Below, one piece after another: positions 1 to 64,000 of a stretch of DNA of 64,000 bases. Both the position numbers and the translations under genes were made by a program. Numbering within the stretch: position 1 is the stretch's first letter; each line of letters begins with the position of its first letter. The stretch spans positions 1-64,000 of the forward strand of contig JBFMAF010000054.1 of assembly GCA_040755995.1 (NCBI GenBank), given 5' to 3'. Under the pieces are notes generated by a model. The model had not been told where the DNA came from. It saw nothing but the letters and a program-made list of their open reading frames with translations, and searched no databases. Source of the stretch: Acidobacteriota bacterium (GTDB lineage: Bacteria; Acidobacteriota; CAIWXX01).

Positions 1-150
1 ACTGTGCGGGGGGGGGGAATTCGAGCCGGTGCCAGATCACGCGGCGGACAGGGGAGAGCAATCCCCGCCAGCGACACCGCCGTCGAGATGGCTACCTCAG
101 AGAAGCCACCTGTCACAGCAATGCCCCCTCTTGCCGCTTGTCATGGTGGA

Positions 151-220
151 CGGATACCAGACTTCGAAGGTGGGGGTCAACGTTTCTTTTTCTCTTTTCT
201 CTATTTCTCTATTTTCTTTC
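151..220 (-). promoter_or_regulatory. Possible sigma70 promoter with A-rich upstream tract, firing toward the left window edge
   Basis: On the minus strand TTGACC (175-180), 18 nt, weak TGG-TATCCG (151-156); A-rich tract at 183-220 upstream. Confidence 0.35.
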
Positions 221-497
221 GGGTCTTCGGCAGAATTCGTGGGTTGAGTGAATGGCAAGATGTCGTTTCCACGCCCTCCAGCAGGGTCGAAGCGGATGTT
301 GCAAGCCCCACCGTTATCCGTGCTCAGATCCAAGACCATCGGGAACGCGCTCCGGAAAGGGAGCAGATGAAGAAGAATCAGGGGATTTCCGCCAGTCTTG
401 CCTGGGCGAGCCATTCGATCTTGCCCACAGATTCTGCTGAAGAGGCTTTCTTTCTTTGGTCGAGGCTACCTGGGCGGGCCCCAAGCGGACCTGGGCT

Positions 498-1778
498 CTA
501 CGCCAGCGTCCTGTCGGCTCCGTCGTGGTCGGAACCCGCCCCCAGGCGTAAAATGCGATCGAAGCGGGTGAGCTGTGCCTTGACGTCGACGCCGTACGGG
601 CAGCGCCTCATGCACGGCGCGGAACATCCCTGGCACGACGCGACCTGCTCGCGTCCCATCTCCTGCGCGTACCTGCTCATCGCGTATCGTTCGCGGTGGT
701 AGTCTTCGAAGTAGGATCCCAACCGCATCAGGACGTTTATCTCGACGCCGTATGGGCAGGCGTCATGGCAGTCGCCGCACCCGATGCGGCAGGTCCGCGG
801 AGAAAGGTGGGCGGCGTACTGCTGGAGCCGCTCCTGGTCGAGCGTGGCGAGCTTCTGTCCGGACGACTTTACGTACTCCTCCACCTCCATCGGTGTCGAG
901 AGCGTCTTGACGATTCCGCTGACCCCCGGGTTCTGGAGCACCCACCGCAGGCACAGGTGCATGTACGAAACTCCGCCCGCGTCCTTTGCCATCGATTGCA
1001 GCTGCGCCTTCTCAGCCTCGCTGGCCCTGGCCACCGTCTTCATCGCGATGACTCCGATGCCGGCGGCCTTCGCCTTCGCGATCACAGCGTCGACCTCCTG
1101 GAGCGTCCCGCCGCCTTCTCGCCCGAGGAAGGAATATGCCGGCATGATGATGTCGATCTTGCCCGTGTCGATCGCCTTGTTGAGAAGCGCGATCTTCGCA
1201 TTGGGCCCGTGGCTGGAAGCAGCGACGAATCGCACCATCCCGCGCTTCTTCGCCTCCTCTATCGCGGCCCAGTAGCCCGGCGCATTGAGGCGCGCCTGCT
1301 CGTCCCCCTTTCGTTCTCCGAGCGCATGGATCATCCAGGCGTCGACATAGTCGGTGTTGAGAAGTCTTAGCGATTTCTCCAGGGAGGCCAGACAGGTCTC
1401 CTTGCTCACGGTCTCAGGGTAGTGGCCGGGATACGGAACGTGGTCGCAGATCTTTGAAAGGATGAAGACCTGCTTGCGCTTCTCCTTGCCCAGCTTCAGG
1501 AACGCCTCGCCTATGATCTTGTGGCTGTTGCCGTAGTCGGGCGCCGAGTCGATGTAGTTGATGCCCAGCTCGACGGCTCGAATTACCGTCGCCGGGGAGC
1601 CGAGGTTTCCGCCTCCCAGACACAGGTCGCTGACGCTGAAACCCGTCTTCCCCAGCGGCCGATAGGCCTTGATTCCCGGGCCGGGGGCGGGTGCGGGACT
1701 CGGTTGAGCGTCGAGGTGAATGGCGGCCAGCCCTCCAGTGGCCAGAGTCGCTGATTTCACGAAATCGCGGCGGTTCAT
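498..1778 (-). CDS. Tat-signal aldo/keto reductase with C-terminal 4Fe-4S dicluster
   Basis: MNRRDFVKS twin-arginine start after GGAGGGG; YRPLGKTG..VS, GINYIDSAPDYG AKR motifs; CRIGCGDCHDACP and CQGCSAPCMRRCP. Confidence 0.9.
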   Translation of the reverse strand: MNRRDFVKSATLATGGLAAIHLDAQPSPAPAPGPGIKAYRPLGKTGFSVSDLCLGGGNLGSPATVIRAVELGINYIDSAPDYGNSHKIIGEAFLKLGKEKRKQVFILSKICDHVPYPGHYPETVSKETCLASLEKSLRLLNTDYVDAWMIHALGERKGDEQARLNAPGYWAAIEEAKKRGMVRFVAASSHGPNAKIALLNKAIDTGKIDIIMPAYSFLGREGGGTLQEVDAVIAKAKAAGIGVIAMKTVARASEAEKAQLQSMAKDAGGVSYMHLCLRWVLQNPGVSGIVKTLSTPMEVEEYVKSSGQKLATLDQERLQQYAAHLSPRTCRIGCGDCHDACPYGVEINVLMRLGSYFEDYHRERYAMSRYAQEMGREQVASCQGCSAPCMRRCPYGVDVKAQLTRFDRILRLGAGSDHDGADRTLA

Positions 1779-1917
1779 GTCCCCTCCGTTCTGCCAGTCA
1801 TGCGCAGGCCATGAGTTACCCAGCTCATCATGGCATATCATACGTCAGCAGCGCACCTCGGGTTCAAGTTCAAGCCCGGCGGGATGGGCGACAACCCGAA
1901 GGGGTGCCGATTCCGGT

Positions 1918-1946
1918 TTGCAATTGGCGCCAGCGTCCAATATTGT
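1918..1946 (+). promoter_or_regulatory. Putative sigma70 promoter for the GAF-GAF-PP2C gene
   Basis: TTGCAA-N17-TATTGT, 31 nt before ATG 1978. Confidence 0.5.
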
Positions 1947-1977
1947 AAACGGCCGTGTGCGAGAGAGAGGTCTGAAG

Positions 1978-3705
1978 ATGGATGCCCAGTTTCTGCTGAA
2001 GGCGAGCAAGCTGCTGAGCTCGACGCTCGACTACGACGAGCTGCTCACGCGGATCGTGGAGGTGACGACGGAGGCGGTGGAGGCCGAGACCGGGTCGGTG
2101 CTGCTCTACGACGCCCAGGCCGATGGGCTGGTTTTCGAAGTGGCGTTGGGCGAGAAGACCGGGCAGCTCAAGGAGCTGGTTTTCAAGAGCGGCATGGGGA
2201 TCGCCGGTCACGTGTTCGACACCGGTGAGCCGGCAATCGCCAACGAGGCTCGGATGGATCCACGTTTTGCAAGCGAAGTGGACCACATGATCGGGTTCTC
2301 GACCCGGTCGGTCCTTTGCGTGCCACTGCTCCTTCGCGGCGCCACGATCGGTGTGGTCGAAGCGATCAACAAGCGCGCCGGCGGTGGATTCAGCGACGAG
2401 GATGCACGCCTGATGAGGTCGCTGGCGGATCTCATCGCGGTCGCCATCGAGAACAGCCGGCTCTACCGGCGGGCCAAGAGGGAACAGCGGGAGAAGAACT
2501 CGCTCCTGGAAGTGGCGAAGCGGATCAATTCCGCCCTGGACCTGGACGAGGTTCTCGACATGATCGCTGACTCCATGCACGAGGTAATCCACTATGATGC
2601 GCTCGGCATCTACCTGCTCGATCCATCCACTCAAAACCTCAAGAGCCTCACCGCGCGCGGCTTCAGCGATGCCACCGTGGAGTCACTTCGGTTGAAGTTC
2701 GGCGAGGGTATTGTCGGGTGGTGTATACGAAACGGCGAGTCGGCTCTGGTGCCCGATGTGTCGAAGGACCCGAGATACAAGAAGGCGCGAGAAACGACAC
2801 GATCTGAGATCGTGGCCCCTCTGTTCATAGCCGGCAGGTTCCTCGGGGCGTTGAGCCTCGAGAGCGATCGCTACGCAGCCTGGAACCTGCGGGAACTCGA
2901 GATGCTCAAGGCGTTCGCCGGTCAGGTGTCGGTCACGATCGAGAAGGCGATGCTGCACCGAGAGCTTGTTGAGACGCGGCAGATGGAGCGCGAGATATCG
3001 GTGGCACACCGGATTCAGGCGAGCCTGCTGCCGAGGGGCCAGCCGAGCGTGCCGGGATACGAATTCGCCGGGATGAACACGCCGTCCGAGCGGGTGGGCG
3101 GGGACTACTACGACTTCATCCGACTGATGGACACGCAGTTGGGAATCGTGATCTCTGATGTCTCCGGGAAGGGGATTCCCGCGGCCATCATCATGGCCAG
3201 CTTCCGCGCCAGCTTGCTCGCTGAGATCCGCAACAACTATGCCATACGGACGATTCTGGCCAAGGTCGGAAGGCTGCTGAGGGAGTCGTTTGAGCCGCAC
3301 CACTATGTCACCGCCGTTTACGGTGTTCTGGACCTGCCGAACCGTGTCTTCACGTATGCAAATGCCGGACACAACCCTCCGGTGCTTGTGCGCAGCGACG
3401 GGAGCGTGAGATTCCTCAAGGAAGGCGGCCTGCCCCTCTGCGCCGTCGAGTCCGGGGGCTACACTGAGAAGCGCCTTCACCTGCGCACTGGAGACCTGTT
3501 GGTGTTTTACACTGACGGCGTGAGCGAGGCCTTCAGTCCGGAGCAGGCAGAATTCGGCCTGGACCGCCTGGTTTCGGTGCTCAAGGCCCACTACCACGAG
3601 CCGGCCCGCGTGATCGTGGGAAGGGTGATTGATGCCGTCCAGGAATTCATCGGGGCCGGCACCCAGTCCGACGACGTCACCCTGGTCGCTGTCAAGGTGC
3701 TCTGA
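1978..3705 (+). CDS. Tandem-GAF SpoIIE/RsbU-like PP2C phosphatase
   Basis: Two GAF repeats, then VGGDYYD, DVSGKG, NAGHNPP, YTDGV and DDVT PP2C motifs. Confidence 0.92.
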   Translation: MDAQFLLKASKLLSSTLDYDELLTRIVEVTTEAVEAETGSVLLYDAQADGLVFEVALGEKTGQLKELVFKSGMGIAGHVFDTGEPAIANEARMDPRFASEVDHMIGFSTRSVLCVPLLLRGATIGVVEAINKRAGGGFSDEDARLMRSLADLIAVAIENSRLYRRAKREQREKNSLLEVAKRINSALDLDEVLDMIADSMHEVIHYDALGIYLLDPSTQNLKSLTARGFSDATVESLRLKFGEGIVGWCIRNGESALVPDVSKDPRYKKARETTRSEIVAPLFIAGRFLGALSLESDRYAAWNLRELEMLKAFAGQVSVTIEKAMLHRELVETRQMEREISVAHRIQASLLPRGQPSVPGYEFAGMNTPSERVGGDYYDFIRLMDTQLGIVISDVSGKGIPAAIIMASFRASLLAEIRNNYAIRTILAKVGRLLRESFEPHHYVTAVYGVLDLPNRVFTYANAGHNPPVLVRSDGSVRFLKEGGLPLCAVESGGYTEKRLHLRTGDLLVFYTDGVSEAFSPEQAEFGLDRLVSVLKAHYHEPARVIVGRVIDAVQEFIGAGTQSDDVTLVAVKVL

Positions 3706-4148
3706 CCCCAGTCTGCTTCTCGGGGCTGCCAGCGCCTCGTGTCGAGAGTGAGGCCCGAAATCCGCGCACGGTCCGGAGCGGGCACACAGCAGAACCCTGA
3801 ACTGATGACGCACCCGCACGCGTGGTGGTTTCTGCCGCCTCAAGCCACGTCGGTCGCTTCGGGGAGCTGGCAGCAGGTCATATTTTCATTCTGGAGTCAT
3901 CTTGATTCGTTATATGGCATGTAATGCGGCAGACCTCATCGCGCAGCTTGCAGCTGAAGCGTGACCCACTAACCCGCGTAACCAACCATCGAGACGGAGG
4001 GGCTCCCGTGGGGCAGCATGCCATCCGCCATTCAAACGGACGGCTGGACTACTGCTGCTCGACGCAGAACAGACGATAGGTCGTTCGTCAGAAGTCCAAG
4101 AACGGACCGGAAATGACAAAGAACCAGAAAGAAAGGAGACCGGGGGAC

Positions 4149-4859
4149 ATGAGGAAATTGCTGATTGCCGCAAGCCTTGTCTTGCTGCTCGCAGCGACAG
4201 CGGCGGCTGGTGTGCGGTTTGTGCCTCTCGAAGAGGTGGCTGCAGAGGCCGACTACGGCGTCATCGGCAGGGTGGTCGACAAGTACTGCGCGTGGGATGA
4301 CGAGCACAGGATAATCTGGACACACTACGTCGTGGACCGCGTGGAACTGGTGTTCGGCGAGGACGTGGGACCCCGGTTCGAGATGAAATTCGCCGGCGGC
4401 ACCGTGGGCGAGAAGACCATGATCCTCACGCAGACGCCCGAGCTCGAGCTTGGTCTGGAATACGTCCTGTTCGCCTATGACGATGCGAAGAAATACTCGG
4501 CACCGACGGTTGGGCACTACCAGGGGCTGTTCAGGATCGTCAGAGATCCCGACAGCGGGCTAGCCCAGCTGGTCAACGGCCAAGGCAGGCTCATCGCCGC
4601 CGATCCGGCTGGCGAAGTCATCACGGGCCCTTACGTCGATTTCATCGATACCCACCACATCCGGTTCGCCTCGCAGATGCGGGAGGAGGCGGGTGAGAAG
4701 GAAGTCGACCCTGTGATTCGCGACTACGCCGGCAGGCGAGTCCGTCCCGGTCCACCCGAGATGGCCCCGGTCGAACCGGCCTTGACACCGGTTGACCTGG
4801 AGCAGTTCGTCGAACACATGATCGAGCTGCGGGCTCGTTTTCGGGCGGATGAGCGGTAG
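4149..4859 (+). CDS. Secreted protein, putative TIMP/NTR-like beta-barrel
   Basis: Signal peptide MRKLLIAASLVLLLAATAAA; ADYGVIGRVV, AGGTVG, GLEYVLF, GHYQGLF pattern; RBS upstream. Confidence 0.7.
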   Translation: MRKLLIAASLVLLLAATAAAGVRFVPLEEVAAEADYGVIGRVVDKYCAWDDEHRIIWTHYVVDRVELVFGEDVGPRFEMKFAGGTVGEKTMILTQTPELELGLEYVLFAYDDAKKYSAPTVGHYQGLFRIVRDPDSGLAQLVNGQGRLIAADPAGEVITGPYVDFIDTHHIRFASQMREEAGEKEVDPVIRDYAGRRVRPGPPEMAPVEPALTPVDLEQFVEHMIELRARFRADER

Positions 4860-4868
4860 GAGGGGACA

Positions 4869-6350
4869 ATGAGAAAGATCGCGATGATCCTGACTGTGGT
4901 TCTCGCAGCAGCGGCGCCCGCGCTCGCGCAGACCAGCGCCGACTGGTACGGCTGCTGGTGCGGCGGCTATTCGACGCAGCCCAAGACCGTGTACTGCTAC
5001 GAAGGCAGCGGGTTCTCCGGGGGTTGCACTTCACAGATCAACTACTGGAATACCCACGGGGGTGTCTTCTCGCTGGGCACCAACCTGACGGCCATCGGCG
5101 CGCCGGGCAATGGCAAGAGCGAGATCAACTGCCCGATCACCAGCTCGCAGGCGAGCAGCGTCTACGGGTACACCATGCAGTCCTCACTCTACGGCGTGGC
5201 CCTGATGGAACCCAGCTCGGCGTTCGGCAACTTCAACGCGTGCGAGGACATCGGATCCCCCAACGGGCAGCCGTCGGGATATGGTTGCGCGAGCTGGACA
5301 CAGGCCGACGTCCTGGTCAACTCCGGGTTCTCCTCGGGATGGACCACATCGTACACGGCATACAACGGCAAGGCAGTCGTCCAGACGACCGTGCTCCACG
5401 AGGTGGGTCACACGTTGGGCTTCCACCACGTGTTCAAACACTTCTCAACGATGAACTACATGAACGACGATTCCGGCTGGTTCGTCACGCGGATTGACGG
5501 CAGTTCCGAGCGCGCACACTACCCGAGCGTCGCGAAGAGCGTGACGGACGCCGGCGTGTATCCCTTCAAGTACGGCTCTGCTCAGTACGCCGAGACATAC
5601 GCCACGTTCACCCCGACCTCCGTGGCTGCCGGCGGAACCGTGTCCCTCTCGAATCTCCGCGTTGAGAACGTCGGTTCGGCCTCCAGCCTATCCAACGTGG
5701 TCGTCACCTTCTACCTCTCGACCGACACCTCCATTACCACCGCCGACACCGCGATTGGGACCCTGAGCTGGACGTCTTTTTCGACCTGGTGGGAGTCTTC
5801 CTCCGCAATCAGCCTGACGATCCCGTCCAGCAAGGCCGCTGGAACCTACTACATCGGTGGCATCATCACCGTCGCCGGCTCGCAGGACTCCGTAACAATC
5901 AACAACTCGTTCCTGGTCCGCACTAGGAGCGGCTCCTCGGGGACCCCGCGCGCTCTCTCGGTGACCTCCGGCGGAGGCGGCGGGACGACGATGAACGAGA
6001 CAGAGTCGAACAACTCCCGCACATACGCCAACCTCGTCTCTACATCGGGCACGACCGTGACCGGCTACATCAGCACCTCGTCCGACGTTGACTACTTCAA
6101 GGTCGTGATCCCGACGAAGAAGACGCTGTCGGTCAGCGTCGTGGTGCCCGCGACCACTTCGATCGACTACGACGTGAAGCTCTACGACAGCAGCGGCTAC
6201 TACCTGACGGGCTCGGAGAAGGACGCCGGCCAGAACGAGTCGTTCACCTACTACAACTCGTCCAGCTACTCCAAGACCGTCTACATCAAGGTCTACCCAT
6301 ACTCAGGCTACTCCACCACACAGCCCTACAAGATGACGGTGAGCTGGTAG
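4869..6350 (+). CDS. Secreted matrixin-like zinc metalloprotease with CARDB-like and PPC-like C-terminal domains
   Basis: Signal peptide; HEVGHTLGFHH (HExxHxxGxxH) plus STMNY Met-turn; FYLSTDTSITTAD and ETESNN..DVDYF..DYDVKLYD; AGGAGG RBS. Confidence 0.88.
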   Translation: MRKIAMILTVVLAAAAPALAQTSADWYGCWCGGYSTQPKTVYCYEGSGFSGGCTSQINYWNTHGGVFSLGTNLTAIGAPGNGKSEINCPITSSQASSVYGYTMQSSLYGVALMEPSSAFGNFNACEDIGSPNGQPSGYGCASWTQADVLVNSGFSSGWTTSYTAYNGKAVVQTTVLHEVGHTLGFHHVFKHFSTMNYMNDDSGWFVTRIDGSSERAHYPSVAKSVTDAGVYPFKYGSAQYAETYATFTPTSVAAGGTVSLSNLRVENVGSASSLSNVVVTFYLSTDTSITTADTAIGTLSWTSFSTWWESSSAISLTIPSSKAAGTYYIGGIITVAGSQDSVTINNSFLVRTRSGSSGTPRALSVTSGGGGGTTMNETESNNSRTYANLVSTSGTTVTGYISTSSDVDYFKVVIPTKKTLSVSVVVPATTSIDYDVKLYDSSGYYLTGSEKDAGQNESFTYYNSSSYSKTVYIKVYPYSGYSTTQPYKMTVSW

Positions 6351-6383
6351 TCGAGTAGCGCGGAGCGGACCCGCAGACGACAG

Positions 6384-6414
6384 GGGAGCCCGGGCAACCG
6401 GGCTCCCTTTCTTT
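6384..6414 (+). terminator. Rho-independent terminator
   Basis: GGGAGCCCGG-gcaa-CCGGGCTCCC followed by TTTCTTT. Confidence 0.88.
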
Positions 6415-6599
6415 ATTGGCACCCCGCGGTGGGGGTGGTTGACCCTACCGGCTCCACCGCGCTGCAACCCAGCTCCCGGAGCCACCGCGCTTGCGCGGCC
6501 GAGACCTCTCGTCTAAGATGCCGCTCTGTAGCAGGCGGCAGCGATGACGCGCATGAGAGAGGAGCATGAAGGATGGGGGAGAACAGGATGAGGACGCAA

Positions 6600-8030
6600 A
6601 TGGGGCGGAAGACGAAGATCATCGCAACGATCGGACCCGCCTCGGATTCGGTGCAGACGCTGGCTCGCATGATCGCGGAAGGGCTCGACGTCGTGCGGTT
6701 GAACTTCTCTCACGGCACGCACGAATCTCATGCGAACACGATCGCGCGCGTGCACGAAGCGCGCCGGGTCACCGGCTATCATATCCCGATCCTGCAGGAT
6801 CTGCAGGGCCCGCGCATCCGCATCGGCAAGCTCCCCGGCGACCAGGTGGAGCTGGTGGAGGGGAAGGGTATCATCCTGTCGACGCGCAAGGACCGCGCGC
6901 CAGCCGGGTCGATCCCTACCGACTACGAGGCCCTGGCCCGGGACGTGAGGCAGGGCGACCACATCCTGATCAATGATGGGCTGCTGGAGCTCGAGGTCAA
7001 GTCGACCGACGGTCTGGACGCGCAGTGCGTGGTGGTTCGAGGCGGCCTGGTGAGGTCGCATAAAGGGATCAACCTGCCGGGTGTGAACGTGACTGCCGAG
7101 GCGCTCACGCAGAAAGACCTTGATGACCTGTCCTTCGGCATCGAGCACGGGGTGGACCTGGTCGCACTGTCCTTCGTGCGCAGCGCGTCGGACGTGTTGC
7201 GCCTGAAGCAGGAGATTGCGTCGCGCGGCGGGGACGCGTGGGTGGTTGCGAAGATAGAGAGAAAGGAGGCCATCGACGAGATCGACGAGATCGTCCGCGA
7301 GTCGGACGCGGTGATGGTCGCGCGCGGGGACCTGGGGGTGGAGCTCCCGGGCGAACGGGTCCCGATACTGCAGAAGATGATCATCGCGACGTGCAACAGC
7401 CGGAGCACCCCGGTGATCACGGCAACGCAGATGCTGGAGTCCATGGTGTCTTCTCAACGACCGACCCGCGCCGAGCTCACCGACGTGGCCAACGCCGTCA
7501 TCGACGGGACCGACATGGTCATGCTGTCCGCCGAGACCGGCGTCGGCCAGTATCCGGTCGAAACCGTGGCGATGATGGACAAGATCATCGGCGAGGCCGA
7601 GTCGCTGGGGATTCAACGACACCCCCCGGTGCTCGCTCCGGCAGGCCTCGAAGATCACGTGCTCATGGCGATTGCGCACGCCGCCTGCGTACTGTCGCAG
7701 CAGGTGGATGCGCGGGCAATCGTCCCCTTCACGCACTCCGGCAAGACTGCCCAATCCATCGGCTCATACAGGCCCGCAGCCCAGATCCTCGCCGCCACGA
7801 GCAGCCTGCGCACCGCGCAGAAGCTCAATGCACTCTGGGGAACGCACGGGCTGTTCGTGGAGCCTTCGGATGACACCGACGGCACCGTCCTCCGCGTCGA
7901 ACAGGAGCTGCTCCGGCTCGGCCTGATTCATCGCGGGGACCGCATGGTGGTAACCGCCGGCGTCCCGCTCTTCGTCAAGGCCACTACCAACATGGTCCGC
8001 GTGCACACGGTGGAGGGCCCGAAAGCATGA
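6600..8030 (+). CDS. pyk: Pyruvate kinase (start could be 6573 or 6588)
   Basis: KTKIIATIGPAS, RLNFSHG, DLQGPRIR, MVARGDLGVE, ATQMLESM, MLSAET. Confidence 0.97.
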   Translation: MGRKTKIIATIGPASDSVQTLARMIAEGLDVVRLNFSHGTHESHANTIARVHEARRVTGYHIPILQDLQGPRIRIGKLPGDQVELVEGKGIILSTRKDRAPAGSIPTDYEALARDVRQGDHILINDGLLELEVKSTDGLDAQCVVVRGGLVRSHKGINLPGVNVTAEALTQKDLDDLSFGIEHGVDLVALSFVRSASDVLRLKQEIASRGGDAWVVAKIERKEAIDEIDEIVRESDAVMVARGDLGVELPGERVPILQKMIIATCNSRSTPVITATQMLESMVSSQRPTRAELTDVANAVIDGTDMVMLSAETGVGQYPVETVAMMDKIIGEAESLGIQRHPPVLAPAGLEDHVLMAIAHAACVLSQQVDARAIVPFTHSGKTAQSIGSYRPAAQILAATSSLRTAQKLNALWGTHGLFVEPSDDTDGTVLRVEQELLRLGLIHRGDRMVVTAGVPLFVKATTNMVRVHTVEGPKA

Positions 8031-8061
8031 AGTCCAACGTCTTGAAGAGGGCGGAACGGTC

Positions 8062-8706
8062 ATGATCATCGATGCTGTCTGTGTCGGGATGTTCCAGGTC
8101 AACTGCTACCTTCTGGCTGATGAGTCCGCTGGAATCGGAGTACTGGTCGATCCGGGCGACGAGGGTGAAAGCATCCTGGAGATGATTCGCGGTCACGGAG
8201 TCAACGTCTCTGACATCTTGATCACCCACTCGCACCTCGATCACGTCGGCGCTCTGGATGAAGTTCGCGATGCGCTCGGCGCCAGGGTGCACATGAACCC
8301 GAAGGAGCTGCCGATGTTCGAACGGGTGCCGGCGCAGGGGCTCGCGTTCGGTCTGCGCATGCGGCAACCACGCGCACCCGAAGAGGAACTGATCGACGAT
8401 CAAGTGCTGCAGCTCGGCGGGCTCGCGATACGCGTCATCGAGACGCCGGGGCACTCGCCGGGCGGCGTGTGCCTCCTTCTTGAGCAGCCCGGCCGCCTGC
8501 TCCTGACCGGCGACACGCTGTTCGCCGGCGGCATCGGGCGCACGGATCTATGGGGCGGCTCATACGATCAGCTCATCGACTCGATCAAGAAGAGGCTGTT
8601 GTCACTCGACGACGATCTCGCCGTCTACCCGGGACACGGGCCGCCGACCACGATCGGAGAGGAACGGAGGAACAACCCGTTCCTGCAAGACGGCCTGCAA
8701 TGGTAG
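8062..8706 (+). CDS. MBL-fold metallo-hydrolase (glyoxalase II/YcbL-like)
   Basis: THSHLDHVG, TPGHSPG, GDTLFAGGIGRTDL, YPGHGPPTTIG. Confidence 0.93.
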   Translation: MIIDAVCVGMFQVNCYLLADESAGIGVLVDPGDEGESILEMIRGHGVNVSDILITHSHLDHVGALDEVRDALGARVHMNPKELPMFERVPAQGLAFGLRMRQPRAPEEELIDDQVLQLGGLAIRVIETPGHSPGGVCLLLEQPGRLLLTGDTLFAGGIGRTDLWGGSYDQLIDSIKKRLLSLDDDLAVYPGHGPPTTIGEERRNNPFLQDGLQW

Positions 8707-8892
8707 AGTGTGCGTGGGCGACCAGGATGCGACAACCCGTCGCCGGCGCAGACACGCTGGCGCAGGCCGACGGCCGGTATGTCCGGCTGGTACGGTGCCA
8801 GGGCTATGCCGCCGGTTTGGGGCGAAAAAAACAACACTTGACATTTGGCTGATTGTTTGACATACGTATGTGTGGATCAGGATTGGGGGCGC

Positions 8893-9258
8893 ATGGTAGA
8901 AACCCCACTTGGCAAGCCCGCGGAGACGGGGCCCGCAGGCGTCGATGGGCAGGGGAGTGTCCGGAGCCCCGCAAGAGCGCACCGGCGCTTCAAGCTTGCC
9001 TGGACCGTCAAGGTGGTCGGGCACGATGTGGGGGGCAGAAGGTTTGTGGAGGTGGCACCGACGGTGGATGTGAGTCTGGGAGGGTTGAGCTTCATCTCGG
9101 AGTTCGAGTTGCGACGCGGCGATGTGCTTCACACCTCGCTGCTCGACAGCACGGATTCCGGTTTTGTACTTCGGTCGACCGCTCGGGTTGTTCACGTGCA
9201 GAACCCGGATTCAAACGGGGCCCGGCGGGTCGGCGCGCAGTTCATAGAGGGACTGTGA
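8893..9258 (+). CDS. Stand-alone PilZ domain protein
   Basis: RAHRR (RxxxR) and DVSLGG (DxSxxG) c-di-GMP-binding motifs, VGAQF ending. Confidence 0.82.
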   Translation: MVETPLGKPAETGPAGVDGQGSVRSPARAHRRFKLAWTVKVVGHDVGGRRFVEVAPTVDVSLGGLSFISEFELRRGDVLHTSLLDSTDSGFVLRSTARVVHVQNPDSNGARRVGAQFIEGL

Positions 9259-9416
9259 ATATGTACTGCTCTCATACCCCCATGGGAGCTTTACCCTCCT
9301 TCAACAACTCGTCCCAGGTCGTCTAGGCGACCTGGGACCCTCTTTTTCTCCGCAGTTTTGACATCCCCGAAAAGCCTCTGCTACACTTCCGCACGCGAGA
9401 GTCGAAAGGAGCCTGC

Positions 9417-12047
9417 ATGAGAGCGGTGTTGCCGTGGATCGCTGTCTTGAGCCTGTGCAGTTTCACGTTCGGGGGCGTGTTGCCGGAGGAGCCGTACGAT
9501 CCGTCAATTCCAGCGTTCAAGCAGGTGTTGGGCGCGGAGCTCGGCCAACAGATCGCGAGCTACGAGCAGGTGCGCAAGTACCTCGACCTGCTCGACTCGG
9601 CGTCCGATCGCGTGCGCTTGTTCACCGACGGCAAGACTGTGAACGGGCGGGAGCTGATGTATCTGGCTCTTTCCGACCCTGCGAACCTGGCGCGGCACGA
9701 GGCGGTGAGGGACGCTGTGCGCGCCGTCTACGAGGGCGGCAAGGCGTTCCCGGCAGATCAACCCGTCACGGTGGCGATCTATGGCGCAGTGCACGGCGAC
9801 GAGATTTCGCCCGTCGAGGCCTGCATGGGTCTGGCCTACTACCTGGCTGCTTCGCGCAGCGACGAGGTCACGGCGCTTCTCAAGGATGAGATCGTCCTGA
9901 TCGATCCGTTGCAGAACCCGGATGGGCGGGAGCGGTGGCTCGCCTACCACGAGACCATGCGAACGACAAAGCCTATTGCCGACCAGAACGCTGCGGAGCA
10001 CTCGGAGTCCTGGCCGAGCGGGCGGGGCAACGGCTGCCTCTTTGACATGAACCGCGACTGGTTCACGCTGTCTCAGCCCGAGACCCGGGCGCGAGTGCGG
10101 CGTTACGCCGAGTGGCTCCCGCAGGTCCTCGTCGACCTCCACGAGATGGGCGGCGACTCGACATATTTCTTCCCGCCGCCGAGCGCCCCGGTGAATCAGA
10201 ATGTACAACCGGAGCTCGTGAAGCTGTTCGAGACATTCGGGCGGGCCAATGCCGCGGCGTTCGATCGCAAGGGCGTCGAGTACTTCGCAGGGGAGATATT
10301 CGATGAGTTCTTCCCGGGATACGGGAGCTCCTGGCCGCTCTACTTCGGCACTGTCGGGATGACTTACGAGCAGGCGGGAATCAGCGGGCTTGTGTTCCGG
10401 AGGAGCACCGGCGAGATTGTGCGCTACGAGGATGCCGTCGCGCACCATTTCACCGCGGCTTTGACCACGTGCCGGGCGGCTGCCGAGAACCGCTCGTCGA
10501 TCCTCGACTCGTACACGCGCACTTGCCGGCGAGCGATCGAGCCAATTGCGCAGGGCCACGTGCGCGCCTACGTGTTCCCGCCGCAGCCGAATCTGTGGGA
10601 GCTGGTGTCGCTGCTCAAGGAGCAGGGTGTCCGCGTTCAGGAGATCACCGGCACATTCGTCTCCAAGTCGGCGGTGCTGACCGGGGATGCGGCGGGGAAG
10701 CGGGGGATGAGCTTCCCCAAAGGGTCCGTGGTTGTTCCGATACGCCAGCCCGCGAGATACTTCGTGCAGGCCGTGCTGGAGCCGCACGCGGTCATCGACG
10801 AGCGGTTCGTGGAATCCGAGCGCGAGCGCAAGAAGCACAGGCTCGACAGCGAGATCTACGACATCACCGGCTGGTCGCTGCCCTTCTGCTTCAACCTGTC
10901 GGCGTACTCTGTCCATGAGGATGTTCCTGATGCGGTCGAATGGAAGGGACCCGCGGCCGGCGGCGTCGAGGCGGCCGGCACGGATCGGCCGTACGCCTAC
11001 GTGATCGACTACTCTCAGAATGGCGCAGCAGCCGTGGCCGCAGGGTTGATCCGCGATGGCTTCACCGTGGAGATCGCCGAGAAGTCGTTCGCAGTCAAGG
11101 ACGCCGAATTCTCGCGCGGAAGCTACGTGATCAGGACCAGCGTAAACCCGCCTCTACTGCGGAAGCGCCTCGATGAGCTGCTGAGCAGGTTCGGTGTCAA
11201 GGCACACGCCACGACTACCGGCTACACCGATCGATCCATCGACCTTGGCAGCCCATACGTGCGAAACCTGCGAAACCCCCGGATCGCGGTGCTGATGGAT
11301 TCGCCTGTTCAGTCCACCTCGTACGGCGCCATACGTTGGCTGTTGGAGTCACAGTACGGAATCGAGTTCACACCGATCAAGGCAGGGGACCTCTCGTACA
11401 CCGACCTGCGGCCGTACCGCACAATTGTGATCCCGGCAGCGAGCGCACGCCGATTCGTGGGCATCATAGGTGAGGACGGCGTCGCGAAGCTGAAGCGATG
11501 GGTGGAAAGCGGCGGAACACTCGTAGCCATAAAGGGGGCGGCCGAGGCGTTGCTCGGCGAACAGTTCGGCATCGGAGGCGGCAAGGTCATCTCGTCATAC
11601 AAGAAGGATACGACGGAGCCGGCGCCGCCGAAGAAGAAGGATGCGAAGGGAGAGGAACCGGAGCCCGAGGGCGAGTTCGAGGCCCCGACCGAGATCCCCG
11701 GCACGCTCTACAGGGTCGAGTTGGACACGCTCGATTGGTTGACCGCAGGGTACTCGGATTCCGTGCCGGTCTTCATCTTCGGCTCGACGCTCATCGACTG
11801 GCCTTCTACCAAGGACCGGTGCGTGGGGCGATTCCCGCGTGGAGCCAAGATCAGCGGGTTCAGCTGGGATCTAGATGACAAGCGGCTCGAAGGCAAGGCC
11901 TACCTGGCGCGCGTCGAAGTCGGCGACGGCCAGGCGATCGTCTTCGCCGACGACCCCTGCTTCCGCGGCTACATGCGCGGACTGGACCGGCTGTTCCTCA
12001 ACGCCGCCTTCAACGCAGCCAGCTACGTGCGTTCGCTGGACTACTGA
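9417..12047 (+). CDS. Secreted M14-family zinc carboxypeptidase with C-terminal glutamine-amidotransferase-like domain
   Basis: Signal peptide; VHGDE, NPDGRE, FDMNRDW, DLHEMG. Confidence 0.88.
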   Translation: MRAVLPWIAVLSLCSFTFGGVLPEEPYDPSIPAFKQVLGAELGQQIASYEQVRKYLDLLDSASDRVRLFTDGKTVNGRELMYLALSDPANLARHEAVRDAVRAVYEGGKAFPADQPVTVAIYGAVHGDEISPVEACMGLAYYLAASRSDEVTALLKDEIVLIDPLQNPDGRERWLAYHETMRTTKPIADQNAAEHSESWPSGRGNGCLFDMNRDWFTLSQPETRARVRRYAEWLPQVLVDLHEMGGDSTYFFPPPSAPVNQNVQPELVKLFETFGRANAAAFDRKGVEYFAGEIFDEFFPGYGSSWPLYFGTVGMTYEQAGISGLVFRRSTGEIVRYEDAVAHHFTAALTTCRAAAENRSSILDSYTRTCRRAIEPIAQGHVRAYVFPPQPNLWELVSLLKEQGVRVQEITGTFVSKSAVLTGDAAGKRGMSFPKGSVVVPIRQPARYFVQAVLEPHAVIDERFVESERERKKHRLDSEIYDITGWSLPFCFNLSAYSVHEDVPDAVEWKGPAAGGVEAAGTDRPYAYVIDYSQNGAAAVAAGLIRDGFTVEIAEKSFAVKDAEFSRGSYVIRTSVNPPLLRKRLDELLSRFGVKAHATTTGYTDRSIDLGSPYVRNLRNPRIAVLMDSPVQSTSYGAIRWLLESQYGIEFTPIKAGDLSYTDLRPYRTIVIPAASARRFVGIIGEDGVAKLKRWVESGGTLVAIKGAAEALLGEQFGIGGGKVISSYKKDTTEPAPPKKKDAKGEEPEPEGEFEAPTEIPGTLYRVELDTLDWLTAGYSDSVPVFIFGSTLIDWPSTKDRCVGRFPRGAKISGFSWDLDDKRLEGKAYLARVEVGDGQAIVFADDPCFRGYMRGLDRLFLNAAFNAASYVRSLDY

Positions 12048-12155
12048 GTGGGGGCGCGATCTCGCCCCCCGATTCCGCGACAGTCCCCAGACCGGAATCC
12101 GTTCACGTTCACGGATGCAAAGTTGCCGCCGCCGGGTTACCGTCGCCGCAGTCCG

Positions 12156-12190
12156 ACTGACAGCTGCCAACCAGCAACTGACAACTGACG
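12156..12190. repeat. Degenerate heptamer tandem repeat (ACTGACA-like)
   Basis: actgaca gctgcca accagca actgaca actgacg between convergent genes. Confidence 0.7.
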
Positions 12191-12196
12191 GCTGCT

Positions 12197-14131
12197 TCAG
12201 AGCTGGTAGATCGAGAAGTAGTCGTCCGCGTAGAGGCGTGTGAGGGTGTGGCAGAAGCCAGTCACGGCGACAGCCAGATCCGGCGGAAGATAGACGGGGT
12301 ATCTGTCCGCCACGTCGAGCAGATGCTTGTGGTTCAGCAGGATGTGGGTGACGCCCTGCCGGCGGAGCTCGGCCGCCACCCGCGCCGGGTCCCGAGTCTC
12401 ACGCAGGAGCGGAACCAGGGGATTGGGTGAAAAAAAGTTGATCACCACAGCTTCTCTACGAATGTAGTAATATCGGCGTTCGCCGACTAGCAGCAGCTTC
12501 GCGTCCGGCGGGAGGGTCCGATCGGCAAACTCGGCGGCGCGGTAGTAAGTCACCGTGCTGCTGAGAAGCTCGGGCTCGGACAGGCCGCCGCTCAGAAAAG
12601 TCGGGCTCTTGAAGTACAGGTTCATCTGGCCGACGTACAGGAGCGCATTGAACAGCAGCCCGGCCGCCAGGGCGGCCGCCGTTGCCGCGCGCAGCAGCCC
12701 GCGATCGGACGTCGCCTCGTCGGCGGCCCGTCCGATGCTGGCCGCCAGCAGCGGGAAAATGAGGCCGACGTACCGGATCAGGTACCCTGTGAGCACCCAC
12801 CAGGTGCAGAAGAAGGCGAGCGAAAGCCAGAGCAGGTCCTTCTCGCGGCGCGAACGCGGCGGATGGAAAAGGAGCAGCGGGAACAGCGCGAGATAGAGGA
12901 CGCCGGGGTCGGCGAGCATACCGCCACGGTTGGTCCGCGTCGACACCTCGAAGGGGTAGGCTGCGAGGTGTCCGATCGCGAATCGCGAGGCGTCCTTGCG
13001 GTAGCCGTGGACGTCGTCCTGCTTCGACGGCTCGCCCTCGGCGTACGGGGACCGGAAGAGCGAGTTGAGGTACGGAAACACCGGGTTGCCCGTGTGGAGA
13101 TAGGCCTTCACGTACCACGGGGATGGCAGGAGCAGGGCGATGATACCGGCGAGGCAGGCGGCGGGCAGAAGCCTGCGAAGTGACGATCGGGCCCGCCATA
13201 GCCACCCGATCGCCGCGATGCCCAGAAAAGGGATGGCGATGTACTTGATGCTCAGCGCGGCTCCGGCGAACAGCCCGGCGGCCACGAGATAGGCTCTCGG
13301 CCGCTCGGCCTCGGTCGACCTCCACATGGCATGAACGAAGAACACCATGTAGAAGATCATCGGCATCTCGATGAATTCCACGGTCGAGAGGAAGGCGGTG
13401 AGCGGAGAGCCGAGAAAGACGAGCTGTGCGATTCGCCCGGCTCGCCCGTCGGACATGACGCTCCCGATGAACACCAGGGTCATGATCAGATAACCGAAGT
13501 TGATCTTCTTGAGCGCTCCGTCATCGCCTGCGGCCATGCCGTAGAGCGCAAGGAACTCGGCTCCCATGGGGTAGTTCGCTCCGTGGTTGTACGGCAGATG
13601 CAGTATCCTGCCCGTGACCAGGTATTGCGACGGCACGGCCAGGTGGTACGACAGCGCGTCGAAGAACATCGCGGGCAATGCGGTGTGGGCGAGGTACAGT
13701 ATGAGAAGCGCCGCTATGCAGAAGACGACGGGTGACCGCCAGTTCGGCGCCCGCAGCGTCAGGAGCAGATCGCGGAGCGGCCGCCGGCCGGAGGCCAGAG
13801 CGAGGGCGAGCGCGAGGAGCAAGAGTGCGCGCAAGTACACAGGACGAAGCAGGTGAAGCCAGCCGAGCAGCAGCGGGAGGATCGAGAATGGTATGAGTCC
13901 CAGTCCGGTGGCGAAGCAGAATCGTTCGCGAGTCCCGCTTGGCAGGCCGATCCACGTACTGAACCGATCGCCCGCGACGAAGGCCGAGACGAAAAGCGAC
14001 AGCGTGACCAGGTGGCCGCCGAGTAGAAGGAGCTGCGGTTGCTGAACTGTGATCGTGAGGAAGACGAGCACGAGGAACGCGCAGTAGACGACAGCGTAGA
14101 GCGTACGAGATCGACGGTTGCCCTCACTCAC
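12197..14131 (-). CDS. Polytopic GT-C-like (ArnT/PMT-related) membrane glycosyltransferase
   Basis: Many TM helices; FDALSYHLAVP, LSIKY, PWY..TGNPVFP, RY motifs; GTG start chosen from the promoter position. Confidence 0.72.
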   Translation of the reverse strand: MSEGNRRSRTLYAVVYCAFLVLVFLTITVQQPQLLLLGGHLVTLSLFVSAFVAGDRFSTWIGLPSGTRERFCFATGLGLIPFSILPLLLGWLHLLRPVYLRALLLLALALALASGRRPLRDLLLTLRAPNWRSPVVFCIAALLILYLAHTALPAMFFDALSYHLAVPSQYLVTGRILHLPYNHGANYPMGAEFLALYGMAAGDDGALKKINFGYLIMTLVFIGSVMSDGRAGRIAQLVFLGSPLTAFLSTVEFIEMPMIFYMVFFVHAMWRSTEAERPRAYLVAAGLFAGAALSIKYIAIPFLGIAAIGWLWRARSSLRRLLPAACLAGIIALLLPSPWYVKAYLHTGNPVFPYLNSLFRSPYAEGEPSKQDDVHGYRKDASRFAIGHLAAYPFEVSTRTNRGGMLADPGVLYLALFPLLLFHPPRSRREKDLLWLSLAFFCTWWVLTGYLIRYVGLIFPLLAASIGRAADEATSDRGLLRAATAAALAAGLLFNALLYVGQMNLYFKSPTFLSGGLSEPELLSSTVTYYRAAEFADRTLPPDAKLLLVGERRYYYIRREAVVINFFSPNPLVPLLRETRDPARVAAELRRQGVTHILLNHKHLLDVADRYPVYLPPDLAVAVTGFCHTLTRLYADDYFSIYQL

Positions 14132-14141
14132 CTTAGCGTGG

Positions 14142-14170
14142 ATTCTATCCAGAGTGGCATCGTGGGGCAA
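14142..14170 (-). promoter_or_regulatory. Putative sigma70 promoter, very short leader
   Basis: TTGCCC-N17-TAGAAT, 10 nt before GTG 14131. Confidence 0.55.
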
Positions 14171-14296
14171 CCGCAGGTGTCTGGCGACATCGCCATCGCA
14201 TTCGTGGACTTGGGCGTAAACGCGAACGGACGACCGGCAGCCGCGTCGTTCAAGCGTGCGCCGGTGCCCACGCGTGAGCGACAGCGCTTTCTGTCG

Positions 14297-14322
14297 ACTG
14301 ACAGCCGCCAACCGCCAACTGC
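14297..14322. repeat. Degenerate heptamer tandem repeat
   Basis: actgaca gccgcca accgcca actgc; same family as 12156. Confidence 0.55.
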
Positions 14323-14371
14323 TTTTATGATAGGCTTGTCGGGAAGCGAATGAACACGGGCGGCGAGAGAG

Positions 14372-16366
14372 GTGGGAATGCAGATCAGACTCGGATGGTT
14401 GGCGTTCTGGGGGTTGATGGCGGCGGGAATCGCGGCCGCGGCTGAGCTCCCGGACAAGTACAAACGGTGGCTTGACGAGGACGTAAGGTACATCATCTCC
14501 GGTGAGGACAAGCAGCTATTCTTGAGCCTTCAGAACGATCGCGAGCGCGACGTTTTCATCACGAACTTCTGGAAGAAGCTTGACCCTGTTCCGATCACGC
14601 CGGAGAACGAGTTCAAGCAGGAGCACTATGAGCGGCTGGAGTATGCACGCGAGCACTACGGACTCCATTGCGACCAGGCGCGCATCTGGATTCTGCTGGG
14701 CAAGCCCGACAAAATCACGGCGCGCCCCGTCGACAACAACTTCTACGCTCTGGAGTATTGGGAGTACACGCGACTTCGCGTCCCGGGGCTCCCGCCCGAT
14801 CTGAGGCTGCTTTTCTACAAGAAGTGGGGCGTCGGATACTACGCTCTGTACTCGCCGCTCTTCGACACGGTTCGAGCGCTGCTGACGAATCGCATGCTCG
14901 ACCCCGACAAGCGAGAAGTCCAGAAGTGGCTGATGGCGACGATGGATATCGATATCCGGCAGGCGACGCGGTCGATCTCCACGGGTCTGAGCGAATTCAT
15001 GTCGCAGGACGTCATCACCAGGCTCTACTGGAATTACGGCGATCTGCTCGATCGCTTCCAGAAGCACCGCGTCGAGCGGAAGATCATCTTCGAAGGGCAG
15101 GATACGATCGCGGCCGACCTCGATCTGGCCTACATGACTGCGGATCGGGGTCTTTTCACGCTGAACGTCGCGTTGGAGATTCCGGCGAAGGAGGTCGCGT
15201 TCGAGGAGGTCGGCCAGAAGTTCATCGCACGAAACGACCTGTACATCAAGCTGCTTGATCATCAGGAGCGGACCGTCTATGAAGGCCGCGAGACCCTGAC
15301 CATCGAGTTGAACAGCGAGCAATTGGAGTTATCGAAGACCTACCCGATACTCTACGTGGCGTCATTTCCGGCGATCCCCGGCGAGTACAAGGTGGACATT
15401 CTCACGCGCGACTTCTCGACCGGGAGGATCGGAAAGGTCATGCAGAGCCTGGTGGTGCCCGAACCGCGTGCCGGAAAGATCTGGGCCACGCGGCCGGTGC
15501 TGGCGTACAAGGTCGACGGCGCGGATCAGGGCGTCGCGCGGCCGTTTTGCGCCGGCGGCTTCAAGCTCTACCCGAGGGTTTCGGCGAAATTTTCGCGCGG
15601 TGCCAGATTGTATTTCATGACGGAGATCGTGGCGGGGGGCGAGGTTCCACCGCAGGCGAGCCTGCCGCTTCGCTACGAAGTGCTGCGAGGGGACGCGTTC
15701 GTGCTCAGGTTCGATGGTTCGGCGAGAATCCAGCGAACGGGCGTTCCGGCGGTGGTGGCCGAGGGCTTCTCGACGCAGGATCTGCCTCCGGGCGACTACA
15801 CGCTGAGAATCACCGTGCCCGAGGGCGAGAGCGCGACGACGCTCGGGGAACGGGGTTTCTCCATCGTCGACGTCCCGGTCGCACACGGGAGGTTTCTGTT
15901 CGAGAGCACGCTGGTCGGCGAGAGCCAGAGGCACCTCGTGCTGGGAACGGAGTACCTGAACGCCGGAGCAGCTGCGGAGGCGGCCACACACTTCCAGCTC
16001 GCGACCGACTTCTCCCCGGGCCTCGTCGAGGCAAGAATCGACCTCGGACGGGCCAGATTGATGGAAGGCCAGTACGAGCAGTCATTGAAGCTGTTCGAGG
16101 AGGTGCTTGCAGAGGATTCCCAGAACGTCGACGCCCTGATGGGACGGGTGCAGACGCTGGTGAAGTTGGGGCGTGTCGAAGACGCCAGGCAGGGGCTGGA
16201 GCGACTGCTGAAGGCCGCGCCGAACACAACCAGCGTGCTGAACTTCTGCGCCGAGGTCTTGATTGCCAACGGTGATAAGGCCAGAGGCATCGAGCTCTTC
16301 AGAAAGTCCCTTGATCTCGACCCGGGCCAGACGGATGTGGCGGCGATCGTGAAGGCGAGTCAATGA
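14372..16366 (+). CDS. GWxTD-family protein with C-terminal TPR repeats
   Basis: YKRWLDEDVRYII, ERDVFITNFWKKLDP, NEFKQEHYERLEYA, GKPD; TPR-like helical C-terminus; signal peptide. Confidence 0.85.
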   Translation: MGMQIRLGWLAFWGLMAAGIAAAAELPDKYKRWLDEDVRYIISGEDKQLFLSLQNDRERDVFITNFWKKLDPVPITPENEFKQEHYERLEYAREHYGLHCDQARIWILLGKPDKITARPVDNNFYALEYWEYTRLRVPGLPPDLRLLFYKKWGVGYYALYSPLFDTVRALLTNRMLDPDKREVQKWLMATMDIDIRQATRSISTGLSEFMSQDVITRLYWNYGDLLDRFQKHRVERKIIFEGQDTIAADLDLAYMTADRGLFTLNVALEIPAKEVAFEEVGQKFIARNDLYIKLLDHQERTVYEGRETLTIELNSEQLELSKTYPILYVASFPAIPGEYKVDILTRDFSTGRIGKVMQSLVVPEPRAGKIWATRPVLAYKVDGADQGVARPFCAGGFKLYPRVSAKFSRGARLYFMTEIVAGGEVPPQASLPLRYEVLRGDAFVLRFDGSARIQRTGVPAVVAEGFSTQDLPPGDYTLRITVPEGESATTLGERGFSIVDVPVAHGRFLFESTLVGESQRHLVLGTEYLNAGAAAEAATHFQLATDFSPGLVEARIDLGRARLMEGQYEQSLKLFEEVLAEDSQNVDALMGRVQTLVKLGRVEDARQGLERLLKAAPNTTSVLNFCAEVLIANGDKARGIELFRKSLDLDPGQTDVAAIVKASQ

Positions 16367-16434
16367 GCCGAGAATGCGGATCTCGGTTCCTCCCGGCGTG
16401 ACCGCGGAAGTCGACGTGAAGGCGCGCCCCTGAC

Positions 16435-17616
16435 ATGCGACTGCCGCCGAACGTCCGTGCCCTGGGCTTCGTCAGCTTCCTGACGGACGCCTCTTCCGAA
16501 ATGATCTACCCGCTCCTGCCGCTCTTTCTCTCATCAGTACTCAAAGCAGGGCCGGCGTTCCTGGGCCTGATCGAGGGGATCGCGGAGGCTACGGCGAGCC
16601 TCGCGAAGCTCGCCTCGGGGGTTCTCAGCGATGCGGTTGGGAAGCGCAAGCCGCTGGTTGTGGGCGGATACTGCCTGTCGACGCTCTCCCGGCCGCTGAT
16701 CGCGATCGCGCAGTCGCCGTTCCACGTTCTCCTAATCCGCTTCTCCGACCGGATAGGGAAGGGGGTGCGCGGAGCGCCGCGAGACGCACTGATCGTCGAC
16801 ACGTGCCCGCAGGAGCTGCGCGGGCGCGCGTTCGGCTTCCAGCGCGCGATGGATCACCTTGGAGCCGTCTTGGGCCCGCTGATGGCCTACGCGGCGCTCC
16901 GGATGCTCCACCTCGAGCTCCGCTCCGTCTTTGCGCTCGCCGCCGTCCCCGGTATCCTCGCCGTACTGGTGATTGTGTACGGTGTGCGGGAGAGGTCGGC
17001 GGCAGCGACAGTCTCGCGGATGAGCCTTCGGTGGAGCGGTATTCCGCGGGTGTACAAGTACTATCTGTTCGTGATCGTCGTCTTCACTCTGTCGAACAGC
17101 TCGGATGCTTTCATCCTGCTGCGAGCCCGCGATGTCGGATTCAGCGAGAGCGGCGTGCTACTGCTCTGGACTCTGCTGCACGTCGTGAAGGCCGTCTCGT
17201 CGATGGTCGGCGGAACGCTGTCGGACAGGCTCGGGCGGAAGGCCCTGATCGTTGCCGGCTGGATCGCCTACGCCCTGGCTTACCTCGGGTTCGGCGTGGC
17301 GGCGGTTCCTTACCAAGTGATTGCCCTCTTCGCATTCTACGGGCTCTACTTCGGCTGCACGGAAGGGGCCGAGCGGGCGCTGGTGGCCGATCTGGTGCCG
17401 CAGCCCGAGCTTAGGGGCCGCGCCTACGGGTTGTACCATTTCGTCGTTGGCATCTCAGCCCTGCCGTCGAGCCTCCTGATGGGCGTTCTGTACGGCAGAT
17501 TCGGCGCGCCTACCGCGTTCGGCTGCGGGGCCGCCCTGAGCCTCCTATCGATGCTGATGCTGTTGCCGGTCAGAGTAGATCGCATCGTGCACGCAAGCAG
17601 CAGCCCCACTAGATGA
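16435..17616 (+). CDS. MFS transporter
   Basis: About 12 TM segments; SFLTDASSEMIYPLLP, LSDAVGKRK, DRIGKGVRGAPRDAL, LSDRLGRK. Confidence 0.93.
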   Translation: MRLPPNVRALGFVSFLTDASSEMIYPLLPLFLSSVLKAGPAFLGLIEGIAEATASLAKLASGVLSDAVGKRKPLVVGGYCLSTLSRPLIAIAQSPFHVLLIRFSDRIGKGVRGAPRDALIVDTCPQELRGRAFGFQRAMDHLGAVLGPLMAYAALRMLHLELRSVFALAAVPGILAVLVIVYGVRERSAAATVSRMSLRWSGIPRVYKYYLFVIVVFTLSNSSDAFILLRARDVGFSESGVLLLWTLLHVVKAVSSMVGGTLSDRLGRKALIVAGWIAYALAYLGFGVAAVPYQVIALFAFYGLYFGCTEGAERALVADLVPQPELRGRAYGLYHFVVGISALPSSLLMGVLYGRFGAPTAFGCGAALSLLSMLMLLPVRVDRIVHASSSPTR

Positions 17617-18502
17617 ACGAGCCCTCCTGCCAGCCCAGCTTCACGAGATCGATGCGGGCGGGATCGGCGGTGCCGAGGTGGTGGCGGGTGTCGGCGAGGA
17701 AAACGTGCTTTGGCGGCGGATTGATCGGGCGGTCCTCGCCGAAGAAATCCTTGCGCTTCATCTGAAGCAGGCGGACGCCGGTCGAGTCGACCGCTACCGG
17801 ATCGAATCCGGCGAGCATCCCGCAGTAGTGCCAGGTGTATTTCGGATCGTAGCCGTGCGGGCCGACGCTGTGGAAAAGAGGGGAGAACAGCAGCAGGATG
17901 TTTAGCCGCGTCTTGCCTTTGACGATCGGCAGCTGCCAGATCGCTGCAAGGTCTGCGCATGTATCTGGGTGGTACACCCAGGGCTCGTTCACGAACATGA
18001 TGTAGTTCTTGATGCAACTACCGACGCCCGCCCAGTGGTGTGTCCGCAGCGGGCGTATGTTCACGAGTGCCGTGGCGCCGGTGAAAATCGGATCGCCCGG
18101 CAGCCCTCGGTCGCGGACGCCGATCTTCGCGGCCGGCACGCCGGCTTCCGTGAGTCGCCGGGAGATGGCGTTCTCGAGCTCTGGAGGCGTCCGCAGCGGC
18201 TCCCAGACATTCGTCTTGATGCCGACGACATCCGCCGGCTTCACCAGCCTCTTCCATGCGCCCACTCGGTCCTTGATTCCGGTGAGCGTCGTTACAGCCT
18301 GGTCCAGCATGAGCTGCGCGACCTCCTCGCGGACTCTACCTCGCTCATCCAGCACATCCCTGTTCCTGACAAGCACCACCTTTGTGTTGGCTGTCGTACC
18401 CGGACGGGAGTCTTCAGGAACGGCGAGGACCGCGGCCCCGGCAATGGCGGCGGCCGCGCCGCCCTTCAGGAAGTCCCGCCGGCTAATGGTGTTCTCATCC
18501 AT
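17609..18502 (-). CDS. Tat-exported DUF362-family protein
   Basis: ISRRDFLKGG; DVVGIKTN, PLRTHHWAGVGSCIKNY, DPVAVD. Confidence 0.8.
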   Translation of the reverse strand: MDENTISRRDFLKGGAAAAIAGAAVLAVPEDSRPGTTANTKVVLVRNRDVLDERGRVREEVAQLMLDQAVTTLTGIKDRVGAWKRLVKPADVVGIKTNVWEPLRTPPELENAISRRLTEAGVPAAKIGVRDRGLPGDPIFTGATALVNIRPLRTHHWAGVGSCIKNYIMFVNEPWVYHPDTCADLAAIWQLPIVKGKTRLNILLLFSPLFHSVGPHGYDPKYTWHYCGMLAGFDPVAVDSTGVRLLQMKRKDFFGEDRPINPPPKHVFLADTRHHLGTADPARIDLVKLGWQEGSFI

Positions 18503-18544
18503 CGTGGTGTCCTCCGTCGATCGGCTCCGGCCGCGCCTCGCTCA

Positions 18545-19870
18545 TCAGCCCCCGAACGCCTCCCTGATCACTTCCAGGAAGTCCATCCCGTAGTAGCCTC
18601 GATCGTCGGAGTAATCCGGGCTGCAATCGATCTCTTTCCAATTGCACGTTGGTTCCACCGTCGTGCCCTCCGGCCACGCGTTGAACGTGGCGAGGAAGAG
18701 CCAGCGATTGCCGCGCAGCATGTCTCGCCCCAGCTTTTCCGCCATGTATTTGAAATCGTCCTTCGATGCGGCGATCATGCGCGGGCGTCCGGGGCCCTTC
18801 GTCCACTGGTCATCGAACTGAGGCGTGATGAACGGAGCGAACTCGACGGAGCCAAGGTCGCCTGTCACCCTCTGCACTTTCATCGACGGCACCGCGTCGG
18901 CCCATGTCGCGACGGCTGGCGCCACCTGATCGGCGAGCGCGGTCGGGCGGCAGCAGTCGCAAGCGGAATCGCGCCGGCATGCGATTGTGTAAGGGGTCCA
19001 TCCCGAGACCGCGTCGAACCGCGTGATGTACGGGTCCCACTCGCGATTGTACCGTCGCGTTCCGCCTGCTAGATTCCCCACCAGGTAGAGCTCGGTGTGG
19101 TGGTTGTCCCAATACCACTGCCTGATCTCGTCGATGTAGCTCGTCCATCGCCTGACGGACGGCTCGACCGAGCTCTGATCCGAAAATAGAAAAGCCTGGT
19201 AGATCCAGACCACCGGCCGGCCGTTCACGCGGAAGTAGTCGGGATCGTCGATCCAGCCTGTTTGCTTCAGGCGCTTGAGATCATCGACGAGCACCTGGCC
19301 GAGCGTCTTCACCGCTCCGGAGTCGCGCACCTTCTGATTCAGATCGTAGGTGCAAGGCTGATCGGCGGAGAGCGGGTTGCTGATCGTGCATATCCCGAGC
19401 AGGCCGAAGCGGATGTTTGTGTCGTAGAAGATGACCCATGGCATCTGGCCCTTCAGCGCACGGAACTTCTCGATGCCGGTGGTGAACCGGCTGGAGGGGC
19501 CGTCCCAGAGGAATGCAAAGACATCGATTCCGTACTCCTTCGCCCACGCGATGTGCTGCCTCATGTTGCGGGATGCCACCGCATCATAGCCGCCGTAGCC
19601 GTGGTTCAAGCCGAACTCCCCGCTCCCTTCGTCGTTCAGGCGCGGGTAGCGCGGCATGGGATTGAGCAGCCTCCCCGCCAGCTCATCCGGCGGCCACGAC
19701 CGGCCGTCGGATACCTCGCCGCGGCTGTACCATGTCGTGTAGTGGGCGAACACAGTGACGGGTTCCGCAGGCCGTTGGGCAGGCGCGGCCTGAGCCGTCG
19801 CGTACGAGACTGAGAGCACCACCAGCACCGCTGCCGCTCGTCTTCGCCGCACACTGCCAGGACTATTCAC
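18545..19870 (-). CDS. Secreted GH99/GH71-like glycoside hydrolase homolog
   Basis: VFAHYTTWY, QHIAWAKEYGIDVFAFLW, YFRVNGRPVVWIY, ATFNAWPEGTTVEP; GTGA overlap with the upstream gene. Confidence 0.7.
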   Translation of the reverse strand: MNSPGSVRRRRAAAVLVVLSVSYATAQAAPAQRPAEPVTVFAHYTTWYSRGEVSDGRSWPPDELAGRLLNPMPRYPRLNDEGSGEFGLNHGYGGYDAVASRNMRQHIAWAKEYGIDVFAFLWDGPSSRFTTGIEKFRALKGQMPWVIFYDTNIRFGLLGICTISNPLSADQPCTYDLNQKVRDSGAVKTLGQVLVDDLKRLKQTGWIDDPDYFRVNGRPVVWIYQAFLFSDQSSVEPSVRRWTSYIDEIRQWYWDNHHTELYLVGNLAGGTRRYNREWDPYITRFDAVSGWTPYTIACRRDSACDCCRPTALADQVAPAVATWADAVPSMKVQRVTGDLGSVEFAPFITPQFDDQWTKGPGRPRMIAASKDDFKYMAEKLGRDMLRGNRWLFLATFNAWPEGTTVEPTCNWKEIDCSPDYSDDRGYYGMDFLEVIREAFGG

Positions 19871-21717
19871 AGACTCCCCGTAATCGAGTACAAGATGATC
19901 CCGCCGCTCTGGCCGTCTCCGAGCAGCAAGTACGGCTTGCCCCACGCCGCCAGACTCACGTCGCCTCCCGTGACCAGCGACCCGAAGAGGGTCGGGTGCC
20001 GGCGGTCGGTGAGGTCGAAGGCGCGCAGGCCGGAGTACCGCGACGCGATGTACGCGCGGGCTCCGGAGACGGAAACGGAGGTGTGGTACTGGGGCGGGGA
20101 CAGGTCGATACTTGCGAGGGGCACCACCGTGGCCGCCGACATGATGTCAAACGCGGAAAAAGTCCGGTCACCGGTCGTGAAGAGGAAGTGCGTCTGGGTT
20201 GTCAGGCCGAGCGTGCCGGCTCGGGTCAACTCCTGCCTTAGCACCGGCTGATCCCGTTTCGTGATGTCGATTGTGAAGAGATCGCTGCCGTTTCCGGCAT
20301 AGACCATGGGTCGCCTGACGGCGAGCGCGTCCACCCAGCCGCTCGGTTGGATGCGCGACAGGAGGCGCGGCCTGGCCGGATTGGAGACATCCAATATCTC
20401 GATGCCGGCGTTGCCTCGGGCCACGACAAGTGTTGTCGAGTCGACCAGTGCACAACTGTAGCAACCGCCGGGCGCATACTTGCCGATCTGGTGCGGGCGA
20501 GCGCCGAGGCTCACCACCTGGAGCCCGTTGGGGCCGGAGGCGAGGAAGGCATGAGTCGAGGTCATCGCCGCCCGCAGAATGGGGCCTGGCAGATCGAGTG
20601 CGCCTTGTATCTTGATAGCGCCCGGATCCCTGATATCAAGAACCCGGAGTCCGTTGTGGTAGTCGGCCACGTAGGCTCGAGTGCCCTCGACACGGATCGA
20701 TCGCGGCACCCCAAGCGTCTGGCGGCGGCCCTGGACGGTGATGCTCCGAGGATCGCGGATGTCGAGCCTGAGCGCACCCGAGAACCACGCGGCGCAATAC
20801 AGGCTGCCCCCGCTCGGGCACGCGTCGTATGCGTTGACGCTCAGGCGTCCTGCGACGACAGGCCGCGCGGGGTTCGACACGTCGACGGCCATGATGCCTC
20901 CGCTACGATTGCTCACGAACAGTGTCGCGCCGGCCATGTCGAGGTCCGAGCCGCGGCCGCCGATGTGAATGACGGACACCTCGCGAGGTGAGGCGGGATC
21001 GGAGAGGTCGTAGGCGGCGAGGCCGCCGTCTAGAAACGAACTGTAGAGGTAGCCTCCGTTCACAAGCAACGGGCCGTTCTGACGGACGTTGTCGACGGTG
21101 CGGAGAAGGCGAGGAGACTCGATCGAGAGAATGTCGAAGATGGCGATCCCATTGATTCCATCTGACACGTAGAGATGGCCGGCGTCGGCAGCAACGTCCT
21201 CCACGTAGTAGTCGCTCACAACTGTCCTGACCACGCGAGGCCGCGATGGTTCCTGAACATCCACGAGATACACAGCGGCGTTGGCTGCTACGACGAATAC
21301 GTAGGGCTCCCTCAGGCAGAGGTCGTCGACGTACCCATTCAGCGATCGTGAGCCGAGGACTCTTGGGTGCGTCGGGTCGGCCAGGCTGATAACTACCAAA
21401 CCCGCTCGCCCGCACGCGACATAGAGCTTCGACTCTGTCGCCTTGATCTTCTGTATCGTGTCGGGGAGCGGGAGGCGGGCCAGTTCCTTGCGAGCAAGTG
21501 TGTCGTAGACCAGCAGGTCGGTGTCCTGGTTGTAGTAAAGATACTGCCCCAGCGATTCGACGGCCGATGTGGGGCCTCCGAAATGCCCGAGACGCGTGAA
21601 CGAGAGGTCGTTCCAGCCGGCCATTGAGACCGTGGCCAACGGGAATATCGCGGCGAGGAGGATCACAGAGGATGTCGCCAGCGCAGCCTGTGGTCGGCCA
21701 TGGTCCAGTCTCGTCAT
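19867..21717 (-). CDS. Secreted LVIVD-repeat beta-propeller protein (start could be 21732)
   Basis: Many repeats of YVA..G..GL.V.DI/VS.P..P; signal peptide. Confidence 0.88.
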   Translation of the reverse strand: MTRLDHGRPQAALATSSVILLAAIFPLATVSMAGWNDLSFTRLGHFGGPTSAVESLGQYLYYNQDTDLLVYDTLARKELARLPLPDTIQKIKATESKLYVACGRAGLVVISLADPTHPRVLGSRSLNGYVDDLCLREPYVFVVAANAAVYLVDVQEPSRPRVVRTVVSDYYVEDVAADAGHLYVSDGINGIAIFDILSIESPRLLRTVDNVRQNGPLLVNGGYLYSSFLDGGLAAYDLSDPASPREVSVIHIGGRGSDLDMAGATLFVSNRSGGIMAVDVSNPARPVVAGRLSVNAYDACPSGGSLYCAAWFSGALRLDIRDPRSITVQGRRQTLGVPRSIRVEGTRAYVADYHNGLRVLDIRDPGAIKIQGALDLPGPILRAAMTSTHAFLASGPNGLQVVSLGARPHQIGKYAPGGCYSCALVDSTTLVVARGNAGIEILDVSNPARPRLLSRIQPSGWVDALAVRRPMVYAGNGSDLFTIDITKRDQPVLRQELTRAGTLGLTTQTHFLFTTGDRTFSAFDIMSAATVVPLASIDLSPPQYHTSVSVSGARAYIASRYSGLRAFDLTDRRHPTLFGSLVTGGDVSLAAWGKPYLLLGDGQSGGIILYSITGSL

Positions 21718-21939
21718 CGCACCACCTCGCATCCGATTATATCAGCGACGCCGGAGCGAGTCGGGCCTGGCAGTCGCTATTGGCTGCCCTCGTCTCCCCG
21801 CCGGTGAGCTCGGCAAGCCGGCTTACGCTCGGCACCTCCGAGTATGGCAAACTTGGCAGCATTCAGGAGGTGCTGGAGGTCGCTGTGACCGGGCGCTCGG
21901 TGCTCACGTCCACGATGGCCTGCACCTCGGCGGACGCCG

Positions 21940-22437
21940 TCACTTCCCAGCCTTCCGCCTGATGGCCTCCAGGAAACGTATGTCCGCACCGTCCTTCACG
22001 GCGTCCTGCGGGTTGGTTCGTTGAACCTTCTTCAGCGCCATGAGGTCGTCGATACACGGGATTCTGACCTTAAACGCGCCGGACGGGTCGGATCGGGTTT
22101 CAGCGCGAGCAAGGCAGTCCTTGAACTCCAGGCGCCTCCCCACCGCGTTCGTCACCGCGCCCTGCGAGTGCAGGTCGATCTTCTCCGTACCGCAGTAGAC
22201 GGTCACGAGCGGCTTGTTCCACTTGGATCTGTCCGGCACCTCGAAACCCCGCCGTTCCAGTAAGGCGAGTACGCGCTTCCGGTGCGCCGGCGAAATCCAG
22301 AAGTCGTAGTCCGCCGTCATCAGCGGCGCCCCATGGATGATGACGGCCCAGCGGCCGATCAGCAAGCAAGGAATCCCTCCGGATTCCATCCACTTCAGGA
22401 AGATGCCTAGATCGAATTCAGACTCCGCCTCCATCAC
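21940..22437 (-). CDS. Minimal nucleotidyltransferase (DUF6036-like)
   Basis: LLIGRWAVIIHGAPLMTADYDFWI; C-terminal DDLMALKK..KDGADI. Confidence 0.82.
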   Translation of the reverse strand: MMEAESEFDLGIFLKWMESGGIPCLLIGRWAVIIHGAPLMTADYDFWISPAHRKRVLALLERRGFEVPDRSKWNKPLVTVYCGTEKIDLHSQGAVTNAVGRRLEFKDCLARAETRSDPSGAFKVRIPCIDDLMALKKVQRTNPQDAVKDGADIRFLEAIRRKAGK

Positions 22438-22822
22438 ATCCTCTCAGACTCATCAGGCGGCGGTATTCGCGAAGTCTCTTCCTTGTGACTCGGATCTTCT
22501 CCGTCAGCGGCAGCGGGTAGAATCTCTCGAGTTGATCCCGCTCGTCCGGGGTCAGCCAGTCGCTGCGAGCGCAGTCCTCCAATAGCAGGTCGACAAGGAC
22601 GGTTTCCACTCCCAGGCTCAGCGTCGACCTGGGATAGCGGCTGCGCGCCAGAAGGACCAGCTCGATTGGAGGCCGTCCCGCAGGCGCATCGCGTCTCCAC
22701 CTGACGATGTGTTGAGTGCGCAGATACAGGTGCGGGTTGATCGTCAGACGGATCACTTCTCGACGCACCCTCTTCCGCATCGCGGACGGAACGCGAATGG
22801 ATAGCTGCTTCTTATGTAACAT
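22418..22822 (-). CDS. Putative RHH-type regulator/antitoxin partner of the nucleotidyltransferase
   Basis: N-terminal KKQLSIRVPSAMRKRV strand-helix; overlaps the MNT start; promoter immediately upstream. Confidence 0.6.
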   Translation of the reverse strand: MLHKKQLSIRVPSAMRKRVRREVIRLTINPHLYLRTQHIVRWRRDAPAGRPPIELVLLARSRYPRSTLSLGVETVLVDLLLEDCARSDWLTPDERDQLERFYPLPLTEKIRVTRKRLREYRRLMSLRGCDGGGV

Positions 22823-22860
22823 CTTGCTGTTACATTAGCCGAGCGGGGGATCGCTGTCAA
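22814..22860 (-). promoter_or_regulatory. Sigma70 promoter with overlapping inverted-repeat operator
   Basis: TTGACA(22855-60)-N17-TAATGT(22832-37); ATGTAACA-N6-TGTTACAT at 22814-22835. Confidence 0.72.
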
Positions 22861-22906
22861 GTCGAAGGGTGCTCCGGTGACCGCGCTCGATCCTGTGGCG
22901 CCGCGC

Positions 22907-24457
22907 CTATTCCGCGGCCTGTGCCCGCCCGCTGAGCATCCGCCAGAGGAAGTACACTGGTATCCCGGTGAGCACGATCAGCAGGCCCGGCCACGTGGTC
23001 TGTGTGCGGTACAACAGCAGAGATACGAGGATGACGGTCGCGGCCACACAGTAGAGCAGCGGGACCACGGGGTAGCCGAAGGCACGGTAAGGACGCTCCG
23101 CGTCCGGGCGCCTGCGCCTGAGCACGAACAGGCCAACGATGGTGAGCGCGTAGAAGATGAGCACGGAGAAGATGACGTAGTCCAGCAGGTTGCTGTAGAG
23201 ATTCCCATACACCTCCTGACGGCTCACGGGGTCTACCAGCGGCGCTCCGGCCGCGTCGTAGAGCCTGGTTCTCGGCAGCACGAGCAATGATGCCCACACG
23301 GCCTGCAGTGCGAGTCCGACGGCGGGCACATGTTTGCTATTGAGCCTCCCGGTGGCATTGAAGAAGAGGCCGTCGCGCGCCATCGCGTAGTAGACGCGCG
23401 CCCCTGCGAGGATCAGGCCGTTGTTGCAGCCGAACGTGGAGATCATGATTGCGACGGCCATGATCGCCGCGCCGGCGTCGCCGAACACCACGCCTAGAGC
23501 GGCCGTGGCGACTCTGTCATCGGGGGCGCGCTGGATGTCGGCGACGGGCAGCGTCACCAGGTAGGAGACGTTGGACAGTATGTAGAGCAAGGTCACAAGC
23601 GCCGTTCCGAATGCGAGCGACAGCGGGATGTTGCGCCTGGCGTTCTTCACCTCGCCCGCGGTGAAGGTGATGTTGTTCCAGGCGTCGGCGGAGAAGAGCG
23701 ACCCCACCTGCGCCACGCAGATTGCGATCAGGAGGCCGAGCCATCCCTGCGCGGCCGAAACCGCGGGCACGAATGAGAGGTCCGGAGTGATCGTCGAGAC
23801 ATTCTGCGGGGACCACAGCTCGCGGAAGTTGGCGGCGATGGCCGGGGCATTCCGGCCGATCAGGACTCCCACGATGACCAGCACGGCAAGAGAAAGAGTC
23901 TTGGCCGACGTGAAGATGTTCTGGATGAGCTTGCCGAGCATGAGGCCGCGCGTGTTGACTGCGGTCAGGAAGACGATCAGCAGGATGGCGACGAGCTGCT
24001 GAGTCGAGAGGCTGAGCGCGTACCCTGTCGATATCTTGACCGGTGCGATGATCCAGGCCGCCGGAGAGATGCCCGGAACCAGAAGGCCGAGGAAGCGCGC
24101 GAACGCGACGGCCACGGCGGCGATCGTGCCGGTCTGGATGACGAGGAACAGGGTCCAGCCGTAGAGGAAGCCCCAGAGCGGCGAGTACGACTCGCGGAGG
24201 TACACGTACTGCCCACCGGCTTTGGGCATCATGGCCGCGAGCTCGCCGTACGAGAGCGCGGCGGCAAGCGTCAGGACGCCTGTGACCAGCCACACCACGA
24301 GCAACCATCCGGCTGAACCCACGAGCCGTGCGATGTCGGCCGAGACAATGAATATCCCCGAGCCTATCATCGAGCCGGCGACCATCATCGTGGAGTCACC
24401 CAGCCCCAGCCCGCGAACGAATCCTTCTGCTTCGCTCAGATCAGTCTTCGCACCCAT
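22907..24457 (-). CDS. APC-family amino acid permease
   Basis: GSMIGSGIFIV, SYGELAAMMPKAGGQY, DAWNNITFTAGEVK, RPYRAFGYP. Confidence 0.95.
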   Translation of the reverse strand: MGAKTDLSEAEGFVRGLGLGDSTMMVAGSMIGSGIFIVSADIARLVGSAGWLLVVWLVTGVLTLAAALSYGELAAMMPKAGGQYVYLRESYSPLWGFLYGWTLFLVIQTGTIAAVAVAFARFLGLLVPGISPAAWIIAPVKISTGYALSLSTQQLVAILLIVFLTAVNTRGLMLGKLIQNIFTSAKTLSLAVLVIVGVLIGRNAPAIAANFRELWSPQNVSTITPDLSFVPAVSAAQGWLGLLIAICVAQVGSLFSADAWNNITFTAGEVKNARRNIPLSLAFGTALVTLLYILSNVSYLVTLPVADIQRAPDDRVATAALGVVFGDAGAAIMAVAIMISTFGCNNGLILAGARVYYAMARDGLFFNATGRLNSKHVPAVGLALQAVWASLLVLPRTRLYDAAGAPLVDPVSRQEVYGNLYSNLLDYVIFSVLIFYALTIVGLFVLRRRRPDAERPYRAFGYPVVPLLYCVAATVILVSLLLYRTQTTWPGLLIVLTGIPVYFLWRMLSGRAQAAE

Positions 24458-24708
24458 TGGATCTCCCTGAGATGTAGTATCAAGCACCCTTCGAGCGGCG
24501 GCTGCCTCGTAGCGGCGTACTCGGTAGGTCCGGCCCCATGGGACGCGAGTATATACCCGAGCCGGTGCCTGGAGGAAGGCAGGTACATTCAGCGCACGTG
24601 CGGACGTGTGCGTCATTGGTCCGACCCGTACCCGTTCCCCACCAACCTTGGAGAGGCGGCCGAACTTCCCACCAAGGACGCGCGGCGCCCGGACTTGACT
24701 CGTTCGCG

Positions 24709-24720
24709 TATAATAGCGAC
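24709..24720 (+). promoter_or_regulatory. -10 element of a probable leaderless transcript
   Basis: TATAAT 6 nt before ATG 24721, no SD. Confidence 0.6.
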
Positions 24721-26190
24721 ATGAAGGACACCGCCGATCGGGAGCCCGCTGCTCTTTCCGTGTCCCGAGACCGCTCGATCCGTGCCCTTCTCTCGCTGGT
24801 GGATGCGCTCGCGGTCGGTCGGGACGAGCAGGAGCTGCTGTACATCAGTCTGGAGCGTCTGGTGGAAGCGCTCGAGCTGGATGGAGGCGTCGTGTTCCTT
24901 GTCCAGCCCGAAGGCCGGCCTGTCGCCGCTGCAGATATCGGCGTGGGCACCAGCGGGAAGGCCGCCGCCGAGGCGGTGGCGCAGGATGTCCTGATGAACC
25001 TGCGCCCTGTCATGTCGGTTCGTTCGGAAGGTGATGCGTGGACCGGGACGGCGTTGCTTGCGCCCGACAAGCCTCTGGGTGTCCTGACATTGGTTGACCG
25101 GGGTGCCACTCGCGAGGCGCTGTCAGAGGAGCTCGTCATGGCCCTGGGCAAGCAGATCGGCACGGGCCTGGCGAGCGCTCGTGCCAGTGCAGAGCTGCGT
25201 GCGTCTCTGGTCCGGAGAGAGGTTCTGAGCCGCCTGACAAACGCCCTGACCTCCAGCATGGAAATCAGGAACGTGGTGCCGGCTTTCGCGCAGGAGCTGG
25301 CGACGTTCCTCTCATTCGACCGCATGGCAATGGGATTCCTGAACGACTCGGGGGATTATATCGAGATAACGCCGTACCCCGAGGAGACCGACTGGGGGCT
25401 GGGGCACGTCATACCCGTTGTCGCGAGCGGACTGGGTTCGGTCGTCCTGAATGGGCAGCCGGTGTTGCAGGAGGACCTGGTTCACCGCCACCGCTTCATC
25501 GAGGACATGCGGCTGCTGGAAGACGGCATCCGTTCGTACGTTCTCCTGCCGCTGACTACGCGAGGCAGGGCGATCGGGGCGCTCGCTCTGGGGTCGATCC
25601 GCGAGCGGACGTATGACAGTTCCACGATAGATCTCCTGCAGCCGTTCACCGACTCCGTTTCGCTCGTGCTCGACAACATCCGGCTCTTCCAAAAAACCCG
25701 CGATCTGTCGATCACGGACGAAGTGACTCCGTTGTACAACGTGAGGTTCTTCCACCAGATGCTGGACCGCGAGCTGAGGTTCGTGGATCGCTACGGATCG
25801 TGCCTTTCGCTGGTCTTCATAGACCTCGACCGTTTCAAACCCGTGAATGACCAATACGGGCACCTCCGCGGCAGCCGGGCGCTGCGCGAAGTCGGGTTCT
25901 TGCTGAGAACGGCCGTGCGCGACACGGACTACCCGGCGCGATATGGCGGCGACGAGTTCGTGATCATCCTGCCGCAGACGGACCGAGCCGACGCCGAGTA
26001 TATCGCCCTCAAGCTGAGGTCGATCATCGAGCAGCACACGTTCTTGCAGGAAGAGGGAATCAACGTGAAGCTAGGTGCCTCCTACGGCGTAGCCACGTAT
26101 CCTCACGAGGCTCAAACAAAGGAATCCCTGATACGCCTCGCCGACAGCCGCATGTACGAAGACAAGGAGCGCAGGCAGCCGTCGAGCTAG
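24721..26190 (+). CDS. GAF-domain diguanylate cyclase
   Basis: DLDRFKPVNDQYGH, RDTD I-site, RYGGDEF; N-terminal GAF-like domains. Confidence 0.92.
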   Translation: MKDTADREPAALSVSRDRSIRALLSLVDALAVGRDEQELLYISLERLVEALELDGGVVFLVQPEGRPVAAADIGVGTSGKAAAEAVAQDVLMNLRPVMSVRSEGDAWTGTALLAPDKPLGVLTLVDRGATREALSEELVMALGKQIGTGLASARASAELRASLVRREVLSRLTNALTSSMEIRNVVPAFAQELATFLSFDRMAMGFLNDSGDYIEITPYPEETDWGLGHVIPVVASGLGSVVLNGQPVLQEDLVHRHRFIEDMRLLEDGIRSYVLLPLTTRGRAIGALALGSIRERTYDSSTIDLLQPFTDSVSLVLDNIRLFQKTRDLSITDEVTPLYNVRFFHQMLDRELRFVDRYGSCLSLVFIDLDRFKPVNDQYGHLRGSRALREVGFLLRTAVRDTDYPARYGGDEFVIILPQTDRADAEYIALKLRSIIEQHTFLQEEGINVKLGASYGVATYPHEAQTKESLIRLADSRMYEDKERRQPSS

Positions 26191-26203
26191 CGCGGCAGAT
26201 GAA

Positions 26204-26773
26204 ATGCCCAGACTGCTGCAGTGGGCCCGACCCATCCGGCTTGGGAGGATGACGCACATCCTGAACATCAGGGGCGTCGAGGTCCATGCTCACTGGACGA
26301 TGTTTCTTGTCGGAGCAGTGATGATGTTGGGAGCCGTCGAGCGACCGCTCCTGACGCTGGTCGTCCTGATCTCCTACCTGGGCGTTTTGCTGATCCACGA
26401 GACTGGGCATCTAGTGGCCGCTCGGCGAAGGGGTTCCAAGGTCTTGAGTGTCAGAATCTACCCCATCTACGGGCTCACGCGTTTTGAGACTCCCTGGAGC
26501 CGGATGGATCATTGCGTGATCGCCTGGGGCGGAGTTGTCGCCCAGCTGTTGGTAGCTATTCCTCTCGTGCTATGGGTGGCGATCTTTGGCTACACTCGCT
26601 CTGAGCCGGTGAACGCAATCCTCGCTATCCTCGGATTCTATAGTCTGGGCGTGGTCATCTTCAACCTCCTCCCGGTTCCCCCACTGGACGGTGCAACCGC
26701 GTGGGGGATCATACCGGCCCTGATCGCGCGTGTTAGGATGCGCCCCCGAAAACGAATTGCGTCCAGCCGATGA
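26204..26773 (+). CDS. Site-2 (M50) intramembrane metalloprotease
   Basis: LIHETGH and FNLLPVPPLDG; TM segments. Confidence 0.88.
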   Translation: MPRLLQWARPIRLGRMTHILNIRGVEVHAHWTMFLVGAVMMLGAVERPLLTLVVLISYLGVLLIHETGHLVAARRRGSKVLSVRIYPIYGLTRFETPWSRMDHCVIAWGGVVAQLLVAIPLVLWVAIFGYTRSEPVNAILAILGFYSLGVVIFNLLPVPPLDGATAWGIIPALIARVRMRPRKRIASSR

Positions 26774-26892
26774 CTCGGAGGAGGCGAACGTGGTGCCAAG
26801 CCGCCCCTGCTCTGCGGATGCTTTCCGGAGAGATCGAAGGATCCCGTGAAATAGCCATGCGTGTAGTGCTCGACATACCGAGGAGGGACGAA

Positions 26893-27621
26893 ATGTTGCG
26901 ACTGTGCACGACAACTGTGCTCGTGAGCCTGGCATTGACGGCCGCGCTGCATGCGGCTGAGAACGAACTGCCACAAGTCACTGTCTTCGGCACCGCCACC
27001 ACGCAAGTGACGCCAGACCAGATGGATTGGCACCTCCGCGTGAATAACAAAGGGCCGAAACTGCCCGGCGTTGCCGAGCAGCACACGACGATCGTTCAGC
27101 AAGTGATGACCCTCCTGAAACAGTGCGGCATCAAGGACTCGGACGCGCAGATGTCCCAGATGGAGTTCGGCGAAAACTGGGAGTACAGGGGAGAATCGAG
27201 CGTCCGGGAGGGCTATTTCGCTTCTACCCGGATATCATTCCGAACCAGGGAGATGGCCACCTATCGACCGCTATGGCTCGGACTGGCCGAGATACCGAGT
27301 CTCAGCGTCGAAGGGGTGAATTACGATCATTCCAAGAGAATCGAGTACCGGAATGAGACCAGGCGGAAGGCTCTCTTGGCAGCGAAGGAGAAGGCCGCCG
27401 ACATGGCAAGGACCCTTGGCTCCGAGATCGCTGAACCCTTACGCATCGAGGAAGATCTCTCGGTGAGCGAGGGAGGGTGGCCGGGCAGGAACTACGCCTC
27501 GAACACCATGGCGGTCGAGCCGGGCGAGAGCACCGATCCAGACGCGGTCTTGGTTCCTGGCATGGTCCCGATCCAAGCCCGCGTCAAGGTCAGCTTCCGG
27601 CTGGTCACTCACAGCGACTGA
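26893..27621 (+). CDS. SIMPL (DUF541) periplasmic protein
   Basis: Signal peptide; VTVFGTATTQVTPD, ALLAAKEKAADMA, ARVKVSFRL; AGGAGG RBS. Confidence 0.88.
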   Translation: MLRLCTTTVLVSLALTAALHAAENELPQVTVFGTATTQVTPDQMDWHLRVNNKGPKLPGVAEQHTTIVQQVMTLLKQCGIKDSDAQMSQMEFGENWEYRGESSVREGYFASTRISFRTREMATYRPLWLGLAEIPSLSVEGVNYDHSKRIEYRNETRRKALLAAKEKAADMARTLGSEIAEPLRIEEDLSVSEGGWPGRNYASNTMAVEPGESTDPDAVLVPGMVPIQARVKVSFRLVTHSD

Positions 27622-27667
27622 TCACGGGAAGGCTAGTGATGCCGATCGCCACGCGGGCAGGTGCAGC

Positions 27668-27940
27668 TCATAGGTCGGGTTCGTTCACCACCCCTCCCGC
27701 AAGTCCTGCTCCTAAGAGTCGCTCGCGGCAGTATTGAACCTGCTGCGGTAGGACATAGAAGACGGCCCCGGCGGCAGGAGAACGGAGGAACCCCGGCCAG
27801 CATTTCTCGATCTCGACTACGTAGTCCACACCACCAGCCGACAAGACCCCCTCGGCTTTGAGCGCCTCGGCCAGACTGATGGCCAGGAAAACAGGCGCCA
27901 GCTTGATTCCTTCAAACCGATCCCGTTCCACCTGAGCCAT
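27668..27940 (-). CDS. Small hypothetical protein
   Basis: 90 aa ORF after GAGGGG; LAEALKAEGVLSAGGVDYVVE..AVFYV looks like a compact alpha/beta protein. Confidence 0.6.
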   Translation of the reverse strand: MAQVERDRFEGIKLAPVFLAISLAEALKAEGVLSAGGVDYVVEIEKCWPGFLRSPAAGAVFYVLPQQVQYCRERLLGAGLAGGVVNEPDL

Positions 27941-28191
27941 GGCCCCTCGACGCGGCCTACCGCCACTCGAACACCAGGTCATAAAGTCGGCCGTTGACCC
28001 ACCTGACCTGATTGCAGCCGATCTCCACGCCGACCGCTCCCCTCATAACCGTCCTGGCGATCAGGATACGCGATTCGAACTGCACACACCAGGCCATGCA
28101 TGAACGCCAGAGGACTCTGTTCTCGCCGTTGGCAAGCTTTGATCACGCAGGAGGGAAAAATGTAAGATGAACTTCAAGAGAGAGGTGCCCC

Positions 28192-29133
28192 ATGCCGTTC
28201 CATCGTGCTCGTCTGAGACCAGAGGTTCGAGTTTCCATCGCTGCCGGCCGTTCGAGGGGATTCACCTTGATTCACCTGGCCGCCTTCACGCTGCTGCTCC
28301 TGATCTGGCTCATGCCGGCCGGCAGCGCGTATTACGAGGACATCTCGACGGCGAAGACGAGCGACCACAGCACCTTCCATTATGAAATGACGAGGACACT
28401 GGCTCGCGCGGCGGGTTTCACCGCACAGGACGCCGAGTGGATCGCATGCGTCGATCAGGCCGTGGACGTGGCGGCGTTCAAAGGCGAATTCAGCTGGAGT
28501 CCGTCGGTCTGGATACGGAGCACGGGGCGTCTCGGGCCGGACCACCATTACTACCACTTTCCGCGGCGCCGCTCCATGAACTCCACGAGCGAGTATGCCT
28601 ATCCGGGAAAGCACGATACGTGCGCATACTTCGCCGGCACGGCCGATCCCTGCCCGGCCTGGTCCGAGGTCGACGAGCTCGAGCGCTGGGCCGTCTACGG
28701 CATAGGTCAACCCAGCGCAGGCGTGCCCAGGATCTCAGTCGACAAGAAGCTCTACAAACCGATCGACGGACAGACAACGAGCGCGCTCGCTGTCTATCTG
28801 CACTCCCTCGCGGATTCCTACTCGCACGAAGCCTGCATGAAGAGCACGCATCAGCGCGACCACGCGAGCTCACCCTCAGCGTGCACGCTGGAAGAGTGGC
28901 ATCTCGACAAGGAATATGGGCCGGAGGACAAGAATCCCGGGACTGTCTACACGCGACAGGCGGGACAGGCCACGTGGCTCGCGCTCAGGTGGTACCGAAT
29001 TCAAAACGGATTGAGTGGAAAGCCCTACTGGTCGAACAGCCAGGCGAAAGCCTTCATCGATCAGTGGGCGCGGCTCGACAAGGCGGCAGACCGCCGCAGT
29101 CTCGCGGTGACGAAGTTCAATTCGATGCATTGA
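28192..29133 (+). CDS. Exported DUF6765-like (Zn-dependent PLC/HET-C-like) protein
   Basis: FHYEMTRTLARAAGFTAQDAEWIA..QAVD, YYHF, YLHSLADSYSH; hydrophobic N-terminal segment. Confidence 0.6.
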   Translation: MPFHRARLRPEVRVSIAAGRSRGFTLIHLAAFTLLLLIWLMPAGSAYYEDISTAKTSDHSTFHYEMTRTLARAAGFTAQDAEWIACVDQAVDVAAFKGEFSWSPSVWIRSTGRLGPDHHYYHFPRRRSMNSTSEYAYPGKHDTCAYFAGTADPCPAWSEVDELERWAVYGIGQPSAGVPRISVDKKLYKPIDGQTTSALAVYLHSLADSYSHEACMKSTHQRDHASSPSACTLEEWHLDKEYGPEDKNPGTVYTRQAGQATWLALRWYRIQNGLSGKPYWSNSQAKAFIDQWARLDKAADRRSLAVTKFNSMH

Positions 29134-29215
29134 CAAAACCGTTTCCCGATTGCCAGCTCCTAGGACACTTACAAGCGCTTCATCGCCGATGCCGGCATCA
29201 GCCTCCGGCTACGAG

Positions 29216-31750
29216 CTATTCCGTCTTGCCCACCGGGCTCTCGAACAGAGCCGGATCGAGGTTGACATTGACCTCGTAGTCATCGATCGTGTACGCGCCG
29301 ACCAATTCGCCGTTTGCGCTGATCACTCTCGAGTAGGCGACCCACATCCCATCGACTCGGCGCCAATCGGAGGAATCGATCTGATAGTCCGCGGGGCCGT
29401 ACGTCGTAATGCAGTGGAATCGTTCCCGCAGGATGCGCCCATTGGAAGGATCGACAAACCAGCGCGCCTCCGCGCCATCATACGTCACATCGAGTATGTC
29501 CGCCTGCACGTCGTCGATCTTCTCTGTGCCCGCGCAGTTGAGCTCAACCTTGCCGCCGGCAAGAGCGTTGGCGGCCGTAATTGGAGAAATCTTGAATACT
29601 CGGCGGCACTCATCAGCCTCAAGACCGGACAGGACTCGCGTCTCGGATCCGATGATCTCGATGCAGGCTTCTGAAGACACAAGCAAGACGAACTTCATCA
29701 TCGGGAATTCGATGTCCTGCCGTATGCGATCGGGTAACAGCCTGGAGACGACGATTTTCATATCCACCATTCCACGGTGCCCTTTGTCAATCCCTGTGGC
29801 CTTGAACCGGATATCCCGCACGGACGCCACCTTCTCATTGCCGCCGAGCGACTCGATGACCTTGTCGAACACGATTCTGCCTTCTGCCATCGAGTCGGCG
29901 GTCACAGCCGGCTTCTTCGGAGCTGCGGGTAGGGAGATCACGCTGGCGAGCGGAGCGACCGGGCTGATCGGTGTTAGCGGCCTGTTGGAAGATGTCGCGA
30001 TCGCCATGCATGTATTATGTGCCGCCAGCACCCACTTCATTCGGCCGGCCTGATTCGTTGCCTGCGGCGCGGAATCGCCGAGCATGGCCTTCAGGCCGGC
30101 GCCCTTCGGGATGATACCTGTTGCATCAAACTCCACATCGCGCGCCGCCTTCGAGAGATTGACTCCGACCAGCGCCGTCTCTTCAGGCGAAACCTTCGCC
30201 ATGACCAGCACATCCTTGTCCGCAAACAGAGGCAGTCTCGCCCCGCGGGCCAGCACATCACTGTGCGCCGATCTTGTTTGCAGGGCCTGCCTGACGCGCC
30301 CCACCAATTGTGAATCCAGATCTTGCCAGGGCATGGGAATCCTGCCCGAGTCCAGGACACCTTCACTTGGCCTCGTGTGGATGATGCCGGTTTCAGTCCC
30401 ATAGAACACTACTATCGGCCCCGAGAGGCTCGATAGGAATCTGATGGCGGCCACGAGCCTGTCTTGCTCGCCGGTCCACGACATGAACCTTGCGAGGTCG
30501 TGGTTGTCGAGGAAAAACGCCGGAGTGGCGCCGGCAGAGTATTCGGCAGCCGTCCGTTGGAGCCACGTCTCGATATCCAACACAGGGTCCCCCCTGGCAA
30601 AGGCGGCAGTCATGGTCATCTGCACCGGAAAATCGAGAAGAGAATCGAACTGCGGAGTCCCGCTCACCGGCTCGTAATAGGTCGCGATGTCGCGAGCATT
30701 GGCCTCCTGCCGCTCCGCGTCGTTCCAGCACTCGCCCATTAGAAATGCGCCTGGCTTCACCTTCTTCACTTCAGCGTAAAGCTGCGACCAGAAATCGTGC
30801 GGCACGCCGCGAGCATAGTCCAGGCGCAGGCCGTCCACATTCATGTCCCGCAGCCAATACAGAGCCGCTTCGATCAGGAATCGCCTGGTGTTCGGATCAT
30901 CGAGATCCCAATATTGATAGCCGGCCCCCCAACTGTCCCAGAGCTTCTCGGCATCCTGCTTCGGACCGGTTGCGCGCGGATGCAGGCCCTGGGGATCGCC
31001 GTCGGGGAGCTGATAGAGCTTGCTCGCATGATTCAGCGGCAAGTCCAGAATGATGCGGATTCCCTTGCTGTGCGCCTCGCTGACCAAACGCCGGAACAGA
31101 TCGAGCGAGGCTTTGTGATCCACGGGCACGCCCACTGCGTCCCCTATCAGGTAGTAGTTCTTGACATCGTAGCCGTGCGAAGTGTCGCAGGCGAAAATCG
31201 GGCTCAGCCAAATGGCATTGGCGCCGATGAAGCGGATGTAGTCGAGACTCTGCAGTACGCCCTGCAAATCGCCGCTGGCATAATTGGGATGGCGCCAGCC
31301 AGTGAGCTCGTTGTCGTTGGATGGGTCGCCGTTGCGAAACATCTCCACCATGATGTGATAAATGATCCAGTCATTGAATGGCGCATCGCTCTGATGAGCG
31401 GCGCGAATGGAGATCGCCGCGAGGGGGCTGCCCTCCTTCTGCCAGGCCTCCACCACCCCAATCTGCCGCGCGTCGGGCGGCACACCGTCCAGCCTGAATC
31501 GCAGGAGCCCGGGGCCTGCTTGTTCCGCATCCGCGGAGAGCCGGGCCGAGCCGGCCAGAAAGTCCAGTTTCTTCCCGGCGCCGCCGGCCGGCTCACCTGT
31601 GGCCAGAACCGCTTCCCACTGGCCGCTTGATACGCCGGGATGCAATGTCACGACGCGAATCTCGGAGACCGATCCGGCGCTGACAAAGACGCATGCAAGA
31701 AGGCTGGACGCGATCGTGGCTAAGTACGCCGCCTGGAAGCAGGGGACCAT
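29216..31750 (-). CDS. GH13 alpha-amylase-family enzyme fused to a C-terminal beta-rich LolA-like domain (start uncertain)
   Basis: IYHIMVEMFRNGD, GDLQGV, HGYDV, DGLRLDYA, GECW, FLDNHD; Pro-rich linker then about 230 extra aa. Confidence 0.85.
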   Translation of the reverse strand: MVPCFQAAYLATIASSLLACVFVSAGSVSEIRVVTLHPGVSSGQWEAVLATGEPAGGAGKKLDFLAGSARLSADAEQAGPGLLRFRLDGVPPDARQIGVVEAWQKEGSPLAAISIRAAHQSDAPFNDWIIYHIMVEMFRNGDPSNDNELTGWRHPNYASGDLQGVLQSLDYIRFIGANAIWLSPIFACDTSHGYDVKNYYLIGDAVGVPVDHKASLDLFRRLVSEAHSKGIRIILDLPLNHASKLYQLPDGDPQGLHPRATGPKQDAEKLWDSWGAGYQYWDLDDPNTRRFLIEAALYWLRDMNVDGLRLDYARGVPHDFWSQLYAEVKKVKPGAFLMGECWNDAERQEANARDIATYYEPVSGTPQFDSLLDFPVQMTMTAAFARGDPVLDIETWLQRTAAEYSAGATPAFFLDNHDLARFMSWTGEQDRLVAAIRFLSSLSGPIVVFYGTETGIIHTRPSEGVLDSGRIPMPWQDLDSQLVGRVRQALQTRSAHSDVLARGARLPLFADKDVLVMAKVSPEETALVGVNLSKAARDVEFDATGIIPKGAGLKAMLGDSAPQATNQAGRMKWVLAAHNTCMAIATSSNRPLTPISPVAPLASVISLPAAPKKPAVTADSMAEGRIVFDKVIESLGGNEKVASVRDIRFKATGIDKGHRGMVDMKIVVSRLLPDRIRQDIEFPMMKFVLLVSSEACIEIIGSETRVLSGLEADECRRVFKISPITAANALAGGKVELNCAGTEKIDDVQADILDVTYDGAEARWFVDPSNGRILRERFHCITTYGPADYQIDSSDWRRVDGMWVAYSRVISANGELVGAYTIDDYEVNVNLDPALFESPVGKTE

Positions 31751-31866
31751 CGCCAAGGAGGATGCGCTATACAGAAGGAGCCTCCCAAGCAAGGTCTTCG
31801 CCCGCGCCGAGTTCCAAGAGGCCGAGGCGTACCGTAGTCTCCGTGATCGACTGCTGAGCTTGGGCT

Positions 31867-32097
31867 TCATGCAGGTCCTCTTGATGGCCCTCGCGGCGGT
31901 CTCGGGAGGGGTATCGACTCCCGGTCGAGAGCCGCGAAGAGCGCGCTCTGGATCCACCGGGTCACTGAAACACCGTGTACCTGCGCATGATTACGAACAC
32001 GGACCAGTAGGTGAATCGGCAGCCTGATGGTCACACTCCGACGGACGCCCTGGACTGCCGGACGGCCCGCGCCTGGCCTCCGCCCTCCCCTAGGCAA
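31867..32097 (-). CDS. Small RHH-like DNA-binding protein with RGGRRPGAGRP arm
   Basis: TTG start overlapping the upstream stop; PRGGRRPGAGRP..SVTIRLPIHLL..VSVTRWIQSAL. Confidence 0.65.
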   Translation of the reverse strand: MPRGGRRPGAGRPAVQGVRRSVTIRLPIHLLVRVRNHAQVHGVSVTRWIQSALFAALDRESIPLPRPPRGPSRGPA

Positions 32098-32395
32098 TGG
32101 CGACTCTCTCCCTTGCTTGCTCAGCGTGCTTCGCCGCAGCAACCTTCCCTTGGCGGACTCCCAATTCCAGCCACATGTCTTTCAAAACCCGGTAAAGGGG
32201 TTCCTTCAGCACGTCCAAGTGCGACTTCTTGCCCTTGTAAATTGGCGAGTTCATTCCGAATGCGAAGTCATCGAAGGAAAGCCAGTGAACTCCGCGATCG
32301 AACCTTTCCCGCGCGCGTTTGTAGAAACTGCGTTCCTCCGACGACAAACGGGAGAGATCGACCTCAATGCCCGTCCGCGCATTCTTGTACTTCAT
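32090..32395 (-). CDS. Hypothetical protein (101 aa), middle gene of the left islet operon
   Basis: ATGA overlap with the upstream gene, GAGGAGG RBS; PLYRVLKDMWLELGVRQG. Confidence 0.78.
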   Translation of the reverse strand: MKYKNARTGIEVDLSRLSSEERSFYKRARERFDRGVHWLSFDDFAFGMNSPIYKGKKSHLDVLKEPLYRVLKDMWLELGVRQGKVAAAKHAEQARERVAIA

Positions 32396-32715
32396 GCTCC
32401 CTCCTCGCGGATCAGTTCAAACGAGACAGGGTGGTATTCCAGGAACATCGCCTCTTGACAGTAACGCCTGCACGCCTCTCGAAGAAACTCTCGTACGGCG
32501 ATCAAATCGAAATCACCGTCGATAATCACACGGTACCAGACGTTCTCATCGCTGTATCCCTGCCACCAGCCTCTCACGGTGCCGTGTTCCGTGTATCCTT
32601 CGCGGAACAGCACGCGAAGATGATCCTTCTGCCATTCCCACACGTCCTCTTCGAAAGGGGCACCGTCATTATCGGCACACGGAAACATCAAGTTCACCTC
32701 GATTGCATCTGCCAT
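32392..32715 (-). CDS. Small DUF3574/SAM-lyase-like protein A
   Basis: FPCADNDG, FREGYT..VRGWWQG..DE, CQEAMFL; promoter and RBS upstream. Confidence 0.6.
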   Translation of the reverse strand: MADAIEVNLMFPCADNDGAPFEEDVWEWQKDHLRVLFREGYTEHGTVRGWWQGYSDENVWYRVIIDGDFDLIAVREFLREACRRYCQEAMFLEYHPVSFELIREEGA

Positions 32716-32750
32716 GTTCCTGGTCCTCTCCTGCCTGCCTTCATTGCCAA

Positions 32751-32779
32751 ATCGTAGCGTCCCGCACGGAAATTGTCAA
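32751..32779 (-). promoter_or_regulatory. Sigma70 promoter of the left islet operon
   Basis: TTGACA-N17-TACGAT; short TTGT-N4-ACAA palindrome (32773-32784) overlaps the -35. Confidence 0.75.
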
Positions 32780-33033
32780 TACAAATTCGGACGTCTCAGC
32801 TTTCGAATACGGCGCTCGGCGATTAGCGTGGGCGAAAGGGAGCGGAGTCATTCGTCGTCGTCGAGCAGCCTGATTGGCAAGGCCTGCGGTGCAGAGTAGG
32901 CCGGGCCGGTCGCCGGCTGATCACCGGCAGTTACCGCGTGGCATCCGTACCATCATCAGCCCTCCACCTTATCCCGCCCTCCTTGCCATCTCCCGTCGGT
33001 CTGCCACGGGAACGAGAGTTTTAGAATAAAAAG

Positions 33034-33061
33034 TTGACTTTTTGATCACAATTGATATTGT
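33034..33061 (+). promoter_or_regulatory. Sigma70 promoter of the right islet operon, near-leaderless
   Basis: A-tract, TTGACT-N16-(TGA)TATTGT; TTG 33067 / ATG 33070 follow. Confidence 0.65.
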
Positions 33062-33069
33062 AGAGGTTG

Positions 33070-33465
33070 ATGAAAGGTTTGGAGGATCGATTCGGATCAA
33101 CTCTGCCTCGTGGCACTCTCCAGATCACATTGTTTGTGCCGAGTGTTGATCGCGATGGCGTACGGATCGACCAAGACTACTGGCGTGAGGAGACACTGCG
33201 GATATTCGGCACCCTCTTTCGCGGAGCGACGGCATTTCCACCTGGCCGTGGTGTTTGGCGGGACGATGAGCGAGGCGGTGAACTCGTCTTTGACGACACG
33301 GTCTTGGTGACGTCTTATGCAGATCCTATGGCACTCACGGATGAAGTATTTGCTGAGTTGCGCCGGTTCGTTCATCGACTTGGTCGGGAATCCAATCAGG
33401 GTGAGGTGGGAATCGTTGTCGGAGGAGAGTATTACGGGATCAAGGACTTTGATCTGGTGGAGTGA
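33070..33465 (+). CDS. Small DUF3574/SAM-lyase-like protein B
   Basis: TLFVPSVDRDG, FRGATAF..GRGVWRD..GELVFDD, SNQGEVGIV. Confidence 0.65.
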   Translation: MKGLEDRFGSTLPRGTLQITLFVPSVDRDGVRIDQDYWREETLRIFGTLFRGATAFPPGRGVWRDDERGGELVFDDTVLVTSYADPMALTDEVFAELRRFVHRLGRESNQGEVGIVVGGEYYGIKDFDLVE

Positions 33466-33470
33466 CTATC

Positions 33471-33926
33471 ATGGCGGAAAACGAGAGGAGCTTCGTTGAG
33501 CGGGTTAGCAAGGCTCTAGGAGCGCATCGAGTCGTTCGTCTCGAGGGGCTCCCGAGTCAAGGCCCCCTTGACCTCCTTACACTTCGAGAGGAAGTTCTTC
33601 GCTCGATCAAATCAACTGGAGGTCGTCCCACTAATCCCGAGTGGGAGATCACCCGAGCGATCCGCTTTCGCGCAGCGCATTGGAAACAACTCGAAAAACT
33701 AGCGCGTGTTCTGGGGAGTCCAGGTCACAGGATTAGCGCGGGGCAGTTGGCATCCACTTTGGTTGAACGGGGAATATGGAACCTATCGAACGCTGTTCAG
33801 GAAACGATGTCTTCCGTGATGTTCAAGTTGAGAGAACCAGATATCGTTCTTGAACGGGCGTCACTCTATGGCACTGGTGTCCCCGTCGTCAAAGACCGCG
33901 AGAACGATTCCGATGCTCACTCGTGA
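33471..33926 (+). CDS. Hypothetical protein with C-terminal RHH-like region
   Basis: GPLDLL..STGGRPTNPEW..RAIRF..WKQLEKLA..ISAGQLASTLVERG; GGAG RBS. Confidence 0.68.
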   Translation: MAENERSFVERVSKALGAHRVVRLEGLPSQGPLDLLTLREEVLRSIKSTGGRPTNPEWEITRAIRFRAAHWKQLEKLARVLGSPGHRISAGQLASTLVERGIWNLSNAVQETMSSVMFKLREPDIVLERASLYGTGVPVVKDRENDSDAHS

Positions 33927-34671
33927 CTGGCTAAAAGCATTTCTGCCGATCGGGGTGATCGAAGACGGCATGTGGAAACCACTGGGCGCCGGGGTGCTTT
34001 TCGTTGAAGAGCGATTGCTCTGGCTGGTCACGGCCGCACATGTAGTCACCACCGCTGATTCCGGAGCACGCCACGCTACGTTGGTGGGACGAAAAGGCGG
34101 GGGCGTGGCCGTCCTGAATCTCACGGATTTCTTCAAGCAGGCGGGCATCAATTGGCAGGTGGACCCGGCGTACGACCTGGCGCTCGGGTTGATGCCAGTA
34201 TTGCCGGACTTCGATATCAGAGCTCTAGAGAAGGGGCAGTGCCTCAGGGTAAGCGACGTTCTCCCCTCATTCCAGTGCTACACAGTTGGGTGTCCATACG
34301 GGGCTCGAGGATTCGACCCCTCGCGAGCGGCTACGCCACTCGTTCAGGGCGGCGTCATCGCGGGAGTGGATGAGACCCAAATGCGTATCTACATCACCGC
34401 ACCTACCTTTCCCGGGAACAGCGGTGGCCCGCTCCTTTTGGTGAAACCACCATACGCCGCGAACGGGTCGGTCACTATTGGGCCCAGAACGGTCTTCTTT
34501 GCGGGAATCGTCAGCGACTTTCTAACCGCACGTATGCCAGACGGCGATGGTATACATCCGGAGCTGCCTCCGTTGCACCTTGGCGTGGCCGTTGCCGCAG
34601 ACGCGGTGCTGGGTTTGATGGAGTCGAAGGGTGCTCGGGCGCTGGTCGAATTCGCGAAGAAAACGAGTTGA
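33913..34671 (+). CDS. Trypsin-like (S1) serine protease without signal peptide
   Basis: VTAAHV, YDLAL, PGNSGGP catalytic triad motifs; overlaps the upstream gene. Confidence 0.85.
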   Translation: MLTRDWLKAFLPIGVIEDGMWKPLGAGVLFVEERLLWLVTAAHVVTTADSGARHATLVGRKGGGVAVLNLTDFFKQAGINWQVDPAYDLALGLMPVLPDFDIRALEKGQCLRVSDVLPSFQCYTVGCPYGARGFDPSRAATPLVQGGVIAGVDETQMRIYITAPTFPGNSGGPLLLVKPPYAANGSVTIGPRTVFFAGIVSDFLTARMPDGDGIHPELPPLHLGVAVAADAVLGLMESKGARALVEFAKKTS

Positions 34672-35047
34672 ATGGCGTGCCGCGATGTAGGTTGTGAAAC
34701 CGGAGAGAGGCATTCAGATCTTGAACTGGCTGCATCCGGAGTTGCAGATTGAGAGTCAAACCGAGAGCGCGCGCAAACGTCCCGAGGGGCATTGTGGTAC
34801 CCAGGTGGTCTTGGCGGACCTGCGATCCGCCAAACCCCCCACTCATACTAATACGCATGCGAATTCTGCCGCAAGGCAGTGAGGGCGCGTCGAACCATGC
34901 GCGTAGATGCCTAATCGCCGTTAGGCGGCGAACTCAGTGAACCACAGGCCCCCCTGTGGGTGGAGTGCATGCAGTCTGGCTGTGCCACTCTGGTTTTACC
35001 GAGGTGCAAGGGGCTCAGCGCCGCGGCTTGGAAGTGGAAGAGAACGG

Positions 35048-35123
35048 TGGAGCCGGCGGAGGGAGTTGAACCCCCGACCTACTGATTACGAATCAGCCGC
35101 TCTACCAACTGAGCTACGCCGGC
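35048..35123 (-). tRNA. tRNA-Thr (CGT)
   Basis: GCCGGCGTAGCTCAGTTGGTAGAGC..CTGATTCGTAATCAG..GGTTCAACTCC..CGCCGGCTCCA; 76 nt cloverleaf with encoded CCA. Confidence 0.97.
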
Positions 35124-35231
35124 CAGGCGGTGCATTTGTACCACACCGTCCAATGGGTTTCAACCCTGTTGGCCCCCGCCCCCCGACCCAGCTGCCATCG
35201 AGCTTCTCATGCGCGAAACAGGAGCCAGTCC

Positions 35232-35606
35232 TCACCGAGAAGTGACACGTGGGGGCCCGGCATTGATCATCGGTATGCCCAAGGCAGGGAGAAGACAGGC
35301 CTCCACCTGTCGCAACGAAGTGACGCTGATCCCATCCGAGTAGCCCGCTCGGAATAGTCGGGACTTACGTATCAGAGTCACATTCTCGCAGCGCGCAACT
35401 GAGTCTTCGAGCAGCCCGCCTTCTCCACGGTGAAGAGGGACGTGGGTGGGTGACGGTCGGAGCCTCGCGGTGATCGGGACCGCCAGAACGCTGTGCGCGA
35501 ACTCGTTCCGCGCGTCCGTAGAGACGATCAGCGCGGGTCGCGGCTTCGGGTCATCAGGGAATCGAGCTTCCCATATCTCTCCCCGACGTGGGAAGTCTCC
35601 GGTCAT
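35232..35606 (-). CDS. mazF: PemK/MazF-family toxin
   Basis: PRRGEIW, KPRPALIVS, VLAVPIT, GGL..DSVARCENV; ATGA overlap with the antitoxin. Confidence 0.9.
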   Translation of the reverse strand: MTGDFPRRGEIWEARFPDDPKPRPALIVSTDARNEFAHSVLAVPITARLRPSPTHVPLHRGEGGLLEDSVARCENVTLIRKSRLFRAGYSDGISVTSLRQVEACLLPALGIPMINAGPPRVTSR

Positions 35607-35854
35607 CGAGTGCGGCGCGGTGCTCCCCATGCGTACGGCGCGTCCCGCTCCGCAGAGTTCGCCCAGCCTTCATCCTCGTCGCGGTCTTCCTGTGTCTCGG
35701 TCAAGTAGTATTCGCGGATCGATGCGCTAATGGTGTCCGTCCTGGCATCTAGCTCACGTTCCACAAGGATCACGACTTCCGTATCTGGCGGCAGATCCAG
35801 CGTTCTATCGGGTATGACCACACGGCCGTCATACTTAGCCTTCACCGCAATCAT
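35603..35854 (-). CDS. DUF104/AF2212-like antitoxin
   Basis: AVKAKYDGRVVIP..LDLPPDTEVVILV plus acidic C-terminus; directly upstream of the toxin. Confidence 0.75.
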   Translation of the reverse strand: MIAVKAKYDGRVVIPDRTLDLPPDTEVVILVERELDARTDTISASIREYYLTETQEDRDEDEGWANSAERDAPYAWGAPRRTR

Positions 35855-35860
35855 GACAAC

Positions 35861-35889
35861 AGTCTAATCCCCAGGAGTACGATCGTCAA
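35861..35889 (-). promoter_or_regulatory. Leaderless sigma70 promoter of the TA pair
   Basis: TTGACG-N17-TAGACT, 6 nt, ATG. Confidence 0.78.
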
Positions 35890-36004
35890 CCTCACTTTCA
35901 CATCCACTTCCGGGGAGCCGGGAAGCAGACGGATCGGCATCGGAATGTCGACTGCGTGATATCATGGGCGCGGGGCTCAAAGCTGCGGGTCATCGGGGGG
36001 GACC

Positions 36005-37303
36005 ATGCGAATCGGCATGCAGACGTGGGGGAGCGAAGGAGACGCCCGGCCGTTTCTTGCCCTGGGGCTGGGGCTTGCCCGCGCCGGGCACCGCGTGACG
36101 CTCGCCATCTCCTGTCCGGACGGCCTTGAAGCTCTTCGAATCCCTGAACACACCAACCTGGCTGTGCTTGAAGCCGGCAGGCTCGCCGGAGACCAACAGG
36201 AGCTCGATGGACGCAAGAGGTTGTTCGCCCGGCTTTTCAGGAACAGGAATCCATTGACCCAGCTCAAGATGGTGCTGGCAGAGTACTACGACCCGTTCGT
36301 CGGCGAGATGTACGATGAGAGCGTGCGCCTTTGCGCCGACAACGAGATCGTCGTCTCGCACTTCGTCACATCCACCCTGCCCATGGCCGCGCGCAAGGCG
36401 GGCCGTCCGCTGGTCTCGGTGGCAACCTCGCCATACCTGCCCACCAGAGAGCTGGTGCCTCCCGGCATGCCTCGTCTCGGCGGTTTGGCCAACCTGATGA
36501 TGTGGCGGCTGGGGCTCCATCTGCTCAATCGCGCGTGCCAGCCGGGGATCGACACGCTGTGCAGTCGAGAGAGCATCAAGCCCGTGCCGCGATTGATCGA
36601 TCTTATCGATCGGGCCGCCCTGAACCTCGTTGCAGTCAGCCCCACTCTCAGCCCTCGGCCGTCAGACTGGCGAGACTCAGTGTACGTATCGGGATTCCTG
36701 AACCCGCCGTCCTCACAGACCGGAGGCGAGTTGCCGCCCGTCCTGGAGGCGTTTCTCGCCGCGGGTTCGCCGCCGGTCTACATCACGTTCGGCAGCATGG
36801 TTGCATTGGACCCCGACCCGACCCAGGTCACCCGCACCGTCATCGATGCGGTGAAGCAGACGGGATGCCGGGCGATTGTCCAGTCGCGATGGGACGTGGT
36901 CGCCGCCCGGCCTTCAGATCCGAACATCTGCTGCATCGAGTCTGCACCGCACAACGCGGTCTTCCCGCGCTGCGCCGCAGTAGTGCATCACGGCGGGGCG
37001 GGCACGACTCAGTCCGCAGTCCTGGCCCGCCGCCCGTCGGTGGTGGTGGTTCACATGACCGACCAGCTCTATTGGGGCTCCGTGCTGCACCGCCTCCGCG
37101 TCGCTCCCCGCTTCATCGAACGGCGCAGCCTGACTGCGAAGAAGCTGGCGCGCGCGATCCGGTGCGTGCTCGATAATCCCGGTATGCGCGAGAGAGCGGA
37201 GCGGCTCGGCGAGCATATGCGAAACGAAGACGGCGTCGCGACGGCCGTTGATCTCATCGATCGCCACTTCGGCCGCCCGGCGGCGCCGGGAATCTCAGAA
37301 TGA
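36005..37303 (+). CDS. GT-B family 1 glycosyltransferase (sterol glucosyltransferase-like)
   Basis: WGSEGDARPF, PVYITFGSM, PHNAVFPRCAAVVHHGGAGTT, DQLYWG. Confidence 0.92.
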   Translation: MRIGMQTWGSEGDARPFLALGLGLARAGHRVTLAISCPDGLEALRIPEHTNLAVLEAGRLAGDQQELDGRKRLFARLFRNRNPLTQLKMVLAEYYDPFVGEMYDESVRLCADNEIVVSHFVTSTLPMAARKAGRPLVSVATSPYLPTRELVPPGMPRLGGLANLMMWRLGLHLLNRACQPGIDTLCSRESIKPVPRLIDLIDRAALNLVAVSPTLSPRPSDWRDSVYVSGFLNPPSSQTGGELPPVLEAFLAAGSPPVYITFGSMVALDPDPTQVTRTVIDAVKQTGCRAIVQSRWDVVAARPSDPNICCIESAPHNAVFPRCAAVVHHGGAGTTQSAVLARRPSVVVVHMTDQLYWGSVLHRLRVAPRFIERRSLTAKKLARAIRCVLDNPGMRERAERLGEHMRNEDGVATAVDLIDRHFGRPAAPGISE

Positions 37304-37331
37304 CGGCGCCGGCTGAGCAGGACCGCCGCGG

Positions 37332-38075
37332 TCACACCCCCGTGGCCAGGTACCGGATCATCTCGCCCGGATAGTTCGAACCGATTCCGTCGAGCCCCAA
37401 CGGCAGGTACTTCATGAGCTCCTCGGTTGTGTCCACGTTGAATATGCAACACAGCAGGCCGCGATCGTGCGCCATGTCCACCTTCATCTGGTCGATCTGC
37501 GACTTGTGATACAGAATGACGGAGGCGGCGAGGTCGGCGGCCCGGTCGAGAGCGCGGCCGAGCTCGTCGTTGCGCACCAGGAAACCCGTCTTGATCCGAG
37601 GCTTCATCCGCTTCACTCTGTAGAGCGCCAGCGGCTCGAACGAGATCACTGCAACATCATCCAGCAGTTCCTTCCGCTGGACCAGATCAACCACCGCCCG
37701 CTCCAAGTCCTCGCGCTCCTCGAACACCGACTCGCCCTTGATCTCGACCAGCACCTGAGCCTTGTTCTTCAGGAAATCGAGCGCGCTCTCCAGCGAGGGG
37801 ATTCGTTCGTCAACGAACTGGTCGCCGAATCGCGCGGCGAATCCCGCGCTGAACATCCCGAGCTCGCTCGCCGGCATCTCAAGCACGCTCCCGTGCCCGT
37901 CGGTCGTTCGATCGAGGGTCGCATCGTGTATCACGAACGGAACCCCGTCGCAGCTCAGCTGCACATCCAGCTCGATCAATCCACACCCGGCCTCGATGGC
38001 TTTTCGGAAAGACGCGATCGTGTTCTCCGGCGCGATCCCCGAGTATCCTCTGTGCCCAATGATCCTCATGCGCAT
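37332..38075 (-). CDS. Glycerophosphodiester phosphodiesterase
   Basis: IIGHRGYSGIAPENT, IELDVQLSCDG, IHDATLDRTT, EIK. Confidence 0.93.
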   Translation of the reverse strand: MRMRIIGHRGYSGIAPENTIASFRKAIEAGCGLIELDVQLSCDGVPFVIHDATLDRTTDGHGSVLEMPASELGMFSAGFAARFGDQFVDERIPSLESALDFLKNKAQVLVEIKGESVFEEREDLERAVVDLVQRKELLDDVAVISFEPLALYRVKRMKPRIKTGFLVRNDELGRALDRAADLAASVILYHKSQIDQMKVDMAHDRGLLCCIFNVDTTEELMKYLPLGLDGIGSNYPGEMIRYLATGV

Positions 38076-38225
38076 CCTCCCCCGTCTATCATGCTCCTCC
38101 GGCCGGCACTCGTTGTGACCCACCGGTCACGGAGCTACAATACCATATGCAGGTGAGCGCATGAATACTTCCGCGATCTGCCGCAGAATTCCCGCGCCGT
38201 CGCGGCCGACCGCCGGGTAGCCGGC

Positions 38226-39086
38226 ATGATCGAGCCTGCCCCTCGAGCCATCATCAGCGCTTCCCGGAGGACGGACCTTCCGTGCTGCTACCCGGAGTAC
38301 ATCGAGGAGGCTTTAAGCGCGCGCAGCGCCTGCGTCACCGGCTACTACGGCAACAGCTATGTGGTCGATCTCCATCCCGATGCGGTCCACACGGTCGTCT
38401 TCTGGTCGAAGAACTACGAGAACTTCCTCGGGCCCCGCCGGCGCCTGCGCACACTGCTCGACCAGTACCGGCACCTTCACTTCCTGTTCTCCGTGACGGG
38501 CCTCGGAGGCACACGACTGGAGGAGAACAGCCCCGGGTGGCGTGCTGCGCTGAAGCAGATCCCGGCTCTGGCTGAGCTGTCCGGCTCTCCGGAGCGAGTA
38601 ACGCTCCGATTCGACCCGATCCTGTTCTGGAAAGAAGGAGCGGTCGAACGGAGCAACGTCGGTTTTTTCGCCGAGATCGCCGACGATGCGGCCCGTTGCG
38701 GCGTGCGCCGCGTGCTGACGAGCTTCACCCAGTGGTACGGCAAGTCGGTGCGCCGGGCCTCGAAGCATGGCGTCGAGTACATCGATCCACCGATGGAGCA
38801 GAAGGTCGCCGTTGCGCGGGAGCTCTCGGAAGGTGCGGCCCGTCTGGGCCTGGAGCTCTTCATCTGCTCACAGCGGGCGATCGCGGGGGCTGCCGGAGTC
38901 CGCGCCGCAGCCTGCATCGATGCGCAGCTGCTGAGCCGGCTCCACCCGGACGGCCTCCTGGCCGACACCCGCAAAGACCCGGGGCAACGAGCCGATTGCG
39001 GCTGCAGCCGATCTCGCGACATCGGCAGCTACACGCAGGCGTGCGCCAATCGCTGCGTCTACTGCTACGCGAACCCCGCCATGTGA
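38226..39086 (+). CDS. DUF1848-family protein
   Basis: IISASRRTDLP, VFWSKN, RFDPI, QRADCGCSRSRDIGSY, CVYCYAN. Confidence 0.88.
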   Translation: MIEPAPRAIISASRRTDLPCCYPEYIEEALSARSACVTGYYGNSYVVDLHPDAVHTVVFWSKNYENFLGPRRRLRTLLDQYRHLHFLFSVTGLGGTRLEENSPGWRAALKQIPALAELSGSPERVTLRFDPILFWKEGAVERSNVGFFAEIADDAARCGVRRVLTSFTQWYGKSVRRASKHGVEYIDPPMEQKVAVARELSEGAARLGLELFICSQRAIAGAAGVRAAACIDAQLLSRLHPDGLLADTRKDPGQRADCGCSRSRDIGSYTQACANRCVYCYANPAM

Positions 39087-39126
39087 GCCGTGCACCGGCG
39101 CGACGGATCGCATAGAATAAGCCCGC

Positions 39127-39990
39127 ATGAATCGCAAGAAGGCCGCGCGCATCCACCGGCTACGCCAGGTCGGCCCGGCGCAGCCGCCGCTGATCCGCTC
39201 AGAGGAGATCCTCGACCAGCTCTACGACCACCACGGAGGGATGTTCTTCCTGAACGCATTCTCTCGCGACGAGATCTACCGGATACTGGACCGATGCGGG
39301 GTCTCAGAAGGTTTCGTGCGCGCAGGGTTCGCGCAGACCGAGATCTCGATCGACACCTCCGATGCGTTCAAGCACGTGCTACGCGTGCACGCCGCAGGTG
39401 ATGACTCCACCATACTTGCCGAGCTGGTCGCCCGTACCGGCTGCTTTTGCTGGGAGGAGCTTGGCGAGGGATCGGGGTGCCCCGACCTGCTGGTCATCGA
39501 CTGGGTGCTTCTGCAGAACCCACGCGGAGTGTATGACGCGTCGAAGCCGCAGCTGCCGGGACAGAAGCATCCGGGGCTGGGAATCGGGCGCAACACCGTC
39601 GACTTCTTCGTCGAACTGGCACGAGGGCTCAATCTCGAAGGGATTGTCGCACACCCCCAGTACTACCATTCTGCCGTGATCTATTCCAGAACGTTCCGGT
39701 ATGTACATCCCGAGGCCGAGGGGCAATTGGCCGCCCTGCGGCGGGACCTGGGTTCGCTGAGCCTGGCCGAAGCGGCCTGGGCGGTTCACGATGGCAGGGT
39801 CCGGGTCGGACGGCGGAAGTTCAACTGGGTGGCGGAAGAACAGGTCATGCCGTTATCAGACAGGCTGGCCGCGTACTTCGAATCGCCGAAGTACAAGGAC
39901 GCCGTCCAAGAATCCATGAAGAAGCATCGATACTTCCTCAGTACGGAACCTCCACCCCCGGGAACGAAGCGCCGGTCGTTGTTCGAGTGA
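39127..39990 (+). CDS. Hypothetical protein resembling the C-terminal domain of some long histone-deacetylase-family proteins
   Basis: LQNPR..LPGQKHPGLG..GIVAHPQYYHSAVIY..FRYVHPEAEG..LAEAAWAV. Confidence 0.6.
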   Translation: MNRKKAARIHRLRQVGPAQPPLIRSEEILDQLYDHHGGMFFLNAFSRDEIYRILDRCGVSEGFVRAGFAQTEISIDTSDAFKHVLRVHAAGDDSTILAELVARTGCFCWEELGEGSGCPDLLVIDWVLLQNPRGVYDASKPQLPGQKHPGLGIGRNTVDFFVELARGLNLEGIVAHPQYYHSAVIYSRTFRYVHPEAEGQLAALRRDLGSLSLAEAAWAVHDGRVRVGRRKFNWVAEEQVMPLSDRLAAYFESPKYKDAVQESMKKHRYFLSTEPPPPGTKRRSLFE

Positions 39991-40157
39991 CGGTCGCTCA
40001 GAGAAACGACCGGCGTCCGGAAGGCACGTGTCGAGGAAAGACCTCATCCGGATCGGCGATTCAGCGGCGCCCTGGAGGCCAGCGCATCGCGGGGCATACT
40101 ACCAGATCCTGATCTTGTCAACGCAGGTGCCGGCAGGCTGCCCAGGGAAATCCGGGC

Positions 40158-40772
40158 CTACTTCTTTTCCTTCTCCTTCGACGGCTCGGCCGCCACACCC
40201 ATCAAGCGGAAGGGCTCCGACCCGTAGCTCTCGATCTCGATCGTGCCTTCCTTGTTGAAGCCGATCTTCGCCGCCGGGATCATCTTCCCCTCACCCTTGC
40301 CGTTCTTGTCGAAGACGATCTCGAGGACCCCGAACCCATAGTCGACGGTCCTCAGGTTGCGCCAGGCTTCGAAGAACTGGATTGGGCGATCGGTCGCCGC
40401 GCGAATGACACGACCCTTGTCTGTGTCGAGCACCCGGATCACGGCCACCGGGTAGCCTAGACTCGATCCAATCTGTATGAAGCCTTTCTCCTCGGCCTTC
40501 TGCATGGCTGACACCACGGCATCCGGTCCTTTCTCTTTCAGGAGAGCGGCATAGGCCGCGATCTCCTCCACGGTCGAGACACGGTCGATATGGAGACGGA
40601 ACCAGTCCGTCGTCCTCCCGGGGATCGGTCGCATGCCTCCCATGTTGATGACGGTTCCCGTGACATCCTCCGGCTGAAACACCGGTTCGGTCTGAGCGAT
40701 CGCCGTGCACGGCACGATGGCGCAGACAAGCGCCGCAATGCAGCGTGCTACCATTCTTGATGTTTGCTTCAT
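40158..40772 (-). CDS. Secreted hypothetical protein
   Basis: Signal peptide; TDRPIQFFEAW..RTVDYGF..GKGEGKMIPAAKI; GAGGAG RBS. Confidence 0.75.
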   Translation of the reverse strand: MKQTSRMVARCIAALVCAIVPCTAIAQTEPVFQPEDVTGTVINMGGMRPIPGRTTDWFRLHIDRVSTVEEIAAYAALLKEKGPDAVVSAMQKAEEKGFIQIGSSLGYPVAVIRVLDTDKGRVIRAATDRPIQFFEAWRNLRTVDYGFGVLEIVFDKNGKGEGKMIPAAKIGFNKEGTIEIESYGSEPFRLMGVAAEPSKEKEKK

Positions 40773-40910
40773 GATTCCACTCCTCGCGTCTATCTCGTGT
40801 CTACGATGGGCTGTGATCGGCCCTCCTGCTGTAGGCGAACTTTCAGCGAGCGCTCGCTGAGCCACGTGGTCCTGTCGGCCATGACCGCCGCCGGCGGCCG
40901 TTCAGATGCC

Positions 40911-41093
40911 TCAAGTGGATGAGGAGGGACTGCACGCCGGCCCGCGGGTACCGCTGGCGAAGCTCGATGCCACGCGCTCGCTCTGAGCCGCGCCGCACTT
41001 CGGACACGTCACGCCCTCATTGGTGGCTCCGAGCTTCTGCAACAACTCGAAACGCTCCCCGCACGCCTGGCACTCGTACTCATACATCGGCAT
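40911..41093 (-). CDS. FmdB-family zinc ribbon protein
   Basis: [21 protein letters not shown]. Confidence 0.9.
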
Positions 41094-41103
41094 GGATCGA
41101 CCC

Positions 41104-41487
41104 TCACAATGAATGATGCATCACGCAGGTGTCGTGGATGCAGACGATACCATTATTTTCACAGAAGTCAATGGCCGCCTTGGACTCGGCGCCGGGCTGC
41201 ATCCACACATAACGGATTCCCAGCTTGTGGCACTCCTCGACCACTTTCTCGGTAACCGATGGATTGACGACGACGTCGACCGCCTCCACCTTCTCCGGCA
41301 ACTCCGAGAGCGAGGGGTAGACCTTCTCGCCCTCAATCGAGTCGAGTGTGGGATGGACTGCGTACACGCGGTAGCCACGGGCAAGGAGGTTCTTGAAGAT
41401 TGCGTAGCCGTACCGATCGCGCTTGTTCGTCGCGCCGACAACGGCGAAGCTGCCTCTGCTGAGGAATTCTCTTATCGCGTCCGACAT
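41104..41487 (-). CDS. CoA-binding protein (YccU-like)
   Basis: [27 protein letters not shown]. Confidence 0.9.
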
Positions 41488-41494
41488 AGCGGGT

Positions 41495-41523
41495 ATTATC
41501 GCAAAGGGCGTGGTGGGTTTCAA
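41495..41523 (-). promoter_or_regulatory. Probable leaderless sigma70 promoter
   Basis: TTGAAA-N17-GATAAT, 7 nt, ATG 41487. Confidence 0.6.
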
Positions 41524-41640
41524 GCAACAGCGCGATGGCGCGATGGCGAGTGCGCACCGCCTGGTCCGCTGGCATCGCCTTCGCCCGCGCTTGACCGCGG
41601 CCGCCCGGCGTCCGTACAATCCCGGCGGAGGGAAAGACAC

Positions 41641-42630
41641 ATGGCGGTTCTAGTCACAGGCGGGGCCGGGTACATCGGGAGCGTCGCGGCTCGCGCGCTC
41701 CTCGCCGCAGGCGAACGCGTCTGCGTTCTCGACGACTACTCAACCGGCCACCGGCCGGTCGCGGCGGTCCTGCCCGACGCGGAATTCGTCGAGGGCGACT
41801 GCGGCGATCCTGCGTGCCTCAGAGACCTGCTGGCGCACCGCAGTGTCGACGCCGTCATGCACTTTGCGGCAAGGACCCTGGTCTCCGAGTCGATGGAGCG
41901 ACCGTTGGACTACGTGAAGTGCAACCTGACCGGAACTCTCACCCTGCTGGACGAGATGATGCGCGCCCGTGTGCCCTACTTCATATTCTCCTCCTCGGCG
42001 GCCACCTTCGGTGTCGCAGAGAGGGTCCCTATCGACGAGACTCACCCGCAGCGGCCGATCAATCCATACGGATGGAGCAAGCGTGCGGTCGAGGAGCTGT
42101 TGCCCTATCTGCAGCGCCTCGGCGGCCCCACCTACATCGGGCTGCGGTACTTCAACGCCGCCGGCGCCAGCAGCGATGCACGCCTCGGAGAGGTGCACGA
42201 CCCTGAGACACACCTGATCCCGAACCTCCTCCGCGCGGCCCTCGACGGCTCCTCCTTCTCCCTCTTCGGCACCGACTACCCGACGCGCGACGGCACGTGC
42301 GAACGCGATTTCATTCACGTCGAAGACCTGGCGGCTGCTCATCTCGACGCCCTCCGCGCCCTCCGCACCTCCGCCGCCTCCGGCTTCTACAACCTTGGCA
42401 ACGGCGACACCTACTCGATACGCGAGGTGATCGCGATTGCACGCGAGGTCACGGGGCGCCCGATCGATGTCCGCGAGCGCCCCAGACGTCCCGGAGACCC
42501 GCCGGTGCTCGTTGCGAGCTCCGAGCGGATCCGGAACGAACTTGACTGGCAGCCGGCCAGGCAGCACGTCCGGACCATCATCGAAGATGCATGGCGGTTC
42601 ATGCGCAGCCACCCGCGCGGGTACGACTGA
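41641..42630 (+). CDS. galE: UDP-glucose 4-epimerase
   Basis: VLVTGGAGYIGS, PYGWSK (YxxxK), LRYFNAAGA, DYPTRDGTCERDFIHV. Confidence 0.95.
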   Translation: MAVLVTGGAGYIGSVAARALLAAGERVCVLDDYSTGHRPVAAVLPDAEFVEGDCGDPACLRDLLAHRSVDAVMHFAARTLVSESMERPLDYVKCNLTGTLTLLDEMMRARVPYFIFSSSAATFGVAERVPIDETHPQRPINPYGWSKRAVEELLPYLQRLGGPTYIGLRYFNAAGASSDARLGEVHDPETHLIPNLLRAALDGSSFSLFGTDYPTRDGTCERDFIHVEDLAAAHLDALRALRTSAASGFYNLGNGDTYSIREVIAIAREVTGRPIDVRERPRRPGDPPVLVASSERIRNELDWQPARQHVRTIIEDAWRFMRSHPRGYD

Positions 42631-42668
42631 GGGGAGGCTGTTGCGGGTTCGGGCGGGGTGCCCACCTG

Positions 42669-42776
42669 CCGGGGAACCGGGGACGGGTAGAAACGGAGAA
42701 CCGGGGAAACCGAGAAGGGGTGACGCGCGAACCGGAGAACCGGGGAAGCGGAGAAACGGAGAACCGGAGAAACGGT
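42669..42776. repeat. Degenerate octamer tandem repeat (GAACCGGA/GAAACGGA/GAACCGGG)
   Basis: About ten imperfect 8-mers between convergent galE and kinase genes. Confidence 0.75.
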
Positions 42777-42796
42777 AGGGCAGGGCAGAACGGAGG

Positions 42797-44686
42797 TCAG
42801 CGGTCCGCCGTGGCCTCCTGCGTCGCGGTCTCTGGAGCCGATGCGACGGGAAGCTCGATTGTGAAACGGGCTCCGAGGCCGGGACCGCGGCTTTCTGCGG
42901 ATATGCGGCCGCCGTGCGCCTCCACGATTCTTCTACAAATGTAGAGTCCCATCCCGCTCCCGGGGATGCTTCGCGTCCGCTTGGCGTCGAGCCGGCCGAA
43001 CTTCTTGAACAGGTAGCGCTTCTGATCCGATTCAAAGCCGATTCCATGATCCTCGACGGAGATGGTGAGCAGCGGTTCGGGCTCGGCATTCCAGCGTGCT
43101 CTGAGGACGACCTTGCCGCCCTCGGGCGAGTACTTGTATGCGTTGTCCAGGAGGTTGTTCATGACCTGGCGGATGCGGAACCTGTCTATCATGAGCAGGG
43201 GAATATCGGACGGTACGTCGAGGAGGAGGGTGCAGGATGCCGGGGGCTTGACGTCGAAATCGTCGAGAGCTTCCGCGATGCGCACCGGCTCGGGCCTGAT
43301 GCTGAGCTCGCCGCTCTCTATCTGCGCCACTGACAGAGATTCGCCGGCGGCCCTCGACACCCCCTCCGCCCGCGCGATCAGGTGTATCAGAGTCTGCTCC
43401 CGCACCTCCGGGCTGAGCCGCCGCTCCCTCTCGTCCACCAGCAGCATGTCCACCAGCCCGACGAGCGCGTTGAGAGGGGACTGAATGTCGTGCGCTACTA
43501 TTTCCAGAAACTCGTTTTTCCCGCGATCCAGGTCGCGGAGCCTCTCGTTGGCGCGGCGCAGGTTCTCGTACAGCTCCGCGTTCGCGACGGCGATAGCGGC
43601 CTGATCGGCAAAGCTCACGAGGAAGTCTGTGTCCTCCTCGCTGAACCTGCGCTCGCCCGAGCGGCGGACGCACAGCAGCACCCCGATAGACCGCGGATGC
43701 TCAGTCACCCGGTCGTACGCGACAATCGGCACGGCCACCCCCGGGATCTCCGGGGCCTCCTCGATCGTCTTGGTGGGGAAGGTCACGGTGGCGCCGTGCT
43801 GGCTGCAGTAGACCGCGATCGGGCGGAGGTCGTCGGTCGAAAAGACGTGCTCCTTCCACCACCCCGCTGCAAGCTCCATCTGCCCCGGCTCCTCGGCCAG
43901 GAAAAGAAAGGCTCCGTCCGCACCAAGCATCGGTCCGACGTACCCAACGATCAGGCTGAGCACTCGATCCAGCGAAAGGTGCGAGTTGATGTTCTGGCCG
44001 ATCGACATCAATGCGGAAGCTTTGAACGCATTCCGGGCGCTCGCCTCGTCGACCGATCCGTGGGCGATCGAGAGGGTTGCCATCTCGGCGATCAGCCCGG
44101 CGGAGAGGACCTGCAGCGGAGTGAACGGGGCGTTCTTGCGGTAACAGACGGCCATGCGGTTGGGGGGCATGGGCAGCACCAACAACGCTGAATACCGGCC
44201 GCGTTCAGCGACGAGACGCAGCGGATTGCCGCGATCGCTCCAACCGTCGACTTCGACCGGTTCGAGGTCGTCGGCGCGGAGCCGGAACGTGCGCGCCCCA
44301 TCGCTCGCCAGCGGTCCGCCGAGGGCCATGAGGGCTGAGAAGAGGTTTAGATGGTACTCGAATGACGGCTCCTCGATGCCGCCCAGCAATCGATCGACTG
44401 AGACGTTCACGTGCTCGGTGGAGGTCCGTGTGAACCAGACAACCGCATCCGCGCGGCACGTCTTCTTCAAGTGGGCACGGGCGAGGCTCTCATACGAGCT
44501 GACGTCGAGCCCGGCCTGGCACGAGTCACGCGCGAAAGCCAGCAGGCGTTCGCCGAGCTCCATCGCGCCCCCTGTCGGCACGGCCGTCTTCGCGTGCATA
44601 TACAAGGCTGCGGTCAGCAGCCCGAGAACCACCGCGAGAAGGCCCAGGACGATCATGCTAGCGACGTGCGGTCTCGCACCAACCAC
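42797..44686 (-). CDS. GAF-containing sensor histidine kinase (start could be 44656)
   Basis: N-terminal TM; AHDIQSPL H-box, NLLDNAYKY, DHGIG, GSGMGL. Confidence 0.9.
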   Translation of the reverse strand: MVGARPHVASMIVLGLLAVVLGLLTAALYMHAKTAVPTGGAMELGERLLAFARDSCQAGLDVSSYESLARAHLKKTCRADAVVWFTRTSTEHVNVSVDRLLGGIEEPSFEYHLNLFSALMALGGPLASDGARTFRLRADDLEPVEVDGWSDRGNPLRLVAERGRYSALLVLPMPPNRMAVCYRKNAPFTPLQVLSAGLIAEMATLSIAHGSVDEASARNAFKASALMSIGQNINSHLSLDRVLSLIVGYVGPMLGADGAFLFLAEEPGQMELAAGWWKEHVFSTDDLRPIAVYCSQHGATVTFPTKTIEEAPEIPGVAVPIVAYDRVTEHPRSIGVLLCVRRSGERRFSEEDTDFLVSFADQAAIAVANAELYENLRRANERLRDLDRGKNEFLEIVAHDIQSPLNALVGLVDMLLVDERERRLSPEVREQTLIHLIARAEGVSRAAGESLSVAQIESGELSIRPEPVRIAEALDDFDVKPPASCTLLLDVPSDIPLLMIDRFRIRQVMNNLLDNAYKYSPEGGKVVLRARWNAEPEPLLTISVEDHGIGFESDQKRYLFKKFGRLDAKRTRSIPGSGMGLYICRRIVEAHGGRISAESRGPGLGARFTIELPVASAPETATQEATADR

Positions 44687-44937
44687 GCTCCTGCCGTGCC
44701 CGTACCCTCACACAATCCCTGGTCGCAATCGGGCACGAACACGCACTCCAACCGGGTGTAGCGACGACGCACCGCTCCGAAAACTTGATTCAATCGCAAC
44801 CTGTTTCTCGCCTCGAGCATTCTGGACAGGGCATTCTCGTCGAGTACGAGCCCGAAATCAAGTCGCGCTGCCGGCGAGTCTGCTAGAGACGGCGCAGTCG
44901 AGTCGAGCCGTGGAGCCGAACGTCATCGGCCTGGATT

Positions 44938-44997
44938 CCGTTCCCGTACCAGTACCCGTTCCCGCCTGCCGCCGCAGCCGGGTACGGGTACGCGTAC
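44938..44997. repeat. Inverted hexamer tandem repeats (CCGTWC / CGGGTA)
   Basis: ccgttc ccgtac cagtac ccgttc ccg then cgggta cgggta cgcgta; can fold back. Confidence 0.6.
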
Positions 44998-45064
44998 CGG
45001 CCTTCGGCCTGCGTACGGGTAGGTTGGGAGCTCCTCGTTCTGAGGCTGCGCGCCCCCAGCACGT

Positions 45065-47236
45065 CTACTCGATGAAGAACGGTATGTTCTCCGCCACCGT
45101 CTTCCCGGCAACACGGTCCGCCGCGCGGAGCCTCACCCAATAGAGCCCCGTGGGAAGCTCCGGAGGCTCCACCTTCACCAGGCACTCCAGGCTGCCATCG
45201 CCCCCGGCTCCGCGCTGTTGCAGCTTGTAGACCGGTGGTTGTTGTGGCTTCCCATCCGAGTCGATGATATCGAGCGCGATGCTGGCATTGGGATTCCTGG
45301 TGTTCGCGTCCAGCTGGAGGTTGTAGAGTTTGAGCAGGAGCACGTGGTCCCCTTCTACGCCCAGGTTCGGATATATCGAAGCCACACATGGTTTCTTCTG
45401 GAACGTCAGCGGGTAGTCGACCGGTATGCCCTTCAGCCGCTTTGGCGGCTTTGACGGATCGAACCCGCGCACGTTCATCCAGTCGGATTTCACGGCAACG
45501 AAGCACGGGGTCGCGAGGTGAAGTTCGGGAGTATTGAAATCAGGCACGGACAGCTGGACGTTGCGTACTCCGATCTCGCCCGTCTTGTTGTTCCGCGCGA
45601 CCACCTTGAGCCTGTAATCTCCGGTGGCGAGCAGTAGCAAGTCGGTGTAGTTCAGGCCGTTCGCTATCACGCGCTCCCGGAGCTCCTCCTTCTTCATCTT
45701 GAAGAGCCCGTGGAAGTAATCCACAATGGCACCCTGCTTATCCATCGCGAACCCATACAGATCGAGCTCGAGATCCTTGGGCGTCGCCGCGAACTGCCTT
45801 CCAGGCATCGCCACCTGAACCATCACGCGCGCGAAGTCACGCCACAGAGGGTCGGTCGAGCCGCTCGGGAAAGCCATGGACTGCACGTTCATCGCAACCT
45901 TCTCGGGCATGCGATCCTTGTTCACGACTTCGGCGATCTGCAGGTCCCGGTCGAGCCTCGAGTAGTCCTGGAACGGTCTGCCCTCGAAGTAGCCTCTTCT
46001 GAAAGAGACGTTGACGTCCGGCCGCGACACCTCGACCTTGATCTTGTGATACCCGCCCTCGGTTTTTACCGGTGGAGCGGAGTAGGCGAGGAGGTAGTAT
46101 TGGCGAGTCTCGGTGACCACCGTGTTCAGCGGATCGGTCAGATCGTTGCGGTTCTTGAAGAACTTGCCGCCGGTCTCGGATGCGAACATCTGGAGCGACG
46201 TCTGCCGGCGGAACGCCGCCATCCGGTCCTGAGTCCCCGGAGACGCGGCGGCCGTGTCCACGGCCGCTGCCAGGCCGCTCGGGTCCACGCAGTAGATCCG
46301 GCAGTCGGATGAGGCGAAATTGCCCGTGGCCCTGTAAAGCGCGTTGATCAGCGTGTCCTCCTGTTCGCGGGCCGAAGGATCGAGTCCGATGAAGCTGCCG
46401 TGAATCATGCGCTCGATGTCCTCCGCCGCTTCATCCAACGTCTGGCCTCCAAGTGCCCGCGCGTCGAATCCTGACGAAAAGAAGATCACGTATTTCCGAC
46501 CCGTGAGGACATCGAGAGAGCGCGCGAAATCGCCGACAGCCTTCAGATAGTCGCGCACGAACGCACGGTACGCGAGAGTGTCCTGCTTCTTCAATGCGGA
46601 CTCTACAACCAACTGGTGCTCGACGGCCATCTGCATCTGGTCATTCGTGGTCGTCCCGGTGACCTGCTCGCCCGCGATCGCCTGCTCCGGAGCGATCGGA
46701 GCGGCGACGAGTCCGGCCGAGTCAGCCAGAAACTCATGCCCTCTGGTCAGGCCGATGCCGGAGACGGCGTCGACGAGCTGAGAGCGATCGGAGGTGAAAT
46801 TCATGAGGATCTGCGTGCCCGAGTTCAGCGAGTACGAGAACACCGCGACCAGATCATCCGGAGAAATCTGGTGTTCGACAAACTCCAGCGCGGCGTCGCG
46901 CGCACGTCTCAGGCCGCCCAGATCGGTGAACGTAAGGTCGAAGAACAGCACAAAGTGGCGCCGACTCTCGACGTGGATGGCCCCTGCGGTCGCCGGTCGC
47001 GGCGCCGCCCCCATGAGCTGAACGAACACCAGCTCCTGCTTCTTGCCGTCCTCGTAGGCAGTGAACTCCTCGGGCTTCAGATTCGTCACCGGTTCGCCGG
47101 AAGCGTCCGTGACGAACACGGGAACCTCGACAATCGCGACGCCGGCTTCCTCTTGCAGCGGCTCCTGCGCCCTACCAGCCGAGGCCACGATTCCCAGGCA
47201 CAGCACCGGAATTGAGCAGACGAGTACGTTCCGCAT
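45065..47236 (-). CDS. Secreted acidobacterial-type VWA-domain protein
   Basis: VEVPVFVTDASGEPVTNL..F..EDGKKQ, LFFD, GRKYVIFFSSG, ASETGG, YYLLAY, RRGY. Confidence 0.87.
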   Translation of the reverse strand: MRNVLVCSIPVLCLGIVASAGRAQEPLQEEAGVAIVEVPVFVTDASGEPVTNLKPEEFTAYEDGKKQELVFVQLMGAAPRPATAGAIHVESRRHFVLFFDLTFTDLGGLRRARDAALEFVEHQISPDDLVAVFSYSLNSGTQILMNFTSDRSQLVDAVSGIGLTRGHEFLADSAGLVAAPIAPEQAIAGEQVTGTTTNDQMQMAVEHQLVVESALKKQDTLAYRAFVRDYLKAVGDFARSLDVLTGRKYVIFFSSGFDARALGGQTLDEAAEDIERMIHGSFIGLDPSAREQEDTLINALYRATGNFASSDCRIYCVDPSGLAAAVDTAAASPGTQDRMAAFRRQTSLQMFASETGGKFFKNRNDLTDPLNTVVTETRQYYLLAYSAPPVKTEGGYHKIKVEVSRPDVNVSFRRGYFEGRPFQDYSRLDRDLQIAEVVNKDRMPEKVAMNVQSMAFPSGSTDPLWRDFARVMVQVAMPGRQFAATPKDLELDLYGFAMDKQGAIVDYFHGLFKMKKEELRERVIANGLNYTDLLLLATGDYRLKVVARNNKTGEIGVRNVQLSVPDFNTPELHLATPCFVAVKSDWMNVRGFDPSKPPKRLKGIPVDYPLTFQKKPCVASIYPNLGVEGDHVLLLKLYNLQLDANTRNPNASIALDIIDSDGKPQQPPVYKLQQRGAGGDGSLECLVKVEPPELPTGLYWVRLRAADRVAGKTVAENIPFFIE

Positions 47237-47376
47237 CTTCAATACCTCCCCTGTTTCGCATGCCCGACCCTTGTCCAAGTCTAGCGCATCACGATGCCGA
47301 TTTGAAGGTCGCTGCGGTGAATCCCGGGTGAGGAGCTCAAGGACTCCCATCGATCCGTTCACCGAGAGCGTGCTTC

Positions 47377-49704
47377 TCAGTGGTTCCAGGTCAGTCCGAG
47401 TGTTATCGTGCGCCCTGGCTCGGGAACCTTGAAGCCCGAGCGGAATGGATCGCGCTGGTACGACAGATACTCGTAGTATGTCCTGTTGAAGATGTTGTCC
47501 AGCACAACCCATGCCGAGACTGAGCGGAAGCGCCATCCGCCACGCAGGTTCAGAACTGCATACCCGGGGGTTGGGCTCTCTAGCAGATCGGTGTCGACAT
47601 TATCCTGCGCTGCACCAAATATGCCTTCTGCTTCAGTCCAGATTCTCCCCTGATCGTATCGGAGCAGTAGACGGCCTTTGGCCGGGGGGATTTCCGACAT
47701 ATCGGAGGACTTGATCCCCTTGTCAGGCATCGTGTCTTGAATTCCACGGACCAGCGAAACCGATGCGGACATCGAGAGGCTCGATGTAAATGGGAAGGAA
47801 GCGGCCACCTCGGCTCCGTATCGACGCGCGTCCAGGTTCGCGAAGGACTTTGCCGCCTTGTTCATGATCCCCGGTATCATCTTCTGGCGGGGCTGCGAGT
47901 AGACCTGGATGTAGTTGCCGAGCCGATCGTAGAAGAGAGAGACGGTGGAGGCGAAGCCGGACTTGGAGAAATCGGCGGTGACGTCCACGCCCGTGGTAGA
48001 AGTCGGGTCGAGCGACGGATTGCCGACCCAATCCGTACCGCTGCGCCGGATAGCGACATAGAGCTCCTCGGGATCCGGCTGGCGGACGGAGTGGCCGATG
48101 CCGGCGCTCAGCTCGAGGCCGTTCCTGAAGTCCCTGACGAGCCTGGCGGAGCCGGATGTGAGCGCGTTGGAGCGATCGCCGGCCGTGACGCCGTGATATG
48201 CTTCGTAAAGGCTCTGGTTGAGAGGCTGGAAGTCTGCGGACGCCCATGCGCCATCCACGCGCCCTCCGAGTGTCAACACAAGCTTCTCCTGTATGGGCCT
48301 CGTGTACTCGGCATACGGGCCGATCATTCTCTGCCGGGCATCTGGTATCGATGCCTGCGCCGGCATCCCGTACATCGACGTCTTGCCACTCCATCGCCTG
48401 TCGGCCAGCTCGATGCCGCACGTGAGCCCGCCGGTGCACAGCTCGACTCGCCCACCCGCCACGATTGAGTCGGCCTGGGTAGCCATCTTGTATGCTGCGG
48501 GGACCGCGGCCGATGAGATGCGCAGCTCGTCGGTCATCCAGTGATCGACGCTGGTGTAATAGAACCTGGCCCTGATGGCATCGATTCCGCTGGCCGGATT
48601 CGCCTGCTCGAAGGCCAGCGCGAACCTGTCTGACGTGTCGGTGATTCCATCCATCTGCAGATATGGATACAGCACGTGGTCGGCGCGCTGGCGGGCGACC
48701 GACAGATCCAGAAGGCCCTTTTCCCCAATCCGCGCCTGCCCCTTCAACCAGGCTGCGCCCGCGCGATATGCATCGGTATCCATCGCCTGCGGTTTGTATC
48801 CGGCATTCTGCGTGAACGGTATGCCCGAGCCGTCTTCGTATACTCCCGAGCGGCGGTACGCAACGCCTCCCGCAGCCGAGAAGCTCTCTCCACCATAGGA
48901 CAATGTGAAGCCCGGGTTCACCGCGCCCCATGATCCGCCGGTGAAGGCCGCCCGGGCGTGGGTTCCCGCCTCGGCGTCGCGAGTCCAGACGTTCACCACG
49001 CCGCCCAGACTGCCCGCGTTCCGTATGTCGAACGGACCTTTGCTCACTTCAACGCGGTCTACTTCGGCGAAATCCACGTGAAACGCCGTCGGGTCCATCC
49101 CGTTGGGGCATGCGCCATACAGGCGTTGGCCGTCGATCAGGACATTCAGGTCTGCGCCATGGCTTCCGCGCACATTCAGATCGGATGCGATTGCGCCCTT
49201 GCGAATCTTCCACACGCCGGGAAGGCGAGTGAGCGCTTCTCCGACGTCGCGCGCAGAACCTTCTCGCAGCTCAGCCGCCTCCACAGTGTCCAGCGGAGAC
49301 TCCCCGATGACCGTCACCACCTCGTGGTACGCCCGAAGCGCCAGCTGAAAATCCACATTCGACGTGCTGCCGGGAGCAACGGCCAGGCCCGTGGTGGTCG
49401 TGGGCTCGAAACCGTCCAGCTCGACCGTCACATCGTAGAGACCCGGTTCGAGGGCCACCGATCGATACACACCTCGCTCGCCGGAGTAGCTCGTAGTCTG
49501 CCCGGCCTCACCGACTATCATGACTGAAGCTCCCTGAAGCCCGACGCCGCCCGGTCCGGAGATCACGCCTGTGAGGCTCCCTGTGCCCTTCGCGAACAAG
49601 GGCGCAGCCAGAAAGCCCACGAGCAGGATCATGAGCAGGACGAGCCGCGCGCTGTCAGCAAGAACATGATTGCATGAACCAATGTTGCAGCGTGGGTTCC
49701 CCAC
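47377..49704 (-). CDS. TonB-dependent receptor, OprC-like copper receptor, with N-terminal carboxypeptidase-regulatory-like domain
   Basis: IDG..GACPNGMDP, RVEVSKGP, VDHWM, DNIFNRTY, EPGRT..LTW; start uncertain. Confidence 0.85.
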   Translation of the reverse strand: MGNPRCNIGSCNHVLADSARLVLLMILLVGFLAAPLFAKGTGSLTGVISGPGGVGLQGASVMIVGEAGQTTSYSGERGVYRSVALEPGLYDVTVELDGFEPTTTTGLAVAPGSTSNVDFQLALRAYHEVVTVIGESPLDTVEAAELREGSARDVGEALTRLPGVWKIRKGAIASDLNVRGSHGADLNVLIDGQRLYGACPNGMDPTAFHVDFAEVDRVEVSKGPFDIRNAGSLGGVVNVWTRDAEAGTHARAAFTGGSWGAVNPGFTLSYGGESFSAAGGVAYRRSGVYEDGSGIPFTQNAGYKPQAMDTDAYRAGAAWLKGQARIGEKGLLDLSVARQRADHVLYPYLQMDGITDTSDRFALAFEQANPASGIDAIRARFYYTSVDHWMTDELRISSAAVPAAYKMATQADSIVAGGRVELCTGGLTCGIELADRRWSGKTSMYGMPAQASIPDARQRMIGPYAEYTRPIQEKLVLTLGGRVDGAWASADFQPLNQSLYEAYHGVTAGDRSNALTSGSARLVRDFRNGLELSAGIGHSVRQPDPEELYVAIRRSGTDWVGNPSLDPTSTTGVDVTADFSKSGFASTVSLFYDRLGNYIQVYSQPRQKMIPGIMNKAAKSFANLDARRYGAEVAASFPFTSSLSMSASVSLVRGIQDTMPDKGIKSSDMSEIPPAKGRLLLRYDQGRIWTEAEGIFGAAQDNVDTDLLESPTPGYAVLNLRGGWRFRSVSAWVVLDNIFNRTYYEYLSYQRDPFRSGFKVPEPGRTITLGLTWNH

Positions 49705-49767
49705 GAATGATTCCCTCCTGAGACTACCAAACCTAAGTCGAAGTCCTATGAGTGCTCCGCCCTCGCC

Positions 49768-50772
49768 CTAGCACCTCTGCCAGCCGGAGGAACCGGGTGA
49801 GATCGAGGGGGATTGGCCGGCGAGGCTCAGAACCTCCGGCAGCACCTCCTCGGGTGGTATCCGCGTCATGCAGCGGTGGTCGATCGGGCAGGAACGGCGA
49901 TGGCAGGGAGAGCAGGGGAGATCGCGCCGGAGAACGATCGACGGTGGATTGAATGGTCCCGTCGATCGGGGCTCGGTGCTTCCGAAGATGGCGACCACGG
50001 GCACGCGCAGAGCCGATGCGATGTGCAGCGGACCGGAGTCGTTCGTCACGAACACACGGCATCGCGAGATCCCGGCGATGAGTGCGCGCACACTGGTGCG
50101 GCCCGCGAGATCGATGCACGACCTCCCGATCGCCGCTGCAATGGCCGCGCAATTGCGCGCCTCCGACGGCCCGCCGAACAAGACGATGCGGAACCCGCGC
50201 TCCGACAGACTCCTTCCCAATGCCCCGAAACTCTCCGGCGGCCACCGCTTCGCCTCACCGTAGTGCGCCCCAGGGCTCATTCCGATGAAGCACTCGCCGG
50301 GCTGCAGCTCGCTGTCGCCGCGGACGTCCATGCACAGTGCGGGATCGCCATCGGCCCACCCGAGGGCACGCACGAGATCCCAGAAGTAGTAGACCTGGTG
50401 CCGCGCGTAAACGTCAGGTGGTGCAGGAATGGGCCGAGACAGCAGGAAGCCGCGGCCGTTCTTGCGATATCCCCAGATCTCGCGGCAGCCCGCCAGCCGC
50501 GGGACCATGGCTGAGTACAGGGAGTTCTGAAGCAGCAGGACCGCGTCGGGCGCGAGGCGGCGCACTTCGGCGACGGCGCGTCGCAGCGGGAGCCTCGAGT
50601 CGACCGATGCGCCGGCAATGCCATCGTAGAGCTCGGCCAACGGCGGGATCGCCATCACGATCAGCTCGTCGCATTGCTCGCGCGCCGCGCGCACCGCAGG
50701 CAGCGACATGACGGCGTCCCCAAGCCAGTTCGGCGCCCGCACAAGAAGGCGACGGCAGCGGTCGGCGGGCAT
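49768..50772 (-). CDS. waaF: LPS heptosyltransferase II (GT9)
   Basis: VRAPNWLGDAVMS, PGAHYGEAKRWP, DLAGRT, TNDSGPLH, FGST. Confidence 0.88.
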   Translation of the reverse strand: MPADRCRRLLVRAPNWLGDAVMSLPAVRAAREQCDELIVMAIPPLAELYDGIAGASVDSRLPLRRAVAEVRRLAPDAVLLLQNSLYSAMVPRLAGCREIWGYRKNGRGFLLSRPIPAPPDVYARHQVYYFWDLVRALGWADGDPALCMDVRGDSELQPGECFIGMSPGAHYGEAKRWPPESFGALGRSLSERGFRIVLFGGPSEARNCAAIAAAIGRSCIDLAGRTSVRALIAGISRCRVFVTNDSGPLHIASALRVPVVAIFGSTEPRSTGPFNPPSIVLRRDLPCSPCHRRSCPIDHRCMTRIPPEEVLPEVLSLAGQSPSISPGSSGWQRC

Positions 50773-50796
50773 GAGAGCTAGCAGCAGGCTCTGTAC

Positions 50797-50832
50797 CCGC
50801 AATCCGAAACTCGAGATCCGCAATCCGAAATC
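50797..50832. repeat. Degenerate heptamer tandem repeat (AATCCGC/AATCCGA)
   Basis: ccgc aatccga aactcga gatccgc aatccga aatc. Confidence 0.65.
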
Positions 50833-50899
50833 TGGTCTCGCCGCCCTCGAGAAGACGACGAGCGGCTCAGTGCCACGACACTGGCATTCGTAGGCATTT

Positions 50900-52390
50900 C
50901 TATCTCCCGCTTATCGAGTACTGTTCCTCGTGGAAAGAGGCATCGCTGAGTATTGTCATGCTCTTCTTCAACGATCTCTCCAGGTTGCGCACCACCTCTT
51001 TGTCTTCCTTCTTCAGCAGATCGGCCACCTCGGGGTGCACTCGAATGACGACCTCGGAGCCCTCCAGACTTCGGCGCAGCTTCCTGACTTCTCGCGCCAC
51101 CCAGTAGGCGATGGTATCGGCGGACTTGATCAGGCCGGCCCCCGCACAGTGCGGGCAGCCGCGGCTCATGAGCTTCACCACGCTGGACTGCACGCGCTTG
51201 CGCGTGATCAGCGCCAGTCCGAAGTCGTTGATCGGGAGGACGACTGTCGGATAGCGGTCCTTCTTCAGCTCCGCTTCCAGCGCCTTCACCACCTTGCGTT
51301 GGTTCTTGCGGTCCTCCATGTCGATGAAGTCGAGCACCAGGATTCCGCCCAGATTCCGCAGCCGGATCTGGCGGGCGACTTCCTTTGCGGCTTCGAGATT
51401 GGTATGGAGGATCGTTTCCTCGAAATCCTTCTTCCCGACGAACCGGCCTGTGTTGACGTCGATGGCCACGAGCGCCTCGGTCTCGTTGATGACGATGTAG
51501 CCGCCGGACTTGAGGACCACCTTGCTTCGGAGGCTCCGCTCCAGCTCCTCGGTGACTCCGTACTCGTCCAGGATATCGCGCTCGATGGTGTGGAGGCGGA
51601 CGCGCCTGGCCATCCGCGGGTTGATCCGGTCCAGCAGTTCCACGCACCGGAGGTATTCGCCCTCGCTGTCGATGCGGATTGTCGAGAAATCCGCCGTCAC
51701 GACGTCTCTCAGGAGCTTCTCGGTCAAGCTCAACTCGGAGTGCAGGCAGGCCGGTGCCTGCGCTGAGTCGGCCTTTTCGCGGATCTGCTCCCACGTGCCT
51801 GCGAGCAGCCGGATGTCGGTGGCGAGCTCGTCTTCGCTCTTGCCCTCGGCCGCCGTGCGAACGATGAATCCGCCTTGGCTCGACTTCCGATGTTTGCGGA
51901 TGATCGATCTCAGGCGCGCGCGTTCGTCGGCGGATTCGATCTTGCGCGAAACGCCGATGTGATCGACAGTCGGCATGAACACCAGGTAGCGGCCGGCGAG
52001 GGTCACGTGCGACGTCAGGCGCGCCCCTTTGAGCTCCATGGGCGCCTTCGCCACCTGCACCAGCACCTCCTGTCCAGCCTTCAACATCTGCTGGATCGGC
52101 TGTTTGTGCGACTTCGCCGGCGGCTGTTCGACCTCGTCGAAGACGCTCTCCGAGTCCTCGATCTCCTCATATATCTCCGTGACGTACAGGAATCCGTCCC
52201 GCTCCAGGCCGATATCCACGAAGGCGGCCTGCATTCCGGGAAGCACGCGCTTCACCCGCCCCTTGTAGACGCTTCCGACCATCGACCGATTCTTCCGCCT
52301 CTCGAAAAACAGCTCGGCCACCTCGCCCGCGTCCAACACCGCCGCTATCGTCTCCTCCGGCGTACTCGATATGATCAGTTCCTTGCTCAA
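50900..52390 (-). CDS. rng: Ribonuclease G/E family
   Basis: VLPGMQAAFVDIG S1 domain, IDVNTG, QIRLRNLGG..DFIDM, CPHC; no long RNase E C-terminus. Confidence 0.92.
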   Translation of the reverse strand: MSKELIISSTPEETIAAVLDAGEVAELFFERRKNRSMVGSVYKGRVKRVLPGMQAAFVDIGLERDGFLYVTEIYEEIEDSESVFDEVEQPPAKSHKQPIQQMLKAGQEVLVQVAKAPMELKGARLTSHVTLAGRYLVFMPTVDHIGVSRKIESADERARLRSIIRKHRKSSQGGFIVRTAAEGKSEDELATDIRLLAGTWEQIREKADSAQAPACLHSELSLTEKLLRDVVTADFSTIRIDSEGEYLRCVELLDRINPRMARRVRLHTIERDILDEYGVTEELERSLRSKVVLKSGGYIVINETEALVAIDVNTGRFVGKKDFEETILHTNLEAAKEVARQIRLRNLGGILVLDFIDMEDRKNQRKVVKALEAELKKDRYPTVVLPINDFGLALITRKRVQSSVVKLMSRGCPHCAGAGLIKSADTIAYWVAREVRKLRRSLEGSEVVIRVHPEVADLLKKEDKEVVRNLERSLKKSMTILSDASFHEEQYSISGR

Positions 52391-54834
52391 TCAATCACCA
52401 TCCTGGTCTCGTTGTCCGTGACCGGCAGGAAGGACCTCCAGTCATCACCACCCAGCACAACCGCAACACGTTTGAACTCCGATCGGCCCCGTTTCTCACC
52501 CGTCAGAGCCTCGTACACTCTATCCATCCTCGCCTCGGGATGCACTAGCAGAAATAGCCGTCCATCGCTCTCTACGGCCGACCGTACACGCATCCGCGGG
52601 TCGCCTGCATCCGTCGACGCATCGATGGGACGCCCGATCGAGTCCGCCTCGTAGACGGCTCCGACAACCTCCCGCGCCAGATGCGAACGAACGCCCGGGA
52701 TGCGGCGGACAATGAGAAAGCGGATCCCGGCGGGAAGCTGCCGATTCAATGCATCGATGATCTCCTCCGGACTCACCGCCGAACCGAGCCCGAAGTCGAG
52801 CACTTCGCGCATGCCTTCCATGCCGACCGGCAACGGCGGCCCGTAGGTGAACTTGGGCAGGGGGTTGAAACCTTTCGTAAAGGCCAGACGCAGGCCGCTC
52901 CGCCTGAACGCCATCCGGAGCGTGTGGCCCATGTCGAGATGCGAGAGGAACGCGGCAGGCCCGCGCTTCTCGTACCAGCCTCTGAACATCAGAGGTTCAG
53001 CTGGCGCGGCGATTTGCGGCGGAGGCTCGGGCCGAGTCACTTCGACCCGCTTCAACCTCAACATGTCGCCCTCCCGCGTCGTGCACGCCATACAGTCGGC
53101 GCACGCAACATCCAGGCAGCTCGCTGTGGTCGCACCGCCCAGGGCCTTCTCCCATTCCTTCCGATGTTCCTCCTTCGGCAGCGTCGTCTCGATGTGGTCC
53201 CAGGGTAGTGGCTCATCCAGCGGGATCTCCGAGGTGTATGTGCCGGCCTGAATTCCCGTCTGCTCCGAAGCCTGCCTCCAAACGTCGAACCGGAACTGGT
53301 CGGTCCAGCCGGCGAACCGCTGCCCCATCTGCCACGCCTGCTCGATCAGCGCGCCGACTGGCCGGTCGCCACGCGAGATCACAGCCTCTACATAGCTCAT
53401 CTCCGGGTGGTGATACTTGAAACGCACACCCTTGACGCGCGAGATCGCATCCCTGAGCGCCGCCTGCTTGTCCCGCAGCGTCTCCAGCGTCTCCTGAGCC
53501 GCCCACTGGAACGGCGTGTGCGGCTTCGGCACGAACGACGAGACGCTCACCGTGAGGCTCTTGCCTGGGAACGTCTTGACGACACGCCGCGCCATCTCCC
53601 CAATGGCCTCCACGTCCTCCGCCGTCTCGGTCGGCAATCCGATCATGAAGTAGAACTTGAGGCTGTTCCACCCCATCTTGAAGGCCTCACGGCAGCTCGC
53701 GAAGATCATCTCCTCCGTTATGTTCTTGGCGACGACGTCTCTGAGCCGCTGCGAGCCTGCTTCGGGAGCGATCGTGAAGCCCGTGCGCCTCCCGCGAGAG
53801 ATCTGCGCCGCCAGGTTCTGGTTGATGGACGACGCGCGCAGCGACGAGAGCGACAGCGAGCCCTTCTCGGCCCCCATCTGCTGCATGAGGATCTCCGAGA
53901 CGCGCTCGAGGTAGGGATAGTCACCGGAGCTCAGCGAGCAGAGCCCCACTTCGTCCTGCCCCGTCGCCTGCAACGCCCGCAGCGCGGTCTCGACGACCGA
54001 GTTGGGGTCGCGATATCGCGTCGGGCGGTAGATGACTCCGGCCTGGCAGAAGCGGCACCTATGCGGGCACCCCCGCATGACTTCCACCACCACCCGGTCG
54101 TGCACCGGCGGGACGCTCGAAACGGGGGTCGCGGCGGGCAGAGGCGCGAGGTCGAGCCTGCGTAGTACGCGTTTGCCGATGATCTTGTCTACAACTGTAG
54201 TAAATCTTCCGGCCCGCGTCTCCACCAGCGACGGGACATACGCGCCCGGTATTTCCGCGATGTCCCGCAAGATGCTCGCCCGCGGAGCCCGCGCCCGGCG
54301 CGCAACAGCCACGGCCCGCAGGATCTCGGCTGCGGCCTCCTCACCGTCCCCCACCAGGAACGCATCGAAGAAGTCCGCAACGGGTTCGGGATTGAAGGCC
54401 ATGGGACCGCCTCCAACAACCACCGGATCGGTGTCCGATCGGTCCGTCGCGCGGATCTGGATGCCGGCCAGGTCGAGCATCTCGAGGACATTTGTGTGGC
54501 CGAGCTCGTATTGGAGGGAGAACCCTACGACGTCGCAGTCGCGCAGCGGTGTAGAGGTCTCGAGCGTGAACAGCGGAAGCCGCTCGGCGCGAAGGCGGTC
54601 GGCCATGTCGGGCCACGGAGCGAAGCAGCGCTCGGCGGCCAGATCCGGCTTGGCGTTCACGGCCGCGTACAGGATCCTGAGCCCCAGATGGCTCATCCCG
54701 ATCTCGTAGACATCGGGAAAGCAGAGCGCCATCCGGCCGAGCACCGACGGCTTGGCGACCGAGTGCAACTCGCCGCCGACGTATCGCGCCGGCTTCTCGA
54801 CCTCCCCCAGCAGCTTCTGGATCGCAACCGTCAA
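52387..54834 (-). CDS. TIGR03960-type radical SAM protein fused to a DUF2344/TIGR03936 domain
   Basis: EKPARYVGGE, FPDVYEIGMSHLG, RGCPHRCRFCQAG, FLSHLDM..AFRRS; TTGA overlap with rodA. Confidence 0.9.
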   Translation of the reverse strand: MTVAIQKLLGEVEKPARYVGGELHSVAKPSVLGRMALCFPDVYEIGMSHLGLRILYAAVNAKPDLAAERCFAPWPDMADRLRAERLPLFTLETSTPLRDCDVVGFSLQYELGHTNVLEMLDLAGIQIRATDRSDTDPVVVGGGPMAFNPEPVADFFDAFLVGDGEEAAAEILRAVAVARRARAPRASILRDIAEIPGAYVPSLVETRAGRFTTVVDKIIGKRVLRRLDLAPLPAATPVSSVPPVHDRVVVEVMRGCPHRCRFCQAGVIYRPTRYRDPNSVVETALRALQATGQDEVGLCSLSSGDYPYLERVSEILMQQMGAEKGSLSLSSLRASSINQNLAAQISRGRRTGFTIAPEAGSQRLRDVVAKNITEEMIFASCREAFKMGWNSLKFYFMIGLPTETAEDVEAIGEMARRVVKTFPGKSLTVSVSSFVPKPHTPFQWAAQETLETLRDKQAALRDAISRVKGVRFKYHHPEMSYVEAVISRGDRPVGALIEQAWQMGQRFAGWTDQFRFDVWRQASEQTGIQAGTYTSEIPLDEPLPWDHIETTLPKEEHRKEWEKALGGATTASCLDVACADCMACTTREGDMLRLKRVEVTRPEPPPQIAAPAEPLMFRGWYEKRGPAAFLSHLDMGHTLRMAFRRSGLRLAFTKGFNPLPKFTYGPPLPVGMEGMREVLDFGLGSAVSPEEIIDALNRQLPAGIRFLIVRRIPGVRSHLAREVVGAVYEADSIGRPIDASTDAGDPRMRVRSAVESDGRLFLLVHPEARMDRVYEALTGEKRGRSEFKRVAVVLGGDDWRSFLPVTDNETRMVID

Positions 54835-55919
54835 TTCACGGTCCTCCGCATGCGCACGTTCAGGATGAGGCCGATCGAGATGAACATGGTTACCGTGAAG
54901 CTGCCGCCGTAGCTCAGAAACGGCAGCGGTATGCCGGTGATCGGCAGGAGGCCTGCGACCATCCCGACATTGATAATGATGTGAAAGGCGATGAGGGTCG
55001 TGAGGCATGCGGCCAGGTACAGGCCCTCGCGATCGCGCGCGTGGCGCGCGGCGCGGAGGCCGCGGAGGATGAGCACTGCATACAGGACAAGGACGCCGGT
55101 GGTTCCCAGGAATCCTTCTTCTTCAGCCAGCACGGAGAACACGAAGTCCGTGTGCCGCGCCGGCAGGAATTCGAGGCTGCTCTGGCTGCCCTTCCTGTAC
55201 CCGCGGCCGTAGACACCGCCGCTGCCGACGGCGATGCGGCTCTGGATGGAGTGATAGCCGCTGCCCCTGGGGTCGGTCCCGGGCGAGATGAAGCTCACAA
55301 CCCGCGCCCTCTGGTAGTCCTTCAACAGGAATATCCACGCCACGAGGCAGACGACGACCACGAGCAGCCCCATGGCCACGAACCACCTCGCTCGCAGTCC
55401 GGCCAGCATCAGCGCGCATCCGGCGATGGGGACGAGCGTCGCCGCGGTTCCCAGGTCCGGCTGAGCAGCGGTCAGAAGGAATGGAACGCCCGCGATCAGA
55501 CCGACCACGAGCACTTCGCGGGTGGAAGCCGTGGTCATGCGGAATTCGGCAAAAATCTTCGCAAGCATCAGGGCGAGGACGATCTTGGCAAGCTCGGACG
55601 GTTGAATCCTGATCGGCCCGACGACGATCCAGCTCTTGGCGCCCGAGATCGTGCGCCCGAAGATGAGCAGGTAGACCAGGAGCCCCATCACCGGCAGGTA
55701 GAGGACTGCGGCACGATCGGTCAGGCGGTGGTAGTCGATGGACATGGCGATCAGCATGAGGACGATGCCGATGCCGGTCCAGGCCGCCTGCCGCTGCGCG
55801 TAGTTGGCAGACAGATTCTGGGACGCGGAAGCGACGAGAAGCACGCCTATGACGGAGAGCAGGACGACTGTCAGGAGGAGGATCCAGTCGAGGTTAACTA
55901 GAAGCTTTCGATCGATCAT
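54831..55919 (-). CDS. rodA: Rod shape-determining protein RodA
   Basis: GAKSWI, IQPSELAK, QPDLGT, IAVGSGG, FLPARHTDF, LSYGGS. Confidence 0.96.
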   Translation of the reverse strand: MIDRKLLVNLDWILLLTVVLLSVIGVLLVASASQNLSANYAQRQAAWTGIGIVLMLIAMSIDYHRLTDRAAVLYLPVMGLLVYLLIFGRTISGAKSWIVVGPIRIQPSELAKIVLALMLAKIFAEFRMTTASTREVLVVGLIAGVPFLLTAAQPDLGTAATLVPIAGCALMLAGLRARWFVAMGLLVVVVCLVAWIFLLKDYQRARVVSFISPGTDPRGSGYHSIQSRIAVGSGGVYGRGYRKGSQSSLEFLPARHTDFVFSVLAEEEGFLGTTGVLVLYAVLILRGLRAARHARDREGLYLAACLTTLIAFHIIINVGMVAGLLPITGIPLPFLSYGGSFTVTMFISIGLILNVRMRRTVN

Positions 55920-57717
55920 GGAGCTCGAAGTACGTCTCGAGCACGGCCTTGGCGACCGGCGCCGCGGCCTCGCCGCCAGCCCCTCCGTGCTCGATGAACA
56001 CCGCGATGGCGACTTCGGGTTTCTGCCGCGGTGCGAATCCTATGAACCAGGAATGGACCTGGAGATCCCGTTTGGGCGCCTGCGGATTCTTGATGTTGGC
56101 CTTGCTGGCAAGCTGTACAGTGCCGGTCTTGCCGCATACATCCATACCTGGAATCGCGGCACGGCCGCCTGTTCCCCCCTGGTTCACGACGCCCCACATC
56201 CCGTCGCGCACGACGTCGAACGCGGGCTCCGCCACTGCGAGAGCCCGCACACCCTCGCCCGGTTCCGAAGGGAATACCTGGCGGTTCGTGTCGTAGTACG
56301 AGTGCAGGAGGTGTGGTTTGAAGGTTCGCCCGGATGAAGCGATGAGGGCTGCATGATAGGCCATCTGCATCGGGCTCACGAGCAGAGACCCTTGTCCGAT
56401 GGCGATCGATATCGTTTCACCGGCGTACCACGCCGTGCCGCGCACGCGCTTCTTCCAATCCGGGTCGGGCACGAGGCCGCCTTCTTCGCCCGGGAGATCG
56501 ATTCCTGTCGCCGAGCCGAAGCCGAGGGCTTTGGCATACTGGGCGATCTTCTCGATCCCGAGCTTCTTGCCCACCTGGTAGAAGTAGACGTTGCAGGAGT
56601 TGGTGATGGCGCTCCTCAGATTCATGCTCCCGTGGCCTCCCGCCTTCCAGCAGTGGAAAGTGTGCCCATAGATAGTGGCTGAGCCCGGGCAGAAGACGGT
56701 TGTAGAGGGTGTGATGACACCTTCTTCCAGTGCACCGATCGCTACGGTAAGCTTGAAGACGGAGCCGGGGGAATAGAGATTGTTGATCGCGCGGTTCTGC
56801 AGCGGGTGATCGGGGTTCGACACGATGGAGACCCAGTCCTGCTGCGAGCAATGCCCGGTTATGCTGTTGGGATCGTAGCCTGGGAGGGAGACCATCGCGA
56901 GCACCTCGCCGGTTCGCGTATCCAGGACGACGCCGCTGCCGACTTTGCCGCTCATGGCGGACTCGAGCGAATCCATGAGGTCGGTGTCCACGCTGAGGAC
57001 TATGGTGCGCCCGGCAGCCGGCTCGACTCTCTCGAGCTCCGTTATCTTGCGCCCCTTCGAGTTGACCACTTCGCGGCTCTTGCCGTCCGTGCCGCGGAGA
57101 ATGGAGTCGTAGCGTCTTTCGATTCCGGCCTGGCCGATGAGATCGCCTGGGCCGAGCCCATGGTAGGCGGGTAGAGCGAGCTGGCGTTCGGAAATCTCGC
57201 TGACGTAGCCGAGGATGTGGGCGGAACCGCCGCCAGTGCGGTAGTACCGTTTGAACTCGACCTTCACCGCCAGCTCGGGAAGCTCCAGGCGCCGCGCTTC
57301 CACGAACGCGACTTCCGCAGGTCCGACGTCCTCCTTGATGACGATCGGCATGAATGGAGGCAGCGACCGGTACTTGTGCAGGCGCGCGAGCACCGTGTTG
57401 ATATCGAGAAACGGGATGCGGCGGACCTTCTCGAGAGCGGCTCCCAGATCTCGCATGTTCTCGCGCACCAGCACGATACTGAAGGACGGCCGATTCTCGA
57501 CGAGGACCCGGTGGTTGCGGTCGAGGATCAGTCCGCGTGGCGCGGCGATCAGGCTCTCTCTTATCCGGTTCTCCTCGCTCAGAGCACAGTAGTAGTCGTT
57601 GCGCAGAACCTGCAGGACCCAGAAGGCGCCTACGAGAATGCCGAAGAAGATGCCGAGCACGACTTCGAGGACCGCCAGTCGCGATTCCAGGGGCTTCAGA
57701 TCGTCGTATATCTTCAT
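55894..57717 (-). CDS. mrdA: Penicillin-binding protein 2
   Basis: APRGLILDRN, PGSVFK (SxxK), SCN, GKTGT. Confidence 0.96.
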   Translation of the reverse strand: MKIYDDLKPLESRLAVLEVVLGIFFGILVGAFWVLQVLRNDYYCALSEENRIRESLIAAPRGLILDRNHRVLVENRPSFSIVLVRENMRDLGAALEKVRRIPFLDINTVLARLHKYRSLPPFMPIVIKEDVGPAEVAFVEARRLELPELAVKVEFKRYYRTGGGSAHILGYVSEISERQLALPAYHGLGPGDLIGQAGIERRYDSILRGTDGKSREVVNSKGRKITELERVEPAAGRTIVLSVDTDLMDSLESAMSGKVGSGVVLDTRTGEVLAMVSLPGYDPNSITGHCSQQDWVSIVSNPDHPLQNRAINNLYSPGSVFKLTVAIGALEEGVITPSTTVFCPGSATIYGHTFHCWKAGGHGSMNLRSAITNSCNVYFYQVGKKLGIEKIAQYAKALGFGSATGIDLPGEEGGLVPDPDWKKRVRGTAWYAGETISIAIGQGSLLVSPMQMAYHAALIASSGRTFKPHLLHSYYDTNRQVFPSEPGEGVRALAVAEPAFDVVRDGMWGVVNQGGTGGRAAIPGMDVCGKTGTVQLASKANIKNPQAPKRDLQVHSWFIGFAPRQKPEVAIAVFIEHGGAGGEAAAPVAKAVLETYFELHDRSKASS

Positions 57718-57723
57718 GGCTGC

Positions 57724-58239
57724 CTAAATCGAGGTGCGTTCACCAAGGCGTGCGATGGAGGCGGCGGAGTTCCGGCGGTTTTTGAAACGTTCGGTGATCT
57801 TGATGAAAACAGTCCCCGCGAGGGCGTTTCCGGCGGAGACGGTCAGGATCGAGCGTGGGTAGAGCACCGGAGAGATTTCCAGGATCCGGTCCAGAAGAAT
57901 CGATATGGCCACTTCGACCGCGGATGCGAAAAAGATGAGAGGCACCAGGAAGACGGTGCTTCGCACGATGAATCTCGCGTTGACCGCGCCCACCGCGTAT
58001 CCTACAAGGGTCTTGCCGACGGACGAAACCCCCAGCACCTGGGCCGAGAATGCATCCTGCATGAATCCTGCGATGCTGCCGGAGAGCATGCCCGCTGTCG
58101 GCGAGCCCCTCAGTGCCAGGATGATAACGACCAGCGTCAATGGATTCAGGTACTGGTGCACATGGCTCCAGAGGCGCCCCAACAGGACCTGGGCTACAAG
58201 TCCGATCACCAATCCCGAAACCACACCCAGGAAGCTCAT
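57724..58239 (-). CDS. mreD: Rod shape-determining protein MreD
   Basis: Hydrophobic 171 aa ORF between mreC and mrdA; GFMQDAFS..LG. Confidence 0.85.
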   Translation of the reverse strand: MSFLGVVSGLVIGLVAQVLLGRLWSHVHQYLNPLTLVVIILALRGSPTAGMLSGSIAGFMQDAFSAQVLGVSSVGKTLVGYAVGAVNARFIVRSTVFLVPLIFFASAVEVAISILLDRILEISPVLYPRSILTVSAGNALAGTVFIKITERFKNRRNSAASIARLGERTSI

Positions 58240-59099
58240 GGCTCAGTCTCACCGGGTGTCGAGGGCCTGGTGAGCTGCGGCTTGTCGCCGATGATTACCA
58301 GGACGTGTTCCAGTCGATTCAGTTGGACCGCGGGGGCGACTGTGACCTCCTTGAACACCGAGCTGGTCGGTCCCGACGAGGTCACGCGTCCGATGAATAC
58401 GCCCCTGGGGTAGATCTGATCGAGTCCCGACGTGAGGACCTCCTCATCTGCGGCGACCTCGACGATGTTGGGCACGTACCGCAGGCTGCACCGGCCGTCG
58501 CCCATACCGCCGAGAACCGCATAGGTTCTGCTGGTGGCCAGGATTACTCCCACGCTGGCCTCCCCATCGGTAATGAGCTGCACGGTAGCCACTGAAGGCG
58601 CGACCGGAGTGATGATCCTCCCGACCAGAAAGCCCTCCGGAGACACCACCGGGCTGTTCTGGCGGACGCCCGAGCTGCTGCCCTTGTTGATGAACATCGT
58701 CTTCATGGGGTTCAGGGAGTCCGATCCGATGACCAGCGCCGGTTCGACCTGGTAAGGCCAGCTTTCGGCGAGCCGCAGAATCTGGCGCAGGCGATCGAGC
58801 TCGCCCTTGTCAGCGCGGGAGCGCGTCAATTCGAGCCGCGCCGTCTCGATCTCGCGCCTGAGTCTGGCGTTCTCGGCGCTCGCCTCTCTCAGCCAGACGT
58901 ATCCGCGGTACGTTCTCGAGATCCACGAAGCTCCGACAGCGGCTGCACGCTGGAAGGGCGAGAGCGCGCGGAAGATCGCGGTCTCGAGCAGTGTCGTGCG
59001 GCCGTGCGCCGGTATCTGGCCGGAGATCACGATCAGGTGCGCGATCTGCAGCACGAGCAGAAGGGTGAGTTCCCTTCGGCGGGCGAGCGTCATGGTCAT
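58236..59099 (-). CDS. mreC: Rod shape-determining protein MreC
   Basis: TM, coiled coil ENARLRRE, INKGS..GV, LVGRI, TSGLDQIYPRG. Confidence 0.93.
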   Translation of the reverse strand: MTMTLARRRELTLLLVLQIAHLIVISGQIPAHGRTTLLETAIFRALSPFQRAAAVGASWISRTYRGYVWLREASAENARLRREIETARLELTRSRADKGELDRLRQILRLAESWPYQVEPALVIGSDSLNPMKTMFINKGSSSGVRQNSPVVSPEGFLVGRIITPVAPSVATVQLITDGEASVGVILATSRTYAVLGGMGDGRCSLRYVPNIVEVAADEEVLTSGLDQIYPRGVFIGRVTSSGPTSSVFKEVTVAPAVQLNRLEHVLVIIGDKPQLTRPSTPGETEP

Positions 59100-59227
59100 G
59101 TCGGATCTTCCCCCCTGATTGTACTACAAACGTCGTCCAGCCGGGTGGGAATAGCGCAATCAGTGTGCGTATGGGGTTTGGCAGGCGCGGCCCTGGTGCG
59201 GATATCCCGAGGACGAGGCCTCGCCGT

Positions 59228-60283
<1,056 letters not shown>

Positions 60284-60305
60284 TCAAACCAAGAAGACGG
60301 AGCAT

Positions 60306-60332
60306 ATTGTATCATTCGACTCTCCGAGTCAA
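60306..60332 (-). promoter_or_regulatory. Putative extended -10 promoter of the mre operon
   Basis: TGA-TACAAT (60306-60314); TTGACT lies upstream but with only a 15 nt spacer. Confidence 0.5.
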
Positions 60333-60341
60333 CGGCCCTCA

Positions 60342-60378
60342 ACAGTTGACGGTTGTCAGTTGACAGTTGTCAGTTGCC
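60342..60378. repeat. Heptamer tandem repeat (TGWCAGT)
   Basis: tgacggt tgtcagt tgacagt tgtcagt; reverse complement of the 12156 family. Confidence 0.72.
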
Positions 60379-60417
60379 CCGGCCAGGTGGGCTGGGCTTC
60401 GGCTGACAATCGGCCCG

Positions 60418-61863
60418 CTAGCGCTCCGCGTGGAGCGGGACAGCATGCCCTGCCCGGCTGCTCATGATCCCCTGGAACGGCTGATCCTCCATCTCGGCCA
60501 GGGCCACGCCGTTCTTGGTCGATCCCTTCACACGGTACATGGCCTGGTCCGCGCGCTGTATGATCTCCTCCGGCGTCTGCCCGTGATCGGGATAGCTGGC
60601 GATACCCAGGCTCGCTGACAGCCTGACGTCCAGGCCTTCGTCGTTCAGGAAAGAGTGTTCGCGGATGCGCGTCCGGAGGCGTTCGGCGATGACGAGCGCA
60701 TCGGCGGGCGCCGTCTCAGTCAGGATGATCGTGAACTCGTCGCCGCCGTACCGGGCGATGATGTCCGCCTCGCGCACGCAGCCCCGGATCACGCTCCCCA
60801 CCTCGATCAACGTCTTGCCGCCGGTCATGTGACCGTAGTGGTCGTTCACTTCCTTGAAGCCGTCCAGGTCCAGGAAGATGAGCGATGCGTGAGTGCTGTA
60901 GCGCTTGCAGCGCTTGATCTCCTTCGACAAGTACTCGTGCAGGTAGCGGGAGTTGTACAGCTTCGTCAGGTCGTCTGTGATCGAGAGCTCCTTCGCCCGC
61001 TGGTACAAGATGGCGTTCTCCAGCGCGATCGCAGCGGGCTCGACCAGCGTGAGCAGCATCTCCATGTCGCTCTCCATGAACGACCTGCCCTCGCGCTTGT
61101 TGATGATCTCGACGACACCGAGTGTCCGCCCGCGGCTGATCAACGGAGCGCAGAGTATCGAGTGGGTCTTGAAATTCGACTTCTCGTCGATGATCGGCAG
61201 GAAGCGCTTGTCTTTGGCCACGTCGTTCACGATCACAGGCTGGGCCGTAGCCGCCACCCACCCCGCGATGCCTTCACCCACCTTGATCCGGTACTGGGTG
61301 ATGGTCTTTCCTTCTTCGCTCTTGGCCAACTCGAAGAAGAGATCCTGGTTGGCTTCGTCGATAAGCAGGATCGACCAGGCCTCGCTGGGGATGAGGTGCT
61401 GGATGTTCTCCATTATGAGCTCGGTGACGCGCTTCGGGTCCAACACCGAGTTGGCGGTCTTGACGATGTTGATCAGAGTGTCGAACTTCTGGATCAGACG
61501 TTTCAGGCGCAAGCGCGCCTCGGCGAGCTGCCTCTCACGGTCGTGCGCCGCGAGCGAATCGCGCACCGCGTCGCGAAGTGTAATGGCACGGTGCGGTGGG
61601 TTGAGATGATTCGCGGGCGGGCGCGCGATCGCCTTCAGCGAGAAAGTGATGATGGGAATGTCCTCGATCATACGCCGCACGCGCTTCAGGCGCTGGGTCA
61701 TGGTCGAGCGGTCTTCGACCTCCAGCAGAATGGCGTCGAATGGCTCCGCGGCCAGCGAGATCGTCTCTTCGAAGTAGGCCATGCGGAGCCCAGCGGCTCG
61801 CGCGAGCACCGACAGGGTCGTCCTGGCGCGAGGGCTCCTGTAGATCACGCAGACGTGCTTCAT
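60418..61863 (-). CDS. GAF-domain diguanylate cyclase with degenerate receiver-like N-terminus
   Basis: GAF with INK..F..D, DLDGFKEVNDHYGH, READ I-site, RYGGDEF. Confidence 0.92.
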   Translation of the reverse strand: MKHVCVIYRSPRARTTLSVLARAAGLRMAYFEETISLAAEPFDAILLEVEDRSTMTQRLKRVRRMIEDIPIITFSLKAIARPPANHLNPPHRAITLRDAVRDSLAAHDRERQLAEARLRLKRLIQKFDTLINIVKTANSVLDPKRVTELIMENIQHLIPSEAWSILLIDEANQDLFFELAKSEEGKTITQYRIKVGEGIAGWVAATAQPVIVNDVAKDKRFLPIIDEKSNFKTHSILCAPLISRGRTLGVVEIINKREGRSFMESDMEMLLTLVEPAAIALENAILYQRAKELSITDDLTKLYNSRYLHEYLSKEIKRCKRYSTHASLIFLDLDGFKEVNDHYGHMTGGKTLIEVGSVIRGCVREADIIARYGGDEFTIILTETAPADALVIAERLRTRIREHSFLNDEGLDVRLSASLGIASYPDHGQTPEEIIQRADQAMYRVKGSTKNGVALAEMEDQPFQGIMSSRAGHAVPLHAER

Positions 61864-61978
61864 GATCCCCACGCAGCCGGAATTGCTCGATGCGAAAGAG
61901 GGGTCGTGCGCCCGCACCAGTTGTCGCCCGGCGAGTGATGGAGGGACAGGGCAGCTCCGGTGCGCATGGCCTCAGCGA

Positions 61979-63280
61979 TCAGTAAAACTCGGCGTTGACG
62001 GTCTTGGTCACCCTGCTCTCATTGCCGCTCGCATCCTGTGCCACGAACACGAGATCGTTCTTGCCGGCTTTCGTGATGATGACCGGGTGGAAGAATGCGC
62101 CGCTGTTGTCGACGTCGACCTGTTCGCCGTTGACGGTGAGGAGCACTCCCGGTTCAGTCTGGCCGCGAACAAGAGCGATGTTGCCGCTCATGCGGGGCTC
62201 TTCGACCTTGAGGACCGGAGGCGTGACGTCGAAGCTCTTGAGGCGCCGGTTGGCGGCGAGGATCCGGAAACGGCGGGTCGGCGAGTATTCCCCTAAGCGG
62301 GCATCCTGGTCCAGGGCTGCAACCTTCCAGAAGTAAGTCCCTTCGACCAGCCCCTGGACCCGGCCGGCTGTCTCTTTGAGCCCGAGGCGGTAGTCGACGA
62401 GCGGGTTGGAGAAGAGCGGAGTGGCAGCCAGAAGGAGATGGAAGTTGCGGGCCCCCTGGACCTGGCGCCACGCCACGTAGATCGTCTCCTTGCTTGGGTC
62501 CGGGAAGGCGAACTGCTTGAGATTGGCCGGCTCGATGAGGTCGGGCGGCGGAAGCAACCGGACCTTCGGACCGATCTCCTGGCCCTTCGACACGGAGACG
62601 GCTTCTTGCCCATCCAGTCGTGTGCTGTTGCTGCCGCTACGCACCTCGCCCGATCCACGGTAGACCTGAATACTGGTCTCCTCGCTCTCCGGATTGAACG
62701 TAACGCCGGCCACGGTCATTTCGCCCAGGCGCGTGGTGGCGGTCGGCGAACTCAGCTCCGTCTTGGAGTCCGGCCTGTTCTTCTTGGCCGTGGTCATGTC
62801 TATTGCGCCGCTGGAGATCCGGATGTTTGTGTTGCGAACCTTGGACTGCGGATCCTCGGCGGAGCTCTGAATCATCGTCAGCGACTCGCTCTTGATCGTG
62901 TATTCGGTGCCGTCAAAAAGCAGGATGTGAGCGCTCGAGCTCGCACCGGTCTTGATCATGTCGCCGGCATTCAGGTTCTGCTTCTTCTCGGCCTTGACCC
63001 ACTCGAACGCGCCCTTCTTCTTGACCTTGACGTCGCCTTCGATCTCGAGGAAGTAGCCGCCCTTCTCCGGCTCCTCAGAGCTGCCAACGCCCGCCGCCGC
63101 GGCGGCTCGCGCAACCTGCTCCCGATAGTCCAGGTAGTAGCGGATTCCGAAGTAGATTGTGAAGCCCACGACAAGGAGCACGAGGGCGACCACACCACGC
63201 TTGAGATTGTCGAGGGATATGACCCACCAGTCCAGGTCATACCGCGGGTGTTGTGACGGACGCTTGGTAGCCGTTGGCAT
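61979..63280 (-). CDS. Membrane-anchored FecR-like protein with C-terminal FN3/Ig-like domains (start could be 63313)
   Basis: One TM; EIEGDVKVKK..W..A..GDMIKTG..A.ILLFDGT; GTYFWKVAA; GQTEPG..VNG. Confidence 0.75.
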   Translation of the reverse strand: MPTATKRPSQHPRYDLDWWVISLDNLKRGVVALVLLVVGFTIYFGIRYYLDYREQVARAAAAAGVGSSEEPEKGGYFLEIEGDVKVKKKGAFEWVKAEKKQNLNAGDMIKTGASSSAHILLFDGTEYTIKSESLTMIQSSAEDPQSKVRNTNIRISSGAIDMTTAKKNRPDSKTELSSPTATTRLGEMTVAGVTFNPESEETSIQVYRGSGEVRSGSNSTRLDGQEAVSVSKGQEIGPKVRLLPPPDLIEPANLKQFAFPDPSKETIYVAWRQVQGARNFHLLLAATPLFSNPLVDYRLGLKETAGRVQGLVEGTYFWKVAALDQDARLGEYSPTRRFRILAANRRLKSFDVTPPVLKVEEPRMSGNIALVRGQTEPGVLLTVNGEQVDVDNSGAFFHPVIITKAGKNDLVFVAQDASGNESRVTKTVNAEFY

Positions 63281-63472
63281 ACGCAAGCTTATTATATTCC
63301 TATCCCTGGTCAATGCCTAGTGTGACGCCGACAAGGATCACCCGCCTCCCTGGACATCACGGTGGACGAAAACGCTGTCATTCGGTGGTTGCGCTCGCCG
63401 CCAGCAACAAGGGCGTTCACATCGCCTTTGAATTCGACTCGGCTGGCACGGATGCCCAACTCGTCCGCCATC

Positions 63473-64000
63473 TCAGGGCAACCGCTGGCGCCTCGTGAAG
63501 TCGATGATTAGTTGAACCGGTCTCTCGGGAGCGATCCGGACCTGGCTTACGTACGGCTCGTAGCCTTCGCACTCCACGCGGATCGTGTGCGGTCCGACTG
63601 GCAGGCCCTCTTGCACGAAGCCGGCCGGGTCCGCCATTACCACCGGGTCTCCGTCGATGGTGATGCTCTGCGGGCGGACACCCGCGGGTAGGAGTATCTT
63701 CACCGAAAGACTCCCGGTAGCCGGGAGGGGGGGCGGTCCGGGCTCCTCGACCGGCTCCCAGCGCCGTCTTCCCTCGCCCGGTGCCGGAGTCGTACTTGCC
63801 TCAACCGGCTTCTCGGATGGTTCCTGCGGCTTGTCCTTAGGCATGGGCTTCTCGACCGGTTCCTGCGGCTTGTGCCTCGGCACGGGTTTCTCGGCGGGCT
63901 TCGCGTCGGGCGGTGGAGGCTTCTGTTGGGGGGTTTCGGCAGTTCCCTTGTCTAGTGGCGTTTGCTCGAGCTGCCCGTCGTCACGACGGAGCGCGGTCTC
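63473..64000 (-). CDS. 3' part of a gene with a Pro/Lys/Glu-rich linker and C-terminal PEGA domain (starts beyond the window)
   Basis: Frame open to the window edge; GSLSVK..ITIDG..LPVGPHTIRVECEGYEPY; imperfect 39-bp repeat KPQEPVEKPMPKD/KPQEPSEKPVEAS. Confidence 0.75.
   Translation of the reverse strand, partial: ETALRRDDGQLEQTPLDKGTAETPQQKPPPPDAKPAEKPVPRHKPQEPVEKPMPKDKPQEPSEKPVEASTTPAPGEGRRRWEPVEEPGPPPLPATGSLSVKILLPAGVRPQSITIDGDPVVMADPAGFVQEGLPVGPHTIRVECEGYEPYVSQVRIAPERPVQLIIDFTRRQRLP

Follow-up and report, generated by a model that had tools for sequence, protein, structure and literature searches.

A predicted TIMP-fold protein encoded upstream of, or fused to, matrixin-type proteases in Acidobacteriota is a candidate active-site inhibitor

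We propose that ORF1, the first of two adjacent genes in a 64,000-nucleotide stretch of an Acidobacteriota genome (hereafter the window), encodes a cognate, cleft-plugging inhibitor of the matrixin-type protease encoded by ORF2, a reading drawn from sequence and structural models to which we assign a probability of about 0.65. The predicted product carries an NTR domain of the TIMP fold, and many of its relatives are fused to MMP-like proteases that lack the usual safety catch, suggesting that ORF1 likely plugs the active site. In the proposed mechanism, signal peptidase cleavage would create the mature amino terminus of ORF1, the NTR domain would sit in the matrixin cleft, and the amino terminus would cap the zinc; in fused lineages the same domain would serve as a built-in prodomain, and in split lineages as a separate, detachable inhibitor.

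The two genes lie close together (Table 1). A preliminary description of this DNA had read them as an operon with a 9 nt gap and one terminator, with both products secreted and the metzincin lacking an evident propeptide, and each of these points is borne out: a terminator-like hairpin with its T-run (6382-6409) begins 32 nt past the ORF2 stop codon, both proteins start with a basic-hydrophobic-Ala stretch resembling a signal peptide (as assessed by eye and a crude scorer), and the signal-like stretch of ORF2 leads straight into the catalytic domain, with no PRCGXPD, the cysteine-switch propeptide motif of canonical MMPs (PMC6949598, available text). Since 4.5 kb hold 3 terminator-like sites against 2.5 in shuffles, only the position of the hairpin is informative. 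ORF1 starts at the ATG at 4149, close relatives (P0003 and P0004) begin at the same Met, and the 9-nt gap between NTR and protease genes recurs in a relative genome (G001). No sigma-70 consensus was found on the + strand, Rfam gave no match within 3600-6600, and ORF1 carries no lipoprotein signal (the cleavage site has no Cys, and LPAM_1 scores 10.8 against a cut-off of 20). The neighboring genes, one GAF-GAF-phosphatase regulator-like (1720-3705; also upstream in G001) and one pyruvate kinase-like (6573-8030), both named by eye, show no sign of a functional link.

Table 1. Features of the two-gene unit (window coordinates)
Feature	Position	Strand	Description or basis
ORF1	4149..4859	+	236 aa; predicted signal peptide and cysteine-free-type NTR/TIMP-fold domain, unnamed bacterial family
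ORF1 predicted signal peptide	4149..4208	+	cleavage before A19, A20 or G21; sequence-based
ORF1 NTR/TIMP-like OB-barrel domain and C-terminal helix	4206..4856	+	model
Intergenic gap, 9 nt	4860..4868	+	GGAGG as ORF2 ribosome-binding site; sequence
ORF2	4869..6350	+	493 aa; predicted signal peptide, propeptide-less matrixin-type metzincin, CARDB-like and PPC-like domains
ORF2 catalytic domain, about residues 21-225	4929..5543	+	sequence/profile
ORF2 zinc motif H177-E178-H181-H187 and Met-turn M195	5397..5453	+	sequence
ORF2 C-terminal CARDB-like, then PPC-like domains (approximate boundaries)	5544..6347	+	feature score 0.92, PF07705 and PF04151 clusters
Intrinsic-terminator-like hairpin (12 pairs) and T-run	6382..6417	+	ends the two-gene unit; sequence

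The fold of ORF1 was modelled with AlphaFold2 from a 19-sequence alignment (pLDDT 82.5, pTM 0.78), and the suspected NTR/OB barrel was recovered: a Foldseek search ranked TIMP-2 first (E 1.5e-3, probability 1.0; nothing reached 1e-3), and in an exhaustive structure search of 48,161 chains the best 13 were all NTR domains, the first other fold scoring Z 6.3. The model matches N-TIMP-3 (3cki_B) with Z 9.3 and rmsd 3.0 over 116 aligned residues, followed by complement C345C (Z 8.5), agrin NtA (8.4) and TIMP-1 (7.4). Because the non-inhibitory NTR domains (agrin NtA, complement C345C and PCPE-1 NTR; Z 7.7-8.5) lie within about one Z unit of TIMP, the fold by itself is no proof of inhibition; NTR folds are often not inhibitors, and PCPE-1, agrin, netrins and complement are not known as MMP inhibitors in the available text of PMC2871463. 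An insert at model residues 157-184 has pLDDT below 50 and may fold upon binding. The corresponding window segment, 4677-4760, contains a short motif common to L003 and L152-L156, an insert-bearing subclade in which the protease combines four conserved Cys with a CARDB-like domain.

ORF1 matched no family in Pfam or NCBIfam, and for its family no usable match was found in Pfam, NCBIfam, PHROGs or, by sequence, the PDB; PF03146 (NtA) was weakly matched by 4/97 members. A profile built from 19 relatives, run against 1.84 billion representatives, nevertheless retrieved 27,848 clusters at E<=0.001 and 15,179 at 1e-10, and was positive in 75 of the 151 genomes drawn from the phylum (a tally that includes the unpublished genome G025). 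Ten top representatives were looked up, of which four were named, each as 'hypothetical protein'. The ESM Atlas holds unnamed look-alike clusters (score 0.95), recorded most commonly from Pseudomonadota, Planctomycetota and Verrucomicrobiota, the nearest named clusters being TIMP (13% of an actinobacterial cluster) or NtA.

A TIMP-like mechanism makes a specific demand on the amino terminus: adding an N-terminal Ala to TIMPs abolishes inhibition (PMC2871463, available text), which predicts a fixed register. The TIMP-1 register proposed earlier for ORF1 agrees with the structural alignment, in which model residue 1 (G21) falls on residue 2 of TIMP-3 and TIMP-1, so that A20 takes the Cys1 position. 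Counting back from the conserved Gly in the first strand, position -1 is Ala in 73% of the 220 stand-alone rows and 77% of the 48 fused ones, and position -3 is Ala in 53% and 40%, respectively. After 14 stand-alone and 2 fused rows without a hydrophobic stretch were dropped, a crude signal-peptidase scorer placed the mature start at the Cys1 position in 124/206 stand-alone and 30/46 fused rows, and one residue later in 28 and 8. For ORF1 itself, starts at A19 and G21 tie and A20 scores lower, and its two closest relatives favour G21, one past the Cys1 position, as in the preliminary description. Thr, Ser and Ala predominate at residue 1 of the family, and Thr and Val at residue 2. The Cys1-X-Cys3 signature is missing, with Cys at position 1 in 1/220 stand-alone rows, at position 3 in none, and at neither in the 48 fused rows, and the PF00965 (TIMP) profile matches neither ORF1, nor 97 family members, nor the window's own genome; with both the cysteine-motif and profile tests negative, ORF1 is not a member of the TIMP family (PF00965, I35). 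A further possibility, that the sole cysteine (Cys47) enters the zinc cleft, is abandoned, and with it a role for Cys47 as a switch, since only 6/97 sequences have Cys in that column.

ORF2 contains the matrixin signature HExxHxxGxxH (HEVGHTLGFHH) and Met-turn, and its Pfam Peptidase_M10 (PF00413) score is 17.4, below the cut-off of 24. PF00413 is matched by 87/98 partner catalytic domains at E<=0.001, and a profile of the partner proteases finds MMP-1 (5e-26) and karilysin (2.5e-23), so that the proteases paired with the NTR family are classed, on these matches, as MMP-like. The cysteine-switch motif occurs in 0/96 fused NTR-matrixin proteins. In the ORF2 subtype, C29, C31, C125 and C140 are conserved in 8/8 members, including the fused counterpart L104, and likely form two disulfides; with two further conserved Cys always present, the N-terminal CxC is unlikely to be a cysteine switch.

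The two families are connected by gene linkage. Among loci taken from the top of the 151-genome match list, 119 distinct NTR matches were found, with a possible double count of one protein; 74 stand alone and 45 belong to longer frames. In a first pass the next gene carried a zinc motif for 45 of the 74 stand-alone genes, and after the remaining 29 were re-examined with a catalytic profile, 66 of the 74 had a protease downstream (three via a second NTR gene, one as a fragment). Of the longer frames, 44/45 hold a catalytic domain, 38 by an in-frame motif and six by a catalytic-domain match, the exception (L090) showing neither. A separate database search, in which 8,000 candidates were scored, found HExxHxxGxxH in 54/54 long homologues, 49 with a precomputed PF00413. 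The survey of fused versus split forms proposed in the preliminary description, which had mentioned similar domains fused N-terminally to bacterial matrixins, confirms that fused forms exist. With both profiles run over 40 genomes (G025 dropped), 40/52 NTR matches have a catalytic match within 1 kb downstream and 41/54 catalytic matches have an NTR match upstream, the reverse order being absent at the thresholds used; both occur in 22 genomes, neither in 16 and one alone in 1 each, figures that carry some circularity, the catalytic profile having been derived from the partners, and that include non-independent kin. A search that starts from the protease is the cleaner test: an NTR gene lies directly upstream of 5/5 relatives of the ORF2 catalytic domain (one cut by a contig end), and 0/24 loci matching only the C-terminal domain of ORF2 have an NTR gene or catalytic domain. 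On a quick tree of 97 partnered NTR domains, from which orphans were left out, the fused or split state changes 8 times, at least 3 changes being forced by starred branches.

Linkage has its exceptions. PF00413 matches also occur in genomes without an NTR match, and four matrixins starting right after the signal peptide (L132-L135) have no NTR gene in the fetched stretch, though their genomes carry NTR genes elsewhere. The window's genome has three NTR-matrixin pairs, on C54 (the window), C20 and C28, together with a canonical-looking MMP (L137; G000:C56:4724-5230) that bears a PRCGVPD cysteine switch and a PF00413 match of E 1.7e-43, far stronger than the other matches in 41 genomes; its flanks (2.5 kb upstream, 1.2 kb downstream) hold no NTR gene. 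The pairs on C20 (L001; G000:C20:140146-141233) and C28 (L063; G000:C28:197778-198862) have minimal 200-aa proteases in which the third zinc His is replaced by Asp.

How the two domains might fit together was modelled in a natural, unaltered fused relative (L101, 396 aa, 92-sequence alignment), giving five similar models with pLDDT 91.1 and pTM 0.89. Its NTR domain matches N-TIMP-3 with Z 10.3 and rmsd 2.4 over 117 aligned residues, and its first residue is matched to residue 1 of TIMP-3 and TIMP-1. Residues 2-4 form a strand in this model. They are coil when ORF1 is modelled alone, an imperfect control given that the two proteins differ. The edge strand reaches back as far as G290, and a lone bridge is found at I363, three residues past the Met-turn. 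We take these G290 and I363 segments to be the two that clamp TIMP residues 2-4 in the TIMP-MMP geometry. In alignments of zymogens based on the catalytic domain, LAST residue 39 falls on L101 residue 73 and promirolysin residue 24 on residue 74, and other pro-segments align with NTR residues 1-9 or 74-77. The zinc switches of these zymogens are D38 in LAST and C23 in mirolysin (PMC9629494, PMC6949598, available text), and hence the model indirectly puts the NTR domain at the cleft, in the place that switch segments occupy in zymogens. This seating is read from secondary structure and from first aligned residues and ranges, and resemblance to solved structures may have influenced the model.

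These data bear unequally on the other accounts of the pair. That two unrelated secreted proteins merely share an operon is highly improbable; the incidental reading could draw on inter-domain mutual information that does not exceed shuffled pairings (peak z 5.2 against 4.35-5.12 in 5 shuffles; 152 paired rows, Neff about 79, underpowered), and it is largely refuted by the linkage data, found in both search directions and fixed order across many families of the phylum, as well as by the repeated fusion and fission and the pTM of the two-domain model. An unlikely but more serious alternative is that ORF1 works mainly as a folding or export chaperone, or as a permanent structural subunit of the matrixin, cleft binding being incidental or brief. 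Such a role would suit the many fusions at the prodomain position, the start register that shifts by one residue, and the invariant residues of the family, which are barrel glycines and not N-terminal residues. It would also explain why the NTR partner is retained, still in register, beside the 9/97 catalytic domains without zinc ligands or catalytic Glu; however, 7 of the 9 fall in a single clade on the quick tree and may thus represent a single derived case. Propeptide-less matrixins without an adjacent NTR gene further suggest that folding may not need the NTR domain, whereas a fixed N-terminal register and modelled cleft seating are what an inhibitor requires.

The NTR protein might instead be a substrate, activator or adaptor of the protease with its own downstream job, which we regard as improbable. 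Precedents come from Listeria, where Tim is cut by its metzincin and the available text of PMC8235301 reports no inhibition, and from the PCPE-1 NTR domain, which is described as enhancing rather than inhibiting metzincins (PMC2871463, available text), and orphan NTR genes do occur. Yet Tim is a lipoprotein encoded downstream and has about 50 additional residues at its N-terminus, whereas the ORF1 family is upstream, non-lipoprotein and in register directly after the signal peptide, and the N-terminal position in fusions better suits latency. Cognate inhibition stays the preferred reading among the four, although it and a chaperone or subunit role can be compatible.

Several known systems resemble the ORF1-ORF2 pair in part. 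Animal TIMPs (PF00965; 3cki_B N-TIMP-3, 1uea_B TIMP-1, 1br9 TIMP-2), which form MEROPS I35 (PMC9890683, available text), share with ORF1 the NTR OB-fold, an N-terminus in or next to the Cys1 register and an M10/MMP-like catalytic partner, with cleft seating modelled for the fused relative. In contrast to TIMPs, ORF1 has no Cys1-X-Cys3, no disulfides (including the one that holds the N-terminus), no aligned C-terminal TIMP domain and no PF00965 match, and its family is co-encoded with one protease, often fused as a prodomain. In Tannerella forsythia, the OB-fold inhibitor potempin A is encoded directly upstream of, and co-transcribed with, the bacterial MMP karilysin, a layout like that of ORF1, but the available text of PMC9890683 presents potempins as 98-132-residue lipoproteins with a loop-based bilobal mechanism, unrelated to TIMPs, and karilysin as having its own short propeptide, which ORF2 lacks; PotA was absent among the best 50 structural matches listed for the ORF1 model. 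The Mtz-Tim pair of Listeria likewise combines a secreted metzincin with a co-encoded protein, TIMP-like by Phyre2, but with mtz preceding tim, a Tim lipoprotein that Mtz cuts and, in the available text, no fused forms (PMC8235301). ORF1 is set apart from Tim, by description and not sequence comparison, through its upstream position and lack of a lipobox. The serralysin inhibitors AprI/Inh are co-encoded periplasmic metzincin inhibitors said to bind in a TIMP-like way, and differ in a structure that is not TIMP-like and in their target, an M10B serralysin and not an MMP-type domain (PMC8235301, PMC9890683, available text). Agrin NtA, complement C345C and the PCPE-1 NTR domain have the same fold as ORF1 but no linked cognate protease, and are mostly C-terminal, without a free N-terminus (PMC2871463, available text).

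A broader reading, which we hold tentatively and with more doubt than confidence, is that these proteins constitute a vast, unannotated, cysteine-free bacterial TIMP system, in which NTR domains act as prodomains in cis in fused matrixins or as inhibitors in trans of split ones and cap the zinc with the N-terminus left by signal peptidase, a third MMP-type latency mechanism beside the cysteine and aspartate switches, and a likely bacterial source or sister of animal TIMPs. Within the available text, PMC10755359 places the origin of TIMPs in early eumetazoans, PMC2871463 treats the NTR domain on the basis of animal proteins, and PMC3516229 has nothing on bacterial NTR domains. In the literature covered, which mostly excludes subscription journals, we found no description of an upstream-or-fused NTR-matrixin family. 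A 2010 review by Brew and Nagase reportedly mentions bacterial TIMP-like sequences. The authors of the Mtz-Tim work found no earlier records of bacterial TIMP-like proteins (PMC8235301, available text). With tens of thousands of clusters linked to MMP-like proteases, both split and fused, a bacterial family of this fold would open the origin of TIMP-MMP control to direct testing. Many proteins now called hypothetical, and N-terminal regions of bacterial matrixins that lack annotation, would gain a name, and the family could provide disulfide-free scaffolds for selective MMP inhibitors.

Variant arrangements were also seen. No protease was found in the fetched stretch for 8/74 stand-alone NTR genes (L016, L055, L064, L066, L071, L074 and L102, with L082 at a contig end); the first seven are orphans, mostly in genomes rich in fused matrixins, and might serve matrixins encoded elsewhere, L134 for example, in trans. 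Five more remote NTR-like proteins have a longer N-terminal stretch (L145, L146, L147, L148, L151); of these, L145 and L148 precede divergent metzincins and L147, which resembles the ORF1 family (HHalign 96.6%), follows one, in the order of Listeria Mtz-Tim; neither a phage match for the distant NTR of L147 nor a plasmid match for P0012 was found. At L008/L130 (G016:C35), an NTR gene precedes a matrixin apparently interrupted by a transposase-like gene. Two NTR genes in tandem ahead of a single matrixin, and proteins carrying repeated NTR domains, were seen among L018, L039, L052, P0008, P0010, P0014 and P0015. The matrixin-like partners in which zinc ligands or the catalytic Glu were lost and the NTR partner was kept (L010, L057, L072, L073, L079, L086, L087 and the fused L059 and L096) are pseudo-proteases that may serve as receptors or decoys.
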